This document shows positions 1-64,000 of a stretch of 64,000 nt of DNA, in pieces (the stretch's first letter is position 1; each line of letters begins with the position of its first letter). The stretch is taken from positions 1 through 64,000 of IMG/VR virus record IMGVR_UViG_3300033997_000074. One strand, 5' to 3'. The notes beneath the pieces were generated by a model that saw only the letters and a program-made list of their open reading frames with translations, made no database searches and had not been told where the DNA came from. The stretch is from a virus. Position numbers and translations under genes: made by a program.

Positions 1-594
1 TTCATTTCTTTGCGCGTTTTTAATTACTTCCTCGGAGAGAGATTTTGAATTTTCTTTCTTCAAGGCCACAGACTTTTCAATCATCGAGGCATAGTGTTCT
101 TGGTTTTCTGTTGCCCACTTTTTCATTTGAAGAGATTTTCTTTCTTTAAATTCTTCAGTGTGTGAACAACCCCTACATGCTGCATTAGAAAGCAGCCTGT
201 ACTCATCTAGAAGTCCTGTTTCAACCTTGTGGTGGTTCAGCTCTGCTAGCTTCTTTTGCCTTGAAGGAGTATTAGCAAGCTTTCTTATTCTTGCTAAATG
301 TCCTGTTTCAACGTTTCTTTTACCCAAGGCTTTGTGTGTAGCAATAACTTTGTCCACCTCTTGCCTGCTCATTAAAATCCAAGCTTTGTAATCTGAGGCT
401 TTCTTATAAGCTTTCCATAAAAGTCGGTGAGCAAAACAGTGTTGTCGATAAGACAGAACAATTAGATTATCTTTGGAATCATCGCCTCCTGCATGGCGAG
501 GAACAATATGGTGAGATTCGGTATATTCACCTTGTTCGAAATGCTGATTCCTATATTTTTCAATAAACGCAAAGTAAAGTTTTTCGTAATTCAT
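1..594 (-). CDS. HNH homing endonuclease, intron-encoded; 3' end lies beyond the left window edge
   Basis: Manual minus-strand translation from ATG at 594: MNYEKLYFAFIEKYRNQHFEQGEYTESHHIVPRHAGGDDSKDNLIVLSYRQHCFAHRLL... It stays open for all 198 codons to position 1. It is absent from the ORF track because the edge truncates it. Confidence 0.75.
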   Translation of the reverse strand, partial: MNYEKLYFAFIEKYRNQHFEQGEYTESHHIVPRHAGGDDSKDNLIVLSYRQHCFAHRLLWKAYKKASDYKAWILMSRQEVDKVIATHKALGKRNVETGHLARIRKLANTPSRQKKLAELNHHKVETGLLDEYRLLSNAACRGCSHTEEFKERKSLQMKKWATENQEHYASMIEKSVALKKENSKSLSEEVIKNAQRNE

Positions 595-897
595 TTGTTT
601 CTCCCTTTTCGCCACTTACGCTTTCGCGTAAGACCAGACTATATCTTCACCCGGTATAAACAATACTTAGGGGCTCCCCATTTCGCCTCACTTGAGGCTA
701 CGGCATCACTGCCTAGTCGTTGAACCTTCCCTTTCGGGCTTGGCTGCTGATTGCCACATAACATATTGTTTTCAAACTTTCACGCTTGAGCCATCATTTT
801 AGAACAGGCTCTACGTTGTAGTCAATACGTCTTCGCGGGTTTCCAGCAATTAAAGGAGTTTTCAAGAGACCTTCCGGTCTCAGGCGACTTTTTTCAA
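1..897 (-). mobile_element. Group I intron (partial) interrupting the sheath-like gene, with the HNH ORF inserted after the P9-like hairpin
   Basis: Minus strand 897->595 shares ordered blocks with the terL intron: GCTGGAAACCC, GTTTGAAAA, ATCAGCAG, CAACGACTA, GATATAGTCT. It has GNRA-capped hairpins (GAGACC-GGAA-GGTCTC, CCC-GAAA-GGG, CTTACGC-GAAA-GCGTAAG). The 5' splice site is only approximate. Confidence 0.6.
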
Positions 898-1881
898 ATC
901 GATTGGTAGACCATCAAACATGTTACCGTCTTGGAAAATGTTTACACCACCAACTTCAGTGTAGAAGTTGTAGTTCTTCTCACGAAGATTGTTTTTAGCG
1001 GTGGCGCTAAGCTTAGAAACAGTAACTCCATTTACACGCTTAAAGTCCCAGTCGTTCGAGCCGGGAGTGTACGCAAGTTGAGCACCCGCCCAAGCAGCTT
1101 CCGGGTAATCCGAGTTAGCAGTTGGGAGGTAAACACCATAAGTACGACCAGCAGACTTAGCGCTAAGAATTGCACCAATGTCGGTAGTGCTGGTAGCTGT
1201 TGCAGTGGCGTCAGCAGTAGACACACCGTAAATCTTACGAACAGCGCCAATAGCATCTGACAGTGCTTCTTGATCAGCAGCAACGTGAGTCTCTGCAATA
1301 AGCAGATACCAACTGTCGTTGTCTTCAGTTACAGCATCAAGAGCTTCTACCCAAGTTTCGGTAGCAGTGGTAGTACCAACAGTGATATTGGAAGAAGCGG
1401 AGAAGCTCCAACCTTCACCCGGAGTTACCGGAGCTACACTGAAAGTGCCATCAAGGTTGTCAGTGAAATTAATCTCTACATCAGTGACAGCAGTATCAAG
1501 GGCTGCTACAATTTCAAGAGCAGAAGCATCAGCGTCAGAAGTGATGGTGTAAGTGGTGCCATTAATTGTGACACTGTACTCTGTGTTATTTGCTACAGTT
1601 CCGATGCTTGCGGTGATCGAGTCAACTTGACGACGACCAACAACAATGCTCGGAGGAACAGCACCAACGCCAGATTGACCAAAGAGCTTGGAAGCAATAA
1701 CATAAACGCTATCAGTGCTATCGAAGTCTTCTGCCACCTGAGTCATGCTCTCGTATACACGAGTACGCTCAGCAAAGTTAGTAAATGTTGCTAGAATCAA
1801 TGGAATCTGGAAACTAGCAGTTTGAACCGGCTGGGAAGCTCGTGTTAGCGTGATACGAATAATCTGATCGAGGTCACTCAT
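898..1881 (-). CDS. Tail sheath-like virion protein (DUF3383-like), exon 1; the last codons of ORF-track call 880..1881 are probably intron
   Basis: 333-aa ORF downstream of the neck genes. The C-terminal part (AAWAGAQLAYTPGSNDWDFKRVNGVTV...NNLREKNYNFYTEVGG) resembles sheath-family proteins from memory. The ORF runs straight into group I intron sequence. Confidence 0.5.
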
Positions 1882-1893
1882 ATTAATCCTCTT

Positions 1894-2481
1894 TTATGGG
1901 GTAGGAGTTGGGATGGGGGTTGTATCAGGGACGCCGAAGGTTTCATTGTAAACTTCAACTCCACCCTCATTTTCAACTATGCCGTTGATAATCGCAGACT
2001 CGAAATAATCAATCTGCTCTTCACTAACAACTTGATAAGTGAAAGTGATGTCTAATGTGTGGTAATCAACCCACCTTGTCTCTCTTTTGACAGGACTATA
2101 AGCAATGTTTCCTTTACGAATAAACCCAAGCTTTTCCTGCCGGAAAACATCTTGAATCAAAGGACTGTACAGCTTGTTAGAGAGAGTGTGGGCCATGTCA
2201 CCACTATCTCCGCCTACAAAGAGAATCCTGAACTCTACTTCGTATGCGGAAGAATAAGAAACTTTAAAGTCGGTGCTAGTGAGAGTTGAGGAAGAACCTC
2301 TACCTTGACTGTAAACACCGAGAACAGAGATAACGACATAACTGTCATCCGGCTCTGTACCGTTCAAATGAGAAAAGATAATAGGAGCTGTATCTTCGTT
2401 ATATGTGGGATAATAATCTTGCAATGAAGCCCATACACCCCTACGAACAGCTTCTTTTATTGTTGTATAAACTCCTGCCAT
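1894..2481 (-). CDS. Hypothetical virion (neck/tail) protein
   Basis: 195-aa ORF packed between the sheath-like and gp10-like genes in the structural operon. Confidence 0.5.
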   Translation of the reverse strand: MAGVYTTIKEAVRRGVWASLQDYYPTYNEDTAPIIFSHLNGTEPDDSYVVISVLGVYSQGRGSSSTLTSTDFKVSYSSAYEVEFRILFVGGDSGDMAHTLSNKLYSPLIQDVFRQEKLGFIRKGNIAYSPVKRETRWVDYHTLDITFTYQVVSEEQIDYFESAIINGIVENEGGVEVYNETFGVPDTTPIPTPTP

Positions 2482-2484
2482 TTA

Positions 2485-2949
2485 TCACCCCTTCTCAATT
2501 TTGAACTTAACCGAGTTTTTCATTGTCTCTGTTTCAATCAGAGGATCATTAAACCCTTTTAGTTCTACGGTAAGGGCTGCGTTAGGTGGAGAAGACCACT
2601 GTTCAATAATTTCTTTTGTATCTTGTACTAAGAAAGTGCCAAGTTTTGCATATTCTTGCTGCACGTTTGAAAGATTAAGAATTATTCGTCGAGCTGCTTC
2701 TTGATAATCTTTCCTATACGGAGTGCTTCTTACAACACCAGTCAAACCCTGAGCACCAGACATAAACGGGCGAGCGGGGGGTCCAAGACCAGCATCTTGA
2801 ATTCGGGCAATGTAGGCAACAGGAAGATTTTCATTTTCAGGGCCGTAACGATCTTCTTCAAAGAAACCGACACTAAGCTGAATAGAATCTGCTTGTCGGA
2901 ATTTCTTTTTCATTACTTCCCAAACTTTCTTGTCAACCTTCAGACTCAT
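2485..2949 (-). CDS. HK97 gp10-like neck/tail-completion protein
   Basis: 154 aa. The motif GLGPPARPFM is typical of the gp10 family, and the position in the neck module fits. Confidence 0.55.
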   Translation of the reverse strand: MSLKVDKKVWEVMKKKFRQADSIQLSVGFFEEDRYGPENENLPVAYIARIQDAGLGPPARPFMSGAQGLTGVVRSTPYRKDYQEAARRIILNLSNVQQEYAKLGTFLVQDTKEIIEQWSSPPNAALTVELKGFNDPLIETETMKNSVKFKIEKG

Positions 2950-3311
2950 GGCGTTGGCCCTATCCTAGCTGCCCATGCCTCGTGGTGGTCAAGAACTCCC
3001 ATATCCCAGCTCTGAACTTTCATTATCTGGTAACGATAACCCTTCCAAATAAATTCATCGGCATCGTATCCTTGTGCCCCCTCTTGCTTTGTTCTTACAA
3101 GGTCAGTTGTCCAAAGCCTGTACCACTCACGAGTGCGATCAGATTCAGGCATCATTTGAACTTCAGAAGGCTTCAAAGGCTGGATATTTGCACGAATTGG
3201 CACTTCAACGATTGGCCCCTCTACCCACACGCCACGGACATAAGAACCCGCTTCTTGTCGGTAGATGGTAAGTGGGACTGTTCTAGTCAGGAGAAATCTT
3301 GGAATAGACAT
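2946..3311 (-). CDS. Head-closure / head-tail adaptor protein (positional call)
   Basis: 121-aa ORF whose start and stop overlap its neighbours in the neck module. Confidence 0.4.
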   Translation of the reverse strand: MSIPRFLLTRTVPLTIYRQEAGSYVRGVWVEGPIVEVPIRANIQPLKPSEVQMMPESDRTREWYRLWTTDLVRTKQEGAQGYDADEFIWKGYRYQIMKVQSWDMGVLDHHEAWAARIGPTP

Positions 3312-3322
3312 TCACTTCTCCT

Positions 3323-3736
3323 TCAGAAAGTAGAACCGTAGGCTTTGCAAGTGTTACAACCACAAGATTCTTCGTGGTCACAAACTTGAATGTTAAGAAG
3401 CTTAGAGCAACTATCTTTACTTCCATACCAAGGGTACAATCCATCAGGCATAAACATGCCTGCACCCTTCATCAGATTTTCAAGAACTTTAAAGTAGCTT
3501 GTTGATACAGAGTTCCACACCTCTATTGAACCAGTGCGTTCACGAGTGCTCCAAGCAGACAATTGTGCATAAGCACTTGCTGCTGCAAACCTTGCTGCTT
3601 TATAAACATCCCCCTTAGAGAAATCTAAAAGCTTTTGAATTTCTTCGTCGGTTAGAAGCATGTAGAATGGAGACGTTTCCGTATCTCCGATCAAAATTCG
3701 AATTAAACTGATCTTTTCTTCGTCAGTCATGGGCAA
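3323..3736 (-). CDS. Head-tail connector (gp6-like) protein
   Basis: 137 aa with N-terminus MPMTDEEKISLIRILIGDTE...LLTDEEIQKLLD, typical of connector/DNA-packaging adaptor proteins. It lies after the capsid gene. Confidence 0.5.
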   Translation of the reverse strand: MPMTDEEKISLIRILIGDTETSPFYMLLTDEEIQKLLDFSKGDVYKAARFAAASAYAQLSAWSTRERTGSIEVWNSVSTSYFKVLENLMKGAGMFMPDGLYPWYGSKDSCSKLLNIQVCDHEESCGCNTCKAYGSTF

Positions 3737-3790
3737 AGCCTCTCCTTTTAATTTAAGGAGGGCAAAACCAAACGGCTTGCCCTATAATCT

Positions 3791-3967
3791 TTAAGCTTGA
3801 AGAGCAGCAATCACAGCATTAAGCAGCGTGGCAACATCTTCAGCAGTAGCCGTAGCGGGAGTAGCAATAGGCTCAAGAGCAACTACTTCTGCTTTAGTGG
3901 ACACATCCAGACCAGCAGCAAGCTGACGAACTGCGTAAAGCCAACCAGCTTTAGTTTCAACATCCAT
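3791..3967 (-). CDS. Small 58-aa protein between the capsid and connector genes
   Basis: Manual translation: GGAGACACCT ATG, MDVETKAGWLYAVRQLAAGLDVSTKAEVVALEPIATPATATAEDVATLLNAVIAALQA. Below the ORF-track size cutoff. Confidence 0.4.
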   Translation of the reverse strand: MDVETKAGWLYAVRQLAAGLDVSTKAEVVALEPIATPATATAEDVATLLNAVIAALQA

Positions 3968-3984
3968 AGGTGTCTCCTAAATAT

Positions 3985-4008
3985 AGGAGGCTATATTTCA
4001 AGCCTCCT
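3985..4008 (-). terminator. Rho-independent terminator after the major capsid gene
   Basis: AGGAGGCT/AGCCTCCT 8-bp stem with an 8-nt loop, followed on the minus strand by ATATTT. Confidence 0.55.
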
Positions 4009-4036
4009 TATTGTCTAACTATAAATCCTAAGAGGA

Positions 4037-5098
4037 TTAAACCAGCGACAGACGAACGATAGCACCCGGATTCAGCAGAGCGTTCAGGAAGTTTTGCTCA
4101 GTCATAATCTCGATGATGTCATCTTTCTCGTTCATGTACTCGAACCAGTAGCTACCCTGAGCACGGCGGTTGATGGTGCCGAAACGGTTAGCAGGAGCGA
4201 AGTAGGTCTTGAACATATCACGAACACCAACAGGCATCATGTAGGCATCACCTTCCGGTACGAACGGAACGAAAGTGCCAGCAGCGTTTTCATAACCGGC
4301 AGCACCTGCGTTGATGAAGGTGATACCGAACAGGTCAACATACTCAAAGCGAGCATCGGTAGCCAGCGACTGCGGCTGACCCAGCAGAACAGCAAGGCTT
4401 TGTGCGCCAGCGTCAGACTTCATTGCATCGGTAACATAGGGGTTCAGCAGCAGTGCGTTGAAGAAGCTGTCCGAAGCCAGAACAACGAAGCGGCGGATGG
4501 TGCCAGCTTGACCACCAGTCAGGCCAGCACGAACAGCTTTCTTGGCATCAGCGAAGTCGCCACGCGGGTCAACCGAAGCTGCCAGATTAACACCAATCTC
4601 TTCACGAGTAATACCAAACTCGGTGTAGTAGTTGGTCGATACAGTGCCGTTCGGAGCATAGACAGTACCGGCAGTGATAAGCTGCATACGAGCGGCTTCA
4701 AGGGTCAGACCATGAGCTTCACGCAGGTCAAACATCTTGTCAGCACGGACGTTAGCAACGCTTTCCAGCTCAGCGGCTTCAGCCATAGAGTTGGCAGAAA
4801 CAATACCATCGATGTCATTCGGGGTGATAGCGTCATCTGCCGGGAAGTGCGGAATCTTGAGCAGCAGCGAGTCGCGTTGACGACCAGCGATAGTTTGGTT
4901 ACGCTCATCCCAGTTACGGTCTTCCAACAGAGTGGAGCCACGCTTGGTGCGGGTGATTTCAACAGTCTTCTGACTGGAGAAGGTCGGAGTGAACAGACCA
5001 AGTGCGTTGGTGATACCTACAGTGTTCGGGATTTGAATCAGGCTGTCGGTACGGTCAACTACCTTAGTGCGGTCATTCGGGTTAATTACGAGAGGCAT
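4037..5098 (-). CDS. Major capsid protein, lambda gpE-like
   Basis: 353 aa. The order protease-decoration-capsid matches lambda C/Nu3-D-E. The C-terminal pattern FVPEGDAYMMP...IMTEQNFLNALLNPGAIVRLSL parallels the lambda gpE end as recalled. Confidence 0.85.
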   Translation of the reverse strand: MPLVINPNDRTKVVDRTDSLIQIPNTVGITNALGLFTPTFSSQKTVEITRTKRGSTLLEDRNWDERNQTIAGRQRDSLLLKIPHFPADDAITPNDIDGIVSANSMAEAAELESVANVRADKMFDLREAHGLTLEAARMQLITAGTVYAPNGTVSTNYYTEFGITREEIGVNLAASVDPRGDFADAKKAVRAGLTGGQAGTIRRFVVLASDSFFNALLLNPYVTDAMKSDAGAQSLAVLLGQPQSLATDARFEYVDLFGITFINAGAAGYENAAGTFVPFVPEGDAYMMPVGVRDMFKTYFAPANRFGTINRRAQGSYWFEYMNEKDDIIEIMTEQNFLNALLNPGAIVRLSLV

Positions 5099-5145
5099 AT
5101 TTTAACTTTCCTTTATTTAATTAATAACGTGGCAAAATATGCCGA

Positions 5146-5604
5146 TTACTTGGTTTCCAGAACCACGATACCTTGCTTTTCCAGCACTTCTTTCAGAGAA
5201 GCAAACTGAGCATCGGTAAGCGGGGTGCCGAGGGTGTCAGCGAACTGGCGAATGTAGTATTCTTTCAGTTGCAGGCCACCAGAATGACCAACAAAACCAA
5301 CAGCGTTATACTGACCAGCAACAATGGCACGCGGAACGAACGAGGGGTTGAAGCTGTAATGGTCGCCGTAAATAACAGCAAACTCATTGGTTTCTGCGAT
5401 TTGAGCAGCGGCGCTCAGAACTGCGTAAGCGCCTTCAGGGTCAGTACCCTTGGCACGGTAAACAACAGTGCCGATTTCAACAGCAGCGCCACCAGCCGGG
5501 GGAGTGACGTTTACACATTTACGGCCATAACCAACACTCGGATCAATTTCGTGAACAACGAGGTCAGACAGGCGCTTGGAGTAAGGCATGGTTACGAAAG
5601 GCAT
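5146..5604 (-). CDS. Head decoration protein (gpD-like, positional)
   Basis: 152-aa ORF immediately upstream of the capsid gene, as in lambda-like head modules. Confidence 0.5.
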   Translation of the reverse strand: MPFVTMPYSKRLSDLVVHEIDPSVGYGRKCVNVTPPAGGAAVEIGTVVYRAKGTDPEGAYAVLSAAAQIAETNEFAVIYGDHYSFNPSFVPRAIVAGQYNAVGFVGHSGGLQLKEYYIRQFADTLGTPLTDAQFASLKEVLEKQGIVVLETK

Positions 5605-5622
5605 ATTTTAAATTCCTTTAAA

Positions 5623-6996
5623 TTAACGGTTTTGAAGACGGGCTTGAATCAGCGCATCGGTAGTGGAAGTTTTCGGAGCAGCGGTCTCTTCAACAGAAGC
5701 CTCTACGCCTTGATCACCGACCTCGGTGAACATCTCACTGTTTTCAAGAGCTTTAGCTTGAGCAGCCATAGCGCCTACAACAGTGGAGAATGCAGCGTCG
5801 TCCAGAGAAGACAGGGAAGCAGCCAGAGCTTCTACTTGGTCAGCGGAAGTGACAGCAGCCAGCTTGTCTTTACGAGCTTGCAATTTCTGCTCTGCTTTCT
5901 CTTGTTCCAGTTGTGCAACCAGAGCTTGAGCATCAGCCAGAGCGGTTTCTTTTTCACCCAGAGCAGCTTCAAGAGCAGCCTTCAGTTGGGTCATATCTTC
6001 AAGGGATGCTTGAAGAGTAGTAACTTGTGCCTGATAGTCAGACAGTTGAGTTTGAAGCTCTTCGAGCTTTGGCATATCCACGGACATATTAGGAGTTACC
6101 TCATTCTTCATAAATTTAAAAATACGATTGTTCATTTCTTTCCCGGTCTTATTAGATTGGGCCTCTGACGACAAGTAAGAGTAGAAGTCTTCCAGAGTCA
6201 TTATTTTATCAGCTAGACCCAAAGCAACAGCTTCTTCTGAAAGAAACGTTTTAGCTTCGGTATTCCTCACTGCTTCCACGGACATGCCACGATGTTCTGC
6301 AACATATTCAGTGAAATCTTTGTAGAGAGCATCCACTTTATTTTGAAGGTCTTGAATAAATTCTTTTCGGAAACTTCCGTCTTCAGCAAAAGGAATTTTT
6401 TCTGATCCTGCTGTAACAAAGGTTCGCTCATAGCCTTTCTGTTCAAGGGCTTTTGAATCATTCATCAAGCGGATAAGAACCCCGACCGATCCAATCTCAG
6501 ATTGCTTGTTCGAAACAATTTCGTCGGAGATTGCGGTAAGTCCATATGCTGCCGATGCACTAAGGCCATCCACATAACTAATGATTCGTACACCGTTCTC
6601 ATCTGCTAGTTTTCGCAGATAATTACCAGTGTCCATCATTCCGTAAGCTTCACCACCACCAGACTCAACCATAAAAGCAATGGTCTTGGCACCTTCAACA
6701 ACAAGAGATTCGAAGTCTTCTTTAATACTCTCGTAAGAAGTTCCACCACAGAGAGCTTCCCACCCGGTAGACTTGTTGGTCAGAGGGCCAGTGATGCTGA
6801 TTACACCAAGATTATTTTCAGCGTAATAGAGTGTGTCATACATCGAAAACTCTAGAGAATCTTCTTTAGTCTCCAGTACAGCACCACCTTCACAACGCTT
6901 GTCCAAATAATTCATCACCGATTCGAAGGTGCGAGGGTCGATCAACAAAGGAGTGTCGAACATCTTGCTTCTTAGGCGAGTGAGTTCATGTGCCAT
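5623..6996 (-). CDS. Prohead protease (S49/SppA, lambda gpC-like) fused to a coiled-coil scaffold domain
   Basis: ESGGGEAYGM and DGLSASAAYG motifs fit the S49 ClpP fold. The C-terminal roughly 150 aa is heptad-rich (LEELQTQLSDYQAQVTTLQASLEDMTQLKAALEAALGEKE...). Confidence 0.85.
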   Translation of the reverse strand: MAHELTRLRSKMFDTPLLIDPRTFESVMNYLDKRCEGGAVLETKEDSLEFSMYDTLYYAENNLGVISITGPLTNKSTGWEALCGGTSYESIKEDFESLVVEGAKTIAFMVESGGGEAYGMMDTGNYLRKLADENGVRIISYVDGLSASAAYGLTAISDEIVSNKQSEIGSVGVLIRLMNDSKALEQKGYERTFVTAGSEKIPFAEDGSFRKEFIQDLQNKVDALYKDFTEYVAEHRGMSVEAVRNTEAKTFLSEEAVALGLADKIMTLEDFYSYLSSEAQSNKTGKEMNNRIFKFMKNEVTPNMSVDMPKLEELQTQLSDYQAQVTTLQASLEDMTQLKAALEAALGEKETALADAQALVAQLEQEKAEQKLQARKDKLAAVTSADQVEALAASLSSLDDAAFSTVVGAMAAQAKALENSEMFTEVGDQGVEASVEETAAPKTSTTDALIQARLQNR

Positions 6997-7007
6997 TATT
7001 CACTCCT

Positions 7008-8537
7008 TCATGTGTTTTCATTGTTAGAAATTGATCCGTCACCAGAACTGCCATCCACTGTACCCGTGCCCGAGCTAAGTCCCTCTGTCATCCCATCACC
7101 ACTTCTTGAAGTCATATTCCCAAGAGCAGCATCAAGCTCTTCTTGAGTCATGGTGTCTGGAACACGATAAGGGATATCAGCCTGCTTCATTACCCAGTTG
7201 ATTGTGTCTCGATTACGCGGGAATGTAGAAACAGCGGCAGTACGTTGAATAAACTTACTCACTTCATCCAGAGATTCTTTGCTCACATTTCCGTAAGTGA
7301 ATTCTGGCATGATTGTTGTATCCCAACCATTCTGTTCAAACAAGGTTCGGACAAGTTGGTGATTAAGCTGATTCTTGATTTCGTCAAGCTTGGCTTGAAT
7401 ACCCATCTCAATGATGCTAACCTTGGTTTCACCAAGGGCGAATGAGCCACCACCTTGTTGACCAAGAGCCAAGAAGTCAGCAAACAAACAAGTCAGAATC
7501 TCTCGGGTGTAGCGATTGATGATCTTGTCCGTATCATGGGCCTTTTGCCCCGTAATACTCATTACTTCAAAATCAAACATCCGCTTGCCAGTTTCATCTA
7601 ACAGCAAAGGAAGAATCAACCCGGATTGCTTAGCTTGGTGCATATTAGCCATTGCCTTCTGATACTCAGCAAAGACAGCTTTGTTCTCGTCAGAAGCATC
7701 GGATGCCATATACTGAGGCGGCAGATACAACACCTTAAAGCCATTCACATCTTGGGCACAGGACAGGGCCTCTGATTCCTGAAAAGCTGTCTTAAACTTC
7801 CAAGCCAACCATGCCCCATTCAAACTACTAACTCCGCAGGGTGAATCTTTCAGCGGATTATTGCGGAACAAAAGGAACTTTTTACGAGGGATTCGTTTAA
7901 CTCCGCCCTGTACATTCTCAGCAGAAGCATTTACAAAGTCCCATCCATACGAGGGGTTTGCTCCGTCTGGAACTACAACTCGCTGGACAAGTCCTGCAAG
8001 CTCTCGTCCACTGTTCTTCCAATACCAACCGTCAATAGTGTCTTGAGCGCGAATAGGAAGTTTCTTTACACCAACAAGCCCGTCATTGAATTTAGACCCA
8101 TTCTCTTTACGACGATATCGAAGAACAATCTCAAGAACAGAGAAACCATATCGGTTAAACGTGGCAGCTTGTTTAATCATGCTTTGCCAGTCATGATCCA
8201 TGTCCACCATCACTTGCTTGAGATAATTGGCTTTATCGGCAAGTTCCTCTTCATACCCTTCAGGAATCTTGACATCCCAAGGAACTCGTGCAATCATGGT
8301 TTCAACAAGTTCAAGAGCAGGGCTGATAGCAGCATCCTTAGCCATCTTCTTGTATGTTTCTATCGCTTGAGGCCAACGAAGTTCATGGCTGCAATCTTCC
8401 ATGATTTGTCCGTTAAGGCTCAGGATTCCATTATAACCTGTCTCTCTGAAAGAGATGCTTGGAATCTCATTATCCCCTTGTTCAAGCTGTACATCTTCAA
8501 CACTCTCCGCAACGGAGGCATCTTGTTCGTCAGCCAT
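7008..8537 (-). CDS. Portal protein
   Basis: 509 aa, located between terL and the protease. Size and synteny only. Confidence 0.75.
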   Translation of the reverse strand: MADEQDASVAESVEDVQLEQGDNEIPSISFRETGYNGILSLNGQIMEDCSHELRWPQAIETYKKMAKDAAISPALELVETMIARVPWDVKIPEGYEEELADKANYLKQVMVDMDHDWQSMIKQAATFNRYGFSVLEIVLRYRRKENGSKFNDGLVGVKKLPIRAQDTIDGWYWKNSGRELAGLVQRVVVPDGANPSYGWDFVNASAENVQGGVKRIPRKKFLLFRNNPLKDSPCGVSSLNGAWLAWKFKTAFQESEALSCAQDVNGFKVLYLPPQYMASDASDENKAVFAEYQKAMANMHQAKQSGLILPLLLDETGKRMFDFEVMSITGQKAHDTDKIINRYTREILTCLFADFLALGQQGGGSFALGETKVSIIEMGIQAKLDEIKNQLNHQLVRTLFEQNGWDTTIMPEFTYGNVSKESLDEVSKFIQRTAAVSTFPRNRDTINWVMKQADIPYRVPDTMTQEELDAALGNMTSRSGDGMTEGLSSGTGTVDGSSGDGSISNNENT

Positions 8538-8540
8538 TCA

Positions 8541-9986
8541 TTAGCCTCCTTGTATGTTGGAAAATGGGTTGTTAGATTTGAGGTTTGTAGATAGAAGACC
8601 TGGACCAAAGTTTGGAATATGTATCCTAGACGCTAGGGCAGCGAAACAGTCGCTTAGCGTATCGACGACATCATCGTGGCCGTTTTTACCCGACTTGCGC
8701 TGTCCCGTGAAGTTCTCCACTTCGTTGTAGAAGAATGTCAGATCGTCATATACCCCATTCTCAAAATCAGTGCCGCAGTCTTTGAGAATATGCATAAACC
8801 CGTTATTAATAAAAGCAGCAACAGGACGGAAGCGATTAAGCTTATCCCCACTCGCCTTCATTTCACGAACAACATATCCTTGACTGATGATCTCTTTCTT
8901 GATTTGAGAGTTTGCAAATCTTGCACTAGCTCCGGGGTCAAGAGGAATGATAATGTCAACGCTTCTACCATCACGCTCTGCGTTTTCAAGAATGAACTTA
9001 GCCCATTCTTCAACACCAATCCGAGTTCGTTGAACGTCGTGAATGAAATAATCACCATTTTTCAACTTACTCATTTTAATAGATACAAAATAGTCTGGAT
9101 CGTAGGTCATATCCTTTGTCTTCTTCGTAGAAGCAAAGTCATATGCGCGAACAGTCTTTACAATCTCGTTCCACGGAGGAGGATTATCAGCTTCTTTAAA
9201 TGCTTCCCGTCTGACAAGACCTTCACCTGCAGCGCGGGCCTCCCAGTTACCGTGCAGCAGAATTTCTTTCTCAATACGCCCAAGACCTTCAAGAAAAGCA
9301 ATATAACTGTCTTCGATGTATGGGTTGTCATATACCGAGGCAGAAATCATCGCAAACGAAAGTGGTTTGATTTGCTTCTGGTGTGAGTCAGGAAGAAGAT
9401 TTCCATCTTCATCTTTTCTTCCGTACTTCTCGAAAAGTTCGTCTCGTGTGTCAGCCCAAATCATTTCGTTATCAATACGAATGAACCAACGAACTTTACC
9501 CTGCTTGTCTGGATCAGGACGACCAAAGAACTCATGCCCGGCCGGGTACAGATACCAGTCTATCCATTTCCTAACCCACGAGTCAGGAAGGGGGTTCATC
9601 GTCGCACGGGCGACGGGCTTCATGTCGGCCTTTGTACGCAAACGAGAGAGAATATAGAGGAACTGAGATTCTTCAAACTGGCACAACTCATCTAGGACAC
9701 ACGAGGAAATTTGTGAGCCTTGAAAATTGTCCGTATCATCTACACGTTCAAAGTGTGTAAAAGAAATCTCTGCCTTTCTCTCTACTTCTTTAACAGGACC
9801 GAGCGTAATCTTCATATCTTTCAATCGAATCTTAGCAGAACGGTCTACTTGTTTATAAAGAGCCTTGGCCTCATCCCAAATTGCTCCGGGTTTGGTCAAC
9901 ATCGGAGTTGTTCGACGAATAGTCAAACCTTTGTAATAAGGGATATGAATATATTTTAGGTGGTGCATAAGGCTAGCGAATGACTT
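8541..9986 (-). CDS. terL: Terminase large subunit, exon 2
   Basis: Walker B VLDELCQFEE, coupling motif ATMNP, and a C-terminal nuclease domain. There is no Walker A unless this is joined to exon 1. Exon 2 begins AAG TCA TTC (KSF). Confidence 0.85.
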   Translation of the reverse strand, partial: KSFASLMHHLKYIHIPYYKGLTIRRTTPMLTKPGAIWDEAKALYKQVDRSAKIRLKDMKITLGPVKEVERKAEISFTHFERVDDTDNFQGSQISSCVLDELCQFEESQFLYILSRLRTKADMKPVARATMNPLPDSWVRKWIDWYLYPAGHEFFGRPDPDKQGKVRWFIRIDNEMIWADTRDELFEKYGRKDEDGNLLPDSHQKQIKPLSFAMISASVYDNPYIEDSYIAFLEGLGRIEKEILLHGNWEARAAGEGLVRREAFKEADNPPPWNEIVKTVRAYDFASTKKTKDMTYDPDYFVSIKMSKLKNGDYFIHDVQRTRIGVEEWAKFILENAERDGRSVDIIIPLDPGASARFANSQIKKEIISQGYVVREMKASGDKLNRFRPVAAFINNGFMHILKDCGTDFENGVYDDLTFFYNEVENFTGQRKSGKNGHDDVVDTLSDCFAALASRIHIPNFGPGLLSTNLKSNNPFSNIQGG

Positions 9987-10291
9987 CTGGTTCTTCAAGA
10001 TTGGTCGCTACTCAATCCCCGCAACATTACTTGCAGCTCTTACTTTCGTAAGAAGTTGAGACTATATCATCACCCCATAGGGGTGCCTACCGCTTCGTCC
10101 TGCTTAGGACTACATTTAGTCGTTGAGGGTTTCTCTTTTAAGAGACTTCCCTGCTGATCACCCATTGTTCCATCCGATAACTTTTCAAACCGTGGCTTTG
10201 GCTTTCGCCTCGCAGTGGTATATCGGCTTTAGGGGTTTCCAGCATTTCAATAGGTTTTTACTTCACCGTTGCCGGTGAAGGGGGCAAATCT
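9987..10291 (-). mobile_element. ORF-less group I intron (305 nt) inside the terL P-loop codons
   Basis: Exon GGGGGU pairs with intron GCCCCC 6 nt in, giving U.G at the 5' splice site, and the last intron base is G. Hairpins: TTCACCG-GCAA-CGGTGAA, GGC-GAAA-GCC, CTTAC-GAAA-GTAAG. Core strings are CAACGACTAAATGTAGTCCTAAG and GATATAGTCT. Confidence 0.75.
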
Positions 10292-10453
10292 ACCCCCGCC
10301 TGCTTGTCCACCATAGAAGATAATATCTACCTCCTCCCCTTCATCAGTGGCATACTTGCTACGCTTACCCGTCCCGTCTCTTAGTGTGAGAAATAACTCT
10401 TGGGGTTTACTGCAAGGGGATATTACTGTCTTATTACTCTTTGTTCCAACCAT
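10292..10453 (-). CDS. terL: Terminase large subunit, exon 1 (54 codons)
   Basis: ...[15 protein letters not shown] joins to KSFASLMHH, recreating the Walker A GGQAGGGKS. The start codon is uncertain: ATG 10453 overlaps the stop of the upstream nuclease gene. Confidence 0.7.
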
Positions 10454-11297
10454 AATACTTCAGTTCAGCCTCCTCACGAGCTTTAACAGCATCGTCAAAA
10501 TTAGCAAACATTCCCAGTCGGATATGTTCGTTATTGACATAGATTTCGGCAGACCACTTTCCTTGTTGAGTATAGAAACTCACTCCTGATTTACCGGAAG
10601 TGTTGTTTGGATCAAGCCGTTTGTTGTAACCTTGGACACTATTCGTTGCCCATCGACAATTTTCTTTACAGTAGTCACCGTTATAGTCTATTCGATCAAG
10701 ACTCATACCGTCTGGTGCTGGACCCATATCTTCGTAAAAATTTTCAAACGAACCGCCAGCTTTAGGATTCCAGCGGTCACAAACTTTAATACCTCTACCA
10801 CCGTAGTTTTCATAACCCAATTGCTGAGGGCAATTGCAACGGCGAAGCATACCTTCGTGGATTTGGTAAGTTCTAGTATTCGACAGACCGTGTGTCTTCC
10901 GACTTTCCTCTCCGACGCAACCGCAGGAGCTGGTGTTTCCCGATTTAAGATTATTCGTTCTAACTAAAGTCAGATTAGGATTTCCACAAGAGCATTTACA
11001 CCAAACTTGTCTAACCGTACCGTAGTCGTATTTGACCTTCGGCCCTTCTGAGACAATGGTGAGTAGGCCGAAACTATTACCCGGAAGGTAATCGGCAGAT
11101 TTCATCCCACAACCGCAAGTGGTCTTTTTCTTACCTGTGACTTGTTTGTGTTCAAGAATAATCGCCCCGCCACAATCACAGACTGCGTTCCACTGGGCTG
11201 TCAGCGCTGTGTCAGCCTCTGTGGGGTTATTTCTGCCTAGGATTGTGAGAAACCCTATCTTCTGGTTGGTGTAATCTTTTAATTTATACTTTCTCAT
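10434..11297 (-). CDS. Free-standing HNH/AP2-domain homing endonuclease
   Basis: [12 protein letters not shown]...[27 protein letters not shown] core plus an AP2-like [40 protein letters not shown]. Confidence 0.8.
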
Positions 11298-11352
11298 AAA
11301 ACAAATCTCCTAAATAAAGATGACGCCCTGCTGGCGTAGCCGTATTTCTACA

Positions 11353-11381
11353 ACTCTATAGCCAGCCTTACGGATCGTCAA
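11353..11381 (-). promoter_or_regulatory. Candidate sigma70 promoter for the endonuclease/terL transcript
   Basis: Minus strand TTGACG-17 nt-TAGAGT. Confidence 0.35.
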
Positions 11382-11484
11382 TATTTATCACAACAGAGGC
11401 CGTTCAATGAACAACGTATTGTCGGAGCTAATTAAATAAAATGGGGAATGTCTCCCGACAAGCCCCTTAACCTTCACTCTTTTA

Positions 11485-11757
11485 CTACAGTTCACCTTCA
11501 ACCGTCACCCAAGTCAACTCTTCAATATCACACTCGGGACTGAATAGTCGATACTGTATCAGATGAACTCCCTCACCTTGTTCAGGTAGCAGTTCTGCCT
11601 TAGCTAGAGCCTGGCAGACGCTGTTAGCCTTCCGGTAGTTGTCAAACTCACCACAAGTCTCTGTGCCCACCTTACCAAATTGTTCATCACCGGATGCTTC
11701 ATAGCGGGTGACGATGTAACGAGTAACTGGTTTTACTTTGTACTGAATAATGCTCAT
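11485..11757 (-). CDS. Hypothetical protein
   Basis: 90-aa ORF with GGAG upstream. No recognisable motif. Confidence 0.5.
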   Translation of the reverse strand: MSIIQYKVKPVTRYIVTRYEASGDEQFGKVGTETCGEFDNYRKANSVCQALAKAELLPEQGEGVHLIQYRLFSPECDIEELTWVTVEGEL

Positions 11758-11875
11758 ATTATCTCCTGACTGCTCACAGTCGGTTGGTTTTAATTAACCT
11801 CCGCAGAGGCTTTCTTTCAAGCTATGTGCTAATTATAAGTCATAGCTTGTTTCTACGTCAAGCCCTTGTAGCTAG

Positions 11876-12349
11876 TTATTCTTCTTTTTCTTCAGAAATT
11901 TCTTCTACTTTACTTTCAGATTCTTCTGTCGAAGGAGATTCTTGTTCTTCTTCAACCAACCCACCTTTAGGAACAAGCTTCTCTTTAGAGATGGCGTTAG
12001 CATCTTGTCCAGTGGCAGCCAAATATTGTCGAGTCATAATTGCACGATCACGTCCACGAATTTGACGACTCTTAACAGCATCCCGGAAAGCAGGAAACTC
12101 CATAGCATCAAGTTGTTCACGAGTGTACACTTCATCAATCTTAAACACTTGAACACCCGGCTCATTACGAAGCAACTCAGATGTTTCAATGGTGAGCCAA
12201 GCATGGTGGGGGAATTTAGCTTTAGGGGTGTGGCCCTCTTTGACCTCAGCACCCATCTTGATAAAGCGGATTAGGTTTTCCAACCACTTAATACCAAGCA
12301 CATCTACAGGACCAAGTTGAATCTCATATTTATTTACAATGTTTGTCAT
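11876..12349 (-). CDS. Hypothetical protein with an acidic C-terminal tail
   Basis: 157-aa ORF with SD AGGAGA 8 nt upstream. Confidence 0.55.
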   Translation of the reverse strand: MTNIVNKYEIQLGPVDVLGIKWLENLIRFIKMGAEVKEGHTPKAKFPHHAWLTIETSELLRNEPGVQVFKIDEVYTREQLDAMEFPAFRDAVKSRQIRGRDRAIMTRQYLAATGQDANAISKEKLVPKGGLVEEEQESPSTEESESKVEEISEEKEE

Positions 12350-12581
12350 ACTTCGTATCTCCTAATTCTGTTATTAAGGCTTTGTGATACGCTCCTCCTT
12401 TAGAAACGTATTAGAAAGCTTTAAATAAAGAGCAGCCTGCTTGGAACGAGGGCTGCAAGCTCGTCGGAGGAGGAGCATCTTTCGATGCCATGCCAAGCTC
12501 ATGTGAACCCACAAATATGTTAGCAGGAAAAGGTCTAACAACTCATGGGGAGGAGAAGCAACCAAATGAGGAAGAAGGTTG

Positions 12582-13223
12582 CTAGGAGATGTCTTTGTAC
12601 GGGTTTATTTCGCAGGTCCAGCCTTTCCAGTAGTCATACTCATCAGCTTCAACCACTCCGTTGTGCTCAAGCTTAATTTTATTACCAATCTGGATAACAA
12701 GAGCACGTTCGCTGTTTCCATACTGCTTTACAAGATAGAACATATAGCGAGGAAGCCATTTACCGGATTTCTTGGTAGGAGTAGCTTTCAGGAATTGCCA
12801 TCCTGTGCTCACTAAATCATCACGGACATAATCTTGACCAGCAATCTTAGTGAACGTATAGTCTCGTACATCACAACCAATTACAAAGCGCTTGAAGTAG
12901 TTGAATGGGTTGCGTATTGCACTCCACCAAAACATATTAAATGGCTTAGAGCTGTCTGCACCAAAGCTATTAGCATCCCACCAACCTCTGTGGTCGCCTC
13001 TGAGGCCATCTTCGATGTTCTGCCAAGGCTTTAGCCATTTAGGTAAATCTTCGTACACCCAATTTCTGTGAGTGTTGAAAGTGGTGAAGGGTTTTTCTGT
13101 GCTAGAATCTTTCTTTCTGAATATCAACCCAAGAGGGACGACAATCAATCCGAGGACAATCCCTGCGAGCTGAACCAGAAAGAAGAAAAGCCACGTAATA
13201 GTGGCTATAAGAATGTCTTTCAT
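12582..13223 (-). CDS. N-terminally membrane-anchored hypothetical protein
   Basis: 213 aa with a hydrophobic N-terminus (ILIATITWLFFFLVQLAGIVLGLIVVPLGLIF) and Trp-rich motifs. Confidence 0.6.
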   Translation of the reverse strand: MKDILIATITWLFFFLVQLAGIVLGLIVVPLGLIFRKKDSSTEKPFTTFNTHRNWVYEDLPKWLKPWQNIEDGLRGDHRGWWDANSFGADSSKPFNMFWWSAIRNPFNYFKRFVIGCDVRDYTFTKIAGQDYVRDDLVSTGWQFLKATPTKKSGKWLPRYMFYLVKQYGNSERALVIQIGNKIKLEHNGVVEADEYDYWKGWTCEINPYKDIS

Positions 13224-13338
13224 TTAACCCTCCAAAAGAATAAGTGAATGTATAGCCACCAGCAACCCTATGCCTACATTCCGAGCCGTCATACTACAGC
13301 CCCTCAACCATAACGTAGCGGACATGTTAAATGCGCGC

Positions 13339-13719
13339 TTATTTCTTTCCATCAACAACAGTAAAGCTCAAGACAGCCCCTGTCTCTTCTTCACCATCGT
13401 CATCTTGTGGAGCTTCACCTGAAGCTGTGTCAGGTTTGTAGCATTCGTTGCGAAGCTCAATAGCTTTATCCACAATAAGTTTTACAGCTTGAAGCTGGAC
13501 GGTAGCAGAAACTTTCGACTCTTCCAAATCTGCATCCAGAATTGCTTCAGCTTTATTAATTGCCTTTGCTAACAGTGGATCCAGTTTGTTGAGGATTTCT
13601 GCCAAACGACGCTGACGTGGTGTACGACTGGATTTGGTTCCGGGTTTTCTCCCACCTTTTGCGGCTCCGGTCCTGCCCAGCTTATCGGGAATCTCCCGAG
13701 GATCAATTTCTTTTGACAT
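13339..13719 (-). CDS. Hypothetical protein with a basic N-terminus; possible small terminase or DNA-binding protein
   Basis: 126 aa: GGRKPGTKSSRTPRQRR, then a helical region and an acidic tail. It sits behind a near-consensus promoter. The function is a guess. Confidence 0.5.
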   Translation of the reverse strand: MSKEIDPREIPDKLGRTGAAKGGRKPGTKSSRTPRQRRLAEILNKLDPLLAKAINKAEAILDADLEESKVSATVQLQAVKLIVDKAIELRNECYKPDTASGEAPQDDDGEEETGAVLSFTVVDGKK

Positions 13720-13801
13720 AAATACTCAGCTCCTATATGCGGCAAGAAGCCGTTCTTTGAAAATTCTCGGGATTCGGGCGTGCCTTCCCTGCTGTGCGAG
13801 A

Positions 13802-13829
13802 ATTATACCAGTTTTTTCATAGAAGTCAA
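13802..13829 (-). promoter_or_regulatory. Near-consensus sigma70 promoter
   Basis: Minus strand TTGACT-16 nt-TATAAT, followed by a roughly 75-nt leader with a TTCTCG...CGAGAA hairpin. Confidence 0.55.
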
Positions 13830-14039
13830 CTAATTATTGCTAATATTCATGATAAAACAGATATTTTCTGTCAAATCTTCAAATTGATAGCTTTTTACGT
13901 CCATATACTCTAGCACTTCGGTATCTCGAATACACCTGTTACACATATCCTCTTCAATGAAAAGTCCCTCGAACTCTTCACCATCTTTATACCTCACTGC
14001 CCCAACGAGGGGTACGTCACAACATTTACATCTACTCAT
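13830..14039 (-). CDS. Small Cys-rich (zinc-ribbon-like) protein
   Basis: 69 aa with CKCC...CNRC. Confidence 0.45.
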   Translation of the reverse strand: MSRCKCCDVPLVGAVRYKDGEEFEGLFIEEDMCNRCIRDTEVLEYMDVKSYQFEDLTENICFIMNISNN

Positions 14040-14778
14040 CTCTTACGTATCCTATTTCTCTTTCAAAATCTTGTGGAAGTTTACCGCTCTTTCTTAAGTT
14101 ACAGGTTGGACACAAAAGCTGGAGGTTAGAAGGCCAGTTGCTTCCTCCTTTTGAGAGTGGCATAATATGGTCTATGTGGTAACCCGTGAATTCAAAGTCA
14201 GCTTTGCAGTATATACACTGACTATCTTGGGCGATCAACAGTATGTCTATATCAGATTTTGTGAACGAACCTTCGGAAGACAGAAATAATCTTCGTCTTT
14301 CCATTGAATTAAGACGACGGTATGGTCTATACTCTTCTTTTAGTTGCTGTATGCAAGCGATACATTTACCAGATTCTGTTTCTCTGTTTGATAAATGATT
14401 CCTTTTACAAGGAAGTCCGGTGTTGTATTCAGGCTCTCCAATAGCCTTAGCAATTTCCCTTGTCCTTGGCACTAAATCTAATTCTTCATTTCCAAATGTA
14501 CAGTTGCTGAGAAGTTCAAGACTTTCCCTCTCATCTAAATCTGCAAGATTCTCTTTTAATGCTTCAAATGCTTTCTTGGCATTGACTTTTCTTTGCAGTT
14601 TTAGGTCTACGATTGATTTCCAGTTGTTACTGTTTTCTTGATTATCTTCTGCAACGCAATCAAGGCACTTGCCGGAAGAAGTTAATCTTTCAGCTAAGTG
14701 CCCTCTTTTACATTCTTCACCGTCAAAATAAGATTTTAAACCTAACTTCCTTGCCTCCGCTCTAGTAGTGAGGCAAAT
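14032..14778 (-). CDS. HNH endonuclease with duplicated N-terminal zinc-ribbon repeats; probable ATT start
   Basis: IDHIMPLSKGGSNWPSNLQLLCPTCN. The frame stays open and protein-like for 102 codons upstream of the ORF-track GTG (...GEECKRGHLAERLTSSGKCLDCV repeats ...GLPCKRNHLSNRETESGKCIACI). AGGAGG lies 8 nt before an in-frame ATT at 14778. Confidence 0.65.
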   Translation of the reverse strand: MCLTTRAEARKLGLKSYFDGEECKRGHLAERLTSSGKCLDCVAEDNQENSNNWKSIVDLKLQRKVNAKKAFEALKENLADLDERESLELLSNCTFGNEELDLVPRTREIAKAIGEPEYNTGLPCKRNHLSNRETESGKCIACIQQLKEEYRPYRRLNSMERRRLFLSSEGSFTKSDIDILLIAQDSQCIYCKADFEFTGYHIDHIMPLSKGGSNWPSNLQLLCPTCNLRKSGKLPQDFEREIGYVRDE

Positions 14779-14907
14779 TTCCCAACCCTCCTTTCAGTTG
14801 TTTAAGGGTATAGGATAACCTCTACATCCTCTATCCGTCAAGCCCCTTTGATAGAATTTCTTTATTTTCTTCAAAAATATTTCATTCAGCGTGCTTGTAC
14901 AGTGGAT

Positions 14908-15081
14908 TTACTCCACCACCTCCCATTCTTCCACAAAATATTGATAAGCGCTATCGAAGTCCAAATACTCATCAGACCCTTGAAGCTCAGTCCTCCAAGC
15001 AACCGCATCAGCAACTTTAGCAAACACCTTCGAGATTCTTGTCCCTCTTGGGCTTTGTTCCAGAACAATATAGATTTTCAT
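14908..15081 (-). CDS. Hypothetical 57-aa protein
   Basis: Manual translation: MKIYIVLEQSPRGTRISKVFAKVADAVAWRTELQGSDEYLDFDSAYQYFVEEWEVVE. The ATG directly follows the upstream stop. Confidence 0.45.
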   Translation of the reverse strand: MKIYIVLEQSPRGTRISKVFAKVADAVAWRTELQGSDEYLDFDSAYQYFVEEWEVVE

Positions 15082-15759
15082 TTATTTCCTCTCCGTAAAA
15101 CAGAATTTATTTTCACCAAGAACGTCTTTCCATGCTGCGTGCATTGTACCTGACTTCAAAAGTGCAATCAATGCTACATCGTCCCTTGTCTTGACTTCGT
15201 GGTCACTGACGAACAGTGGCTGTAAGTTCTCTAGTGAATTACAATATACCCGCTGGTGCTCATCCGTCAAGTCAAAAGCGCCCATTGGAATGATGTGGTC
15301 AAGCTGCCACACAACGCCATGATTATTCCAATCCATCCCTTCAGAAAACTTACTCTCTATATTCGACATGAAGTCCTCTCTAGAGTAACCCAAAAGCGAG
15401 AAGGTGTTTGAAGATTTACCTTCTTCAATTGACTTAAACACTCTCTTTATACAGTCCCTTAAAATTGATGATGCTCTGAATTTTGGATCATTCCTGTATC
15501 GCTCCTTCTGCCGCCGAACCATAGATTTGTAAGCCTTCTCTTTATTTTCATTAAAATACCTACGTTTTCCCCTACGAGTACAAACAGCGCATCTGTTGGT
15601 AGATGTCAATCGAACAGGTAAGTGACCATTTCTACACGGCTTTGAGTGTATAAAAACAAAATCGCCTTTGAGCCTAGCTTCATCCGCAGTAGTCGCTAAT
15701 TCATCCAGTCGATCTATACAATCTTTCAAGTAAATCTCGTTTTCTTCTTCCTTATTCAT
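15082..15759 (-). CDS. HNH endonuclease
   Basis: WQLDHIIPMGAFD...NLQPLFVSDHEVK and N-terminal SKPCRNGHLPVRLTSTNRCAVC. ATG 15759 forms an ATGA overlap with the upstream stop. Confidence 0.75.
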   Translation of the reverse strand: MNKEEENEIYLKDCIDRLDELATTADEARLKGDFVFIHSKPCRNGHLPVRLTSTNRCAVCTRRGKRRYFNENKEKAYKSMVRRQKERYRNDPKFRASSILRDCIKRVFKSIEEGKSSNTFSLLGYSREDFMSNIESKFSEGMDWNNHGVVWQLDHIIPMGAFDLTDEHQRVYCNSLENLQPLFVSDHEVKTRDDVALIALLKSGTMHAAWKDVLGENKFCFTERK

Positions 15760-16274
15760 CAGAACGGGTCTTCCATATCCATCCAACTCGGTGTTGGTTC
15801 GTAATATTGTGGTGGTCGTGAATGTTCTGCTGTCTGCTTAGGTGAACCTCTCCACTCATTCACCTTCTTAGCTGGTTTCGTTTCTGATTTCCAGAAATCT
15901 TCCTCGACAACACCAAGCTCGATAAATTCTTTAGATAATCCTTGGGTCTTCTGTTGATACAGGTTCAGTGGAGCAACATTCTCATATCGCCAATTCTTGT
16001 GTTGACCACTACTACCTTTGTTCGCAACAATAATCTCGTTGTCTATGAATGATCGTAGAATCCTGCCCGTCTGCTTAAGACTCACACCCGAAAGCTCGGA
16101 AATGTCTTCCTGCTTGTCGAAGTGTTTGTCAAAGAAGGCGTTCCTCTTCTTCATCACGACATAGATATTCTTCTCGTTAGCTGTCAGTTCTATCAGCTCT
16201 CCAGAAGACGGGTGAATGTATCCAGTAGCCCGCATAAGCTTTTCTGGGTATTTATAAAAAATCGTTTCTTCCAT
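15759..16274 (-). CDS. Winged-helix/HTH DNA-binding protein (candidate regulator)
   Basis: ISELSGVSLKQTGRILRSFIDNEII is HTH-like. The gene lies close to the divergent control region, with one small ORF (16314..16451) in between. Confidence 0.5.
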   Translation of the reverse strand: MEETIFYKYPEKLMRATGYIHPSSGELIELTANEKNIYVVMKKRNAFFDKHFDKQEDISELSGVSLKQTGRILRSFIDNEIIVANKGSSGQHKNWRYENVAPLNLYQQKTQGLSKEFIELGVVEEDFWKSETKPAKKVNEWRGSPKQTAEHSRPPQYYEPTPSWMDMEDPF

Positions 16275-16313
16275 ATTTTCTTACCTCAGTTCTATAGTTT
16301 TGTGGGTAAGGCA

Positions 16314-16451
16314 TCACTTATTCGTAGTGCCCTTTATTTCATCAATCTCAACCAGCTTAACAAGGCACTGAACAATGAACGATTGTCGGGACATCGGACC
16401 TCGATTGGCATCCACCCATCCCAGCACCTTAAACGGTAGTTTCAAATTCAT
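16314..16451 (-). CDS. Small 45-aa ORF, first gene leftward of the divergent control region
   Basis: Manual translation: GAGGAAGATTT ATG, MNLKLPFKVLGWVDANRGPMSRQSFIVQCLVKLVEIDEIKGTTNK. Confidence 0.35.
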   Translation of the reverse strand: MNLKLPFKVLGWVDANRGPMSRQSFIVQCLVKLVEIDEIKGTTNK

Positions 16452-16487
16452 AAATCTTCCTCATAAGCAGTTAAGTCCTTTGTCATG

Positions 16488-16729
16488 GGACATCGTGTCC
16501 TATAACGTTTTGTCTCATTAAATTCGCTCTGCTCTTGCACACAACAAAATAATATAGGCTTCGCCTCTAAAAGCATGAAGAGCTTTGCTAAATACAAGAT
16601 AACACAAACAGACAAAGAGTCAAGGGACTTAATGTCCCATAATAGATTTTCTATCTCTCTTATTCTATCTGTATTATCTATCTCTCTATTGGGCCATCGT
16701 GTCCTATAAATGTAGGACTTTAAGTCCTA
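16488..16729. promoter_or_regulatory. Cluster of GGAC-N5-GTCC palindromes (operator-like) plus TCTATCTCTCT direct repeats
   Basis: GGACatcgtGTCC at 16488-16500, GGACttaatGTCC at 16625-16637, GGCCatcgtGTCC at 16692-16704, GGACtttaaGTCC at 16715-16727, and direct repeats at 16648-16692. Confidence 0.5.
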
Positions 16730-16843
16730 TCACAAAGACAAGAAGTCCTATGACATGCAGGTCTAGCAGAGATGTTCATAGTGTTTCACACCCATCCCCT
16801 CCTGTCAACACACAAAACAAATAAATTTCCTTGAAGAAATTGC

Positions 16844-16873
16844 TTGACGTGCAGGAGCAAAGGGATGTATTCT
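16844..16873 (+). promoter_or_regulatory. Candidate promoter of the rightward block
   Basis: TTGACGtgCAGGAGC...-18 nt-TATTCT. It shares the CAGGRGC spacer motif with the promoters at 23010 and 26007. Confidence 0.45.
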
Positions 16874-16906
16874 TCTTCTAGATGTTCAACAAAGAGGAGT
16901 CAGAGG

Positions 16907-17149
16907 ATGAAGCCAAGCAAGATGCGTTATAGGGATGCCGTAAAGTCGGCCAGAGATTTTGTGTACGGAGTGATAGACAAAATGCCAGAACATTTCGACG
17001 AACGCCAAGAGCGAGTATTTACCAAGTATGTAGCAAAGACAGAGTATCAGAAAAAGTATTTTGATGAGCTGGACGATGAGATGTGGATTGCCTACACAGG
17101 TTATACAAGAAGAGAATATGAGAAATTTAGCCAACAAGCTGAGGTGTAA
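16907..17149 (+). CDS. Hypothetical protein
   Basis: ORF track trimmed to MKPSKMRYRD, which follows the SD AGGAG. Confidence 0.5.
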   Translation: MKPSKMRYRDAVKSARDFVYGVIDKMPEHFDERQERVFTKYVAKTEYQKKYFDELDDEMWIAYTGYTRREYEKFSQQAEV

Positions 17150-17153
17150 AATA

Positions 17154-17336
17154 ATGAAAGTGAAAGAATTGATTGAAAAGCTGCAAGAGATGGATCAAGA
17201 GGCTGTTGTGAATTGTTATGATGGTTATGATCCGTATTTTGGTGATAAGTGGAGTGTCTGTTCCAGTGTAGAACAAGACATTATTCGGTGGGACCCTTAC
17301 ACGGATCAATGTGTTTACGAGGTGTTTATCCAATGA
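17154..17336 (+). CDS. Hypothetical protein
   Basis: MKVKELIEKLQEM... in a packed same-strand array. Confidence 0.5.
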   Translation: MKVKELIEKLQEMDQEAVVNCYDGYDPYFGDKWSVCSSVEQDIIRWDPYTDQCVYEVFIQ

Positions 17337-17488
17337 AAGAACATCTCACAGAAGGCGGATGGGAGTGGTATCTGAGACAGCTAAAAGAAAAGCTTGAGCG
17401 CCCCTTGACGCAGAAGGAATACTCAGACATAATGAGGCTCTACATCGTTGGAACACCTGTTGAAAAGACATTGGAGGAATTGAAATGA
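17333..17488 (+). CDS. Hypothetical protein
   Basis: MKEHLTEGGWEWYL...; its start overlaps the upstream stop. Confidence 0.45.
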   Translation: MKEHLTEGGWEWYLRQLKEKLERPLTQKEYSDIMRLYIVGTPVEKTLEELK

Positions 17489-17742
17489 CTGTGGCTGAGT
17501 TTACGGAATGGCTTAAAACGCAAGACCAAGACGCAATTGTACAAATTGTTTATCATGAGCGAGGAACAGGCTACTATGATCAGGGAGGCACCGCTTCTGT
17601 CATAGAGTTTAACCCTACCGTGAACAAGTATGGTGTTGCTGACCATTGGAACTACACCGATTATCGTAATAACAAGTTTGTAAAGGAAACCGACCCTCAC
17701 TATAACAAATTATATCTTCTTATCGGAGGCTACGAAGAATGA
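17485..17742 (+). CDS. Hypothetical protein
   Basis: 85-aa ORF with ATGA overlaps at both ends. Confidence 0.5.
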   Translation: MTVAEFTEWLKTQDQDAIVQIVYHERGTGYYDQGGTASVIEFNPTVNKYGVADHWNYTDYRNNKFVKETDPHYNKLYLLIGGYEE

Positions 17743-18167
17743 CAATTGAAACGCTGAATGAAATTAAAGCTGATGCTACAGCACTGCGTACTGGCCTGCT
17801 TGATATGGCGGATAAAGTCAGCTTGGTAGAAGCTGAGGGTGTTGTAATTCCAGACGATGTGGATGTCGCCATGGATGCAATTCTTGTTAATCTGGGTACT
17901 GTCCTCACTTGGGTGGAGCAAGCTATTACAGATGGAACGGAGGAACCAGAGCTAAACGCGATGCGCTTGTTTCTGAATGAACTTAAGGCTGTCTTTGATA
18001 AATACTCTGCTGTGCTGGAGCGTCTAGATGGGACAGGATACGGAAGCAGCTACGGCGGTGCAGACTTCTTCCGTGTCACTGTAACAGACCCTGTTTCTGG
18101 GGATGTAGAGACAAAAGATATTGTTCCTGCTGTGGCTGATACAATTACGTCTGTAGATTTGGTGTAA
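17739..18167 (+). CDS. Hypothetical acidic protein
   Basis: 142-aa ORF in a packed array. Confidence 0.5.
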   Translation: MTIETLNEIKADATALRTGLLDMADKVSLVEAEGVVIPDDVDVAMDAILVNLGTVLTWVEQAITDGTEEPELNAMRLFLNELKAVFDKYSAVLERLDGTGYGSSYGGADFFRVTVTDPVSGDVETKDIVPAVADTITSVDLV

Positions 18168-18238
18168 TTACTATTGAAAATGAGGGTAGAAATCAACGAT
18201 CTATCCTCAACCTAAGCTACCCTACGCTGGAGGAGAAT

Positions 18239-18604
18239 ATGAACAAAGACTACCTTAAAAACATAAGTCAAGAAGACAGAGCTTTGATGCTTGAGAAGGC
18301 CAAAGCTAAACGTGAAGAGAAAAAGAAAGCTGGTGAATCCCTTCGTCAGAATTATGCAGATGAGAATTACCATCGCTCATTGGCAAAGGAGTATGGCCTG
18401 CGTATGCCCGCCAGTTATATTCCTAACACAGAGACTAAATATTTGAAGCGAGCAGCTAAGCATTTTGGGGTGGATATCAAGGAATATCTTGCAGATTGTG
18501 GTTGCACAACACTCAAACAGCTTGCTAATATGAATCCTAATGAGACAGCAGTTGAATTCGTAGGCTGTTTCCTTGAATGGTATTCTGAGAAGGAGAAGAA
18601 ATGA
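18239..18604 (+). CDS. Hypothetical protein translationally coupled to the radical-SAM gene
   Basis: 121 aa with SD GGAGGAG upstream. Its stop overlaps the ATG of 18601. Confidence 0.55.
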   Translation: MNKDYLKNISQEDRALMLEKAKAKREEKKKAGESLRQNYADENYHRSLAKEYGLRMPASYIPNTETKYLKRAAKHFGVDIKEYLADCGCTTLKQLANMNPNETAVEFVGCFLEWYSEKEKK

Positions 18605-19497
18605 AAAAGTACAACTACAATTTTACAGTAGTTACTCCGGGTGGGTGTAATGCTGATTGTTCATTTTGCACAGACAAGATGAACTACAAAATGTCTAAGA
18701 ACTACTTTGAAAATTTATACAATATTGTTTTCAGTAAAAAACTCCCACACCAGTTTGACCAAGTGAGTATTTCTGGAGGGGAACCAACTAACAGTAAGCA
18801 CCTACATTCGATTCTGGCTCTTTTAGGTGTTGCACGCGAGCAAGGGATTTTCAATAAGGTGGTTTTGACAACCAACGGGGCAAAATTACTTGACCATGTG
18901 CATGCGATTGGTGATAATGTAAACCATCTAAACATATCTCGTCACGGAATTGGGTTTGATAAGAATGTCGAGGTGTTTAAGACGAAGGACATTGCTAGTG
19001 ACGAAGTTATTAAAACTGCTGCAATTACCCTTGGTAAGCGTGGGGTGGATATAAATTTTAACCACGTATATGATGATACTGAAGGGTTTGACGATAAATA
19101 TGTACTGGATTATATCGAGTATGCTAAGAGTCTTGGTGTAACCAAAGTGACGTTTAGGCACGATCAGAACAAGAATCAACTTAGTCAGACAAAACTGGAG
19201 AAGTATTTTGAAGACTACAAAATTGTAGAAGAAGGCAGTTGCCAAGTTTGCCGAAATCACACTATATTGGTGAGCGGGATGTATGTCAGCTTTAAGTCAA
19301 GCTTCGCTGAGCCAAGTAATTATCTCGGAGAGATGTACGAGCTTATATACCACCCATCGGGTAAGCTAACAACTGATTGGGAGGGTCAGAAAGAGTATTC
19401 CTCCCCTTCAATCAAACCTGATTTTGATCTGATATATAGGACTTACCCAGTTAGCAGCGGAAGTGGTGGGTGCGGGTCAGGAGGATGTGGTAAATGA
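18601..19497 (+). CDS. Radical SAM enzyme (MoaA/PqqE-like core) with a C-terminal Gly/Cys repeat
   Basis: GGCNADCSFC (CX3CX2C), SISGGEPT, LTTNG, a second CQVC pair, and the tail SSGSGGCGSGGCGK. Confidence 0.75.
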   Translation: MKKYNYNFTVVTPGGCNADCSFCTDKMNYKMSKNYFENLYNIVFSKKLPHQFDQVSISGGEPTNSKHLHSILALLGVAREQGIFNKVVLTTNGAKLLDHVHAIGDNVNHLNISRHGIGFDKNVEVFKTKDIASDEVIKTAAITLGKRGVDINFNHVYDDTEGFDDKYVLDYIEYAKSLGVTKVTFRHDQNKNQLSQTKLEKYFEDYKIVEEGSCQVCRNHTILVSGMYVSFKSSFAEPSNYLGEMYELIYHPSGKLTTDWEGQKEYSSPSIKPDFDLIYRTYPVSSGSGGCGSGGCGK

Positions 19498-19646
19498 CAC
19501 AAGAGGAAAAGCTTGCAATTGTGGTTGAAGCAGTCTTGAAGCTATATGGACATATTGAAATACGAACAAGGCGTGATGATGAGCTTATAAAGCTTCTTTA
19601 TGAAATTAAGAGAGGGGATGAGAAGGATGAACCAAATCCAGATTGA
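19494..19646 (+). CDS. Small 50-aa protein
   Basis: Manual translation: MTQEEKLAIVVEAVLKLYGHIEIRTRRDDELIKLLYEIKRGDEKDEPNPD. Its start overlaps the radical-SAM stop. Confidence 0.4.
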   Translation: MTQEEKLAIVVEAVLKLYGHIEIRTRRDDELIKLLYEIKRGDEKDEPNPD

Positions 19647-19860
19647 CTTCGTCAAACAGCTTGACCCAGAGGGATTAAACGGTTCGGTTGCTTCTGTCTT
19701 ACTACGTAACGATCTAAACATGTGCAACTACACAAAAACCTTGGAATTCTTGTTGCAAGTTACGATTGGGGAGCGTAAAATGCTAATCGAAGAGAATATG
19801 AAGCTTAGCAAAATTCTCAAAGACAGGAATTTATATCATTTGATTTTGGAGGATGTGTGA
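19627..19860 (+). CDS. Hypothetical protein
   Basis: ORF track trimmed to MNQIQIDF, which follows a purine-rich SD-like stretch (GAGGGGATGAGAAGG). Confidence 0.45.
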   Translation: MNQIQIDFVKQLDPEGLNGSVASVLLRNDLNMCNYTKTLEFLLQVTIGERKMLIEENMKLSKILKDRNLYHLILEDV

Positions 19861-20042
19861 TGAAATTGTGGCAGGAGGTCAGACGGGAGGGTAAGATACT
19901 TGACCGTGTTGATGTAGAAGATCAGTCAGGGGTACACTCAGAATTTTGGGTAGAATTAGGAACAAGTTATTACTACTGCAAGATGACTAATGGTGAGGTC
20001 ATCATGTTTGATGAGATTGAATACCCTTGGAGGATCAAATGA
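19857..20042 (+). CDS. Hypothetical protein
   Basis: 61-aa ORF overlapping both neighbours. Confidence 0.45.
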   Translation: MMKLWQEVRREGKILDRVDVEDQSGVHSEFWVELGTSYYYCKMTNGEVIMFDEIEYPWRIK

Positions 20043-20734
20043 ATAGTGATTTTAAAGATGAAAATATTTGGTTGATGCAAGGTGATTGTCTAGAACGTAT
20101 GAAGGAGATTCCTGATGGAAGTGTTGACTTAGTTTTGACTGATCCTCCTTACAACATTGCTAGGGAAAATAACTTTCACACTATGGGACGCGCTGGAATT
20201 GACTTCGGGGAGTGGGATAAGGGGGCAGACATACTGAGCTACATTACAGAGGTTTCCCGTGTACTGCACAAAAATGCAAGCTTTATTGTCTTCAATGATT
20301 GGAAAAATCTGGGGGATATTGTAAAGTTTGCAGAGAATGTGGGGTTTGAGACTAAGGATATGCTTCGATTAGAGAAATCAAACCCCATGCCGCGAAACCG
20401 TGATCGTAGGTATATTACAGACTATGAGTGTGCGATTTGGTTTGTGAAGAGAGGTGCTAAGTGGGTATTTAATCGACAAGATGAGAAATACCAACGTCCG
20501 AAATTTGTTCACAGCATTGACAAAGGGTTGCATCCGACACAGAAATCTCTCAAACTTATGGAAGAGCTTGTTAAAATTCACTCAAATAAGGAGCAAGTTG
20601 TACTGGATTGTTTCATTGGCAGCGGAACTACAGGGGTGGCCTGTGTGAGCACTGGCCGCCGATTCATCGGCGTTGAACTGGATGAAAATTATTTTAACAT
20701 TGCTAAGCAACGAATCACAGGAGAAAACAATTGA
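20039..20734 (+). CDS. DNA methyltransferase (DPPY motif; N6-adenine or N4-cytosine, beta-class order)
   Basis: DLVLTDPPYNI near the N-terminus and DCFIGSGTTGVA near the C-terminus. Confidence 0.85.
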   Translation: MNSDFKDENIWLMQGDCLERMKEIPDGSVDLVLTDPPYNIARENNFHTMGRAGIDFGEWDKGADILSYITEVSRVLHKNASFIVFNDWKNLGDIVKFAENVGFETKDMLRLEKSNPMPRNRDRRYITDYECAIWFVKRGAKWVFNRQDEKYQRPKFVHSIDKGLHPTQKSLKLMEELVKIHSNKEQVVLDCFIGSGTTGVACVSTGRRFIGVELDENYFNIAKQRITGENN

Positions 20735-20925
20735 GCAATAAAAACATTTATAAAGAATCACACTTTGTTGACTTCTACAAAGAAGTGGAAAATTATGCTT
20801 ATCTGCAAGGACTAGATTTCTCTGATGTGTCGCGTATGCGTAGTGAAGTGATGATTGCTTTTATGGCAGGTCTTGGTATAGAAGAGACATTTGATGCTGT
20901 TTTTCATACAGAAGGGGAGCTGTGA
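20731..20925 (+). CDS. Hypothetical protein
   Basis: 64-aa ORF overlapping both neighbours. Confidence 0.45.
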   Translation: MSNKNIYKESHFVDFYKEVENYAYLQGLDFSDVSRMRSEVMIAFMAGLGIEETFDAVFHTEGEL

Positions 20926-21476
20926 TGACTTGCATTGTAGGATGTATCCATAACGGTAAAGTGTTCTTGGCTGGCGACCAGCTTGGAAGCAATGGCTATT
21001 ATAAAGAAAATCACGAAAAGCTTACTAAAGTGTTTAAGGTTGGAGAGTTTCTGATTGGATACACAACAAACTTCCGTATGGGTCAGATTCTTCAATATTC
21101 TTGGACTCCTCCAACAATCTATCATGGGCAGGATGAAGACTCTTACATCTTCAATGATGTTGTAAAGAGCTTGTCTTCAGTCTTCGACGCTAATAAATAT
21201 GGCAAAAAGGATGGAGTAGAAGAAAACACTGGTGTGTTTCTAATGGGTTGGCGTGGACGCCTTTTTACAGTGCAGAGCAATCTTAGTGTTTTGGAACATG
21301 ACCGTTTTGCTGCCTGTGGTTGCGGAGAAGACTACGCTCGCGGTGCAATGTATACTTTGTTAGAGACTGGTCATTTAGACTCCGACCCTGTGGAGTTTTT
21401 GTCCTTTGCGATTAAATCAGCAGCTTATTTTAGCTGTGGTGTTGGAAATACAATCACGTTTGTTGGGGAGGAATGA
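20922..21476 (+). CDS. HslV/proteasome beta-like Ntn hydrolase
   Basis: MTCIVGCIHNGKVFLAGDQLGS compares with HslV [21 protein letters not shown], and ACGCGEDYARGAMYTLL with AIGSGGPYAQAAARALL (both recalled). Confidence 0.7.
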   Translation: MMTCIVGCIHNGKVFLAGDQLGSNGYYKENHEKLTKVFKVGEFLIGYTTNFRMGQILQYSWTPPTIYHGQDEDSYIFNDVVKSLSSVFDANKYGKKDGVEENTGVFLMGWRGRLFTVQSNLSVLEHDRFAACGCGEDYARGAMYTLLETGHLDSDPVEFLSFAIKSAAYFSCGVGNTITFVGEE

Positions 21477-22225
21477 TTATGGGTAAAGTACGAGTTACTG
21501 TTGATACAGAAGATAATAAAAGCCGTCCAGTTAAAAAGCCTCGTGCTTCCGAGGACACTGTTGCACGCCTAAATCAGTTCCACCCCACAGAATCTCAGAA
21601 AGAGGCGATTAATGTTGCTCGCGGACATACACTCAGCATCGTAGAAGGTGTCCCCGGTAGTGGCAAATCAACATCAATCCTGTGGGATTACTGCCAAGAG
21701 TATCTTAAAGACCCAAGTAAGCAGATTGTTGTAGTTAAATCTCCTACAGAAGCTGGACAACTTGACAAGATAGGTTTTCTTCCGGGGACCATCGACGAGA
21801 AGCTTTCGGCACATTTCGTAGCAAATCGACGCATTCTGGAAGAATTTCTTGGAAAAGGTAAAGTTGAGTGCGATCTTGGTAAACGCATTCACCTAATTGT
21901 GCCAAATTACCTGCTAGGTATGACTCTTGATAATAGCTTGATTCTTGTAGAAGAGGCTCAACAGCTACAACCGATGATGTTGAAATTGATTCTTGAGCGT
22001 ACAGGTTGTCAGTCCCGTGTGTGCGTTGTTGGGGACCGGATGCAACTCTATACAGACGCAAAAGAATCTAAACTACGAAACGGACTGACAGATTTGGTTC
22101 AGCGCTTCATTAATGAGGACGGTAGTGCTAAATTCGCAGACGTGGGTCACTACAAGTTTGGAATTGAAAGCGTCATGCGAAGCGAGATCGTTAAGACCGT
22201 TATTAAAGCCTATTATGATGTGTGA
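21473..22225 (+). CDS. phoH: PhoH-like ATPase
   Basis: Walker A GVPGSGKST and Walker B-like LILVEEAQQ. Confidence 0.8.
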   Translation: MIMGKVRVTVDTEDNKSRPVKKPRASEDTVARLNQFHPTESQKEAINVARGHTLSIVEGVPGSGKSTSILWDYCQEYLKDPSKQIVVVKSPTEAGQLDKIGFLPGTIDEKLSAHFVANRRILEEFLGKGKVECDLGKRIHLIVPNYLLGMTLDNSLILVEEAQQLQPMMLKLILERTGCQSRVCVVGDRMQLYTDAKESKLRNGLTDLVQRFINEDGSAKFADVGHYKFGIESVMRSEIVKTVIKAYYDV

Positions 22226-22234
22226 GGGGGTTAC

Positions 22235-23002
22235 ATGAATGAAGATTTTAAAATGATGCCACTTGTTCAACCAAAGCGAGTGCTGACTAGGACTTTCCAG
22301 AACACCGAATATAAGATTCGTCTTGCTCGACCTATCACGGAGATTGATGACTTCGAAGAAGAGATTATGGTGTTCGAGGAAGCTTCTGAAGGAGATTTGG
22401 TTTCAGTCCAGCTATCGAGTCCGGGTGGTTCCCTTGAGACGTGTGACTTCATCTGCCGACGAATGCTGGAATGCCAAGCACCAATTGTTGTAGAAATTGG
22501 AATTACTTGCGCTTCGGCTGCATCTGCTATCTGCCTTCATGCCGATGAGTGGGTGATCCACGACAGCAGTACGATGATGGTACATGCGTGTTCGTACTCT
22601 CCGGGGTGGGGTAAAGAGGTTGATGTGTTTGCTTCTGCAACTTACACTAACCGCATCAATCGGGAGTGGTTGGAACGGACTTATAAAGGGTTCCTTAGTG
22701 ATAGCGAGATTCAATCAGTGTTGGACGGAAAGGATTTGTACTTCTACGCAGATGACCTGCGTGAGCGGCTTCCAAAGTACAAGGAATATCGTGAACAAAA
22801 GATGATGGATATGTGTGAATGTGGCGATTGTGAAAGACAAGAACCACCGCTGTCCATTGAAAACATGATGTTCGAAGCTGCCAAAAAAGCTCTCGCTGCT
22901 CACGAAGCAGAGAAAGCTAAGAAGGAAGCCAAGGCTAGGAAAGCTGCTGAACGTAAACCAAAGGACACACCTTCCGAACAAAAACCGGAAGATATTTCAT
23001 AA
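22235..23002 (+). CDS. ClpP-fold serine protease, separate from the prohead protease, with a Lys-rich tail
   Basis: SSPGGSLE, GITCASAASAI (Ser) and MMVHAC (His). The C-terminus reads KKALAAHEAEKAKKEAKARKAAERKPK. Confidence 0.7.
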   Translation: MNEDFKMMPLVQPKRVLTRTFQNTEYKIRLARPITEIDDFEEEIMVFEEASEGDLVSVQLSSPGGSLETCDFICRRMLECQAPIVVEIGITCASAASAICLHADEWVIHDSSTMMVHACSYSPGWGKEVDVFASATYTNRINREWLERTYKGFLSDSEIQSVLDGKDLYFYADDLRERLPKYKEYREQKMMDMCECGDCERQEPPLSIENMMFEAAKKALAAHEAEKAKKEAKARKAAERKPKDTPSEQKPEDIS

Positions 23003-23009
23003 AGTATCG

Positions 23010-23038
23010 TTGACACAGGGGCTAGCCTGATTTATTCT
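23010..23038 (+). promoter_or_regulatory. Candidate promoter with a hairpin across the spacer and -10
   Basis: TTGACAcAGGGGCTAgcctgatttatTCTAGCCCC: TTGACA-17 nt-TATTCT. Confidence 0.45.
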
Positions 23039-23065
23039 AGCCCCATCTAAACAGAGGAGACATAA

Positions 23066-23518
23066 ATGACAATCCGTAAAGTAAAAGGAAAGTGGGAAGT
23101 TGGGTATAAGGATACTTATTCTCTGAGCCATTCGCTCAGCCCAATCATCTTCGCAGGACTAAAGAAGTTCCACGATGTTCTGGTTGAACGTAATCAGAGC
23201 GGAAAAACTATGGGTATTCCTCATGGTTATATGAAAGATGAAGATCAGTGGGTAACGGATTCAGATGTTCAAGGCTGGCTAGATGATGTCAAGAAAATGA
23301 TGTATGCGTTCGACCAAGATTCGGAGCCTAATATCAAAGATTACAATTTCAGCTACCCAAACGCTTTCAAAGATCGGGAAGAAGGATCGTCTGTAGATTT
23401 GACCTGTTCCAACCCAGCAGAGCAAGAAAGGTATCGTAAAGATATGAAGGAATGGCAGAAAAAGGTGGAAGAGGGTCTGAAGCTCTTCGGAGAAAAATAT
23501 CAAGATTTGTGGTGGTAG
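23066..23518 (+). CDS. Hypothetical protein
   Basis: 150-aa ORF with SD GAGGAG upstream. Confidence 0.55.
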   Translation: MTIRKVKGKWEVGYKDTYSLSHSLSPIIFAGLKKFHDVLVERNQSGKTMGIPHGYMKDEDQWVTDSDVQGWLDDVKKMMYAFDQDSEPNIKDYNFSYPNAFKDREEGSSVDLTCSNPAEQERYRKDMKEWQKKVEEGLKLFGEKYQDLWW

Positions 23519-23519
23519 T

Positions 23520-23798
23520 GTGGCTTGGTTTGTATTTGAATCTGAAGAAATTATAATGGGACCGTATCTGACCCGTAAAGAAGCAGAGCGTGATTTAGAC
23601 ATACAAATGACGGAGTGCTATTTGGGTGAAGATTACCCATCACCATATATTGATTTTGTAGAGCACGAAGATGATTGGTTTAATTGGGAAGAGATGGACT
23701 TTACTGAGAACAGACTGTATTATGGAAGAGATGTGAGGGGCTTAGATAATCTGCCCTTCAAACAAAGAATTAAGAAAAAATTTAAGGCTGTTGAGTAG
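23520..23798 (+). CDS. Hypothetical protein (GTG start)
   Basis: 92-aa ORF in a packed array. Confidence 0.45.
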   Translation: MAWFVFESEEIIMGPYLTRKEAERDLDIQMTECYLGEDYPSPYIDFVEHEDDWFNWEEMDFTENRLYYGRDVRGLDNLPFKQRIKKKFKAVE

Positions 23799-23810
23799 GA
23801 GATTGGAGAA

Positions 23811-24029
23811 ATGAATCGCTATACTCTTGTGTATTGACCAAGTGGCCAAAACATTCATCTACCTGTAGAATGTGACATGGAGTCAACCTTCTGTTGGAGT
23901 CCCTTTTGTGACAGCCCGTGTGATTGTGGCTACACGTTTGAGGAAGCAAAGGATGCGGTGATTCGTTATTACGAAGAAAAGATTGAGCGCCTAAAAACAC
24001 TGTCCGAGGAAGAGTGGGAGAACATTTGA
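23811..24029 (+). pseudogene. ORF interrupted by an in-frame TGA at 23835-23837 (readthrough, pseudogene, or a 50-aa product from ATG 23877)
   Basis: GGAGATTGGAGAA ATG, then MNRYTLVY-TGA-PSGQNIHLPVECDMESTFCWSPFCDSPCDCGYTFEEAKDAVIRYYEEKIERLKTLSEEEWENI. There is no SD before ATG 23877. Confidence 0.35.
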
Positions 24030-24030
24030 A

Positions 24031-24324
24031 ATGACAAGCATTAAGAAAGGACTTATCTGCAACCTAAGCCCTCATAAATTCAATCGTCTTAAAGAACGAG
24101 AAGAGGCTGTAGTGGGTGTAGCCCACTATACACCAAAGGGAGTGTCCCAATACAAATCAGATGTTGCTCTTGAAGCTTTCTATATCTGTCCATTCCTTTA
24201 CATGAAGATTAAATGTAAGAAACAACCAGAGAATCGTCTTAAGACTGTTTGTATTCGTGTGGATAGGTCTACAGGCTATGACAATCTCTTCACTTGCTTT
24301 GTTGAAGACAACACTGTTCTGTAA
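24031..24324 (+). CDS. Hypothetical protein
   Basis: 97-aa ORF in a packed array. Confidence 0.5.
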   Translation: MTSIKKGLICNLSPHKFNRLKEREEAVVGVAHYTPKGVSQYKSDVALEAFYICPFLYMKIKCKKQPENRLKTVCIRVDRSTGYDNLFTCFVEDNTVL

Positions 24325-24338
24325 TAAGGAGTCGAAGT

Positions 24339-24617
24339 ATGACTAAAAAAGAGGTTAAGGTCACTGTGGTTTCTTATGAGGATTTCAGCGATTACGAGTT
24401 TAATCCCCCAGCGACCTTCTATATTATGGACTGCCTACAGAACTATCATTTTGTCCATACATCTGACAGGAAGGTTGCACAGGATTGGGTTGATGAGACA
24501 TTCGGTAAAGGTCGGTACACAGTGAAGGCTTCTAAGATTCAGAAAACGAAGTTTAAGAATGAGGCAGGTATTTATACCGTGACGGGAACTTCAACTCGTC
24601 GGGGACAGAAGCGATGA
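24339..24617 (+). CDS. Hypothetical protein
   Basis: 92-aa ORF with SD AAGGAG upstream. Confidence 0.5.
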   Translation: MTKKEVKVTVVSYEDFSDYEFNPPATFYIMDCLQNYHFVHTSDRKVAQDWVDETFGKGRYTVKASKIQKTKFKNEAGIYTVTGTSTRRGQKR

Positions 24618-24895
24618 GCAACTACATTTATGACTACCAAGAAACTGTTCGTGTAGATGGGATTGATGGTCTTTACATTGTTTCTTCTCGTAAGACAAAA
24701 TCTCTTCCATCTGGCGTAGTAACACGTTATTATTCTCTCGTTGGAGCTGTTACAGGGAAGCCTCTTATTAATACAGGAGGGACTTGGTGGCCTTCTTCGA
24801 GTCTTAAAAAGAATTACAGTGAAAGCTATATGACGTTCCATGAGCTTATGGATGTATTGAAGAATGATGTTATTCAACAGGATGATTTTGAATAG
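24614..24895 (+). CDS. Hypothetical protein
   Basis: 93-aa ORF with an ATGA overlap. Confidence 0.5.
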   Translation: MSNYIYDYQETVRVDGIDGLYIVSSRKTKSLPSGVVTRYYSLVGAVTGKPLINTGGTWWPSSSLKKNYSESYMTFHELMDVLKNDVIQQDDFE

Positions 24896-24906
24896 GAGAA
24901 AATGAG

Positions 24907-25122
24907 ATGGCAGCAGCAGACTACCGACTGTGTGATCGGTGTAATGAGAAAGTTTTCTACGATGCAAGTCTGAATTATCAGCTTGAAGAAGACGATTGGA
25001 CCAGCTTCGACGAAATTGACAAGAAGCGGGGATATAGATTGGATTATCTTGGCGATTGGCTTTGCCTTTGTAAAGACTGCTCAGAGCGCTACATCATTGT
25101 CACAATGGATCGGGAGGGATAA
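24907..25122 (+). CDS. Small Cys-rich protein
   Basis: 71 aa with CDRC...CLCKDC. Confidence 0.5.
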   Translation: MAAADYRLCDRCNEKVFYDASLNYQLEEDDWTSFDEIDKKRGYRLDYLGDWLCLCKDCSERYIIVTMDREG

Positions 25123-25529
25123 TGGCACACAATAAAGAGCTAGCAAAGCAACAAGGAATCTCACAAGAAGCTTGTGTTGCGATTGACGTGCTTCATAAGA
25201 TGCGTGAACAGATTGTATCACGTCCGGATATGTTCTTCGATAACACTGAGGATGCTGTAGAAGCTCTACATGGAATTTCTTTTGCTCTTCAGTGGATTTG
25301 GAAATTTCCTCTTGACAAGAAAATGCACAAAGATGTGTTTGATTTTGAATTCAATCGTATGTGGGCAGGGTTGAAGTATAAATGCACCAAGACTGGAGAA
25401 ATCTTTACAATCCCAGAAAACGTAAAGGAGTGTGATTTCTTCCAATTTGGTGAAGCTTTTATTGATGTTGGGCGTCGAGGCTCTTATTGTCGTCTGAGTG
25501 GGTGCATTAGCGTAGGAGAGGGTGATTGA
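25122..25529 (+). CDS. Hypothetical protein
   Basis: 135-aa ORF in a packed array. Confidence 0.5.
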   Translation: MAHNKELAKQQGISQEACVAIDVLHKMREQIVSRPDMFFDNTEDAVEALHGISFALQWIWKFPLDKKMHKDVFDFEFNRMWAGLKYKCTKTGEIFTIPENVKECDFFQFGEAFIDVGRRGSYCRLSGCISVGEGD

Positions 25530-25933
25530 ATAAATGGGATAAGATGTATATGGATATTGCCCTCCGCGTTGCCAAGGAGAGCAAGTGTCCTCGAAAGCAA
25601 GTGGGGTGTTGCATCCTCCTTGAATCTGGTCTGTTGGCTACAGGAATTAACGGGTTTCCAGCAGGACAAGAAGAGATGTGGACAGATGGAGAAAGTAGTA
25701 ATCCTTTTGTTACGCACGCAGAACTATCAGCAATGGGCAAGCTTCTTGAAGAGGGTGTTAGTGCCAAAGGGGCAACAGTCTACGTTTCAATGCAACCCTG
25801 TGTTGACTGTTCGAAGCTGCTTGTCCGAGCCAAAGTGAAGCGTGTTGTGTACAAAGAAGAATATCGCTGCAAACAAGGATTGGAATATCTCATCAAATAT
25901 GGTGTTGAGGTTGATCGGTTTATGGAAGGCTAA
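25526..25933 (+). CDS. dCMP (deoxycytidylate) deaminase
   Basis: Zinc-binding motifs HAELSAM and PCVDCSKLL. TTG start overlaps the upstream stop. Confidence 0.85.
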   Translation: MNKWDKMYMDIALRVAKESKCPRKQVGCCILLESGLLATGINGFPAGQEEMWTDGESSNPFVTHAELSAMGKLLEEGVSAKGATVYVSMQPCVDCSKLLVRAKVKRVVYKEEYRCKQGLEYLIKYGVEVDRFMEG

Positions 25934-26006
25934 AAAATAGTCACTAATAGTGTAGTATTTCTATCAATCATAAACCAACGATTAGCAAATTCAATGAAGA
26001 AAATGA

Positions 26007-26035
26007 TTGACACACAGGAGCCACTAGCTTATTCT
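26007..26035 (+). promoter_or_regulatory. Candidate promoter upstream of the wall hydrolase
   Basis: TTGACAcaCAGGAGC...-17 nt-TATTCT. Confidence 0.45.
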
Positions 26036-26109
26036 CTTTACATAGAGATTGGTTAGTGGCTTTTCTTCATTCTGAAGGACGCCTTTTCTTGTTTATGGAG
26101 GATGAAAAT

Positions 26110-26667
26110 ATGAATAACAGGATGACTTCTCTTGAGTTTATCTGCTGGAGTGTCTTCTTAGGTGGCGTTTTGTTCTTCCTGGATGTGTGGTTATCTGATA
26201 TGTACGAAGGCCGTCACAAGATTAAGCAGCTTCCACCAGCTCCTAATGGCTTTCAGCACACGCGAGAAGAGAAGGCTATCTTGTGTACAGGGTGGTCCAC
26301 TTGCATGAAACTCTCAGAAGCTGTATTGTGGGAATCTCGTGGTGAACCACTGGAGGGACGACGCCTTGTTGCACAAGTGATTCTGAATCGTGTTAATCAC
26401 AAAAACTGGCCCAACACTGTCGAGGACGTAATTCATCAGCGTAAGCAATTCAGCTATTTGCAAGATAAACACAAGCAACGCACACCAACACAAAAAGATT
26501 GGACAGAGGCTCGTGCTACAGCTTACAATGTGCTACACGGTTTGGTTCCTGATGAGTCTCAAGGAGCTACACATTACACAGAAAAGAATGTTCAGCGTAG
26601 CTGGATGAAGAATCTTGAGCTAATAGGTGTAGTAGGTCAACATAAGTTCTTTCGCGGAGCGAACTAA
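26110..26667 (+). CDS. SleB-type cell-wall hydrolase (endolysin candidate) with an N-terminal transmembrane/signal-anchor segment
   Basis: WESRGEPLEGRRLVAQVILNRV...QFSY...ATHY, and N-terminal LEFICWSVFLGGVLFFLDVWL. GGAGGA lies 7 nt before ATG 26110. Confidence 0.8.
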   Translation: MNNRMTSLEFICWSVFLGGVLFFLDVWLSDMYEGRHKIKQLPPAPNGFQHTREEKAILCTGWSTCMKLSEAVLWESRGEPLEGRRLVAQVILNRVNHKNWPNTVEDVIHQRKQFSYLQDKHKQRTPTQKDWTEARATAYNVLHGLVPDESQGATHYTEKNVQRSWMKNLELIGVVGQHKFFRGAN

Positions 26668-27017
26668 TGAAGCTTGAGATTGTTGGAGGGAATTATGATG
26701 AAGCTGCAAGGAAAGCTTTCAAAGGAAACCCAAATACAGCCCTGAGCTTCTTCATTGTGGCGTCGTATTGCTACTATGCAGTTTACGAAAGCATCCTATC
26801 AGACGAGTGTTATGATAAGATGGCTCGTTATCTGCTACAGAATTGGGATAAGGTGGATCACGTTAACAAAAATCTTGTGACGAAGGACAATTTAAAGGCT
26901 GGAAGTCTTTACAACCTGAAAGAAAGCGACTACCCTACAAGGGTGAGAGTGACAGCAGATATTCTTATCAGAGATTTGCTGTTGTGGAGGAACGAACGAG
27001 GGGAGAATCAGAAATGA
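26667..27017 (+). CDS. Hypothetical protein
   Basis: 116-aa ORF in a packed array. Confidence 0.5.
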   Translation: MKLEIVGGNYDEAARKAFKGNPNTALSFFIVASYCYYAVYESILSDECYDKMARYLLQNWDKVDHVNKNLVTKDNLKAGSLYNLKESDYPTRVRVTADILIRDLLLWRNERGENQK

Positions 27018-27289
27018 TAGAACTGCCTGTAGAATATAAATCATTGGTTTATTTGCACCGATATGTCGGCTGCGTAAAGACCGTTGAGTTTGCCTGCAAA
27101 ATCTGGAACGAGCTTCATCAGATGGACAGCTTGCGCATAAAGTATGTCAAAGAACCTGAGAGTACAATTGTGGTGACAGGTAAGTGCCGAGATTTAGAAC
27201 TCTTCCTGCCCATCTCCCGATACCTAACAGCGATTGGTGTTGATGTGCAGTACGAGAAGACCGTTATGACAATAGAGCTTGAGGTGTAA
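27014..27289 (+). CDS. Hypothetical protein
   Basis: Trimmed to MIELPVEYK, which follows GGGGAG. Confidence 0.45.
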   Translation: MIELPVEYKSLVYLHRYVGCVKTVEFACKIWNELHQMDSLRIKYVKEPESTIVVTGKCRDLELFLPISRYLTAIGVDVQYEKTVMTIELEV

Positions 27290-27290
27290 G

Positions 27291-27491
27291 ATGACACAAC
27301 AAATTGAAGAAAATGTTGTAGAAGGACAAGTGCAATCTCCTTCTCAAATTGCACGACTGTTCACAAACCTAGATGCACTGCTTGACTTTGCTAAATGGGC
27401 ACGCCCTGCTGCTTTTACTGTGCAATCTGGTGTAGATGAGGATGGTAAGATGGTGTGGCAGATTGTCTATCATACACAGAACAGGGATTGA
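27291..27491 (+). CDS. Hypothetical protein
   Basis: Trimmed to MTQQIEEN in a packed array. Confidence 0.45.
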   Translation: MTQQIEENVVEGQVQSPSQIARLFTNLDALLDFAKWARPAAFTVQSGVDEDGKMVWQIVYHTQNRD

Positions 27492-27493
27492 AA

Positions 27494-27739
27494 ATGAACA
27501 CACATTACAATGCAGCTTCTCAAGTGGAAGCTCTGAGCTATGTTCTTAACACTCTCATACAATCTTCAGCTAAAGAATCTGAGGGGTGTGTGAGGCATGT
27601 ACGACAGAAAGAACTCCTCATCAGCATCCAGCTCACTAAAAAGCTGTTGCAACATGCTGAAGAGCTTGCTATGATGGAGGCAGAAGTTGAAGCATTGTTT
27701 GAAGGGAATGCTTCTCTTGGTATTCACAACCAGCAATAG
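27494..27739 (+). CDS. Hypothetical protein
   Basis: Trimmed to MNTHYNAAS in a packed array. Confidence 0.45.
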   Translation: MNTHYNAASQVEALSYVLNTLIQSSAKESEGCVRHVRQKELLISIQLTKKLLQHAEELAMMEAEVEALFEGNASLGIHNQQ

Positions 27740-27750
27740 GAGAATAGAAA

Positions 27751-27948
27751 ATGCAAGAACAAAAACAAGAAGACATTCTATTGAATTCAGAGCGTAGAGC
27801 TTTGATGGATGAGATAGCAGAGATTAAGCAACGTCTTGATGCTGCTTGGGCATCTAACAATCGTCGGATGAACAGGATTATTCTGACAGCAGACTACCTG
27901 GATGTTTCTGCTAAAGATAAATTGCTTGCAGCAGTGTGGGAGAAATAA
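27751..27948 (+). CDS. Hypothetical protein
   Basis: 65-aa ORF with SD AGGAGA upstream. Confidence 0.45.
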   Translation: MQEQKQEDILLNSERRALMDEIAEIKQRLDAAWASNNRRMNRIILTADYLDVSAKDKLLAAVWEK

Positions 27949-27949
27949 G

Positions 27950-28129
27950 ATGACTAACTGCTTAGAAATTACAGAGAATTACAAATCTCTTTTGAATATG
28001 TGTGACACAAAGACAGCAGCAGATGTTATCATGTTCCGTAGTGGTGAGCTTACAGAGCAAATGCTTGTAGACATTATGTACTCAATGAAAGGGGAGATTA
28101 TGCTTCGGCAAATGGAGGAAGAGAGTTGA
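27950..28129 (+). CDS. Hypothetical protein
   Basis: Trimmed to MTNCLEITEN in a packed array. Confidence 0.4.
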   Translation: MTNCLEITENYKSLLNMCDTKTAADVIMFRSGELTEQMLVDIMYSMKGEIMLRQMEEES

Positions 28130-28269
28130 TTACACAGAAAGAAATTAAAGATGCTGTATTCCTGATTATCGAGAATCTTGAGGAATGTACAGATGATACA
28201 CTGGAACGTCTAAGCTTTAATATTTGGGCTGAGATGCAAGAGCGTGGATATGAGGAGGAACATACATAA
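28126..28269 (+). CDS. Small 47-aa ORF (TTG start)
   Basis: Manual translation: LITQKEIKDAVFLIIENLEECTDDTLERLSFNIWAEMQERGYEEEHT. It fills an otherwise empty gap. Confidence 0.3.
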   Translation: MITQKEIKDAVFLIIENLEECTDDTLERLSFNIWAEMQERGYEEEHT

Positions 28270-28589
28270 TGTCTAAAGAATTTTGTTATGTTGTAGCATT
28301 TCAAGAAAATGCAAAAGAGCTTTATGTAGGGCTTGTGCTTGATGTGGTATATTATCATAAACAAGAAGCTGATTTCTCTGCTGATAATCCTGATGATTTC
28401 TACGGATACACAGAAATTGAATGGAATGTTGCACGAGCTGATATTTTCGATGATAATACTGACGAGCTTGTTGAGGCTCTAGAGAGTCCCACAAAAGAAT
28501 ATTGTGAAGAACGCTTCAATGTTGACACAGATTATCTTGAAGCATGGCTTATTGAACAAATTGAAATGGAGAAAGAAGATGAGCAATAA
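28269..28589 (+). CDS. Hypothetical acidic protein
   Basis: 106-aa ORF in a packed array. Confidence 0.5.
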   Translation: MSKEFCYVVAFQENAKELYVGLVLDVVYYHKQEADFSADNPDDFYGYTEIEWNVARADIFDDNTDELVEALESPTKEYCEERFNVDTDYLEAWLIEQIEMEKEDEQ

Positions 28590-28821
28590 AATTCGTGTAC
28601 GTGTTCCAAATGGGAAGCCTATCTTCTACCTTGACACAGGCGTAGTCCTTGATAATATTCGCTTTGTCAAATACAGCACAGAAGATGATGCTCCAGCTTT
28701 CACTGTTGTAAAACGAGATGGAACATTCTACACTCAAGCCCCTGTCAATGGGAAGAACATTCATTGCACGCTAGAGAAAGCTATCAACCGTTATGGCTTG
28801 TCTGTATATTTGGTGAGCTAA
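28579..28821 (+). CDS. Hypothetical protein
   Basis: Trimmed to MSNKIRVRVPNGK. Confidence 0.45.
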   Translation: MSNKIRVRVPNGKPIFYLDTGVVLDNIRFVKYSTEDDAPAFTVVKRDGTFYTQAPVNGKNIHCTLEKAINRYGLSVYLVS

Positions 28822-28822
28822 G

Positions 28823-29116
28823 ATGGACGTACATGTAGTGAATATCAGGAATGATGTGAGGGTTTTCTCTACATTTGAGAAGGCTCTTGCTTTCGTCTCC
28901 AAGCATAACAACAAAGTGGGACGTGTAGCCCAATTCCTTGCAGCAGACAGAGAGATGTTTGATGGGATGATGGAAGAGCATCTTCACAATGTATGGGTTA
29001 GCAACTCTTCTTATGAGAGATGGCGAGAAGATAAGATGCAAGAGCTTGGCATTGAAGAAGATGATCTTCTAGAATACACAGACACGATATTTATTCATAC
29101 GGTGGAGGTGGAATGA
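28823..29116 (+). CDS. Hypothetical protein
   Basis: 97-aa ORF in a packed array. Confidence 0.5.
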   Translation: MDVHVVNIRNDVRVFSTFEKALAFVSKHNNKVGRVAQFLAADREMFDGMMEEHLHNVWVSNSSYERWREDKMQELGIEEDDLLEYTDTIFIHTVEVE

Positions 29117-29448
29117 TGTCTCCTAAAGAGAAGATTGACAGCGTGTGGAATAGCATCTGGAAAGATATTCTAGAGAATCCTGATGGCACACCGGACATGG
29201 ACAGTATAAAACGTGAGCTGCATGACTACGTTGTCTTGTTCAAGAGTGTCCAGACAGCTTATTCTCGTTTGACAGGAGGAGAGATTAATCACCCCTTTAC
29301 ACAATTGGATGTTCTTATCTCCTATGTTGATTTGTATTATGAGGAGATGATGTCTGTAGGCTATCAGGAAGAACAAGAGGAGGAAGTGTTCCAAGAAGAA
29401 AGAGCTTCGCTCTTTGATGCTCCATATTCAAAAGCAACGATCCACTGA
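29113..29448 (+). CDS. Hypothetical protein
   Basis: 111-aa ORF with an ATGA overlap. Confidence 0.5.
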   Translation: MMSPKEKIDSVWNSIWKDILENPDGTPDMDSIKRELHDYVVLFKSVQTAYSRLTGGEINHPFTQLDVLISYVDLYYEEMMSVGYQEEQEEEVFQEERASLFDAPYSKATIH

Positions 29449-29458
29449 GGAGAAATAA

Positions 29459-29722
29459 ATGACATTCCTAATTACATACTACGTTATCGGCCTTGTCCTC
29501 TCTGCCATGCTTCTGTTGGTAACATGGAAGTTTCTTGGGGAGCAAGGAGTGTACCAGTTCTATCGTGAGGAATATCACAATACAAAGCTTTCTGTAAAGG
29601 AAGTGTATGTTTATTTCCACATTGCTGTCCTTGTCCTGTTGCCGTGTCTTTACGGTGTGTGGGTTCTGGAAGCTATCATTGATTACGTCTTCAAAAAGCT
29701 TGCACCAAAGAAAAAGAAGTGA
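29459..29722 (+). CDS. Two-TM membrane protein
   Basis: 87 aa with two hydrophobic helices and a KKKK tail. Confidence 0.5.
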   Translation: MTFLITYYVIGLVLSAMLLLVTWKFLGEQGVYQFYREEYHNTKLSVKEVYVYFHIAVLVLLPCLYGVWVLEAIIDYVFKKLAPKKKK

Positions 29723-29777
29723 TATTATGGCCTGACATTTAACGATGTTGGGCTATTTTTGTTTATGGAGGAAGATA

Positions 29778-29987
29778 ATGAAAATGAATAAACAATGGAA
29801 AAGCATTTACTTAGAACTTCCTATCGACGGGGCTGACTGCTCATGTCGTAGGTCAGGAGAAGAGGGTTATGTGGGCAGTTGCACATATGACGCCAAGACA
29901 AATACATTCAGAAGCTACGAGGATTTTCGTAATCGCGTAGTCGTTACAATCTGGAAAAGTGATGAGTGGTGTTACAATGACATCTAA
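29778..29987 (+). CDS. Hypothetical protein
   Basis: Trimmed to MKMNKQWKS, which follows GGAGGAAG. Confidence 0.45.
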   Translation: MKMNKQWKSIYLELPIDGADCSCRRSGEEGYVGSCTYDAKTNTFRSYEDFRNRVVVTIWKSDEWCYNDI

Positions 29988-30174
29988 AATACGTTGGTAT
30001 ACACAGAAAGACGAATATGGACATCTCATTACAGCAGAAATATCATTAGGGATGTGCGGTCGATACATCGAACACCAGATCATCCCCTGCTGGGAGAATT
30101 TAGTAGATCAGAAGAATGTGCTTGCTTGCACAATAGAAAGAATGCAGAAGAATGTGGAGGACGTGTTGAAATGA
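29977..30174 (+). CDS. Hypothetical protein
   Basis: Trimmed to MTSKIRWYTQ. Confidence 0.4.
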   Translation: MTSKIRWYTQKDEYGHLITAEISLGMCGRYIEHQIIPCWENLVDQKNVLACTIERMQKNVEDVLK

Positions 30175-30434
30175 GTATTTACACAAAAATCAAGTACTGG
30201 GCTGAGAAGAAAGAGCGCCAAGAATGGTTAAAGAAATATCATTGTGACCAGAAGTGCCCTAAGTGCAACACATGGCAGTCTAACTGCGGAGGTTGGCGAG
30301 AAGTGATCAGTAATACACCAGCAGACATGAATGATAGGACACAATGCGGAAAGTGTAATCAGTGGACAACATGGTTTGATTTCGGAATGGGGTTCGTAGT
30401 GGCCGATGACTGCACAGGAGAGCCTTTGAAATGA
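30171..30434 (+). CDS. Zinc-ribbon protein
   Basis: MSIYTKIKYW... with CPKC...CGKC. Confidence 0.45.
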   Translation: MSIYTKIKYWAEKKERQEWLKKYHCDQKCPKCNTWQSNCGGWREVISNTPADMNDRTQCGKCNQWTTWFDFGMGFVVADDCTGEPLK

Positions 30435-30661
30435 TTTTAAAAACTAACCCATATCCAGCAGAGCTTCTATTACGCCTGTCTGGTGTTAATGGATATAAGC
30501 CAATCCATCCTCGTGATGGTACGTGGATTGCAGAGCTGATTAAAGATTATTACAATCAAATATCCAATCTCCAACGTGAGGTGATAACGCTTACACAAGA
30601 GAAAGGAATGCTTGAGCAGGAGAATAAGTTTTTGATTGCACAGATGCAAGAGGAAGAGTGA
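30431..30661 (+). CDS. Hypothetical protein
   Basis: 76-aa ORF with an ATGA overlap. Confidence 0.45.
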   Translation: MILKTNPYPAELLLRLSGVNGYKPIHPRDGTWIAELIKDYYNQISNLQREVITLTQEKGMLEQENKFLIAQMQEEE

Positions 30662-30852
30662 AGAATAGATTGATTGGTATTACAGTTTTGCTGCTATTGG
30701 ACTTTGTGGTGTTTGTATGCCTTGCAGGATTTGGAACGTTGATAGCTGTTATGTTCCTGACAATGCACCCAGTAATGATTATCCTTGGGAAAGTGGTGTC
30801 ATCTTGTTTGGTGTTGTTGCATTTGATGACTAAAGATAACAAAGCCTCTTAA
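30658..30852 (+). CDS. Small membrane protein
   Basis: 64 aa with two hydrophobic helices. Confidence 0.45.
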   Translation: MKNRLIGITVLLLLDFVVFVCLAGFGTLIAVMFLTMHPVMIILGKVVSSCLVLLHLMTKDNKAS

Positions 30853-30879
30853 TTGGGGCTTCTTTTATTGGAGAAGAAA

Positions 30880-31074
30880 ATGAAGGACGATGAATACAAA
30901 CTCTTGACTGACCCTGAATACACAAAGGAATGGGCGGAGCAAGAACTAGCACGAGGAACATTCTATTTCTATGAGCAACTGGGAGTGGAAGACTCCTACA
31001 TTTGTGATTGTCATAGAGCGTATGGTAAGAAGTGTTTATCCCCAGAAAAATATCGAGAAGGAGGGTGTGATTAG
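30880..31074 (+). CDS. Hypothetical protein
   Basis: Trimmed to MKDDEYKLL, which follows GGAGAAG. Confidence 0.45.
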   Translation: MKDDEYKLLTDPEYTKEWAEQELARGTFYFYEQLGVEDSYICDCHRAYGKKCLSPEKYREGGCD

Positions 31075-31084
31075 TGAGGAAATT

Positions 31085-31702
31085 ATGTATAGAGTAGATG
31101 ACATACCCAAATACGACAACCTGTTCATCAGAGATGGTGAGCGGGTTTTTGTCGTTAACAAATATACAGGAGAGATATTACAATCCCTATCTGTCCTAGA
31201 CTATTGTGACTTCTGGTTAAACGAATATCGGACTAACGAAGTAGTCAGAAAATACTATGAGAAGGGGCTGTTTTTCCCAAAGCCTACACCGGACACAGCT
31301 ACAAATATAAAGGAACTTAAATCTCTGTGTTCGGACAGTTCACGAACTGGTAGAGGAGATAACGGATACCTCCTAGACTTCATGCTACTAGATTCTTGCA
31401 CGATAACAGAAAGCAAGATGTTAAAGCTTGTATGTGACAATGTGGTGGTGTGGAACTACAGCGTAATGCCTTGGTCACAGATAAAGAAAGGAATGAACAC
31501 AGGAGACAAGCAGACCAGAAGAGTGTACCTATCTTTATTGAGTAAAGGGTTGATTATTGAACTGACCACAAAGTTTGAAGACGAAGACGGTTGGTCACAC
31601 TTGATAAAAGTGCATCCCAAGTTGTTCTGGAAAGGTAGGTACAGTGCCTTCATGGCGGCTGTTGCTGACAGCTACGAATATGGGCCAGACTTGTTTGCAT
31701 AG
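31085..31702 (+). CDS. Winged-helix-like DNA-binding protein (candidate regulator or initiator)
   Basis: C-terminal TGDKQTRRVYLSLLSKGLIIEL is wHTH-like. A GGACA-N5-TGTCC palindrome lies 7 nt after the stop. Confidence 0.4.
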   Translation: MYRVDDIPKYDNLFIRDGERVFVVNKYTGEILQSLSVLDYCDFWLNEYRTNEVVRKYYEKGLFFPKPTPDTATNIKELKSLCSDSSRTGRGDNGYLLDFMLLDSCTITESKMLKLVCDNVVVWNYSVMPWSQIKKGMNTGDKQTRRVYLSLLSKGLIIELTTKFEDEDGWSHLIKVHPKLFWKGRYSAFMAAVADSYEYGPDLFA

Positions 31703-31708
31703 ATGTTG

Positions 31709-31723
31709 GGACATCAAATGTCC
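31709..31723. promoter_or_regulatory. GGACAtcaaaTGTCC palindrome related to the 16.5-16.7 kb operator-like sites
   Basis: Perfect 5+5 inverted repeat seen in the sequence. Confidence 0.4.
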
Positions 31724-31803
31724 ATCCGATGCTCTGTACCCCTTGTATTTTGGTGTAGAGCAGATGGGCCTACATAATATAGTAAGTATTTAGGAGGAAT
31801 GAA

Positions 31804-32334
31804 GTGGAAGACGAGATTTGGAAAGACATTGAAGACTTTGAAGGGCTGTACCAAGTAAGTAATCTTGGTAGGGTGAAGTCAATGGTTCGTCCTTACAGGA
31901 GAACAGAGAAGATAATTACAGCCACCGATAATGGTCACGGATATCTGATTGTAGGTCTAAGAAGACCAAGTTCTGTTAAAGGTATGCTTGTACATAGGCT
32001 AGTAATGCAAGCTTTTGAACCAATTAGCAATCCAGAAGATATGCAAGTCAACCATAAAGATTTTAATACCTATAACAACAGATTGGATAATCTTGAATGG
32101 TGTACAGTTCTTGAGAATAACCAACACTTCTGGAGAGAAGGTGGGCATATTGACCTTTCGAGTATTACAGGAAGTAATCACCACTTGAGTAGTCTCACTG
32201 AAGAAGATGTTCTGAATATTCGTGCTATGCACGCAACAGGTAAATATTCGGTTAATGGCCTTGCAAAAATATTAGGAATGCCTGAGAGTACAGTGAGATG
32301 TATTGTTAAAAGAAAGACTTGGAAACATCTCTGA
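31804..32334 (+). CDS. HNH homing endonuclease (NUMOD4-type N-terminus)
   Basis: EIWKDIEDFEGLYQVSNLGRVKS and VNHKDFNTYNNRLDNLEWCTVLENNQH. GTG start. Confidence 0.8.
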   Translation: MEDEIWKDIEDFEGLYQVSNLGRVKSMVRPYRRTEKIITATDNGHGYLIVGLRRPSSVKGMLVHRLVMQAFEPISNPEDMQVNHKDFNTYNNRLDNLEWCTVLENNQHFWREGGHIDLSSITGSNHHLSSLTEEDVLNIRAMHATGKYSVNGLAKILGMPESTVRCIVKRKTWKHL

Positions 32335-32358
32335 GAAACACCAACCCCCTCTATTTTT

Positions 32359-32390
32359 GGGACTGCTCTTTTAGGGTAGTCCCTTTTCTT
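32359..32390 (+). terminator. Rho-independent terminator ending the rightward block
   Basis: GGGACT...AGTCCC stem followed by TTTTCTT. Confidence 0.6.
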
Positions 32391-32479
32391 TGCGTCTAGA
32401 AAATATCCTATGAGGGTGAGACCCTTTCAATAAATCCCAGCTCTATGTCCGAGGGGTTTAACAATGCACGCCACCACCA

Positions 32480-32526
32480 ATAGACTACCTCTATGAATTT
32501 TAAAATATCGATAGACTCTCTCTATG
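32480..32526. repeat. Two 16-nt direct repeats, each internally palindromic, spaced 31 bp apart
   Basis: ATAGACTACCTCTATG at 32480 and ATAGACTCTCTCTATG at 32511, flanking AT-rich AATTTTAAAATATCG. Confidence 0.5.
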
Positions 32527-32665
32527 TTACTCTGTAGCACCATGTTAGACGCCTGCTAACTTTAACTGACGTTAAGGAATGATATAGGGGCACTGACGTG
32601 CTAGAAAGGGTTTTTGGAATCGTTCATGCTTAACCACATGCGTGGTCTCGCATTCACTCCAAAGG

Positions 32666-32720
32666 TATTAGAGGGGATATTTAGAGGGATATTTTGAAGG
32701 GAGAGGGGTGTTAGAGAGAT
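32666..32720. repeat. Iteron-like tandem TTAGAGGG(G)A repeats
   Basis: tATTAGAGGGGA tATTTAGAGGGA tATTTTGAAGGGA ... GTTAGAGAGA. The same core recurs at 32859 and 33704. Confidence 0.5.
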
Positions 32721-32853
32721 GCCTACAGACAGCGCAGACGCTGGCTTGTGTGTATTCTCATGCTATCGCATGAAGGGTTGGTGTTATGTTGTCATCTACC
32801 GATGACGGATGTATATAGGGATATGCTAGAGAAAGGATTGGGGAGTGTGTGTG

Positions 32854-32898
32854 TTGGGGTTTAGAGGGGAGGGTAGGAAGGTTTTTAGATGTTTATGT
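32854..32898. repeat. 45-nt repeat copy 1 (42/45 identical to 33699..33743)
   Basis: TTGGGGTTTAGAGGGGAGGGTAGGAAGGTTTTTAGATGTTTATGT. Confidence 0.7.
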
Positions 32899-32911
32899 AG
32901 CAGACAAGAGA

Positions 32912-32929
32912 AAGCCCCTTTCGGGGCTT
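32912..32929 (-). terminator. Terminator hairpin after the 33308-32942 mini-operon
   Basis: AAGCCCC-TTTC-GGGGCTT. The minus-strand T-run is TTTCTCTT. Confidence 0.6.
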
Positions 32930-32941
32930 ATTTGTATGGGG

Positions 32942-33088
32942 TTATTCTTCTCTTACGATGGCATGACCATCGAAGTCGGGATTGTTGTTTAGCTCATCTG
33001 CTAGGGATAAAGCTTCTGTTTCTGTTAGGCCAGAAGCGTAGAGAGTGGTGGTTATGGCGTCGTAGTAGGTGACATAAACATTAAACAT
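32942..33088 (-). CDS. Small 48-aa protein
   Basis: Trimmed to MFNVYVTYYDAITTT..., which follows AAGGAGAACATC. Confidence 0.45.
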   Translation of the reverse strand: MFNVYVTYYDAITTTLYASGLTETEALSLADELNNNPDFDGHAIVREE

Positions 33089-33098
33089 GATGTTCTCC

Positions 33099-33308
33099 TT
33101 ATTCGCAGAGGAAGCCACAAACGCTATCTTCGAGGGTGCAGAATTCATCAACGTTGTAAGCGCAAAGCTCTACCAATTGAATGAACATGAGGTCAGTATC
33201 ATCACCGCAGCTAAGACCAGAGTTAGGGAAGATACGGACGAACTTGGCTTGAGTGTCGGCATTCCAGTAAGCGGCTTTGAGGTCTTGAAGTTCTTTGGAG
33301 AGGATCAT
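33099..33308 (-). CDS. Hypothetical 69-aa protein
   Basis: ORF track; AGGAAACAGAAC ATG. Confidence 0.45.
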   Translation of the reverse strand: MILSKELQDLKAAYWNADTQAKFVRIFPNSGLSCGDDTDLMFIQLVELCAYNVDEFCTLEDSVCGFLCE

Positions 33309-33344
33309 GTTCTGTTTCCTTCTGTTTGTGTTCCGTGTGTAAGC

Positions 33345-33400
33345 ATTGTACTGAGAAACAAGAGAAATGGGAACAGATGTTTTGATTGTATATTCCTATT
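33345..33400 (-). promoter_or_regulatory. Early-type promoter (TTCCCA-17-TACAAT) with a degenerate upstream element
   Basis: Minus strand AATAGGAATATACAATCAAAACATC...TTCCCA-17 nt-TACAAT, with leader ACACGGAAC. Confidence 0.4.
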
Positions 33401-33537
33401 GTCCACTTAGGGGATGATAGGGAAATGCCTATGTGCCTCTAGAAGCCCCTAGAATGCGTTTTAAGAGGGTTTGTGTGAGGCAAGGCATTGGTATGGGGTA
33501 GGGGGAGAAAAGCCCACTATGGAAAGATGAGAATGAT

Positions 33538-33620
33538 TTATCCACAAGGTTATCCACAACTATTTACATAATCAATTGGACATATGGGGAGCTAATAGAA
33601 AGCCTATTGCTTGTGGATAA
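33538..33620. promoter_or_regulatory. Three perfect DnaA boxes (TTATCCACA)
   Basis: 33538-33546 and 33550-33558 on the plus strand, and 33612-33620 inverted (TGTGGATAA). Confidence 0.7.
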
Positions 33621-33660
33621 GTGATTTTGCAGACAAGAGAAAGGATTCTCCGAAAGGAGA

Positions 33661-33678
33661 AAGCCCCTTTCGGGGCTT
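33661..33678 (-). terminator. Terminator hairpin, preceded by a second TTCTCC-GAAA-GGAGAA hairpin
   Basis: AAGCCCC-TTTC-GGGGCTT, identical to the stem at 32912. Confidence 0.5.
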
Positions 33679-33698
33679 TATTTAGTGAGGGTTTCGTA

Positions 33699-33743
33699 TT
33701 GGGGTTTAGAGGTGAGGCTAAGAAGGTTTTTAGATGTTTATGT
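33699..33743. repeat. 45-nt repeat copy 2
   Basis: TTGGGGTTTAGAGGTGAGGCTAAGAAGGTTTTTAGATGTTTATGT. Confidence 0.7.
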
Positions 33744-33756
33744 GTTAGATAAAGAA

Positions 33757-33776
33757 AAGCCCCTTAACAGGGGCTT
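33757..33776 (-). terminator. Terminator after gene 33782..34174
   Basis: AAGCCCC-TTAACA-GGGGCTT, then TTTTCTTT on the minus strand. Confidence 0.6.
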
Positions 33777-33781
33777 TGTTA

Positions 33782-34174
33782 TTAGTCTTGATTGTTAACA
33801 GTCTCGAGCATCACCCTTTCCATTTCCTTTAGATATTGCTCTTTATCCTCCTTGCTGGCGGGGTCAATATGGGGATGATCTCCCCACTTTTCTAGCATGA
33901 TCTCGAAGTAGGCAGCCATTTGCTTTTCATACTTCTGCTTTGCCTTGAATCGCTTTATCGCAAGCTTCTCACCTGCAATCAATCCCGAATCACCTGTCTT
34001 TTTGACGCATTCGCAACCAATACTAGCAACCTTCCCATCGCTGCTCTTAATGATACTCACTTTTTTGATACCACGGCCGCAGAAAGCGCAGCCAGTCGAA
34101 CGCTCCTCATAACCGATAACCTTGAAAGGTGTTTGTCCTAGACCTGCCTCGGTGAAGATATGCGATGCTTTCAT
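33782..34174 (-). CDS. Hypothetical zinc-ribbon protein
   Basis: Trimmed to MKASHIFTEAG..., which follows the conserved leader. Contains CAFC...CEC. Confidence 0.5.
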   Translation of the reverse strand: MKASHIFTEAGLGQTPFKVIGYEERSTGCAFCGRGIKKVSIIKSSDGKVASIGCECVKKTGDSGLIAGEKLAIKRFKAKQKYEKQMAAYFEIMLEKWGDHPHIDPASKEDKEQYLKEMERVMLETVNNQD

Positions 34175-34209
34175 TTTCTTGCTTCCGTGTTTGCTTGGTT
34201 GATGTGGCC

Positions 34210-34237
34210 ATTGTACAGAAGCCCTGGTGGTGGTCAA
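34210..34237 (-). promoter_or_regulatory. Early promoter module (paralog of 36009..36037)
   Basis: AAAAAGCCC TTGACC-16 nt-TACAAT, then leader CACATCAACCAAGCAAACACGGAAGCAAGAA. Confidence 0.55.
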
Positions 34238-34257
34238 GGGCTTTTTACAGATTTATT

Positions 34258-34461
34258 TTACTTTTGCTTTGCCAGGTGCTGAAAGAAATACCGTGCTGTA
34301 CTGCCGCTTGCGCTAGATGGTTTGCGATAACCACATGCTTTAGATGCCTCCACCAGCAGCTCCACCTGGGAGCTGGGAAGGGCGTGGAAGTCTTCAGAGA
34401 AGTCGATACCCTGGGCGCAAAGGGTGGCTTTGATAGTGGCTTTGTCTGCTTTCTTGCTCAT
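34258..34461 (-). CDS. Hypothetical 67-aa protein
   Basis: ORF track; leader ACGGAGCAACAGCC ATG. Confidence 0.5.
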   Translation of the reverse strand: MSKKADKATIKATLCAQGIDFSEDFHALPSSQVELLVEASKACGYRKPSSASGSTARYFFQHLAKQK

Positions 34462-34499
34462 GGCTGTTGCTCCGTATGGGTTTCTGTAAGAGATGGCCC

Positions 34500-34527
34500 A
34501 TTATAGGCATGTTGGGAGTCTGTGCAA
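34500..34527 (-). promoter_or_regulatory. Early promoter
   Basis: TTGCAC-16 nt-TATAAT on the minus strand. Confidence 0.5.
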
Positions 34528-34570
34528 CAACTATTTTCGATTATTTGTGATTTTATTTTAGACATAAGAA

Positions 34571-34590
34571 AGCCCGCTCCAAGCGGGCTT
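34571..34590 (-). terminator. Terminator after 34627..34836
   Basis: AGCCCGCT-CCAA-AGCGGGCT, then TTTCTT on the minus strand. Confidence 0.6.
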
Positions 34591-34626
34591 GATGTGTTGT
34601 GGGGGTGGGTTAAGCTTTAAGGGCGG

Positions 34627-34836
34627 TCAGTAGTGGACCCAGCGGCCTGCGATGTTCCTACCAACAGCGAAGGTACTGAACGGCTTCAGTGCGGTGACAG
34701 CTTCTTCACGAGTCGCGTGACCGTGAGTCGAAAGCATTTTCACCTGACCGCTGGCGATGGTGTCAGCGATCATTTTGTCAGTTGCGGCTTTGGCTTCGTC
34801 GAGTCTGGCTTGCAGGGCTGGGTGGATGGCCATCAT
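34627..34836 (-). CDS. Hypothetical 69-aa protein
   Basis: ORF track; SD GAGGATAAG upstream. Confidence 0.5.
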   Translation of the reverse strand: MMAIHPALQARLDEAKAATDKMIADTIASGQVKMLSTHGHATREEAVTALKPFSTFAVGRNIAGRWVHY

Positions 34837-34872
34837 CTTATCCTCTAGGTTGTGTTTGCTTTCGATGTGCCA

Positions 34873-34900
34873 ATTCTACCAACCTGAGAATCTACGTCAA
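34873..34900 (-). promoter_or_regulatory. Early promoter
   Basis: TTGACG-16 nt-TAGAAT, then CACATCGAAAGC. Confidence 0.55.
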
Positions 34901-35004
34901 CCACTTTTTGCATTCTTTTTAAATTTATTTTCGATGGCTGAGCAAGCCATGAGGATGCATGCGATGATGGCTAATGCTTGCATAGATAGGGCTTCGATGG
35001 TCAT
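34897..35004 (-). CDS. 35-aa hydrophobic peptide (paralog of 37185..37280)
   Basis: Manual translation: GAGGACGCACA ATG, MTIEALSMQALAIIACILMACSAIENKFKKNAKSG. Confidence 0.45.
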   Translation of the reverse strand: MTIEALSMQALAIIACILMACSAIENKFKKNAKSG

Positions 35005-35013
35005 TGTGCGTCC

Positions 35014-35259
35014 TCAATAGATGCGGAGATGCCACAAGCCAACATCTGGCCACAATTCGCGGGCAATCTCTTTGTTCTCATCTAGCAGACGTTGCTTTTC
35101 TTCCTTTGCTTTTTGCTTCAATTCAGTCTCACTGTCTGCCCACAATTGACGATAAAGCGCTTTACACTCCCCATAGAACAGATACCCGCATACATAATTG
35201 CCACCTATAATTGTTCCGCTTGTTTCATCGTCTTTGAACACGTCGTGAATGTTTCCCAT
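35014..35259 (-). CDS. Hypothetical 81-aa protein
   Basis: Trimmed to MGNIHDVFKDD..., which follows AAGGAGGCATAAG. Confidence 0.5.
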   Translation of the reverse strand: MGNIHDVFKDDETSGTIIGGNYVCGYLFYGECKALYRQLWADSETELKQKAKEEKQRLLDENKEIARELWPDVGLWHLRIY

Positions 35260-35260
35260 C

Positions 35261-35449
35261 TTATGCCTCCTTGATTTCAAATTGACCAATGACAAACGTA
35301 TTGCCGAAGCTTGTAATGATTTCGCAGTCTTGTACTGTCTTAGCATCAAGAATGCCATGACCGATGATTTCAGCCATGTTGAGTGTGACGGTGTGAGTGT
35401 ACCCAACTGTTCCACGAAATGCGTTATTTTTGACAGTGTAGGATTTCAT
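35261..35449 (-). CDS. Hypothetical 62-aa protein
   Basis: Trimmed to MKSYTVKNN..., which follows CGGAGCAACAAAG. Confidence 0.5.
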   Translation of the reverse strand: MKSYTVKNNAFRGTVGYTHTVTLNMAEIIGHGILDAKTVQDCEIITSFGNTFVIGQFEIKEA

Positions 35450-35483
35450 CTTTGTTGCTCCGAGTGCGTTTCTGATGTCTGTC

Positions 35484-35529
35484 ATTCTACACTGTAGCTA
35501 TAACCCGTCTAATTGGTTGTTTCTATCAC
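35484..35529 (-). promoter_or_regulatory. Early promoter with the conserved upstream element
   Basis: GTGATAGAAACAACCAA TTAGAC-17 nt-TAGAAT. Confidence 0.55.
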
Positions 35530-35552
35530 GTCTGATTACCAGATAGCGTTCC

Positions 35553-35729
35553 TTATGCTTTTCCGATAGCTCTAGAAACGTCTGATGCATACCAGTAACC
35601 CTTAGATGGTTGTTTCATGCTTTCCAGCTTATTACTGGCTGCAATCAACTGCTGTTCTGTGTTGTGTCCAGCATCCCAGAACATGCGAAGAGCTGTACGC
35701 TTGTTCAATGCCAATTCATTAACGTTCAT
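35553..35729 (-). CDS. Hypothetical 58-aa protein
   Basis: Manual translation: MNVNELALNKRTALRMFWDAGHNTEQQLIAASNKLESMKQPSKGYWYASDVSRAIGKA. Confidence 0.4.
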   Translation of the reverse strand: MNVNELALNKRTALRMFWDAGHNTEQQLIAASNKLESMKQPSKGYWYASDVSRAIGKA

Positions 35730-35733
35730 TCTC

Positions 35734-35973
35734 TTAGCCCATCAGTTCGTTTAGAAGATCATCATCTGACATATCATCCACTTCGTTTGCCTCAGCGTAG
35801 ACGTCAATCCCTTTGCTTGCCAGAAACTCAACTTCGGCTTCTACCTCTCTTTCCAGTTGCTTCACCCATACAGAACGCAAAGCGTATTCAGCATCAGAAG
35901 CTGACTGTTCAAGGCGCTGACGTTCCTTAGAAAGATTGGTCATCAGGGCAACGTAGTGTTCTGTTGTGTTCAT
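35734..35973 (-). CDS. Hypothetical 79-aa acidic protein
   Basis: Trimmed to MNTTEHYVALM..., which follows the conserved leader. Confidence 0.5.
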   Translation of the reverse strand: MNTTEHYVALMTNLSKERQRLEQSASDAEYALRSVWVKQLEREVEAEVEFLASKGIDVYAEANEVDDMSDDDLLNELMG

Positions 35974-36008
35974 GTTCTTGCTTCCGTGTTTGCTTGGCTG
36001 ATGTGCAA

Positions 36009-36037
36009 AGGATAAAGCCCTCAACATATGCTGTCAA
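36009..36037 (-). promoter_or_regulatory. Early promoter module (paralog of 34210..34237)
   Basis: AAAAAGCCC TTGACA-17 nt-TATCCT, then leader CACATCAGCCAAGCAAACACGGAAGCAAGAA. Confidence 0.55.
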
Positions 36038-36050
36038 GGGCTTTTTGAGA

Positions 36051-36305
36051 TTATTTACTGTTATCAGCGTCGTCCATGTACACACGTCCGCTAGGAGTGA
36101 TGGCGATCACAACATTAGCCAGCTCAGAAGGGCGATAATTCAGCCCATAAACGAAGCCAGCATTAGGGCGTGTCTTGCCACGATACAGCTTGCCATTCTC
36201 GTCTGTCAGAGTGAAGCTGTAAACAGGGTTTCCGTAAACAGTATTATTCTCGCGGCTCCAATCGAGGATGGTGGCTTTGGTGATGTTGGTTTTAGTAGTT
36301 TTCAT
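36051..36305 (-). CDS. Hypothetical 84-aa protein
   Basis: Trimmed to MKTTKTNITKAT..., which follows AAGGAAAACACC. Confidence 0.5.
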   Translation of the reverse strand: MKTTKTNITKATILDWSRENNTVYGNPVYSFTLTDENGKLYRGKTRPNAGFVYGLNYRPSELANVVIAITPSGRVYMDDADNSK

Positions 36306-36483
36306 GGTGTTTTCCTTAGCCTTTCTGGCTGTTTCGTTTGCTGTTGGTGTCATCCTAACAGCTTGGTTTGTGGTGTCAACAGCTACTTCGCTTTATTTTT
36401 AATCTTTCTGTTTGACGCTATCTGTTTGAGTATTGGCCAGACTACAGCCTGCATACATTCTTCGATGATAAAATCGGCCATAA

Positions 36484-36642
36484 TCAGTAGCCAAGCCAGA
36501 TCAGAACAGCTTGCGCTTCGTAGCTTTTCCGCAGCCCCATGTCCTGCACAAACTCTTCCCAGCTAGAGCCGTGCTTCTCTACTTCATTTTTAGCACGTTC
36601 TGGGCTAATGATGATGCCTTCTGCGCTTTCGTAGTAGTCCAT
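36484..36642 (-). CDS. Hypothetical 52-aa protein
   Basis: Manual translation: AGGAGACACAAGAG ATG, MDYYESAEGIIISPERAKNEVEKHGSSWEEFVQDMGLRKSYEAQAVLIWLGY. Confidence 0.4.
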   Translation of the reverse strand: MDYYESAEGIIISPERAKNEVEKHGSSWEEFVQDMGLRKSYEAQAVLIWLGY

Positions 36643-36680
36643 CTCTTGTGTCTCCTAGCTTATTTGCTTTCGATGGAGCT

Positions 36681-36727
36681 ATTAAAACAAAAGGCCGCAT
36701 TAGCGGCCAATTGATTGTTTCTATTGG
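36681..36727 (-). promoter_or_regulatory. Early promoter with the upstream element; a terminator hairpin sits in its spacer
   Basis: CCAATAGAAACAATCAA TTGGCC-18 nt-TTTAAT. GGCCGC-TAAT-GCGGCC + TTTTGTTTT (minus strand, 36693-36708) terminates the upstream gene. Confidence 0.5.
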
Positions 36728-36921
36728 TCTGCTGTTACCTGTTTGTTTTCTATATACACAGAATCGGAGCAGGCGGGGCAAAATAGGCCGGAGTATACGT
36801 TGCCGGCTTTTGTCTTGTAGTTGGAAAAGTACCACCATTGCTCACCGTCGGCCATCAGACGAATCGCGGTTTTGTTTGTGACGGCTTTGCAATTTGAGCA
36901 TTCTTTATGATTGATAAGCAT
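36721..36921 (-). CDS. Zinc-ribbon 66-aa protein
   Basis: Trimmed to MLINHKECSNCKAV...CPAC. Confidence 0.5.
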   Translation of the reverse strand: MLINHKECSNCKAVTNKTAIRLMADGEQWWYFSNYKTKAGNVYSGLFCPACSDSVYIENKQVTADQ

Positions 36922-37078
36922 TGTTAATCTCCGCATGGCAAAAATCTGTAATCAGTTGCCTTGACAGTCCTTCTATAATTACAGCATCAGACAAATCCCA
37001 TGCACTTGCTTTTAGCCGATTAATCATTGCTTTGAAAGTAGAGTCAACCCAAAAGCCGCTTTCTTTGTCAAAGAACAT
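36905..37078 (-). CDS. Hypothetical 57-aa protein
   Basis: Manual translation: MFFDKESGFWVDSTFKAMINRLKASAWDLSDAVIIEGLSRQLITDFCHAEINNAYQS. Confidence 0.4.
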   Translation of the reverse strand: MFFDKESGFWVDSTFKAMINRLKASAWDLSDAVIIEGLSRQLITDFCHAEINNAYQS

Positions 37079-37116
37079 GTTTTATTCCCTTTGCTGTTTT
37101 GCGTTTCGATGGGGAG

Positions 37117-37163
37117 ATGATAAAGCTTGCGTGTCCGGGCGTCTAATTGATTGTTTCTATTAC
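37117..37163 (-). promoter_or_regulatory. Early promoter with the upstream element
   Basis: GTAATAGAAACAATCAA TTAGAC-18 nt-TATCAT, then CCCCATCGAAACGC. Confidence 0.55.
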
Positions 37164-37184
37164 GTCCAGTTGCTTGATAGACAT

Positions 37185-37280
37185 TTAGCTTTTATTCATC
37201 TTCTTCTCAACGAAACATCCTATAAGCAATGCACATAAAACAATACAGAAAGCTTGCATAAATAGGGATTCAATGGACAT
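37185..37280 (-). CDS. 31-aa hydrophobic peptide (paralog of 34897..35004)
   Basis: Manual translation: GGAGTGAACAAA ATG, MSIESLFMQAFCIVLCALLIGCFVEKKMNKS. Confidence 0.45.
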   Translation of the reverse strand: MSIESLFMQAFCIVLCALLIGCFVEKKMNKS

Positions 37281-37293
37281 TTTGTTCACTCCA

Positions 37294-37491
37294 TTACATT
37301 TTGAATTTAAGCGTATCGTCTTTCTGCCAGTCTAGCATATTTTCACGTCGGACAGATTGCTTTTGTCCTGTGGATTCATTCCTTACAATGTAAAAGTAAG
37401 TGCCTCTGATTTGTTGGCTTCCGATAACAGTGTACTCGACACACTCTAGTGTAAACTGGTGACCTTTAGAGATACGGGATACAATTTGCAT
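37294..37491 (-). CDS. Hypothetical 65-aa protein
   Basis: ORF track; packed array. Confidence 0.5.
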   Translation of the reverse strand: MQIVSRISKGHQFTLECVEYTVIGSQQIRGTYFYIVRNESTGQKQSVRRENMLDWQKDDTLKFKM

Positions 37492-37494
37492 AAT

Positions 37495-37575
37495 TTATAC
37501 TCCTACAGATTTAACAATAGGGCGGCTAATGATGTACCCAGCAACAGAACAGAGGGAGAGAATGGCTAGGATCAT
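37495..37575 (-). CDS. 26-aa hydrophobic peptide
   Basis: Manual translation: MILAILSLCSVAGYIISRPIVKSVGV. Its stop abuts the next start. Confidence 0.3.
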   Translation of the reverse strand: MILAILSLCSVAGYIISRPIVKSVGV

Positions 37576-37644
37576 GGCTGTTGTCTCTTATGTGATTAGC
37601 TTGTGGGGAGAATGATAGCCCCCGAAGGGGCTTAGGTCAAGCTT

Positions 37645-37959
37645 TTATTTTGTTCTGTTTTTATAATCTTCTAAAATAACGGGGTCAATTTCATAACCTC
37701 GTTTAATTCTTTCACCGATGGCATAAAACCAATGCTTTAAGTTGCTTAAGCGGGTGAGTTGCTGTTCCGCTCTGACGTAGATATTATCAGAAAGCGGTGT
37801 GCTGGTCTTATCATTCCAATCCCGCCACTGGTCATAAGTCATGTTCCAGGGCCACAGTTTGTTTACTGTTTTCCATTGTTTATAGGTGAATATGCAGAAC
37901 TCACCATTTACTAAAGGGGGTGAATCTAATCCTATAAGGTCATCATCGGAGTAAATCAT
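37645..37959 (-). CDS. Hypothetical 104-aa protein
   Basis: ORF track; overlaps the upstream stop. Confidence 0.5.
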   Translation of the reverse strand: MIYSDDDLIGLDSPPLVNGEFCIFTYKQWKTVNKLWPWNMTYDQWRDWNDKTSTPLSDNIYVRAEQQLTRLSNLKHWFYAIGERIKRGYEIDPVILEDYKNRTK

Positions 37960-38240
37960 GGGTAAAACTCCTTTAGTGTGCGTTGAATGGCAGGCTTCAT
38001 CTTACCGAAAGTTTTTTGCCATTTTTCTATGAATTGTTCAGCAGAACAAGCAAAACATGCTTTATCAGACAATCGGCGACGGATGATTTCTGCGCAATCG
38101 TCCCCAACGTGTCCGATATCCACAATCTCCCCTTTGACGATGCGTTGACCGCAGCACGCACAAAGCTTGCGCTCATTCATGGGAGGGCTGATTCTCTTAC
38201 CAGTGTGAAAACAAACCGTGCGGTCATCGAACTTGGGCAT
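37956..38240 (-). CDS. Cys-rich 94-aa protein
   Basis: ORF track; CACC...C...C. It follows the leader AACACGGAGCTAAACAA. Confidence 0.5.
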   Translation of the reverse strand: MPKFDDRTVCFHTGKRISPPMNERKLCACCGQRIVKGEIVDIGHVGDDCAEIIRRRLSDKACFACSAEQFIEKWQKTFGKMKPAIQRTLKEFYP

Positions 38241-38276
38241 TTTGTTTAGCTCCGTGTTTTTCGTTTCGATGGGTTC

Positions 38277-38304
38277 ATTATACTGGATTGCTGGAGGCTG
38301 TCAA
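38277..38304 (-). promoter_or_regulatory. Early promoter, consensus hexamers
   Basis: TTGACA-16 nt-TATAAT, then GAACCCATCGAAACG. Confidence 0.6.
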
Positions 38305-38459
38305 GCTTTTATTTCAATTAAATGGCTGAAATCTTTCCCTAAATCTTGAAACCATTGCTGGCTGCTGTGATTCCAGAAGAGTACGCAAAATTCTTGAGGT
38401 TTATCGCCCATTACCTTGTACAGGTTGCCATATTCGTCTTTGTGGGTTGCTTGTTCCAT
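38301..38459 (-). CDS. Hypothetical 52-aa protein
   Basis: Manual translation: MEQATHKDEYGNLYKVMGDKPQEFCVLFWNHSSQQWFQDLGKDFSHLIEIKA. Confidence 0.4.
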   Translation of the reverse strand: MEQATHKDEYGNLYKVMGDKPQEFCVLFWNHSSQQWFQDLGKDFSHLIEIKA

Positions 38460-38460
38460 C

Positions 38461-38655
38461 TTAGTTCACCTCAGAGATTGCTTGGATTTCGTGATATTCT
38501 ACTTGAGGAAATCCAAGCCAGTCAAACCCATGGGTAGACAATCTCTTATTATATTTTTCTATTGCCTTTTGCTGGTCATCATAATCTTCATATGATGCGA
38601 CTGCCACTACCTTAAATCCATCCAACTTATTAATAAATACGATATAGTATTTCAT
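38461..38655 (-). CDS. Hypothetical 64-aa protein
   Basis: ORF track; packed array. Confidence 0.5.
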   Translation of the reverse strand: MKYYIVFINKLDGFKVVAVASYEDYDDQQKAIEKYNKRLSTHGFDWLGFPQVEYHEIQAISEVN

Positions 38656-38661
38656 TGCTCG

Positions 38662-38829
38662 TCACCAGTATTCATCTAGTTTATTTTCGAACTTCTGCAT
38701 TTCGTCAAAGTGTTTACTTAGATGACTGCTTTGCTTGTAGAAGTCGAAAGCATCATCCCGACGTTCTTTTTCTGACCAACTGCTAACCTTTACCACTCTC
38801 CCATCTTTTAAGTGAATGAGGTAATACAT
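38662..38829 (-). CDS. Hypothetical 55-aa protein
   Basis: Manual translation: MYYLIHLKDGRVVKVSSWSEKERRDDAFDFYKQSSHLSKHFDEMQKFENKLDEYW. Confidence 0.4.
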   Translation of the reverse strand: MYYLIHLKDGRVVKVSSWSEKERRDDAFDFYKQSSHLSKHFDEMQKFENKLDEYW

Positions 38830-38831
38830 GA

Positions 38832-39035
38832 TTAACTCCACTGAAAACCAACGCTGTTAGGATAATAAGTCACTTTCCTACGCTGTCCCATATAGTTGCT
38901 GTAATGGACACGATATGCAACCTTCTCAGGAGCAAAGCGATTTTCTGAATAGTCCAGCACCTTGAAAACAATACGGCCCTCTCCCAGGGTGTCGAATTTG
39001 CTTAACTCTTTAATTACTTGCTCTTTAGTTAACAT
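38832..39035 (-). CDS. Hypothetical 67-aa protein
   Basis: ORF track. Confidence 0.5.
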   Translation of the reverse strand: MLTKEQVIKELSKFDTLGEGRIVFKVLDYSENRFAPEKVAYRVHYSNYMGQRRKVTYYPNSVGFQWS

Positions 39036-39087
39036 ATCTGCGATTCCTGTTTTACCTAGAGGACACTATGTCTTCTCTGTTGTGTTC

Positions 39088-39133
39088 ATTCTATAACATA
39101 CAGCTTTGATGGATAATTGATTGTTTCTATTAC
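39088..39133 (-). promoter_or_regulatory. Early promoter with the upstream element
   Basis: GTAATAGAAACAATCAA TTATCC-17 nt-TAGAAT. Confidence 0.5.
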
Positions 39134-39159
39134 TTCTAGTTGTCTGATACGTTCTCTAT

Positions 39160-39420
39160 TCAAGGCAATAGAGCAACGGACTCTCCGGTTTGAATATAGT
39201 GCGCGAGCTGCATGAATGTAAAAGAGTTATCCCATTCTCCATTCTGAATGGAGCGTTGTTCATTAATGCGACTCTGTACATATTCGTTAATGTCAACATG
39301 ACTGGCAAGACCAAGCGTACCGTTGACTGCACCATCGATACAAGCTTGTTGGTTATCAATAAACCACTGGCGTGCCTTTTCGATGCTTTGTTTATCGATC
39401 TCTACCCCGTTAAATTTCAT
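39160..39420 (-). CDS. Hypothetical 86-aa protein
   Basis: Trimmed to MKFNGVEIDKQS..., which follows AAGGTGATACAA. Confidence 0.5.
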   Translation of the reverse strand: MKFNGVEIDKQSIEKARQWFIDNQQACIDGAVNGTLGLASHVDINEYVQSRINEQRSIQNGEWDNSFTFMQLAHYIQTGESVALLP

Positions 39421-39456
39421 TTGTATCACCTTGCGGTTTTCGTTTCTGTTGTGGCT

Positions 39457-39485
39457 ATTCTGACCCAATGCACCCATGCCGTCAA
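39457..39485 (-). promoter_or_regulatory. Early promoter
   Basis: TTGACG-17 nt-CAGAAT. Confidence 0.45.
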
Positions 39486-39520
39486 GATGTTTTAAAGGAA
39501 AACCCGCCCAAAAGATTCTA

Positions 39521-39733
39521 TTACTCGTGGCTCTTCAATAGCTTAAGCTTATCAGCAGCCTCTGTATGTGCCACTAAGCGCTCCATAGCTTCTAGCTGGC
39601 GTTGCTGTTGGACATATTCAAGCTTCCTGTTGCTATGAGCGTTAGCCAATAGACGCCAAATGTAGATGATGACCCAAAGCCCGCCCGTTAGGAAGATCAT
39701 CAGGATGTGTAAGATGTGCCATGTAGATTTCAT
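39521..39733 (-). CDS. Small membrane protein (70 aa)
   Basis: Trimmed to MKSTWHILHILMIFLTGGLWVIIYIW..., which follows AAGGAGCG. Confidence 0.5.
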   Translation of the reverse strand: MKSTWHILHILMIFLTGGLWVIIYIWRLLANAHSNRKLEYVQQQRQLEAMERLVAHTEAADKLKLLKSHE

Positions 39734-40074
39734 TGTGTACGCTCCTTTTTCAAACGGCTTATGCACTCTAATGCCTCATACCATCCGTGAGCTACGTCTG
39801 ATAAGTCCCGAAATGCTTCGCATTCGTCTAATACCGCCTCCAGGTCGCTAGCAGTCGGCAATAACGGCTGCTGCTCGGCGGTCACGGCTGACATGGCGGG
39901 CGCGAAGTGGTGATCGAACAGCTTACCCATCTGTCCGCGAAGGTGTTCTCGCTCCTTGTCTGTCATTCCGCTGCAAAAGTCGCAGCCTTCCAGCTTGTCA
40001 ATGCCGAAGTCATGCCGCCATGTCAGGCACATTGATTCGACCACGCGATCCCGATCAACCAATACCTTGCTCAT
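39730..40074 (-). CDS. Hypothetical 114-aa protein
   Basis: ORF track; visibly GC-richer patch. Confidence 0.5.
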   Translation of the reverse strand: MSKVLVDRDRVVESMCLTWRHDFGIDKLEGCDFCSGMTDKEREHLRGQMGKLFDHHFAPAMSAVTAEQQPLLPTASDLEAVLDECEAFRDLSDVAHGWYEALECISRLKKERTQ

Positions 40075-40083
40075 TTTCTCTCC

Positions 40084-40779
40084 TCAAAACAAAATTACAA
40101 ACGTTATAAAGCTCAGGACAACGCCTCCAATATAAGGACTAAGCTTTTCTTTGTCAACAGATATTTTATTATTTACCACTGATTTTACTACGTCTTTTAG
40201 CTTGTTGTGCGTAAGGATGAAAACGTTTCCACCTTCCCACCAATCGCGTTTTTCTACGTTGTTTTTCCCTACTATCTCTGCCCTCTCTTGCCACTCTGAC
40301 AGCATTTCTTCGTCTGTTGATTCGTCAGGATCATCGTCAGATGATATCCCAAGGGCTTTACAACGAGATTTCCACGCTCTAGCCCTCTTTTGCTCCAAGG
40401 CGAAGATGAGCTGTTTAAATTCTTCCTCGCTTATCTCTTGCTTTTCAAAAGCTTTGTAAAGCTCAGCTTCTTGTTTATCCAGGCGATCCAATGTTTTCTC
40501 TTGTGGAACAATTTGATGTGCAATAGGAACAGTTCTCTTAGCTGGCGTTTTCTTTTGATTAAGACCCAAAGCTTCATCACTAAAAGCTTTAATGTTTGGT
40601 TTTCCGTCTTTTGTCCAAACATCGGGAATCTTACGAGCTGACCAACCGTCCCCGCTTCGCTCAAGGGCTACCTCAACAGAGCGTTGATGCCTGTTCCCAA
40701 TCTGCTCACCTGAATATGTGTCACCTTCGTCATACTCAGCCGCACCGACCCAAGAGTTTACTATATACTGTCTAGGCAT
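40084..40779 (-). CDS. Hypothetical protein with a C-terminal membrane anchor
   Basis: About 231 aa, ending PYIGGVVLSFITFVILF. Confidence 0.5.
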   Translation of the reverse strand: MPRQYIVNSWVGAAEYDEGDTYSGEQIGNRHQRSVEVALERSGDGWSARKIPDVWTKDGKPNIKAFSDEALGLNQKKTPAKRTVPIAHQIVPQEKTLDRLDKQEAELYKAFEKQEISEEEFKQLIFALEQKRARAWKSRCKALGISSDDDPDESTDEEMLSEWQERAEIVGKNNVEKRDWWEGGNVFILTHNKLKDVVKSVVNNKISVDKEKLSPYIGGVVLSFITFVILF

Positions 40780-41597
40780 CTGTCCCACCCATGAAAAATT
40801 AACTTGTTGTCGAGATGGTACTCAAGAATACCAACCCTGTCAAGCATCGCCGGTAAAAATCTCCCATCCTTTACTGAGTTCTTGTGTATTTCAAGCAGAT
40901 TTTTAAGCTTCTCTAACCTTTCCTCGATGTATGCAAAGTGACATTCTTCTGCGGTGAAGAATCGAGGAGACTTTTCCCATGTACCGAGGTAACCTTTCGG
41001 TCTGGGGTTTTTCCTGTCGGTATCCTTTGGAAACATTACACCAATAGGTAATCCACTTTTCTTGTTAGTTCCGTTACTTTTGAAAAATACGTTAACATCT
41101 CTTGGAACCAAAATACACTTTTCCTTTGAATATTCCTTATTACCCAAACAAAGCAAGTCTTTATCAAGTTCAAACTCTCCATTATCCCACTCAAAGTACC
41201 ACTCTGCAAAATTTTGGAAGTTATGCCACTCAGATGCTACGTACACACCATTTCCTCCGTAATTAGAGAAGTTCTTGTTCTTAGGTACGTAGCATCTCTT
41301 AAGCATCCCTGACCAAATCCTACTAGCTCTGTTGGCAGACACTTTACCGTCTATTTTGTTTTTGGAGTGAGTGTAGACACCCTCCCCTGTGAAACCTACG
41401 CCTGCCACTTTTGGGAAGTAAGGGTCTACTATGGAACCATCCGTAACCGAAGACCTGCGACAAACCCTCCTAGTGCCTGTCAAGGTAAACTCAACAGTAA
41501 CATCCCGACTCCCGCGATCCTCTATGACCTTAAAATCTCCGTAACTGTTTGATTTTAAGATAGTACCTGTTTCTATTTTAGAATTATACAAAAACAC
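40761..41597 (-). CDS. HNH/AP2-like homing endonuclease (subfamily shared with 50106 and 57945)
   Basis: IWSGMLKRCY...NYGGNGVYV..EWHNFQNFAEW...ELDKDLLCLGNKEYSKEKCILVPRDVN. Confidence 0.7.
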   Translation of the reverse strand: MFLYNSKIETGTILKSNSYGDFKVIEDRGSRDVTVEFTLTGTRRVCRRSSVTDGSIVDPYFPKVAGVGFTGEGVYTHSKNKIDGKVSANRASRIWSGMLKRCYVPKNKNFSNYGGNGVYVASEWHNFQNFAEWYFEWDNGEFELDKDLLCLGNKEYSKEKCILVPRDVNVFFKSNGTNKKSGLPIGVMFPKDTDRKNPRPKGYLGTWEKSPRFFTAEECHFAYIEERLEKLKNLLEIHKNSVKDGRFLPAMLDRVGILEYHLDNKLIFHGWDRCLDSI

Positions 41598-41774
41598 CCC
41601 CTTATATTTAACGATAAAAATCTATTTACGCCGCTCCAGTCATCCTGTGTCCCGTCTTCAACCGTAGCACCAACACCAGACCTGAACCCGTAACCCCTTG
41701 GGATACTAATCATCTTTCTTTTCCTCTTACAGCTAAATTGCTTTGTTGATAGAAGGATAAAAGAAAAGCTCCGA

Positions 41775-41805
41775 GGAGTCAACCAAGGAGCTTATGAAAA
41801 GAATC
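41775..41805 (-). terminator. Terminator after 41822..42235
   Basis: AAGCTCC...GGAGCTT stem, then TTTCTTTT on the minus strand. Confidence 0.5.
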
Positions 41806-41821
41806 TATTGATGCTGTGTTT

Positions 41822-42235
41822 TTAATTAGCTTTTTCTGTCGGTGTTGCTGACGGATCGACTTCCTCAATCTCAGCCTTAGCTTTCTTCATCAAGCTTTGC
41901 AGAACATCCAAGCCTTCAGCGCCAAGCTCTTGCACTTTCTCGTTCTCTGCAATCGTTTGAACACCATAAGCTCCGAGCATGTAGGCTGTCACTTCTTTTG
42001 TGGGGACAAGGTTTGCCACTACCAAACAAGCAATAGCCACCTTAGCCCACTTTTTAACGGCTACATTTATAGCCCAATCCCAAGTCTCTCGGTTACTGTA
42101 AACATCACGCATCATGCCGCCAATGAAAAGTGCAATCAGTGTAATAACCAGCCAAGCCAGAAATGCAATAAACGTCAGCTTAGAAATTGCAGGTAGAGCA
42201 GTGAACACCAGATATACGATAAGAGCCAAAGACAT
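41822..42235 (-). CDS. Multi-pass membrane protein
   Basis: 137 aa with three hydrophobic helices. Confidence 0.55.
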   Translation of the reverse strand: MSLALIVYLVFTALPAISKLTFIAFLAWLVITLIALFIGGMMRDVYSNRETWDWAINVAVKKWAKVAIACLVVANLVPTKEVTAYMLGAYGVQTIAENEKVQELGAEGLDVLQSLMKKAKAEIEEVDPSATPTEKAN

Positions 42236-42252
42236 TTTTTATTTCTCCTTAA

Positions 42253-42384
42253 TTAGTCAGCCGATTGCCAGCGGTTATTACGATTCTTGCGAAGCTCACG
42301 AAAGTTTTTATGCTCCTTGCGCTCTTTCTGCTTGCTGTTGCTGTATTCGTTGTGTTGCTCTTGTGCATTCATACGGATTTTCAT
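42253..42384 (-). CDS. Small basic 43-aa protein
   Basis: Manual translation: MKIRMNAQEQHNEYSNSKQKERKEHKNFRELRKNRNNRWQSAD. Confidence 0.35.
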   Translation of the reverse strand: MKIRMNAQEQHNEYSNSKQKERKEHKNFRELRKNRNNRWQSAD

Positions 42385-42427
42385 TTCTATAATTCCTTAA
42401 AAGCTCTTTGTTGTGTGTTGTGTTTTC

Positions 42428-42781
42428 TTATTGAACTTTAGTACGTTTTACAGACTCAACCCATTCCTGACAAGGGCTGGACATTATACCAAGATCGAAC
42501 CAGTCAGGACGCTTGCCCTCTGACTCTCCGGTATAACAGTCAACAAACTCCTCCCGACCATCTTTGTATTTCAGAAGCATAACAGGAGTTGCCCAACGAG
42601 AGCTAGAGATTCCTACAATTTCTGGCTCCTCGCTAAGGTCGATTGTAAACTTCCCATCTTCATAAACTGTATCGGCAGTCCAGAACCAATCTTCTTCCAT
42701 GCCCATAAGAGCCTCTGAGAGAACATCAGATTTCATTTGGATCATCCGTTGTGCCAGCTCATAGTCATAACGCTTCGACAT
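42428..42781 (-). CDS. Hypothetical 117-aa protein
   Basis: Trimmed to MSKRYDYELAQ..., which follows GAGGAGAAATGAA. Confidence 0.5.
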   Translation of the reverse strand: MSKRYDYELAQRMIQMKSDVLSEALMGMEEDWFWTADTVYEDGKFTIDLSEEPEIVGISSSRWATPVMLLKYKDGREEFVDCYTGESEGKRPDWFDLGIMSSPCQEWVESVKRTKVQ

Positions 42782-42792
42782 TTCATTTCTCC

Positions 42793-43044
42793 TCAATACA
42801 TTTTCGTTTGTTTAAGCTGCTTTTCTCGGGCAGTTGAGATATTTTGGATCAACTGCATTCCTTTGTCAACAGCTTTCTTTGCTTTTTCTTCATCTTTGAA
42901 CATCTCTCTAGCGTCATAGGAGAGCTGCGCTGTAGCCCATGCTCGCCAATAGCCCAAGTCATAAGCGTTGATAGCCTTTGAAACGTATTGTAGATTTTTG
43001 TATACGTTCCAAGCTGCTGAGAGGTGTTGGTTATAGCCAAGCAT
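42793..43044 (-). CDS. Hypothetical 83-aa protein
   Basis: ORF track. Confidence 0.5.
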   Translation of the reverse strand: MLGYNQHLSAAWNVYKNLQYVSKAINAYDLGYWRAWATAQLSYDAREMFKDEEKAKKAVDKGMQLIQNISTAREKQLKQTKMY

Positions 43045-43046
43045 AG

Positions 43047-43244
43047 CTATTCTCCCACTGTAAACAATTTATCTTCAAAATCTTTAAGGGCTTGCAGATA
43101 TCCTCTGTCCTCATCATCTTGGGATGGACAGCCCTCCCAATGCTTCAAATGCTGCACAAGAGCGCTATAACCAAGCTTTATTGCATATTCACAATCCTCG
43201 ACTCCCAGTCGATACCCTTCGTTGTATTCTGGAGAGGTTTTCAT
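43047..43244 (-). CDS. Hypothetical 65-aa protein
   Basis: ORF track. Confidence 0.5.
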   Translation of the reverse strand: MKTSPEYNEGYRLGVEDCEYAIKLGYSALVQHLKHWEGCPSQDDEDRGYLQALKDFEDKLFTVGE

Positions 43245-43245
43245 A

Positions 43246-43422
43246 TCACATTCCTAATTCAATTTCAGCTTGTTTTAGAAGGCTTCCCAATGAAGCTGAC
43301 CATAGCATAGGCTCTTTCTTATCAGCCGTCAAGCTAAAGATTGTCCAGAGCCTATCAATCTTTTCTAGGGAAAACCCTGCTTCAATAAGCATATTGTATA
43401 GCTTAGATGAATATGTGTTCAT
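43246..43422 (-). CDS. Hypothetical 58-aa protein
   Basis: Manual translation: MNTYSSKLYNMLIEAGFSLEKIDRLWTIFSLTADKKEPMLWSASLGSLLKQAEIELGM. Confidence 0.4.
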   Translation of the reverse strand: MNTYSSKLYNMLIEAGFSLEKIDRLWTIFSLTADKKEPMLWSASLGSLLKQAEIELGM

Positions 43423-43431
43423 TTAAAGTCG

Positions 43432-43767
43432 TTACTCGTTGAATGCTTTCCACATATTCAACACTTTCTGCTCTAGGTTGTCAAGCTTCACTTCTAACTC
43501 TTCCGGCTTTACACTGTAAATCTTGATCTCACACCATTCTCCGTCCTTGTTTTCACCACAAATGTAAATCTCACAAGATTTATGCTCGTGGTCCTGAATC
43601 GCAAACTCGTGTTGACGGATGTTAATGTGAAGCTTTTCATTGCACTGACACAAAGGAGCATCAAACCCTTCGTCTAGATCAACCCTACGCTGCCAGTGTT
43701 TTGTGTTACTGACACTATCAACGTCAGTTTTCCAGCATTTATAGCCTTTGTCTTCTAGAATTTTCAT
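43432..43767 (-). CDS. Hypothetical 111-aa protein
   Basis: ORF track. Confidence 0.5.
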   Translation of the reverse strand: MKILEDKGYKCWKTDVDSVSNTKHWQRRVDLDEGFDAPLCQCNEKLHINIRQHEFAIQDHEHKSCEIYICGENKDGEWCEIKIYSVKPEELEVKLDNLEQKVLNMWKAFNE

Positions 43768-43777
43768 CTTTAATTCC

Positions 43778-44308
43778 TCACGTTCTTGCGGAATTGCTTT
43801 GATTTGTCCCTATTTTACACAGAATCCTTGTGGATGAAAGGTCTCTTTCTATCAATAGTTCAGCAATTTCTTCTGTGAGCCACACCTCCTTACGTTGTAA
43901 GTATTCAAGTTCACTTTTTACGTCTGCGAGTTCCCGTTCTTTCTTTGTGAGAATGGCTTTCTTACTTTTACATACGCCCTTATCTACAGCAAAATGCGGG
44001 TAACAGCGGTGCTGGTGGCTCAAATCGTATACTTTGTCGTACTCGTCTGCATCTGATTTGTGAATAAATTCAACATCGTCAAGATTGCAAACAAACTCAA
44101 GGTCAATTTTTTCTTCGTCTAGAATTGTTGCATTGGATGATAGGTATTGACCAGAAAGACCAGACCAATATGTATCTACAAGACCAACACCCTCCCAGTA
44201 TACACACTGATTGTCTAAACACCAGTATGCCGTGCCAGAGCCAGCATGTTTTGCTCGGTATTCAGTATCATTCTTAAAATACCACCGGAACACATCACCA
44301 TTTTTCAT
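43778..44308 (-). CDS. Hypothetical 176-aa protein
   Basis: ORF track. Confidence 0.5.
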   Translation of the reverse strand: MKNGDVFRWYFKNDTEYRAKHAGSGTAYWCLDNQCVYWEGVGLVDTYWSGLSGQYLSSNATILDEEKIDLEFVCNLDDVEFIHKSDADEYDKVYDLSHQHRCYPHFAVDKGVCKSKKAILTKKERELADVKSELEYLQRKEVWLTEEIAELLIERDLSSTRILCKIGTNQSNSART

Positions 44309-44430
44309 TTCTTAGCCTCCAGAGTTTGAATACGTTCAGAGAGCTGTGCAATCTTCTCGTCTTGTTTCATGTTAACTGCACTAGCAAAAAGAAGAGAAAT
44401 TCCTAGTAAGATAGTAGTCATTGTATTCAT
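44305..44430 (-). CDS. 41-aa membrane peptide
   Basis: Manual translation: MNTMTTILLGISLLFASAVNMKQDEKIAQLSERIQTLEAKK. ATGA overlap with the next gene. Confidence 0.4.
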   Translation of the reverse strand: MNTMTTILLGISLLFASAVNMKQDEKIAQLSERIQTLEAKK

Positions 44431-44633
44431 TTAGTCAACACCTCAATCAGTCGATCCTTGTTCTCGATAATCCCTTTTACAATGTCGTCCTCATCCAAAT
44501 CCCGATAATAGAACGAATGCACAATACTTTCAACAGCTTTTTCAAACTGAATTTCGTTTTCGTATTCCTCAGCCTCTTCTTTTGTATCAAACAAATGTCC
44601 ATAAGAGTGCCACATCGTCACTTGCTCAACCAT
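44427..44633 (-). CDS. Hypothetical 68-aa protein
   Basis: ORF track; GGAGGAATAGAAA ATG. Confidence 0.5.
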   Translation of the reverse strand: MVEQVTMWHSYGHLFDTKEEAEEYENEIQFEKAVESIVHSFYYRDLDEDDIVKGIIENKDRLIEVLTK

Positions 44634-44668
44634 TTTCTATTCCTCCAAAAGTATCAGTTGTTTGGCAT

Positions 44669-44698
44669 ACTTTACAATGCGTTTTGTGTCATCGTCAA
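44669..44698 (-). promoter_or_regulatory. Candidate promoter
   Basis: TTGACG-18 nt-TAAAGT. Confidence 0.35.
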
Positions 44699-44814
44699 CA
44701 CCTATTTCTTACTAATTTTACAGAATTGGTTGTCACCAACCTCCTCTTTCCAAGCTTTCCTCATTGCATCATACAGCACCTGCTCAGCACTTGCACGACA
44801 GATGTAGCTGTCAG

Positions 44815-45423
44815 TTAGTGCAACCCGTCTAGTTCGTCTTCTACACCACACCTAAAGTCATATAATCCCTCAGGGTGTGCATAATGTGAAAACATTTGTG
44901 CGCTGAATTCATATGAGGCTATATCATCGGTTTTATCTATAGTGATTACTCTTGTACCTGTGGGCAATTCTATAACATAGAGTGCTAAACCTGCTTGTAT
45001 TAATGTCTCAAGAAGGTTTGCCTCTGTTTCTGTGTTAGGGAAGACGTCCTCTATTTTCTGCCTATAGGCCTTCTTCTCTCGTTCTTCTATTGACCAGTTA
45101 CTTCCTATTAATTTTATGTCTCTAATGGTCCTTAGATTTGGCTTTATGATGGGGTTGTGTTTGATGACCCTATTATACAAATTATCAATGTCATTTCTTA
45201 TCATATCTGCTTCAAGGGTTTTTGCATCTTCCTCAGAGAGGCCCTTTTTAACAATCTCCACATCCATAACCTTGCCAGCAAAGAAATCTCGGTTTAACTC
45301 TGGACAAGAACTAACGCCCGATGTGCAGTGCTTGTACCGGTCTTTCTTACCCATTCCAATGTACTTTACCACCCCATCTACCTTGCAAACATATACATAA
45401 TATACACCAGATGTCTTCGGCAT
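44815..45423 (-). CDS. GIY-YIG homing endonuclease
   Basis: SGVYYVYVCKVDGVVKYIGMGKKDRYKHC...LEADMI...LYN. Confidence 0.8.
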   Translation of the reverse strand: MPKTSGVYYVYVCKVDGVVKYIGMGKKDRYKHCTSGVSSCPELNRDFFAGKVMDVEIVKKGLSEEDAKTLEADMIRNDIDNLYNRVIKHNPIIKPNLRTIRDIKLIGSNWSIEEREKKAYRQKIEDVFPNTETEANLLETLIQAGLALYVIELPTGTRVITIDKTDDIASYEFSAQMFSHYAHPEGLYDFRCGVEDELDGLH

Positions 45424-45999
45424 TTTAAATCCCCCTTTAAATTTTAGATAAACCTACCCTCTCTCATTCCCTGCAACTACCCAGCAGGCACCAACGCGCC
45501 CACCTGAATACACTCAGTATTCTAAGGATAATCACATCTGCTCAGTAAAGCAGAAGGAGAACAAGATTCTATCTCTCAAGGCACACAGCATTGCCTTAAC
45601 CACCTTCCCCGTAGGTGGCATTCCCTTGGTGACTTAACCCTCACCACTATAAGACGCTACGACTGTCGCAGGTATTCACGTCAAACAGGCAGAAAACAAA
45701 TTTCTTTCTTTTCTTACGGGCCTTCTCTTCCGAGATTCCATTATGCAGGTCACTGGTTGACAGAGGTCGTCATTGCCAGCACTAACTTTTCAGTATCCGT
45801 CATTTGTCTCACCAATTGCTTCCGTGCAATCTCAACAAATCGGTTTGTGTCAGGTTTTGCTTTTGGTCGCTGAACCGAGGGAACCATGCCGAAACGCCTC
45901 TTTGAATCTATGTTGGTAATAGTACCACCGAATTTCTACTCTGCAACTATCTTTACACAATCTTTACATTTCTCTCAGTCCCATACCTTTTCTTCCCTA
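45424..45999 (-). ncRNA. Candidate long structured leader/ncRNA upstream of the GIY-YIG gene
   Basis: No credible ORF on either strand, with stops in all minus-strand frames. Purine-rich on the minus strand. Many local hairpins, e.g. CCACC-TACGGGGAA-GGTGG, AAGGCA-ATGCTGTG-TGCCTT, CCTGC-TGGGTAGT-TGCAGG. A promoter-like site lies at 46006-46034. Confidence 0.35.
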
Positions 46000-46005
46000 C
46001 CCCTA

Positions 46006-46034
46006 ATTCTCCGCCTTCCTCTCCTAAATGTCAA
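46006..46034 (-). promoter_or_regulatory. Candidate promoter driving the long leader
   Basis: TTGACA-17 nt-GAGAAT on the minus strand. Confidence 0.4.
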
Positions 46035-46165
46035 CACACCATCCCCTACAATTTCTTCTATCATGCTCTGCATCCTCGATAGAAATTTACAATTATGCTT
46101 TCTGAGATGTTGATGTAAAATATGCCCATCGACAACAGAAAGCCGAAGAGGCTAGGAGAGAAGAT

Positions 46166-46762
46166 ATGAAGGATTTTGAAGCAGAAATTAAGCACCTACA
46201 AGATAGCATTTCGCCACTGATTGCTGAGCGGGATAAACTTAATAGGAAAATAATGTCTATTAACGATAAAATCAAGAAGGTTAGACAAGAGCAGGAAACC
46301 TGTCAAATGGCTTCGGGAATGACAAAAGAAGAGAAGATTGAGTATTTTCTTTTTGAAGATGGTTTGGTAGACGGCGAGCGGTATAAAGCACGTCAAAAGT
46401 TTTGGAGTTCTATGAGGCTTCGCCAGTCGGGTTATTTCCCAGAAACGGAACAAATCCAACTTGAGCTTATGCTATACAAAGGTATCGGTGATAATTTAGA
46501 ACAGACCGTTACTGCTCTGGAAGAGGTATTACCTTTCATAAAGCCGCTCAAGGGAGTGAAGCACCTTAAGATTTTTGAACACACCTTGTCAGAATATGGT
46601 AGCTACAGGGTTGAGATTTCTGAAACCTCCTTTGATGTGGTTGTATGGACCTACGGTCGTAAGAGCACCGTAAAATCTTTTGACAATCTTCGTTCTATGG
46701 TTCAGTATGTCCAACAACACCACTACTACGAAAGCTCGGTAGACGAGGATAACGAAGAATGA
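46166..46762 (+). CDS. Hypothetical 198-aa protein (N-terminal coiled coil)
   Basis: ORF track; SD AGGAGAGAAG upstream. Confidence 0.55.
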   Translation: MKDFEAEIKHLQDSISPLIAERDKLNRKIMSINDKIKKVRQEQETCQMASGMTKEEKIEYFLFEDGLVDGERYKARQKFWSSMRLRQSGYFPETEQIQLELMLYKGIGDNLEQTVTALEEVLPFIKPLKGVKHLKIFEHTLSEYGSYRVEISETSFDVVVWTYGRKSTVKSFDNLRSMVQYVQQHHYYESSVDEDNEE

Positions 46763-46887
46763 AACAACGTAACATTGTCAAGAAACACACATTCTCCTTC
46801 AACAAGCCTAAAATTAAGCTTGACAAGAAGAAGGAAAGTCGTAAGAATGGATACACAGAGCAAGAAGCTCGTTATCAACTAATGTAG
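46759..46887 (+). CDS. Small basic 42-aa protein
   Basis: Manual translation: MKQRNIVKKHTFSFNKPKIKLDKKKESRKNGYTEQEARYQLM. ATGA overlap. Confidence 0.35.
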   Translation: MKQRNIVKKHTFSFNKPKIKLDKKKESRKNGYTEQEARYQLM

Positions 46888-46898
46888 GAGGAAGAAGA

Positions 46899-47456
46899 AT
46901 GACTAAGTTTAAGATTGGGGATGAGGTGGAGTTGGTGGTAGTATCCTACGAACCATCCGTCCCAAAAGGCTCTATCCTAAATGTTGTAAAAGACGGCTCC
47001 CTTGGAGCTTACTGGATCACTAAGGATAGCGTCGAGGTTTCAGCGCTCAACGACTACTCAGAGGAGTTTAAGCTTGTGAAAGATACCCCAAAAGCTCAAG
47101 ACAATTCGTGGTATGAAAATGGTGAGCTTCCTCCTGTCGGAGCTAACATCGAATATAAGCTTGGAGCTGGCCCTTGGTATGCAGCTACGGTGAAATACGT
47201 GCTGGACGTTCTCGATGGTGATGAGGGTGAGATTGTTATCGCTTGTCCACATCTAGGATTTGAACAGCTTTTGACGTTGAATAAGCATACAAAGATTCGT
47301 CCAATCCAAACACCTGAGCAGATTGCAGCACAAGAGCGAAAGAAGGTTATTGATGCTATCTCGGACGTGTTGATTGAAACCGAACGTATGTCTAGTTATA
47401 CTGATGTGGCTGCACACCTTTATGAATCAGGTCTTCGTTTTGCAGAGGAGGAATGA
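46899..47456 (+). CDS. Hypothetical 185-aa protein
   Basis: ORF track; SD AGGAGGAAG upstream. Confidence 0.55.
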   Translation: MTKFKIGDEVELVVVSYEPSVPKGSILNVVKDGSLGAYWITKDSVEVSALNDYSEEFKLVKDTPKAQDNSWYENGELPPVGANIEYKLGAGPWYAATVKYVLDVLDGDEGEIVIACPHLGFEQLLTLNKHTKIRPIQTPEQIAAQERKKVIDAISDVLIETERMSSYTDVAAHLYESGLRFAEEE

Positions 47457-47457
47457 A

Positions 47458-47706
47458 ATGCTAACAGAGCGCCAGCAACGTATGATTGCCAAGTGTAAAT
47501 CAACAGGCTACGGCTGGGCAAAATACGCTAAGTCTGTTGAAGATCAAGGGTGGTGTTCTAAGGCTCAAGAGGAGAAATTGGTGGAAATGTGGCAGAAAAT
47601 ACAACACGCCGAGTGTGTGAAAGCTGGAAACATTAAACCTGATTTCGGATGTTATGACTCAGACATTTCTGATAATGAAGCATATCGCTCTTACGACTAT
47701 TTCTAA
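47458..47706 (+). CDS. Hypothetical 82-aa protein
   Basis: Trimmed to MLTERQQRMIAK. Confidence 0.45.
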   Translation: MLTERQQRMIAKCKSTGYGWAKYAKSVEDQGWCSKAQEEKLVEMWQKIQHAECVKAGNIKPDFGCYDSDISDNEAYRSYDYF

Positions 47707-47718
47707 GGAGCTTTCAAA

Positions 47719-47901
47719 ATGAATGACGATATGTCCCTATGGCTCCCTGTAGCAGAGCATCTGAAGAATATTTCTTTGTCTGGCCTGTATACATTCAAAG
47801 ATATTATTGAAGCGGAAATTGCTATTAGGCAGGAAAGCTTTTATAATGAAGATGATTCTACTGAAAAGAAGGCAGCTATTAAATTGGAGGTGGTGAAGTG
47901 A
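47719..47901 (+). CDS. Hypothetical 60-aa protein
   Basis: ORF track. Confidence 0.45.
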   Translation: MNDDMSLWLPVAEHLKNISLSGLYTFKDIIEAEIAIRQESFYNEDDSTEKKAAIKLEVVK

Positions 47902-48296
47902 ACACAAAAGAAAAGATTCTACAAGACGCCCTTGAGGAGCTTAAGCAAAAAGCTGGTAATGTGCTTGAAGACATTATGTCAAACCTCTACACTGATTATC
48001 TTCCGCATATAGAGACTGACACGGAATGCAATATTTCCTATCGTGTTGCTGGCTGCATTGAGAACATCTTGCAAGGGAAAATTACGCGAGTGAGTGAGCA
48101 ATCGTTCCATGTAAATGATACATATGGTGTGGAGCATCTGGTGAGTGTACGGGGCTGGCGGATGGATATGAAGCAACTGGCTGTTGCTCTGCTTCCTAGC
48201 ATGGGAGAGACAATCCTTAAGGAACGAATCAAAGAGCTTGAGGAGCAGAATCAACGTCTTGTAGAAGAGATAAAGCAAGTATATCGTTCCTATTAA
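47898..48296 (+). CDS. Hypothetical 132-aa protein
   Basis: ORF track. Confidence 0.5.
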   Translation: MNTKEKILQDALEELKQKAGNVLEDIMSNLYTDYLPHIETDTECNISYRVAGCIENILQGKITRVSEQSFHVNDTYGVEHLVSVRGWRMDMKQLAVALLPSMGETILKERIKELEEQNQRLVEEIKQVYRSY

Positions 48297-48308
48297 GGAG
48301 AACAAATA

Positions 48309-48500
48309 ATGCAACAGACATTCCATAAATCAAAATCCTCTCTTATTCGTGAGATTGATATGTATTTGAAGAGCGGAGGAACACAGATTGCTGTGTGTAT
48401 TTCAGAGGATGAGAAAGGAGCTACAGGCTATTTGTTTTCTCGTCCATTTGTTGTTAAGATGGTGGAACAAATTGATCTAGAGGATGAAGGCTATGTTTGA
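48309..48500 (+). CDS. Hypothetical 63-aa protein
   Basis: ORF track. Confidence 0.45.
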   Translation: MQQTFHKSKSSLIREIDMYLKSGGTQIAVCISEDEKGATGYLFSRPFVVKMVEQIDLEDEGYV

Positions 48501-48693
48501 AGCCTTCTTGATTACGTTGATTGTTGTTGGCTATTTTGTGGTGTTCTTTTTCTTGCTGTCGCAATCACTGTATGACAACAAAATTGCAATGGTTGGCTTT
48601 GTGTTCTGGTGTGCAATGGGTGTATTCTTCCTGCTCTATGCTGGAATGGAAGATTCTAAACAGGGTCCATGCATTGAATGGCAAACACATTAA
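48484..48693 (+). CDS. Two-TM membrane protein
   Basis: ORF track; FLITLIVVGYFVVFFFLL and MVGFVFWCAMGVFFLLYAG. Confidence 0.5.
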   Translation: MKAMFEAFLITLIVVGYFVVFFFLLSQSLYDNKIAMVGFVFWCAMGVFFLLYAGMEDSKQGPCIEWQTH

Positions 48694-48725
48694 CAGAGAA
48701 AGCCGTGTAGGCTAGGAGACAACGT

Positions 48726-49787
48726 ATGAAACACATCAAGACCTTGAAAGTCCGTGTCCGAGACAAGCATCAACCGCTGCTGAACCAAATGGCGCGTTCA
48801 GTCAACTTTGTCTGGAACTACGTGAACGAACTTAGTCACCGCTCTATTAAAGAGCGTGGTGTGTTTTTGTCTGCCTACGATATGCATCCCTACACAAAAG
48901 GGGCTCACAAAGAGCTGGGACTGCACAGTCACACGGTTCAGAAAGTGTGTGCTGAGTACGCCACCCGTCGTAAGCAGTTCAAGAAGGCGCGGCTAAACTG
49001 GCGTAAAACCGGAGGTGCTCGCCGCTCGTTAGGATGGGTTCCAATCAATACCGGCATGGCGAAGTGGAAAAACGGGCAGGTGTACTACAACGGACACTAC
49101 TTCAAGGTCTGGGACAGCTACGGGCTTTCCAACTACAAGTTTCGCTCCGCGTCGTTTAATGAGGACGCCCGTGGTCGCTGGTATTTCAATGTCGCGGTAG
49201 AAGTTGAGGCGGACATGCCAGTCGGTCAAGACAAGATCGGTATCGACCTTGGTCTGAAAGATACCGCCACCTGCTCTGACGGAACCAAGCTAGAGGCTGG
49301 TCGGTTCTACCGCGATATGGAATCGAATCTGGCTGTTGCACAACGCGCAAGAAAGAAAAAACGTGTCAGAAACATTCACGCCAAGATAGCTAATCGTCGA
49401 AAAGACGCATTGCACAAGTTCAGCCGTCAACTGGTAAACCGTGCGGGTGAAATCTATGTTGGTAATGTTAGTAGTAGCAAACTCGTTAAAACCAAGATGG
49501 CCAAGTCAGTGTTGGACGCTGGCTGGGCTATGCTGAAAACAATGCTGGAATACAAATGCGATAGCGCAGGCATTGTTTTTAAGGAAGTTAACGAGGCATA
49601 CACCACCCAGACCTGCTCGTGCTGCGGTTGTATTTCCGGCAGCAGCCCAAAGGGTAGAACAGGTTTGCGAATAAGAGAGTGGACTTGCAGTGAGTGTGGT
49701 GTCACTCACGACCGTGATGTAAACGCGGCCAAGAACATTCTTGCGGTCGGGCATGGCCGTCCTGTAGAGGGAATCCCCGTCCTTTAG
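48726..49787 (+). CDS. tnpB: TnpB (IS605 OrfB-family RuvC-like nuclease), catalytic residues apparently intact
   Basis: GIDLGLKD (Asp), VNEAYTTQTCSCCG (Glu plus CxxC), CSECGVTHDRDVNAAKNI (CxxC plus Asp). 353 aa. Confidence 0.85.
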   Translation: MKHIKTLKVRVRDKHQPLLNQMARSVNFVWNYVNELSHRSIKERGVFLSAYDMHPYTKGAHKELGLHSHTVQKVCAEYATRRKQFKKARLNWRKTGGARRSLGWVPINTGMAKWKNGQVYYNGHYFKVWDSYGLSNYKFRSASFNEDARGRWYFNVAVEVEADMPVGQDKIGIDLGLKDTATCSDGTKLEAGRFYRDMESNLAVAQRARKKKRVRNIHAKIANRRKDALHKFSRQLVNRAGEIYVGNVSSSKLVKTKMAKSVLDAGWAMLKTMLEYKCDSAGIVFKEVNEAYTTQTCSCCGCISGSSPKGRTGLRIREWTCSECGVTHDRDVNAAKNILAVGHGRPVEGIPVL

Positions 49788-49803
49788 GGCGTGGAGGATG
49801 TCA
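49650..49803 (+). ncRNA. Candidate omega/reRNA scaffold overlapping the tnpB 3' end
   Basis: Inferred by analogy with characterised TnpB systems, plus the terminal hairpin across the stop codon. The extent has not been determined. Confidence 0.3.
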
Positions 49804-49804
49804 T

Positions 49805-49951
49805 ATGAGCGATTTCCTTGAACACATCTTTCAGGGGATGATTTCTGAAGCTGAGGCTGAGAGGATTGCTGAGAAGGCTAATCAAGAAGGGTATGATGTG
49901 GGGTATCAGGAGGGTTATTATCAAGCGCAAGTTGATGAAGTTGAATATTGA
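49805..49951 (+). CDS. Small 48-aa protein directly flanking the TnpB element
   Basis: Manual translation: GGAGGATGTCAT ATG, MSDFLEHIFQGMISEAEAERIAEKANQEGYDVGYQEGYYQAQVDEVEY. Confidence 0.4.
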   Translation: MSDFLEHIFQGMISEAEAERIAEKANQEGYDVGYQEGYYQAQVDEVEY

Positions 49952-49966
49952 TATGGGGAGAGGGTT

Positions 49967-50116
49967 GTGAATCGTGAAACAAGCTTCACTGTCACCCGCT
50001 ACGGCGTAGAGGTTGACCTGTCTGAAGAGGGGAAGACAGGTTGTCCTCGTTGCCAAAAGAAACACGGTCGTGACAAGAACAATGACAACCTAATGGTTAG
50101 GAGGGGTGATGGTTAG
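49967..50116 (+). pseudogene. Diverged duplicate of the primase N-terminal zinc-finger segment (49 codons, GTG start)
   Basis: VNRETSFTVTRYGVEVDLSEEGKTGCPRCQKKHGRDKNNDNLMV compares with the primase MVFKITRYSQEIDLSYEHKTRCPRCASKRGDNSGNNLHCY. It ends where the endonuclease ORF begins. Confidence 0.6.
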
Positions 50117-50759
50117 ATTAGTTCAAGGTTGGGGCATAAACGATGAAGGGAGTTCTAGTATTCGCTTGTCAGACGGTTCAGTAATTAAGTGTCCTTTGTA
50201 TAGGTCTTGGTCTAGGATGCTAGAGCGTTGCTTTAGTCGAAACTGGAAAGAACGATACAAAACTTATGAGGAATCTTTGTGTTGCGAAGATTGGCGTTAC
50301 TTCTCTTCCTTTAAACTGTGGGCACAAGCTCAGCCGTGGCAAGGAAATGATCTTGACAAAGATTTGCTCGTGTTTGGAAACAAAGAGTACTCTCCAGAAA
50401 CTTGTATCTTTATTCCGCCAATGATAAATAAAGCTCTTCGAGTTGTTCGGACGGGAAAGAATTTACCGGGAGTATCTTTCCAATCAAAAAGCTGGTCTAT
50501 GGTTAACGGTCTGAAGAAGCCTTGGATGGCTAAGTGCTACTCCCTCAGAGATGGGAATACTGGAACGTACCTCGGGAACTACTCAACGGAAAAGGAAGCA
50601 CATAATGCTTGGCGTTCTGCTAAGGCAGAGGCTCTGAGGGAGTGGGCTGAACTCTGGAAATATGAACCTTCAATGGTTGGCAGCTTCAGTGAAAAAGCTT
50701 ATAATGCGCTTATCCAAAGGGCATCTCTGTTTGATGATTACAGTGTTGACTTGGTTTAG
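50106..50759 (+). CDS. HNH/AP2-like homing endonuclease (subfamily shared with 40761 and 57945)
   Basis: YRSWSRMLERCF...CCEDWRYFSSFKLW...DLDKDLLVFGNKEYSPETCIFIPPMIN, and AP2-like GVSFQSKSW...YLGNYSTEKEAHNAWRSAK. Confidence 0.7.
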   Translation: MMVRLVQGWGINDEGSSSIRLSDGSVIKCPLYRSWSRMLERCFSRNWKERYKTYEESLCCEDWRYFSSFKLWAQAQPWQGNDLDKDLLVFGNKEYSPETCIFIPPMINKALRVVRTGKNLPGVSFQSKSWSMVNGLKKPWMAKCYSLRDGNTGTYLGNYSTEKEAHNAWRSAKAEALREWAELWKYEPSMVGSFSEKAYNALIQRASLFDDYSVDLV

Positions 50760-50767
50760 GGGGTAGC

Positions 50768-52534
50768 GTGGTTTTTAAGATTACTAGGTATAGTCAGGAG
50801 ATTGATCTTTCTTACGAGCATAAAACCAGATGTCCCAGATGTGCATCTAAGAGGGGCGACAACTCTGGAAATAACCTCCATTGCTATGGCCTGGATGAAA
50901 ACAATAAGCACAAGGGTGCATTTTGTTTCTCTTGTGAGTATGTTATTCCAAGCCAACAATGGCTAGAAGATAATGGTGAAATTGAAGAAGAGGAGTATGA
51001 TCTAGTGGGAGCTGATTTTAACGATGACATCCACAAGAAACTGAAAGAGACGACGGGCGTAGATAGTAAAAACTATCGCAGCGTTCGTACAGATGTGAGC
51101 AAACCGTTTGGCGTTCGTTATGCCTATTCTCAGGAAGATGGTAGCGTTGTTGAGACTTACTACCCTTGCACAAAGAATGGTGAGCTTTCGGGTTACAAAG
51201 TTCGTCACCATGTAAAACGCTTTGAGGCAATTGGTGAAACAGGCAAAGATTGTGAGATGTTTGGGCAGTTTAAGTTCAAGACAAACAGTCATACTGTCGT
51301 TATTACAGAAGGAGAGCACGACTGTCTGGCGGCATTCCAGATGCTGTCTGATGCACAGAAAAACAAACAATTTGACCCTGTGGCTGTGGTCAGTACAACA
51401 ATTGGTGGAGCAGGCGCCTACAAGCAAATTAAAAACAACTACGACTTCTTTAATCAGTTTAAGAAGATCATTGTTTGTATGGACGCGGATGCAGCAGGGG
51501 ACAAGGCGACAGAAAGTGTCGTCGATGTTCTCCCTAAGGGGCGTGTATTTATCTTGAAGATGCGTTACAAAGACCCAAACTTTTACCTAGAAACAAACAA
51601 AGCGACTGAGTTCATCTCAGATTTTTGGTCAGCTAAGCCTTACACACCTGCTGGAGTTAAAAGTGCGGCTGAGGGTATTGATGAGATTCCAGATGAGTTG
51701 CGTAAACCACGGATTACCCTGCCGGAATATATGCACGTTATGCAGGACATGATGGGCGGGGGTATTATTCAGGGTCGCATAGCTAACGTGATCGCAGATA
51801 CCTCGTGCGGCAAATCGACACACGTTAATCGCATGGTATATCACTGGATTTTTAATAGCCCAGTAACCCCGACCATTGTAAGTCTTGAGGCCACCGCTGC
51901 ACAGTATATGTTGGAAATGTTGTCGATACATCTTGAGAAAAATCTTTTGTGGCGTATGACAAGTGAGCAGATTATTGATTTTCTTGGCACCGAGGAAGGA
52001 CAACGGGTTAAGAACGAACTGGCTTATAAGGAGACAGGTGAACCAAGGTTCTTTATCATCGACGAGCGCGCAGGGAGTATTAAAGACATGGAAGCAGAAA
52101 TGGAGATGCTTTTCCGTAAACACGGCAGTAGGCTCTTTGTTATTGACGTTCTTACAGACTTGCTACGCGGAAGCAGCGAACAGTTTTCCGAGGATCACAT
52201 GAATTTTCAGCGCAATATGGCAAAGAACGGGGTAACTACCGTGAACGTCCTGCATACACGAAAGCCACCACAAAATGCTGAAGGTAAACCACGTAAAGTT
52301 AGTGAATTTGATGCACTTGGGACGGGCAGCTTCGTGCAGTCGGCTGCCTACAACATTGTGCTAAATCGAGATAAGCTTTCGGAATCTGAGATTGACAAAA
52401 ACACTACAGAAGTGGATTTGCCAAAATGTCGAGGCGGAAAAACGGGCTCAGCAGGTAAGTGGTTCTATGAGTTTGAGAAAAGTAAGTGCCACGACCTTGA
52501 TGATTGGCTTCGTAATAACCCACAAGATTTTTAA
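50768..52534 (+). CDS. Bifunctional primase-helicase (T7 gp4-like)
   Basis: CPRC...CFSC zinc finger; TOPRIM VVITEGEHDCLAAFQ and IVCMDADAAGDKA; Walker A ADTSCGKST; Walker B LFVIDVLTD. Confidence 0.9.
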   Translation: MVFKITRYSQEIDLSYEHKTRCPRCASKRGDNSGNNLHCYGLDENNKHKGAFCFSCEYVIPSQQWLEDNGEIEEEEYDLVGADFNDDIHKKLKETTGVDSKNYRSVRTDVSKPFGVRYAYSQEDGSVVETYYPCTKNGELSGYKVRHHVKRFEAIGETGKDCEMFGQFKFKTNSHTVVITEGEHDCLAAFQMLSDAQKNKQFDPVAVVSTTIGGAGAYKQIKNNYDFFNQFKKIIVCMDADAAGDKATESVVDVLPKGRVFILKMRYKDPNFYLETNKATEFISDFWSAKPYTPAGVKSAAEGIDEIPDELRKPRITLPEYMHVMQDMMGGGIIQGRIANVIADTSCGKSTHVNRMVYHWIFNSPVTPTIVSLEATAAQYMLEMLSIHLEKNLLWRMTSEQIIDFLGTEEGQRVKNELAYKETGEPRFFIIDERAGSIKDMEAEMEMLFRKHGSRLFVIDVLTDLLRGSSEQFSEDHMNFQRNMAKNGVTTVNVLHTRKPPQNAEGKPRKVSEFDALGTGSFVQSAAYNIVLNRDKLSESEIDKNTTEVDLPKCRGGKTGSAGKWFYEFEKSKCHDLDDWLRNNPQDF

Positions 52535-52543
52535 GGAGGCTTT

Positions 52544-53464
52544 TTGAATATTGTTTATAAACTAACAAACCTAGACCGCGAAAGCGGTCGAAGGTTTTAT
52601 GTAGGCTCCAAAACCGAGTGCTTTATAGAAAAGATAAACGGTGTAGACCGAATTGTGTCAACAAAGACAGGTCTTCCTTATTATGGAAGCAGCACATGTC
52701 CACTGATGAAAGCTGATATGGCGGAGGGCCACAGATTTTCCGCCGAGATTTTGGAAGAAGTTACAAATAAGAAAAATCTTTTGTCGGCAGAAGATGCTTG
52801 GATTGTAGAGTTGAATGCAGTTGAGTCAGAGGATTACTACAACATCGCCTATGCCAGAGTGGGTGGTCACATGGTGGACCAGACCGCTGCATATAATATG
52901 TACGGTGAGACTATTGTGGATTATGGCAAGGCTGTATCCTCGCTAAACAAAAGAAACAACACGGCAGCTAAGTATGGCTACAGCAACATGGGTTTGTTTT
53001 GTCTTTTCTTGAAGGAACAGTTCGACTCTGGAAAAGGTTCCGCTGAGATAGCTTCTGATCTTGGTTGGGAGAGACATGCTCCCGCGAGGTATATAAAACC
53101 TTATGATATGGATAAGTGCAAAAGAGAGTGGGAGTCTCAGGAAGAAGGGGTCAGGAAATCTATTAGGCAGCTCATAGCTGAGGGTGTTTCCGCAAAGAAG
53201 ATTGCGGAGCTGAAAGGGCTTGAAATCCCCACGGTTTGCTTGTATATTGGAGACTACTCAAAGGTTTATAGGAAATCTTACCTAGTGGCTCAGCGTCGAG
53301 GTGAGACAAAAGAAGAGCTTGAAGTCAAGATTACCAAGATGGTCGTTGATGAAGAGAAAGGTTTCAACGAAGTGTCAAGGGAGCTTATGATAAATGAAGC
53401 AAGTGTGAAGAGATACTTTCTCCGTTGTATACGGAGGAATCTAAAAGATGTAGAACTTATCTAG
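52544..53464 (+). CDS. GIY-YIG homing endonuclease, free-standing between primase-helicase and polymerase
   Basis: IVYKLTNLDRESGRRFYVGSK...EDAWIVELNAV...YYNIA, with C-terminal HTH-like repeats. TTG start. Confidence 0.7.
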   Translation: MNIVYKLTNLDRESGRRFYVGSKTECFIEKINGVDRIVSTKTGLPYYGSSTCPLMKADMAEGHRFSAEILEEVTNKKNLLSAEDAWIVELNAVESEDYYNIAYARVGGHMVDQTAAYNMYGETIVDYGKAVSSLNKRNNTAAKYGYSNMGLFCLFLKEQFDSGKGSAEIASDLGWERHAPARYIKPYDMDKCKREWESQEEGVRKSIRQLIAEGVSAKKIAELKGLEIPTVCLYIGDYSKVYRKSYLVAQRRGETKEELEVKITKMVVDEEKGFNEVSRELMINEASVKRYFLRCIRRNLKDVELI

Positions 53465-53473
53465 GAGGAAGTT

Positions 53474-55615
53474 TTGAAGAAGATTACAAACTGGAGGAGT
53501 GCAACAGTAGCTGACTTTGAGGCTGATGGGCTTCTTGATGAAGCGACAAAACTTCACGTGCTTTCGTATCAACTCGATGGCAAGGGTGTCAACTCTTTTC
53601 ATGGCACGGAAGAAGCAGACCGGATCAGGGCTTTCTTCCGTTACCACCTAGAAAAGAAAATTCCTATTGTCATGCACTCTGGGATTTCTTACGACATTCC
53701 TCTGGCAGAGAAGCTTTTGGACATTGATTTGTCTGAAATCATGTTGATTGACAGTTTGGCACTGAGCTGGTACTTGAACCCCAACAGGTCCAAGCATGGA
53801 TTGGACTCTTTTCACGAAGATTACGGTATTGAGAAGCCGAAGATTGATGACTGGGAAAACCTTTCTTACGAAGAGTACCGACATCGCTGCCAAGAGGACG
53901 TGAAGATTAACAAAGCTTTGTGGGAAGACCTGAAAGCTCGATTGATCGACATGTACACATTCGCACAAGCGGAAATTAATGCAGGCCACGTTGGCGGCAC
54001 TCGGATGTTTGATGGTGAAGAGATTTATCTTGACCAATTTGTAGGTAGCACAGTTGATGAGGCTATTGACCGCATTTTGACTTTCTTGATGTTCAAGATG
54101 GATTGTGCAAGGCTTCAAGAGAAAACTAGGTGGGATGTTGATGTAGAGCTTTTGGAGTCCTCGATTGAGGAGCTGACAGAAGAGGGTGCTAAGGCTAAGG
54201 CAGAACTGGAATCTGTAATGCCAATGGTGCCGAAGTACTCCGAGAGAAAGAAACCTGCAAAGCCGTTTAAAAAGAACGGCGACTTGTCTGCATCTGGCGA
54301 GGCTTGGGAGGAAATTAAAAAGCTTATCGAGACAAAAGCTGTTGATGAGCACGGAAACCCAATGGTAAAACCTAGCACCAAAGAGGGTGCTATTAAGGTG
54401 CTGACTGGTTATGAGCCGCCTAATGGCAACAGCCCCGAACAGATTAAGGCTTTTCTTTACTCGAAGGGTTGGGTTCCTCAATCGTTCAAATATGAAAAAG
54501 ATGAGGAGGCTTTTAATAAGTGGATTGCTTCTAAGCCGAGAGAAGGTGCAACCCACCAAGCGTGGAAGGCTTGGAAAGCTGCTCGACCAGAAGAGAGAGC
54601 TATCCCACAAATCACCGTTGCTGGTGATGAAGGGAAAGAGCTGTGTCCGTCTCTTGAAGAGCTTGCAGAGGAAGTGCCAGAGATTCGCGTGTATGCAAAA
54701 TACTGCGTTCTTAAGCACAGACTTGGTGTACTAAACGGCTTTAAGCGTGACATGAAAAACGGGAAGCTACAGGCTCGTATTGCCGGCCTTACTAACACTC
54801 TGCGTATGCAACATGCAGAGATTGTAAACCTCGCTGGGGTGGACAAAGCCTATGGCAAGATTGTCCGTGGAGTGTTGGTTGCTGGTAAGGGAAAAGTGTG
54901 CCTAGGGTCGGATTTGTCTTCTCTTGAAGATCGCGTTAAGCATCACTTGATGCTGCCCCATGACCCAGAGTATGTTGCTACAATGCAAGAGGATGATTTT
55001 GATCCTCACATTTTGATGGCGCTGACGGCTAAGATGATTACACAAGAAGAGTATGATGAGTTTAAGAAGGGGAACAAAACAGCAAACGCAAAAGCAGCCC
55101 GTAAGAAAGGTAAAACAACAAACTATGCATCCGTGTACAATGCGGGAGCTGCTAAGATTGCTCAAGCTGCTGGTGTGCCGCTGAAAGAGGGGGAGGCTTT
55201 GCATGAGGCATATTGGAAGCTAAACTGGGCTGTCAAGGCTATTGCAGAGGAGCAAGTTGTGATAAAGGACAGTCGTGGTAATAAGTGGCTGGTTAACCCT
55301 GTCAACGGCTTCTGCTATGCTTTGCGCAAAGAGTCAGACAGGTTCTCTACCCTTGCTCAAGGCACTGGTGCATTTTTCTTTGACATGTGGCTGGATAACT
55401 GCTTGAATATGATGCACGAAAGGTATGGGGCAAAGACTTTGACAGGCCAGTTTCACGATGAGCATATTTTTACCATCCGTGACAAGGAAAAGTTTGTTGA
55501 GGAGTTTAAAGAAATTATTCAGTTGGCGATTGAGAAGGTGAACGAGGATTTTAAGCTTCGCAGAAAGCTTGGGTGTGAGACACAAGTAGGCTATCGTTAC
55601 TCTGATATCCACTAA
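53474..55615 (+). CDS. DNA polymerase I family (Pol A) with a 3'-5' exonuclease domain
   Basis: Exo I DFEADGL, motif A DLSSLEDRV, motif B KTTNYASVYNAG, motif C QFHDEHI. Confidence 0.9.
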   Translation: MKKITNWRSATVADFEADGLLDEATKLHVLSYQLDGKGVNSFHGTEEADRIRAFFRYHLEKKIPIVMHSGISYDIPLAEKLLDIDLSEIMLIDSLALSWYLNPNRSKHGLDSFHEDYGIEKPKIDDWENLSYEEYRHRCQEDVKINKALWEDLKARLIDMYTFAQAEINAGHVGGTRMFDGEEIYLDQFVGSTVDEAIDRILTFLMFKMDCARLQEKTRWDVDVELLESSIEELTEEGAKAKAELESVMPMVPKYSERKKPAKPFKKNGDLSASGEAWEEIKKLIETKAVDEHGNPMVKPSTKEGAIKVLTGYEPPNGNSPEQIKAFLYSKGWVPQSFKYEKDEEAFNKWIASKPREGATHQAWKAWKAARPEERAIPQITVAGDEGKELCPSLEELAEEVPEIRVYAKYCVLKHRLGVLNGFKRDMKNGKLQARIAGLTNTLRMQHAEIVNLAGVDKAYGKIVRGVLVAGKGKVCLGSDLSSLEDRVKHHLMLPHDPEYVATMQEDDFDPHILMALTAKMITQEEYDEFKKGNKTANAKAARKKGKTTNYASVYNAGAAKIAQAAGVPLKEGEALHEAYWKLNWAVKAIAEEQVVIKDSRGNKWLVNPVNGFCYALRKESDRFSTLAQGTGAFFFDMWLDNCLNMMHERYGAKTLTGQFHDEHIFTIRDKEKFVEEFKEIIQLAIEKVNEDFKLRRKLGCETQVGYRYSDIH

Positions 55616-55630
55616 TCTCTAAAAATTCCC

Positions 55631-55659
55631 TTGACAACCCCTAAAACATGCTTCACAAT
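55631..55659 (+). promoter_or_regulatory. Candidate promoter
   Basis: TTGACA-17 nt-CACAAT. Confidence 0.4.
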
Positions 55660-55703
55660 GTACACACACTAACAGAAAGCCTTATGGCGATAGGAGAGAA
55701 GAG

Positions 55704-55934
55704 GTGGGATATAAATATTGCGCAGTGTCTGTAAAAACCGAGAGCGGCGATCTTTGCACGTTCTTGGTAGATTACACCAAAATAGACGAGATTCCTGTAC
55801 GACTTTATGAGTGGATGGGTGAAGAGGTTTATCTCGTTTGTCAAATACAGGTTGATTCTGGTGTTAATGCTGTGCTAGATGATGAAATTGTCGCACATAT
55901 TCAGAATTTCATTGACGCTGAGGAGAACATCTAA
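55704..55934 (+). CDS. Hypothetical 76-aa protein (GTG start)
   Basis: ORF track; GGAGAGAAGAG upstream. Confidence 0.45.
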   Translation: MGYKYCAVSVKTESGDLCTFLVDYTKIDEIPVRLYEWMGEEVYLVCQIQVDSGVNAVLDDEIVAHIQNFIDAEENI

Positions 55935-56260
55935 TGGCATCTGTAACTAAAACAATCACTGAGACTGTCGGAGAAATTCAGAAAACAACATCTCTGTATT
56001 TCGCTTCCTTTGAGGATTTCATGGAGTATGAGCGTATTGTGAATGAGAAAGGTCGAGAAGACAATCAGTCAGTGCTGAAAGAGCTTGTAGTAGGAAAACA
56101 ATACCGGGTTGTAAAAGATATCTCAGGCCACTGTCAATATATCGGAGACATTGTAACGGTCACGGAATATGATGAAGAGGACTACCGTCTTCCGTATCGT
56201 GTAGAAGATGCTCTTGGTAATGGTAGTTGGCTTAATCCAGAAGAAGTGGAGGAAATCTAA
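55934..56260 (+). CDS. Hypothetical 108-aa protein
   Basis: ORF track. Confidence 0.5.
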   Translation: MASVTKTITETVGEIQKTTSLYFASFEDFMEYERIVNEKGREDNQSVLKELVVGKQYRVVKDISGHCQYIGDIVTVTEYDEEDYRLPYRVEDALGNGSWLNPEEVEEI

Positions 56261-56428
56261 ATGAACATTGAAAAGATTAAAGCATGGGCTACAACAGATG
56301 AGAAAGGAAATGTAATTGCTTTGTGTGAGACACGCGATCAAGCGCGTTCTCAGCTTCGTTATGCAAAGCGTCATGGACACACTAAATTTAAGCTTGTTAA
56401 GCTTTCATTTGACAGTTTTCAACGATAA
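56261..56428 (+). CDS. Hypothetical 55-aa protein
   Basis: Manual translation: MNIEKIKAWATTDEKGNVIALCETRDQARSQLRYAKRHGHTKFKLVKLSFDSFQR. Confidence 0.4.
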   Translation: MNIEKIKAWATTDEKGNVIALCETRDQARSQLRYAKRHGHTKFKLVKLSFDSFQR

Positions 56429-56439
56429 GGAGAATTAAT

Positions 56440-56601
56440 ATGTGGTTTATTTTGGGAATGATGTTCCTGATTATGTTTGGGCTGAAGCTTGCAGGAATTG
56501 CTACGATTAGCTGGGTTGTTGTCACTGCTCCTTTGTGGGCACCATTGGTGATTGTGGTTCTTCTGTTCGTCTGCTCTACGATGTATTTTAAGAGCAAATA
56601 A
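56440..56601 (+). CDS. 53-aa two-TM membrane peptide
   Basis: Manual translation: AAGGAGAATTAAT ATG, MWFILGMMFLIMFGLKLAGIATISWVVVTAPLWAPLVIVVLLFVCSTMYFKSK. Confidence 0.45.
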   Translation: MWFILGMMFLIMFGLKLAGIATISWVVVTAPLWAPLVIVVLLFVCSTMYFKSK

Positions 56602-56614
56602 TTCAATTATTCTC

Positions 56615-56650
56615 TTGACGAAAAGAGAAAAGTTTGAAACAATACGCAGC
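56615..56650 (+). promoter_or_regulatory. Promoter upstream of the SSB gene; shares a 15-nt block with the site at 62916
   Basis: TTGACG-17 nt-AACAAT, with GAAACAATACGCAGC identical in both copies. Confidence 0.5.
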
Positions 56651-56719
56651 TTCAACGGAGTGTGGCTTCCGTTCCAAAAATGTCACAAATCATTTTAATC
56701 AAAGAGGAGATGTATAGTT

Positions 56720-57382
56720 ATGCCAGTTATTAAAGATGCCGTTTTCGCCTACTGCAAAGTTGACCAAGCCGATTTTAAATATGGCTCGAAAACAGAGAAA
56801 GAATACTCTGTCGATGTAGTGGTTCCGAAAGCTGTAGCAAAAGAGTGGAACAAGAAATATCAGAAGCAGAAAGCTAAGGAGGTGGATCGTGATGATTTCG
56901 AACGCGCTTACAAGTTTGCACCACCCTTTGAAGGTGATGAACTGTATGTAATCAAGCTGAAGAAGCCAGCACAATACAAAGATGGTACTCCGATTGCTGA
57001 CTACGCTAAGCCTCGTGTTCTTCTTGCAACCGAAGAAGGTAATGTTGATATCACTGCCACCACTAAAGTTGCTAATGGTTCTAAAGGTGTTGCACAGTTT
57101 GATGAAGTTAGTAATGACTTCGGTACTTTTGCCAAACTGAAAGCTATCCGTGTTGATGAGCTGATCGAATACAAGCCAACTGGCGGTAGTTCAAGCTTTG
57201 ATGAGCTTGGTGGTGTGAAAGGTGGTCTTGCCGACCTTGGTGGTATCCCTGAGCGCGAGCCTTCTGAAGCTCAAGAAAAAGCTTATGAAGAGGCAACCAA
57301 GGAAACTTCTAAGTCGAAAGCTAAGAAAGATGTAGAGCCAGAAGTTGATCCTTTCGGAGATGAGCTAGACGCCCCATTCTAA
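56720..57382 (+). CDS. Single-stranded DNA-binding protein (T7 gp2.5-like) with an acidic C-terminal tail ending in Phe
   Basis: 220 aa ending DPFGDELDAPF. It sits in the replication module. Confidence 0.65.
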   Translation: MPVIKDAVFAYCKVDQADFKYGSKTEKEYSVDVVVPKAVAKEWNKKYQKQKAKEVDRDDFERAYKFAPPFEGDELYVIKLKKPAQYKDGTPIADYAKPRVLLATEEGNVDITATTKVANGSKGVAQFDEVSNDFGTFAKLKAIRVDELIEYKPTGGSSSFDELGGVKGGLADLGGIPEREPSEAQEKAYEEATKETSKSKAKKDVEPEVDPFGDELDAPF

Positions 57383-57453
57383 TCTAATTCCGAAGAAATT
57401 AGCTTAAAACAAAGCCCGTCTGAAATACGGCGGGTTATCTCAGGAGAAATGAG

Positions 57454-57663
57454 ATGAAAACCATTAGCCTAACAGATGAAGAAGCTTACATCCTTGCTTG
57501 CATCATTGGCTATATGAAGCCAGACAGCAAAGTGTATGGTCTTCTAGGAAAGATGGATGCTCTTGTTGATAAAGAGCTTGGCTGCTCTGATTATGACCGC
57601 GTAGCTTTTCAGATAGACATTGAGAAGGGTCAAGTGGGTAACGTAGAAATTGTATTTAATTAA
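57454..57663 (+). CDS. Hypothetical 69-aa protein
   Basis: ORF track; AGGAGAAATGAG ATG. Confidence 0.5.
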   Translation: MKTISLTDEEAYILACIIGYMKPDSKVYGLLGKMDALVDKELGCSDYDRVAFQIDIEKGQVGNVEIVFN

Positions 57664-57679
57664 TTGAGGAGAGTAAATA

Positions 57680-57934
57680 ATGATTTCACAACGCGAAATG
57701 TTTGACCGTTTGGTTGACCTTGAGAAGCAAAAGCTTGTTCTTGCTGAAGACATTGCACAACTAAAGAAAGATGCAAAGTATGATGAAGATGAGAATCCAC
57801 AAGGTATCAGCAAAGAAGATATTAAACTGATTGGTGCAGCAGCTAAACTACAAGCTAAAAATGATTATGAGGAAAAACGAGAGGCTGCTACAGCGGTTTT
57901 CAAGAAATATGAAGAACTGGTTGATTACCAGTAA
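57680..57934 (+). CDS. Hypothetical 84-aa helical protein
   Basis: ORF track; GAGGAGAG upstream. Confidence 0.5.
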   Translation: MISQREMFDRLVDLEKQKLVLAEDIAQLKKDAKYDEDENPQGISKEDIKLIGAAAKLQAKNDYEEKREAATAVFKKYEELVDYQ

Positions 57935-57944
57935 GGGGTGATTC

Positions 57945-58685
57945 GTGGGGAGGAGGGTTAACGTTGGGGATACCTTTAAAACAAACCAAGGCTGTCAAGT
58001 AACTGTTGTGGATTATGTGCGAGCCACTAACGTAGAGGTTATCTTTGAGTCTGGTTTTAGGAAAAGAGTAACAGTACAAAACCTACTGAATGGTCAGATC
58101 AGCAACCCCTTCCTCCCCACAGTCTATGGTGTGGGGTACTTTGGAGACGGACCTTATAAAGCTAAAGTAAATAGGAATAGCACCAGGGAATACAATCGCT
58201 GGAATGGGATGATAGAGAGGTGTTACTCTAAAATTGGAAGTAAGCTGCATATAACTTACAAGGACTGTTACGTTTGTGAAGATTGGTTAAATTTTCAGTC
58301 CTTTGCCTCTTGGGTTAATGAGCAGGATGAGTGGTTGAATGAAGATTGGCAACTTGACAAGGACTTACTAGTCCCTAAGAATAAAGTCTACTCACCAGAC
58401 ACTTGTGTATTTCTTCCAGAGGAAATAAATACGTTCTTAATACTAGGTAAAGACAGGCAAGGAGTACGCCCAGGAGTATACTACAATGCAGATAAAAGGA
58501 AGTACATACCTCAGAGCGGGTCTTCTGGGTACTTGGGTGCTTTTGAATCTGAAGAGGCTGCCTTTAGGGTATACGTAACGGCAAAGGAGAAACGTGCAAA
58601 AATGCTTGCTGATAAATGGTCTGATTTAATATCAGACAGGGCTACAAAGGCTTTGCTAAGTTTCAGAGTAGAGGATAGATTGTAA
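57945..58685 (+). CDS. HNH/AP2-like homing endonuclease (subfamily shared with 40761 and 50106)
   Basis: YNRWNGMIERCY...VCEDWLNFQSFASW...QLDKDLLVPKNKVYSPDTCVFLPEEIN, and AP2-like GVYYNADKRKYIPQSGSSGYLGAFESEEAAFRVY. GTG start. Confidence 0.7.
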   Translation: MGRRVNVGDTFKTNQGCQVTVVDYVRATNVEVIFESGFRKRVTVQNLLNGQISNPFLPTVYGVGYFGDGPYKAKVNRNSTREYNRWNGMIERCYSKIGSKLHITYKDCYVCEDWLNFQSFASWVNEQDEWLNEDWQLDKDLLVPKNKVYSPDTCVFLPEEINTFLILGKDRQGVRPGVYYNADKRKYIPQSGSSGYLGAFESEEAAFRVYVTAKEKRAKMLADKWSDLISDRATKALLSFRVEDRL

Positions 58686-58785
58686 AATAAAGCTAAGGCT
58701 GCTCAAGACAATCTTCGTGACAAAGCAGACGAGCTTAATGAGATTGCTGAGATTCAAGACAAATATTCTTGATTGAAATACAAAA

Positions 58786-58812
58786 GGGGCTGTTAAATCA
58801 GCCCCTTCTTTT
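58786..58812 (+). terminator. Rho-independent terminator
   Basis: GGGGCTG-TTAAAT-CAGCCCC followed by TTCTTTT. Confidence 0.6.
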
Positions 58813-58822
58813 AGGAGGGAGG

Positions 58823-59839
58823 ATGACAACAGCACATTTAGACTTAGATGCCTTTAAGTACAGCCTTGCGTCAGTTGGCGAAGATCGCTCCATTGTTGCT
58901 GTACACAAGACAAGTGGACGAGAGAAAGAGTTTAAAACTCGTACTGAATTCTGGGGACACTGGAAAAAGAAGTCAGGAGGTTGGCTTGGTAATCTAAACA
59001 AAAGTCGAGTGGAGAAAGACTTAGAACCTTTCAAACCAGAAGACTTTGAGATCATTGACAAGCAGCAAGTCAAGAATGAGCCAATTGCTAATATCTTACA
59101 CTCTGTTAAACAGTCCGTAGATTCTGCCGTAAAGGCTTCAGGTGCAGATAAAGTAAATTACTATATTGGTAAAGGAGATTCTTTCAGAGTTGAACGTAGT
59201 ACGCTTTTGGAATACAAGGGTAATCGAAAAGACACACTTAAGCCCCTTCTCTTTGATGAAGTTGTTGAGTACATGGAGAAGAAGTTTAAGCCAGAGGTAG
59301 TTACTGGGCACGAAGTTGATGATCGTATTAATATGGAAGCCTACGGTAAAGAGGATGAGTTTTGCATCCTACTCGACAAGGATGGGTATGGTGCAGGAAG
59401 CAAACTCTTTAACTTCACTCTGCCGCATGAAGGTATTGTGACAACAAATTGTTTCGGTAAGCTTTGGATTGACAATTCTGGAAAAGAAAAGAAAGTTCGT
59501 GGTTACGGTAGGATGTTCAAGATGTGGCAATGTTGTGGCTTAGACGACTCCGACAATTACCGAGCTAACTGTATGTCAGATGTTAAGTGGGGAGAGATGT
59601 CTGCGTACAAAGCCCTTGTAGATTGCAAGAATGACAAGGAGCTTTTTGAAGCCGCTGTTGGAGTGTTTAAACATCTGTACCCGGAAACAAAAGTGGTTAA
59701 GGGTTGGCGGGGAGATGACATCACAATTGATTGGTTGTATGTGATGCAAGAATGCCTCGATATGTGCCATATGCTTAGGTGGGAAGGAGATCGAATTTAT
59801 CTTCCTAATGTATTTGATAGGTTGGGGGTGAGATTTTGA
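58823..59839 (+). CDS. 5'-3' exonuclease (T7 gp6-like)
   Basis: Trimmed to MTTAHLDLDAFKY..., which follows AGGAGGGAGG. The architecture resembles T7 gp6 as recalled (LDL..F..., ...YKGNRKD). Confidence 0.55.
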   Translation: MTTAHLDLDAFKYSLASVGEDRSIVAVHKTSGREKEFKTRTEFWGHWKKKSGGWLGNLNKSRVEKDLEPFKPEDFEIIDKQQVKNEPIANILHSVKQSVDSAVKASGADKVNYYIGKGDSFRVERSTLLEYKGNRKDTLKPLLFDEVVEYMEKKFKPEVVTGHEVDDRINMEAYGKEDEFCILLDKDGYGAGSKLFNFTLPHEGIVTTNCFGKLWIDNSGKEKKVRGYGRMFKMWQCCGLDDSDNYRANCMSDVKWGEMSAYKALVDCKNDKELFEAAVGVFKHLYPETKVVKGWRGDDITIDWLYVMQECLDMCHMLRWEGDRIYLPNVFDRLGVRF

Positions 59840-60561
59840 CAGAAGACGTGAGGTGCTATTTATATTGGATTAAGTCTGAAGATATGTCGAACTTTCTCAC
59901 CGAGGGTTATGTTGGGATCAGCACAACCCCGCATGTCAGGATAAAACAACATATCAGCAATGCAAAAACAGATAGTCACCACAAATATCCCGAGGAGTTT
60001 AAAAACGTATTACTGTCCGGTAATTACTCCTTTGAGGTTTTGGTTTGTGGTAGTATTGAATATTGTATGCTCATTGAAAGGAAACTTAGACCAATGCCGT
60101 ACATAGGGTGGAATAGGGCCATCGGAGGTGATGGTGGTGTTGTATATAAACATGGTCTGACTGGGAGCAGGACCGCGAAAACTTACTATAACCTATTGAA
60201 TAAGTCTAAGGCTGATGGTGAAGATTTTTACGAGGGTTGGAGCGGAGATGGAGGTCTGGAACAATTCTCTATCTTTTACCAAACCTTAGAGGAAGTAGAT
60301 GGGGAGTTCACCCTTAAAGTGAAGGGTGGTGGCTATCATCCAGAGAACCTAATTAAAATGACTCGATCAGAGATTATACGGAGGGCTTATAGGCGATATG
60401 ACATTGGTGACGGAAGTTTATACTCTGTTGCTGAGTTGGCAGAAAAATTTAATCTGAAACCTAATACAATTTCCGTCAGGATGAGGGACGGTTGGACTAC
60501 TAGAGAAGCTGTAGGTCTTGATCCTAGAAAAACTGGTAGGGGCTTGAATGCGGAAATGTAA
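59836..60561 (+). CDS. GIY-YIG homing endonuclease
   Basis: CYLYWIKSEDMSNFLTEGYVGIS..RIKQH...LIERKL...GWNRAIGG. Confidence 0.75.
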   Translation: MTEDVRCYLYWIKSEDMSNFLTEGYVGISTTPHVRIKQHISNAKTDSHHKYPEEFKNVLLSGNYSFEVLVCGSIEYCMLIERKLRPMPYIGWNRAIGGDGGVVYKHGLTGSRTAKTYYNLLNKSKADGEDFYEGWSGDGGLEQFSIFYQTLEEVDGEFTLKVKGGGYHPENLIKMTRSEIIRRAYRRYDIGDGSLYSVAELAEKFNLKPNTISVRMRDGWTTREAVGLDPRKTGRGLNAEM

Positions 60562-61096
60562 GGAACCGTGGGGGCCGGACAGTCCCTGGAAAAACTCTGT
60601 CGCTTTTTTTACCTACCTCAGAGGCTGTTTGCGTAAGGCATGGTCAAATAATCCAATCAAACACAACCTAATTAAAAAGAAAAGGAAACAGATTCCTAAT
60701 CCAAATCCGAAAGGGAAGAAACAGACTGTTTGGGGGTTTGATTGTGAAATGTGCGGAGGAGAGTTTATAATGTCCTTGTGCCAAGTGGATCACATTGTTC
60801 CGGCAGGAAGCTTACAAAAGACCGAAGATATTCAAGGCTTTGTTGAGCGATTACTTTACGTGACAGAGGATGATCTAAGACTGGTATGCAAGGATTGCAA
60901 CTCGGCTCTAGCTCTTTCTGAAAAGCAAGGGCTTACTTGGGAAGAAGCTAAAGCAACTAAAGAAGCTATTAGACTACAGAAAGCTAAGCTTGATACACAA
61001 TGGCTGAAAGAAAATGGCATAATTCCAGCCAGCAACTCAGCTAAGCGAAGAATTCAGATTGTAGAACGACTAATGGAGGAGAAAGAAAATGAGTGA
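60548..61096 (+). CDS. HNH endonuclease
   Basis: CEMCGGEF...CQVDHIVPAGS...LVCKDCNSAL. Confidence 0.75.
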   Translation: MRKCKEPWGPDSPWKNSVAFFTYLRGCLRKAWSNNPIKHNLIKKKRKQIPNPNPKGKKQTVWGFDCEMCGGEFIMSLCQVDHIVPAGSLQKTEDIQGFVERLLYVTEDDLRLVCKDCNSALALSEKQGLTWEEAKATKEAIRLQKAKLDTQWLKENGIIPASNSAKRRIQIVERLMEEKENE

Positions 61097-61466
61097 TGTT
61101 AAGGCAAACAAAACTTACATCATTAGGAACAAGGAGACAAAAGAATTGTTCCGTGCAGCTTCCGGCAAAACTTCTTGGAAGGCTCCGGGTCATGCGAAGA
61201 ATGCTTTTAATCAGACAGTTGCTTATGGACGATCAGCAGAGCGATACGGCTTGAAAGTGATTGTAGAAGAGAAACGTTGGGGAACAGATATTCACGGACC
61301 TAAGTTTTCTGAGCAAGATGTCTATGAGATTGTAGAGCTTAAACCTGAGTCAGAAGATACCCTTGCTCGCGCTGTTGAGATTTTAAAGCAAGTGATGGGA
61401 CGTTGTGACGGTGTTGTATTTGATATGATTTATGGTTTTCTAGAGGAGATTGGAGAAAATGAATAA
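61089..61466 (+). CDS. Hypothetical 125-aa protein
   Basis: ORF track. Confidence 0.5.
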   Translation: MSDVKANKTYIIRNKETKELFRAASGKTSWKAPGHAKNAFNQTVAYGRSAERYGLKVIVEEKRWGTDIHGPKFSEQDVYEIVELKPESEDTLARAVEILKQVMGRCDGVVFDMIYGFLEEIGENE

Positions 61467-61584
61467 ATATGAAGAGATGCTTGAGCTAGACAAGGATAAT
61501 TTATTTGCTTGTTGGTTCTTTGCAGAGATTGTTCAGTTTGGTGTGTTTGCTAATGTGTTTATGAACCAGCTTGGTGTTGTGTGA
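61459..61584 (+). CDS. 41-aa ORF
   Basis: Manual translation: MNKYEEMLELDKDNLFACWFFAEIVQFGVFANVFMNQLGVV. Confidence 0.3.
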   Translation: MNKYEEMLELDKDNLFACWFFAEIVQFGVFANVFMNQLGVV

Positions 61585-61745
61585 TGGAAGATCAAGCGGG
61601 ATATAAGCTTGGGTATGAGGATGCTCTTATCCAGTGTCTTGTAAATACAAAAGAGCTAATCAATGAGCTTGGAGAAGAGCAAGGGTTGAAAGCTGTTCGA
61701 GATTGGCTTAAACATGAGATTAAGAGTATGGGAGATGAAGAATGA
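61584..61745 (+). CDS. 53-aa ORF
   Basis: Manual translation: MEDQAGYKLGYEDALIQCLVNTKELINELGEEQGLKAVRDWLKHEIKSMGDEE. ATGA overlaps at both ends. Confidence 0.4.
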   Translation: MEDQAGYKLGYEDALIQCLVNTKELINELGEEQGLKAVRDWLKHEIKSMGDEE

Positions 61746-61924
61746 ACACTTTAGTTTTACATAGACCAGAAGCAGGAGATTGGACTGTAGCCTATCTGAA
61801 TGACAAACTCATTTACGAGGGACACAGTGGTTTGAATGACCTTTCTTGGGAAGTATTGTGTTCACTTGGGGTGGAAGTTAAGACAGTAGAATATTCTGAT
61901 GAAGAGTTTCAGGAGAAGTTCTAA
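61742..61924 (+). CDS. Hypothetical 60-aa protein
   Basis: ORF track. Confidence 0.45.
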   Translation: MNTLVLHRPEAGDWTVAYLNDKLIYEGHSGLNDLSWEVLCSLGVEVKTVEYSDEEFQEKF

Positions 61925-62122
61925 ATGAAAGAAGACATTTATTATACAAATCTAATGATAAAGCTTGAGAAGCTTGAAGATAAGATTGAACGTCTTGAAA
62001 AGATTCTTCTTTCTCATCCTATTGAGCTGAAGACAAACTTCACCATTGAGAAGCCAATTACACCAGAAGACTTTAGCAGCTTTCTGGAATTTGGAGAAAA
62101 CTTCCGCACTAACGCTAATTAA
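61925..62122 (+). CDS. Hypothetical 65-aa protein
   Basis: ORF track. Confidence 0.45.
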   Translation: MKEDIYYTNLMIKLEKLEDKIERLEKILLSHPIELKTNFTIEKPITPEDFSSFLEFGENFRTNAN

Positions 62123-62134
62123 GGAGATTAAATT

Positions 62135-62911
62135 TTGCGACACCTATTTCTACCAGACGTACAGGCAAAAGAGGGAGTTCCACTGCAACATCTTGAAGCA
62201 GCAGGAAACTATATCGTAAAGAAGCAACCAGAAGTGATTGTGTGTATTGGTGATTTTGCTGATATGCCGAGCTTGAGTTCTTACGATGTAGGTAAGAAAA
62301 GCTTTGAAGGGCGTATGTACACCAAGGATGTTGAAGCTTCTCGTAAAGCTATGGACATTCTTCTTGGCCCCCTGAAGCAATACAATATGCAGCAGGCTCT
62401 TAACCGCAAGAAGCAATATAAACCTCGTATGGTTATGTGCTACGGTAATCACTGCCAAGGTCGTATTGAGCGTGCTATTGAGAATGACCGTAAGCTTGAA
62501 GGTTTGATTTCAGTAAACGATCTTGGTTTTGCTGAGGCGGGATGGGAATGTCACAACTTTCTAGACATTGTGAATATTGATGGAATTCGTTACAGCCATT
62601 ACTTCGTAAACCCAAATAGCTTGTTGAAGAATTGTGTTGGTGGTAACATTGATGCAAAGCTCAAGAATCTTGGTTGGTCATTCAGCATGGGTCACCAACA
62701 AACTTTGCAATACGGCGTGCAATATCTTCCAGATGGTGAATGTCGTCAAGGTCTGGTTGCAGGTGCCTTCTATCTCCATGACGAAGGATATATGGGCGGT
62801 CAAGGTAATAAGAGTCATTGGCGCGGTATTGTGATGAAGAACCAAGTTGAGAATGGTAGGTACGATCCTTGCTTTGTCTCTATGAAGTATCTTTTGGACA
62901 AATACCTGTAA
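62135..62911 (+). CDS. Calcineurin-like metallophosphoesterase
   Basis: VCIGDFADM and CYGNHC motifs. TTG start. Confidence 0.7.
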   Translation: MRHLFLPDVQAKEGVPLQHLEAAGNYIVKKQPEVIVCIGDFADMPSLSSYDVGKKSFEGRMYTKDVEASRKAMDILLGPLKQYNMQQALNRKKQYKPRMVMCYGNHCQGRIERAIENDRKLEGLISVNDLGFAEAGWECHNFLDIVNIDGIRYSHYFVNPNSLLKNCVGGNIDAKLKNLGWSFSMGHQQTLQYGVQYLPDGECRQGLVAGAFYLHDEGYMGGQGNKSHWRGIVMKNQVENGRYDPCFVSMKYLLDKYL

Positions 62912-62915
62912 CCGC

Positions 62916-62951
62916 TTGACAGACAAAAGAAAAGATGAAACAATACGCAGC
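62916..62951 (+). promoter_or_regulatory. Promoter upstream of dut; shares a 15-nt block with the site at 56615
   Basis: TTGACA-17 nt-AACAAT, with GAAACAATACGCAGC. Confidence 0.5.
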
Positions 62952-63006
62952 ATGGACGACAAGGAAGGGAAAGGATTCCCACAGAGATATTAGAGAGGAG
63001 AAAGAA

Positions 63007-63438
63007 TTGAAACTGAAGGTAAAACGTTTGTATCCAGAAGCTAAGCTTCCAACTTATGCAACAGAAGGGGCTGCTTGTTTTGACATCTCTACATATCTTA
63101 ATGGGGATGTAGATCATGGTGAAGCACATGTATTTTCTACAGGTCTTGCATTTGAAATCCCAGAAGATCATGTTATGCTAGTCTTCAGTCGTAGTGGTCA
63201 CGGGTTTAAGAATGATGTGCGTCTTTCTAATTGCGTTGCCGTGATCGACAGCGATTTTCGTGGAGAATTGATGATTAAATTAGCCTGTGATAAGCCGGGT
63301 TGGGGTCTTGAGATTAATGCCGGGGAGAGGATTGCTCAGGCCATGGTTATCCCTGTAAAGCAAGTGCAGTTTGAAGAAGTAGATGAGCTTAAGTCTACGA
63401 AGCGTGGTGATAAAGGGTTGGGATCGACGGGACGTTAG
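63007..63438 (+). CDS. dut: dUTPase
   Basis: Trimmed to TTG 63007, which follows GAGGAG (MKLKVKRLYPEAKLPTYAT). Motifs: GAACFD, SRSGHG, VIDSDFRGEL, GERIAQ, RGDKGLGSTGR. Confidence 0.85.
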   Translation: MKLKVKRLYPEAKLPTYATEGAACFDISTYLNGDVDHGEAHVFSTGLAFEIPEDHVMLVFSRSGHGFKNDVRLSNCVAVIDSDFRGELMIKLACDKPGWGLEINAGERIAQAMVIPVKQVQFEEVDELKSTKRGDKGLGSTGR

Positions 63439-63500
63439 ATGTCTAACATTCGTTACATCTAAGTAAGGTTGTTGTGCAGACGTAACAAAGGAGGAGTGAG

Positions 63501-64000
63501 ATGAAGGTTCGAGTGATGGTTGATGATTATGAGTATATGGGGTTGATGAAGGGCTCTGTACATGATGCTTCTGTGTACACAAACTCTTTGGGTCGGGTAG
63601 AATATAGATTTACATTAAACGGTAAGCAATGGTCTCTCTATTCGACATGCGTTGACCCCATTCCACAAGAATGCCGTAGCTCCTATTGTGAGTGTGAAGA
63701 GGGCAAGTGCTCTGGTGGTAAGATTGATATGCGTGCTGATGAGGCTCGTAAAATAATGGAAAAAGGACCGATTAAACCTAATTCCCCAATCAAATCTGAT
63801 GGTGGGAGTAGCACATACTACGATTTGAATATCCCAGAGTGGTTGCTGTATACTCTCAACGAACGTCAGAAAGAGGGGAAGTGCTACATTAAAACTGAGG
63901 AGATGATTAGTGCTTTCTTCGGTAATGACTTTTCCTTCGGGACGGCCTTGAAAAGTCTTGTCAGAGCTTGGGGAATTAAGATTGGAGCTGGTAAGGCTGG
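63501..64000 (+). CDS. Hypothetical protein (possibly DUF3310-like), truncated by the right window edge
   Basis: Manual translation: AGGAGGAGTGAG ATG, MKVRVMVDDYEYMGLMKGSVHD...GGSSTYYDLNIPEWL...FGNDFSFGTALKSLVRAWGIK. Not in the ORF track because no stop falls inside the window. Confidence 0.5.
   Translation, partial: MKVRVMVDDYEYMGLMKGSVHDASVYTNSLGRVEYRFTLNGKQWSLYSTCVDPIPQECRSSYCECEEGKCSGGKIDMRADEARKIMEKGPIKPNSPIKSDGGSSTYYDLNIPEWLLYTLNERQKEGKCYIKTEEMISAFFGNDFSFGTALKSLVRAWGIKIGAGKA

Follow-up and report, generated by a model that had tools for sequence, protein, structure and literature searches.

So far, TnpB has been shown to act in nature only in support of transposons driven by TnpA and, recently, in plasmids. 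In the 'peel, paste, cut and copy' systems of ISDra2, IS608 and GstIS (Karvelis 2021, PMC8612924; Meers 2023, PMC10055086), the guide-RNA scaffold reaches into the 3' end of tnpB, and the guide comes from the DNA that flanks the right end. The unoccupied site, with the TAM next to that flank, serves as target, and in the carrier the inserted element keeps TAM and target apart and so confers immunity; homing to donor sites that had been vacated is documented (PMC10055086). TnpB-dependent, TnpA-independent spread of IS605 has been documented for plasmids (PMC11870625). For viruses, spread of TnpB from one to another has so far been a stated possibility, the phage version of 'transposon non-restorative homing' being treated as a theoretical one in a recent review (PMC13565253). 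The virulent phage T4 carries the free-standing homing endonuclease genes Seg and Mob, known for intronless homing with co-conversion; these show presence/absence polymorphism at one locus among related phages, target conserved coding sequence beside the gene, leave short co-conversion tracts and have their site at a module boundary.

Here, we report a TnpB cassette from a phage genome of at least 88 kb, found in a 64,000-nt stretch (IMG/VR record IMGVR_UViG_3300033997_000074, positions 1 to 64,000; hereafter the window). It belongs to the same family as the ISDra2, IS608 and GstIS TnpB and shares with them the scaffold position, the predicted source of the guide, the layout of the target and the predicted carrier immunity. 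Unlike them, it comes without TnpA or a left end, so that there is no excision to compensate; where those systems home to a donor site vacated on a sister chromosome, the vacant site here would belong to another virus infecting the same cell; and the unoccupied allele has extra DNA (143-172+ nt) that the cassette replaces. With the IS605 gene drive on multicopy plasmids (PMC11870625) and with non-restorative homing (PMC13565253) it would share TnpA-independent, RNA-guided cleavage and recombinational repair into naive copies, although the plasmid drive was experimental and used complete IS elements, whereas the phage case is pared to nuclease and RNA and the evidence is population-genomic. The features listed for Seg and Mob have counterparts here, with a predicted target and predicted short co-conversion tracts, but recognition is predicted to depend on an RNA guide and a 4-nt TAM rather than on protein, and self-immunity would come from TAM deletion rather than from target sequence polymorphism. 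The best reading of the locus, to which we assign a probability of roughly 0.6, is that of a TnpB/omega-RNA cassette homing, without need of TnpA, into siblings that lack it. Coordinates are collected in Table 1.

Table 1. Features of the TnpB locus (positions in the window)
Feature	Coordinates	Strand	Details
Upstream phage gene	48484..48693	+	69 aa, hydrophobic
Native phage translation-initiation region, predicted now to drive tnpB	48694..48722	+	Hairpin AGCC (48701-04)/GGCT (48710-13); SD AGGAG (48714-18)
Foreign block	48723..49804	+	1,082 bp, 51.1% G+C; 1-3 junction bases, tnpB, IS605-family right end
tnpB	48726..49787	+	353 aa; D174, G246, E290, D331; C4 zinc ribbon C297/C300/C321/C324
Predicted omega-RNA scaffold	49675..49804 (about)	+	Overlaps 3' end of tnpB; covariation, Rfam, MFE
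Terminal hairpin (equivalent to IS608 IP_R)	49775..49794	+	Preceded by GAAT at 49771-74
Conserved right-end tail	49793..49804	+	GGAGGATGTCA+T; IS608-like right end
Predicted guide/self-copy of target	49805..49824	+	ATGAGCGATTTCCTTGAACA; sequence flanking right end
Downstream phage gene, truncated	49805..49951	+	48 aa

The encoded protein is clearly a TnpB. The RuvC-like core and the C-terminal zinc-ribbon (TNB) domain that a TnpB requires were both found, with matches to Pfam OrfB_IS605 (PF01385, 56 bits), Cas12f1-like_TNB (PF07282, 91 bits) and NCBIfam guided_TnpB (262 bits, cut-off 100); the closest PDB relatives were ISDra2 TnpB (8BF8/8EXA). An earlier note on this DNA, made from the sequence alone, had described a 353-aa TnpB open reading frame with two CxxC pairs, as found here (297/300 and 321/324), and a full RuvC triad. 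All three motifs of that triad are present, GIDLG (D174), NEAYTTQ (E290) and HDRDVN (D331), and D174 and D331 align with the catalytic Asp residues of ISDra2, but the glutamate within NEAYTTQ differs from the canonical RuvC-II residue, whose position (ISDra2 E278) is taken by G246 in the alignment. The alternative E290 is invariant across all relatives checked, and the catalytic D-E-D triad is present only in rearranged form, an 'alternative' glutamate of this type being a feature of rearranged TnpB clades (PMC10691335, PMC10530073). Glycine likewise occupies the canonical Glu site in RuvC-II-rearranged clades (such as RIIr-5; Altae-Tran 2023, PMC10691335) and in Fanzor and TvTnpB (Jiang 2023, PMC10530073); the alternative Glu lies 44 residues downstream here and 'approximately 45' in the published description, and cleavage by this architecture has been seen in Fanzor and TvTnpB (PMC10530073). 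Judged by these aligned residues, the protein is a predicted member of a clade with a rearranged RuvC-II site, although its RuvC-III motif (DRDVN) is that of 'typical' clades. The dN/dS between tnpB and its closest bacterial copies was 0.15; the phage copies are all identical, and the intact reading frame therefore tells nothing about selection within phages. We know of no assay of nuclease activity in this clade, and the element that the earlier note called apparently active is here taken to encode a putative nuclease.

The predicted omega-RNA scaffold comprises a long-range helix (GAGAGUG/CAUUCUU), two stems (49737-54 and 49755-64) and a terminal stem-loop. In a 64-sequence alignment its 25 pairs were 97.7% paired, with compensatory changes at 16 of them, against 39-59% in slid controls; single-sequence MFE folding gave the same structure, and Rfam HgcC (RF00062) matched at 49694-49817 with 31.7 bits, under the gathering score of 50. 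The terminal hairpin, CCCCGTCC (49775-82)-TTTA-GGGCGTGG (49787-94), spans the TAG stop of tnpB (49785-87), and GGAGGA (49793-98), 6 nt upstream of the ATG at 49805, doubles as the SD of the truncated downstream gene; the earlier note had described the straddling hairpin and had suggested that the SD lies within the element end. Alignments of nine phage copies and about 80 others place a sharp right-end/omega-RNA boundary at 49803/4. In IS608 of Helicobacter pylori, GAAT precedes the foot of the hairpin and TCAA follows 10 nt on its 3' side; the right end in the window has GAAT, a hairpin (with one mismatch) and a 10-nt tail. It finishes GTCAT, whereas the other copies examined (about 80) all finish GTCAA, making the right-end cleavage tetranucleotide TCAT instead of TCAA. 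Position 49792 is T in the window and G in nearly all relatives; the T breaks one C-G pair of the terminal stem (C-U mismatch). Either T49792 or the terminal T could weaken or shift guide use.

On the left, the foreign DNA begins later than proposed in the earlier note, which placed its start at 48694. The sequence at 48694-48722 is phage DNA: it was found identical, without tnpB, in a naive (TnpB-less) contig (L018/L028), and its motif has a paralogue at 46139-46159, upstream of a gene at 46166 (0 expected by chance). It showed no similarity to sequence upstream of the bacterial tnpB copies, homology to which begins at the ATG, and 48694-48725 was rejected as a short IS left end. The left limit of the foreign block was accordingly set by L018 and the bacterial copies, and the right limit by the nine phage and about 80 other copies. 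Absent from the block are an IS left end, a Y1 tnpA and a TAM; no left-end hairpin was found at its left side, and because the left end is missing it is not an intact IS element. A tblastn search of the window (64 kb of the genome) with a TnpA of the family gave no Y1 TnpA at E<=0.1, in agreement with the earlier note; the same query detects tnpA beside 19 bacterial copies. The window likewise holds no second copy of TnpB, TnpA or the right end, and promoter and terminator scans gave counts not above those for shuffled sequence.

The locus is also not the precise insertion between two genes that had been suggested; the aligned alleles point to a replacement of phage DNA. Lost are 143-172+ nt, among them 32 codons from the start of the downstream gene, which in naive phages encodes about 80 aa, with M.I.ILKGFRQYSPEDLRSYAYRGLITCGSYD preceding MSDFLEH.... 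The upstream gene is about 26 codons longer in naive contigs of one type (L014/L017) and stops as in the window in another (L018). The G+C contrast proposed in the earlier note stands for the block against the whole window (43.0%), but the flanks are 41-45% over 5 kb, and its figure of 38% applies only to a few hundred bases to the left. Just 1.3% of equal-length windows attain the G+C of the block, all of them inside the major capsid gene, which, being equally G+C-rich, makes composition a weak sole proof of foreign origin.

Ten distinct TnpB-less metagenome contigs read ...GGCTCCTATGAT/ATGAGCGATTTCC..., with TATGAT before the slash; ATGAGCGATTTCC is the sequence that adjoins the right end in the window and that in the naive contigs directly follows TGAT. 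The perfect 20-nt target in these ten was built into the search pattern; independent of it are only the TAM and a protein-based allele set, whose six further naive alleles all keep TGAT or TGAC. The closest bacterial copies (TnpB 89-91% identical in aa, Y1 tnpA oriented divergently, ~1,589 bp in full) have TGAC (n = 5) or TGAT (n = 1) directly 5' of the left end, and these left-end junctions suggest TGAY as the TAM. As in IS608, the cleavage tetranucleotide at the left end and the 4 nt ahead of the hairpin there change together (CAAG with TGAC, CAAA with TGAT), which the IS608 cleavage-site/guide rule (reportedly Barabas 2008 and Guynet 2009) predicts; the relatives differ from IS608 in a tnpA divergent from tnpB, as in IS605, and in a TAM of TGAY rather than TTAC, and the window copy further lacks the whole left side. 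The naive alleles and the bacterial junctions fix the position of the TAM, and ACATTAAC, the candidate that the earlier note had offered in the left flank, was discarded: the predicted TAM, TGAT, is part of the sequence lost from the window and in naive genomes immediately precedes the target.

In the carrier the self-copy of the target is preceded by TCAT instead of TGAT or TGAC, so the carrier should be immune; with TGAY as the inferred TAM, the recognition site is complete in naive alleles and disrupted in the carrier. The presence/absence polymorphism at this one locus comprises three TnpB+ haplotypes on four contigs, all with a single common site, and at least ten naive contigs. TnpB+ and perfect-target naive contigs occur together in metagenome 3300018405, along with two naive alleles (L110, which reads CTCAGTG..., and L112) that have seed-proximal changes in the target. 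Another natural allele (L113) has a single distal mismatch, and the predicted TAM in L014 is TGAC. Vacant alleles at the same locus exist in related phages, but the earlier note's reconstruction of one (48680-48693 fused to 49804-49830) matches no natural allele.

The cassette is far more uniform than its surroundings. Over 48670-49824 (1,155 nt) the window and the two other TnpB+ haplotypes (L011 and L012) are 100% identical, with 0 differences, whereas their adjacent flanks differ at 40 of 319 nt and sequence further left by 4.1%; flank divergence among the three is 4-12%. At 4.1%, ~47 differences would be expected in the cassette region, and the probability of none is about e^-47. On neither flank do the TnpB+ contigs form a monophyletic group, and each flank has a closer match in a naive phage than in another TnpB+ carrier. 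To the right, the window differs from a naive contig (L017) at 1 of 85 positions and from L011 at 8 of 85; to the left, L011 differs from the same naive contig at 13 of 204 and from the window at 18 of 204. The history of the cassette is thus incongruent with both flanks, and on both sides, in at least two independent backgrounds, the recombination junction is no more than about 20-50 nt from the heterology. Given the intact target in siblings and the identical cassette in several diverged phage backgrounds, it most likely passes from phage to phage in co-infected cells, acting as an RNA-guided homing endonuclease. The proposal in the earlier note that the guide is adjacent phage sequence and targets element-less siblings fits both the siblings with TAM and guide match and this identity.

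The sequence comparisons suggest the following history. An IS608-like IS200/IS605 element of Pseudomonadales would have inserted canonically at TGAT/ATGAGCG within a small phage gene. A later deletion would have taken the left end with tnpA and the TAM, plus about 143 nt of the phage, joining the tnpB start codon to the native phage ribosome-binding region and leaving the right-end GGAGGA as SD for the shortened downstream gene; the resulting cassette would be unable to transpose. We infer expression of tnpB, with processing of its transcript to an omega RNA bearing the guide ATGAGCGATTTCCTTG.... During co-infection with a naive sibling, the ribonucleoprotein would recognize TGAY and the guide sequence (TGAT-ATGAGCGATTTCCTTGAAC in the naive allele) and cut, and the break would be repaired from the TnpB+ genome through the conserved flanks, the cassette replacing 143-172+ nt of the naive allele. 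The carrier would be spared because its TAM is gone, conversion would be unidirectional, and the outcome would be 'non-restorative' homing, an RNA-guided gene drive.

One recent allele may also have reached several backgrounds through ordinary mosaic recombination among phages, whether or not the module was under positive selection. In one such account the cassette is an inert recent relic, an IS605-family insertion crippled by deletion, passively carried and shuffled by frequent recombination without TnpB cleavage. The region is indeed a mosaic junction, where the window and L011 have the cassette module in common and primases only 28% identical; the right end and scaffold carry two atypical substitutions; and zero substitutions among the phage copies leave no time for decay, so that an intact reading frame is uninformative. 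We nevertheless consider such passive carriage rather unlikely. Both junctions within such short distances of heterology, repeated in different backgrounds, form the pattern of break-induced co-conversion and not of random crossovers; the deletion joined tnpB exactly to a phage SD and left the reading frame intact and the scaffold complete; and TAM and target are kept in naive siblings from the same samples.

TnpB and its RNA may alternatively be kept as a weapon that harms competing naive phages, the cassette rising by selection on the carrier and not by gene conversion. Co-occurring relatives do carry the target, and the intron endonuclease described in PhiPA3 (PMC11620839) is an earlier case of one co-infecting phage interfering with another through a nuclease. 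Several flank haplotypes require transfer into other backgrounds, beyond clonal success, which makes this account in its pure form improbable; harm to competitors would not exclude homing. We give very little credence to an ordinary non-autonomous, tnpB-only IS200/IS605 element lying between two genes and mobilizable by TnpA in trans. Such elements are common (PMC10691335), and GAAT, the hairpin and the 10-nt tail make a canonical right end as far as the last base, but the foreign DNA begins 1-3 nt before the ATG with no left-end hairpin or sequence, the TAM does not adjoin the element, the cleavage tetranucleotide is TCAT, and all four carriers have one common site with no second copy in the window.

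If homing into naive siblings is the correct reading, the cassette is a living intermediate between a transposon accessory nuclease and a free-standing, host-independent RNA-guided homing or defence nuclease, and L110 and L112 are resistance alleles in an ongoing cycle of drive and escape. The more general proposition, that virulent phages carry natural RNA-guided gene drives in which TnpB and omega RNA, without transposase or left end and on phage expression signals, spread solely through cuts in the corresponding allele of relatives infecting the same cell, we regard as evenly balanced. The locus shows a route by which a transposon nuclease may reach independence from transposition, a step assumed in models for the origins of Cas12 and of exapted TnpB, and it would add RNA-guided nucleases to those that mark recombination boundaries in phage mosaics. 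It is a compact, directly testable natural case with a specific predicted guide and TAM and with susceptible, putatively resistant and immune carrier alleles; on the practical side, it offers a 353-aa enzyme with a rearranged RuvC site and a predicted 4-nt TAM.

Among GenBank phages there was no near-identical genome, the sole match being tnpB of Bacillus phage Dartukuta (77% nt identity). Klebsiella phages FBKp34 and KP13-16 have the primase in common with the window (68% aa identity) but not the flanking small genes. In Salmonella phage LPSTLL, compared with the naive Shigella phage DS8, the element is bounded by a 9-10-nt direct repeat (AGAATTAAT), with no left-end hairpin recognizable. Other candidate homing endonuclease genes lie near tnpB in the window.

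The window genome is that of a tailed phage (major capsid protein E, S49 protease, Mu-type portal, T7-like primase-helicase, and family A polymerase). Its tnpB product matched OrfB_IS605 and Cas12f1-like_TNB in Pfam and guided_TnpB in NCBIfam (262 bits; cut-off, 100), and an identical protein is on record on an 88-kb contig. ISDra2 TnpB structures were the best solved relatives, and residue-level alignment placed the catalytic aspartates of ISDra2 at D174 and D331. The earlier note, made from the window sequence alone, had read a full RuvC triad here; both aspartates stood, but its glutamate, E290 (NEAYTTQ), lies 44 residues downstream of the canonical RuvC-II position (ISDra2 E278), which is occupied by G246. 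E290 was invariant in all inspected relatives. Glycine for the canonical glutamate plus an alternative glutamate is the "rearranged RuvC-II" layout, known for large TnpB clades (PMC10691335).

Window coordinates of tnpB and of other features considered here
Feature	Position	Strand	Length	Remarks
Major capsid protein gene	4037-5098	minus	353 codons	Same codon number as tnpB by coincidence; G+C-rich stretch (4000-5400)
Intergenic motif, copy 1	46137-46165			Hairpin plus SD
Intergenic motif, copy 2	48697-48725			Hairpin plus SD; loop differs
tnpB ORF	48726..49787	+	353 aa	
49-aa ORF	49967-50116		49 aa	Homologous to N-terminal zinc-finger part of the window's own primase-helicase (53% over 34 aa); also resembles N terminus of FBKp34 primase
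217-aa ORF	50106-50759		217 aa	No Pfam match; next after 49-aa ORF
Complete primase	50768-52534			After 217-aa ORF
306-aa ORF	52544-53464		306 aa	Between primase-helicase and DNA polymerase; candidate free-standing homing endonuclease

The 3' region was compared first with its homologues in nine phages, and 59 bacterial copies were then added to the alignment. Strong conservation runs through ...GGAATCCCCGyCCTTTAGGGCGGGGAGGATGTCA, past which the copies are unrelated, placing the right-end boundary in the window at 49803/49804. The architecture is the same as that of the IS608 right end, with GAAT on the 5' side of the hairpin foot and, 10 nt beyond it on the 3' side, the cleavage tetranucleotide TCAA. 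Rfam HgcC matched at full length (49694-49817; 31.7 bits, under the gathering score of 50), a family previously tied to RNAs that derive from tnpB 3' ends of the IS1341 type (PMC4615843). In an alignment of 64 sequences, the 25 pairs of a five-helix scaffold were 97.7% paired, 16 of them with compensatory changes, and sliding the partners by 1 to 3 columns as a control brought pairing down to 39 to 59%; the window sequence alone folds into the same helices. In a set of about 85 copies, two window bases have no counterpart or almost none: at 49792 a T stands in place of G, disrupting one terminal-stem pair, and the last base of the right end, 49804, is T (GTCAT), against A in all other examined copies (about 80). 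Both fall in TnpA recognition elements, and T49792 also loosens the stem overlapping the SD of the downstream gene.

On the left side, no left-end hairpin was found 5' of the window tnpB, and the sequence 5' of its ATG was similar to none of the homologous elements. Positions 48694-48722 (29 nt; small hairpin plus AGGAG), from which the inserted block had been thought to start, directly after the stop of 48484..48693, turned out to be phage DNA, recurring ahead of the phage gene at 46166 and matching base for base in the tnpB-less related contig L018/L028. Foreign DNA therefore starts 1 to 3 nt ahead of the tnpB start codon, and tnpB is probably driven by a phage ribosome-binding region. The repeated intergenic motif reads CAGA(G)AAAGCC-N5-GGCTAGGAGA-N6-7-ATG and, standing ahead of two genes, may serve the phage as a signal for translation or RNA processing; tnpB now lies downstream of one of its two copies. 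As the earlier note had it, no Y1 transposase was detectable within the 64-kb window.

The closest copies (89 to 91% protein identity) are in Stutzerimonas, Thiopseudomonas, and Marinobacter genomes, and this group makes up most of the 248 members of the 90% cluster; dN/dS between the phage tnpB and its nearest bacterial relatives was 0.15. The closest bacterial elements (about 1,589 bp) have a left end with hairpin and a Y1 tnpA transcribed divergently. The left end is immediately preceded by TGAC at five loci and TGAT at one; other subclades have TTAT or TTAC there. The 4 bases 5' of the left-end hairpin change along with this tetranucleotide (CAAG/TGAC, CAAA/TGAT, AAAA/TTAT, AAAG/TTAC), the same pairing rule by which IS608 recognizes its cleavage site. 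Since the TnpA cleavage site of IS200/IS605-type elements doubles as the TnpB TAM (the 4-nt motif directly 5' of the target), the TAM of the closest clade is predicted to be TGAY.

Scanning IMG/VR and JGI metagenomes with the 20 nt following the right end returned the TnpB-positive contigs (carriers) and ten distinct tnpB-less (naive) contigs, in all of which the downstream gene is about 80 aa; the window ATG at 49805 corresponds to codon 33 of that gene. The naive junction reads ...GGCTCCTATGAT|ATGAGCGATTTCCTTGAACA (GAC in one contig). The exact TAM of the closest clade thus stands directly 5' of the right-flank sequence, the hallmark of an original insertion by the canonical route at TGAT|ATGAGCG. 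A precise insertion between two genes, with a TAM candidate in the left flank, had been proposed; instead, the window lacks 143 nt relative to the L018 type and 172 nt or more relative to the L014 and L017 types, and the missing DNA takes in the TAM, codons 1 to 32 of the downstream gene and, relative to L014/L017, the last ~26 codons of the upstream gene. A protein-based search, unbiased as to a perfect target, found TGAT or TGAC kept in all further alleles, some having 1 to 3 distal mismatches. In alleles L110 (IMGVR_UViG_3300029199_000039) and L112 the sequence is CTCAGTGATTTCC, and its mismatches fall next to the TAM (TATGAC|CTCAGTGATTTCCTTGAGTAC; 4 of the first 6 target bases changed, Met to Leu); these could be resistance alleles or simply variants; L110 and carrier L011 come from one metagenome (3300029199). 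Perfectly matching naive alleles and carriers were found together in metagenome 3300018405.

Four contigs, drawn from at least three data sets, encode the identical 353-aa protein, in each case at this site. The window and carriers L011 and L012 show 0 differences across 48670-49824 (1,155 nt), where about 47 would be expected at the 4.1% by which L011 and the window differ further left; next to this tract they differ at 12 positions in 139 nt on the left and 28 in 137 nt on the right. To the right, the window differs by 1/85 from naive L017 and by 8/85 from L011, which is itself 3/85 from naive L020 and L023; on the left, L011 is 13/204 from L017 versus 18/204 from the window. The carriers are not mutual closest relatives on either flank. 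The cassette has therefore come to lie on two or three backgrounds at least, very recently, with exchange points some 20 to 50 nt or less from the heterology. Rightward, the first polymorphic site (49825) falls 21 nt past the TAM position, and ISDra2-type TnpB reportedly cuts 15 to 21 nt from the TAM; since the search had fixed the 20-mer, this coincidence is no more than suggestive. DNA homology between the window and L011 ends right of 49965, at the end of the 48-aa downstream gene, and their primase-helicases are only 28% identical; the cassette thus sits at a boundary of exchangeable modules.

We favor TnpA-independent homing of the cassette into naive siblings (probability, roughly 0.6). 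The tnpB transcript would yield an omega RNA with the guide ATGAGCGATTTCCTTG..., and during co-infection the ribonucleoprotein would cut a naive sibling at TGAY plus target, whereupon recombinational repair would copy the cassette in and the naive segment out. The carrier genome would be immune because its own copy of the target, single in the window, is preceded by TCAT, not TGAY. The atypical bases 49792 and 49804 are among the main reasons for caution and speak for the main rival, an inert remnant, freshly crippled and spread by ordinary mosaic recombination, which we consider less likely. A pure "weapon" role for TnpB fits the data as well, and the two roles are not mutually exclusive. Transposition by TnpA supplied in trans was ruled out because the left end is missing.

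Phage tnpB genes are usually annotated as transposases only. TnpB-assisted homing at vacated donor sites (PMC10055086) and TnpB-driven spread of whole IS605 copies across plasmid copies (PMC11870625) are established, and a 2026 review names co-infecting phages as a theoretical target of "non-restorative" homing (PMC13565253); no report of TnpB homing in phages turned up in full-text literature searches. The nuclease and RNA of the cassette are ordinary; its stripped-down, phage-wired, transposase-free form and its natural target, immune, and possibly resistant alleles are not.

Among neighboring features, the 49-aa ORF, the 217-aa ORF (whose homologue in Klebsiella phage FBKp34 immediately precedes the primase), and the complete primase together look like a homing-type insertion that duplicated the primase gene 5' end. 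The 306-aa ORF had a SegE-type GIY-YIG match of 22.2 bits, below the cut-off of 25. The stretch holding the capsid gene is the sole other one as G+C-rich as the tnpB block (52%).

Other phage loci carry related elements. Viral contig L153 (IMGVR_UViG_3300029199_000035; about 1912-2910), from the same sample as L011, has an internally deleted relative (3' 244 nt 91% identical) that carries a left-end hairpin, ends canonically in GTCAA, and is flanked by different sequence. IMG/VR viral contigs L123 and L124 (about 1976-3452) share a 74%-identical tnpB, homologous from about 22 nt before the ATG, that lacks the omega-RNA terminal stem and GTCAA tail and runs directly into a common downstream gene; it may represent a phage TnpB that has decayed or been exapted. 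The tnpB element of Salmonella phage LPSTLL (2300-3700) has a naive counterpart in Shigella phage DS8 and many relatives, with TGAT just ahead of a 9- to 10-nt direct repeat (AGAATTAAT) that flanks the insertion; IS200/IS605 transposition should yield no such repeat. Comparison of one locus in Ralstonia phage Hyacinthe and in Raharianne, Heva, and Gamede revealed different tnpB versions in phages of one species (59% versus 55% identity to the query); the relative Gamede keeps only the 3' half of tnpB, with the right end intact, and the adjacent annotated tnpA of Hyacinthe is just 300 nt, versus a 429-nt upstream ORF in Dimitile.
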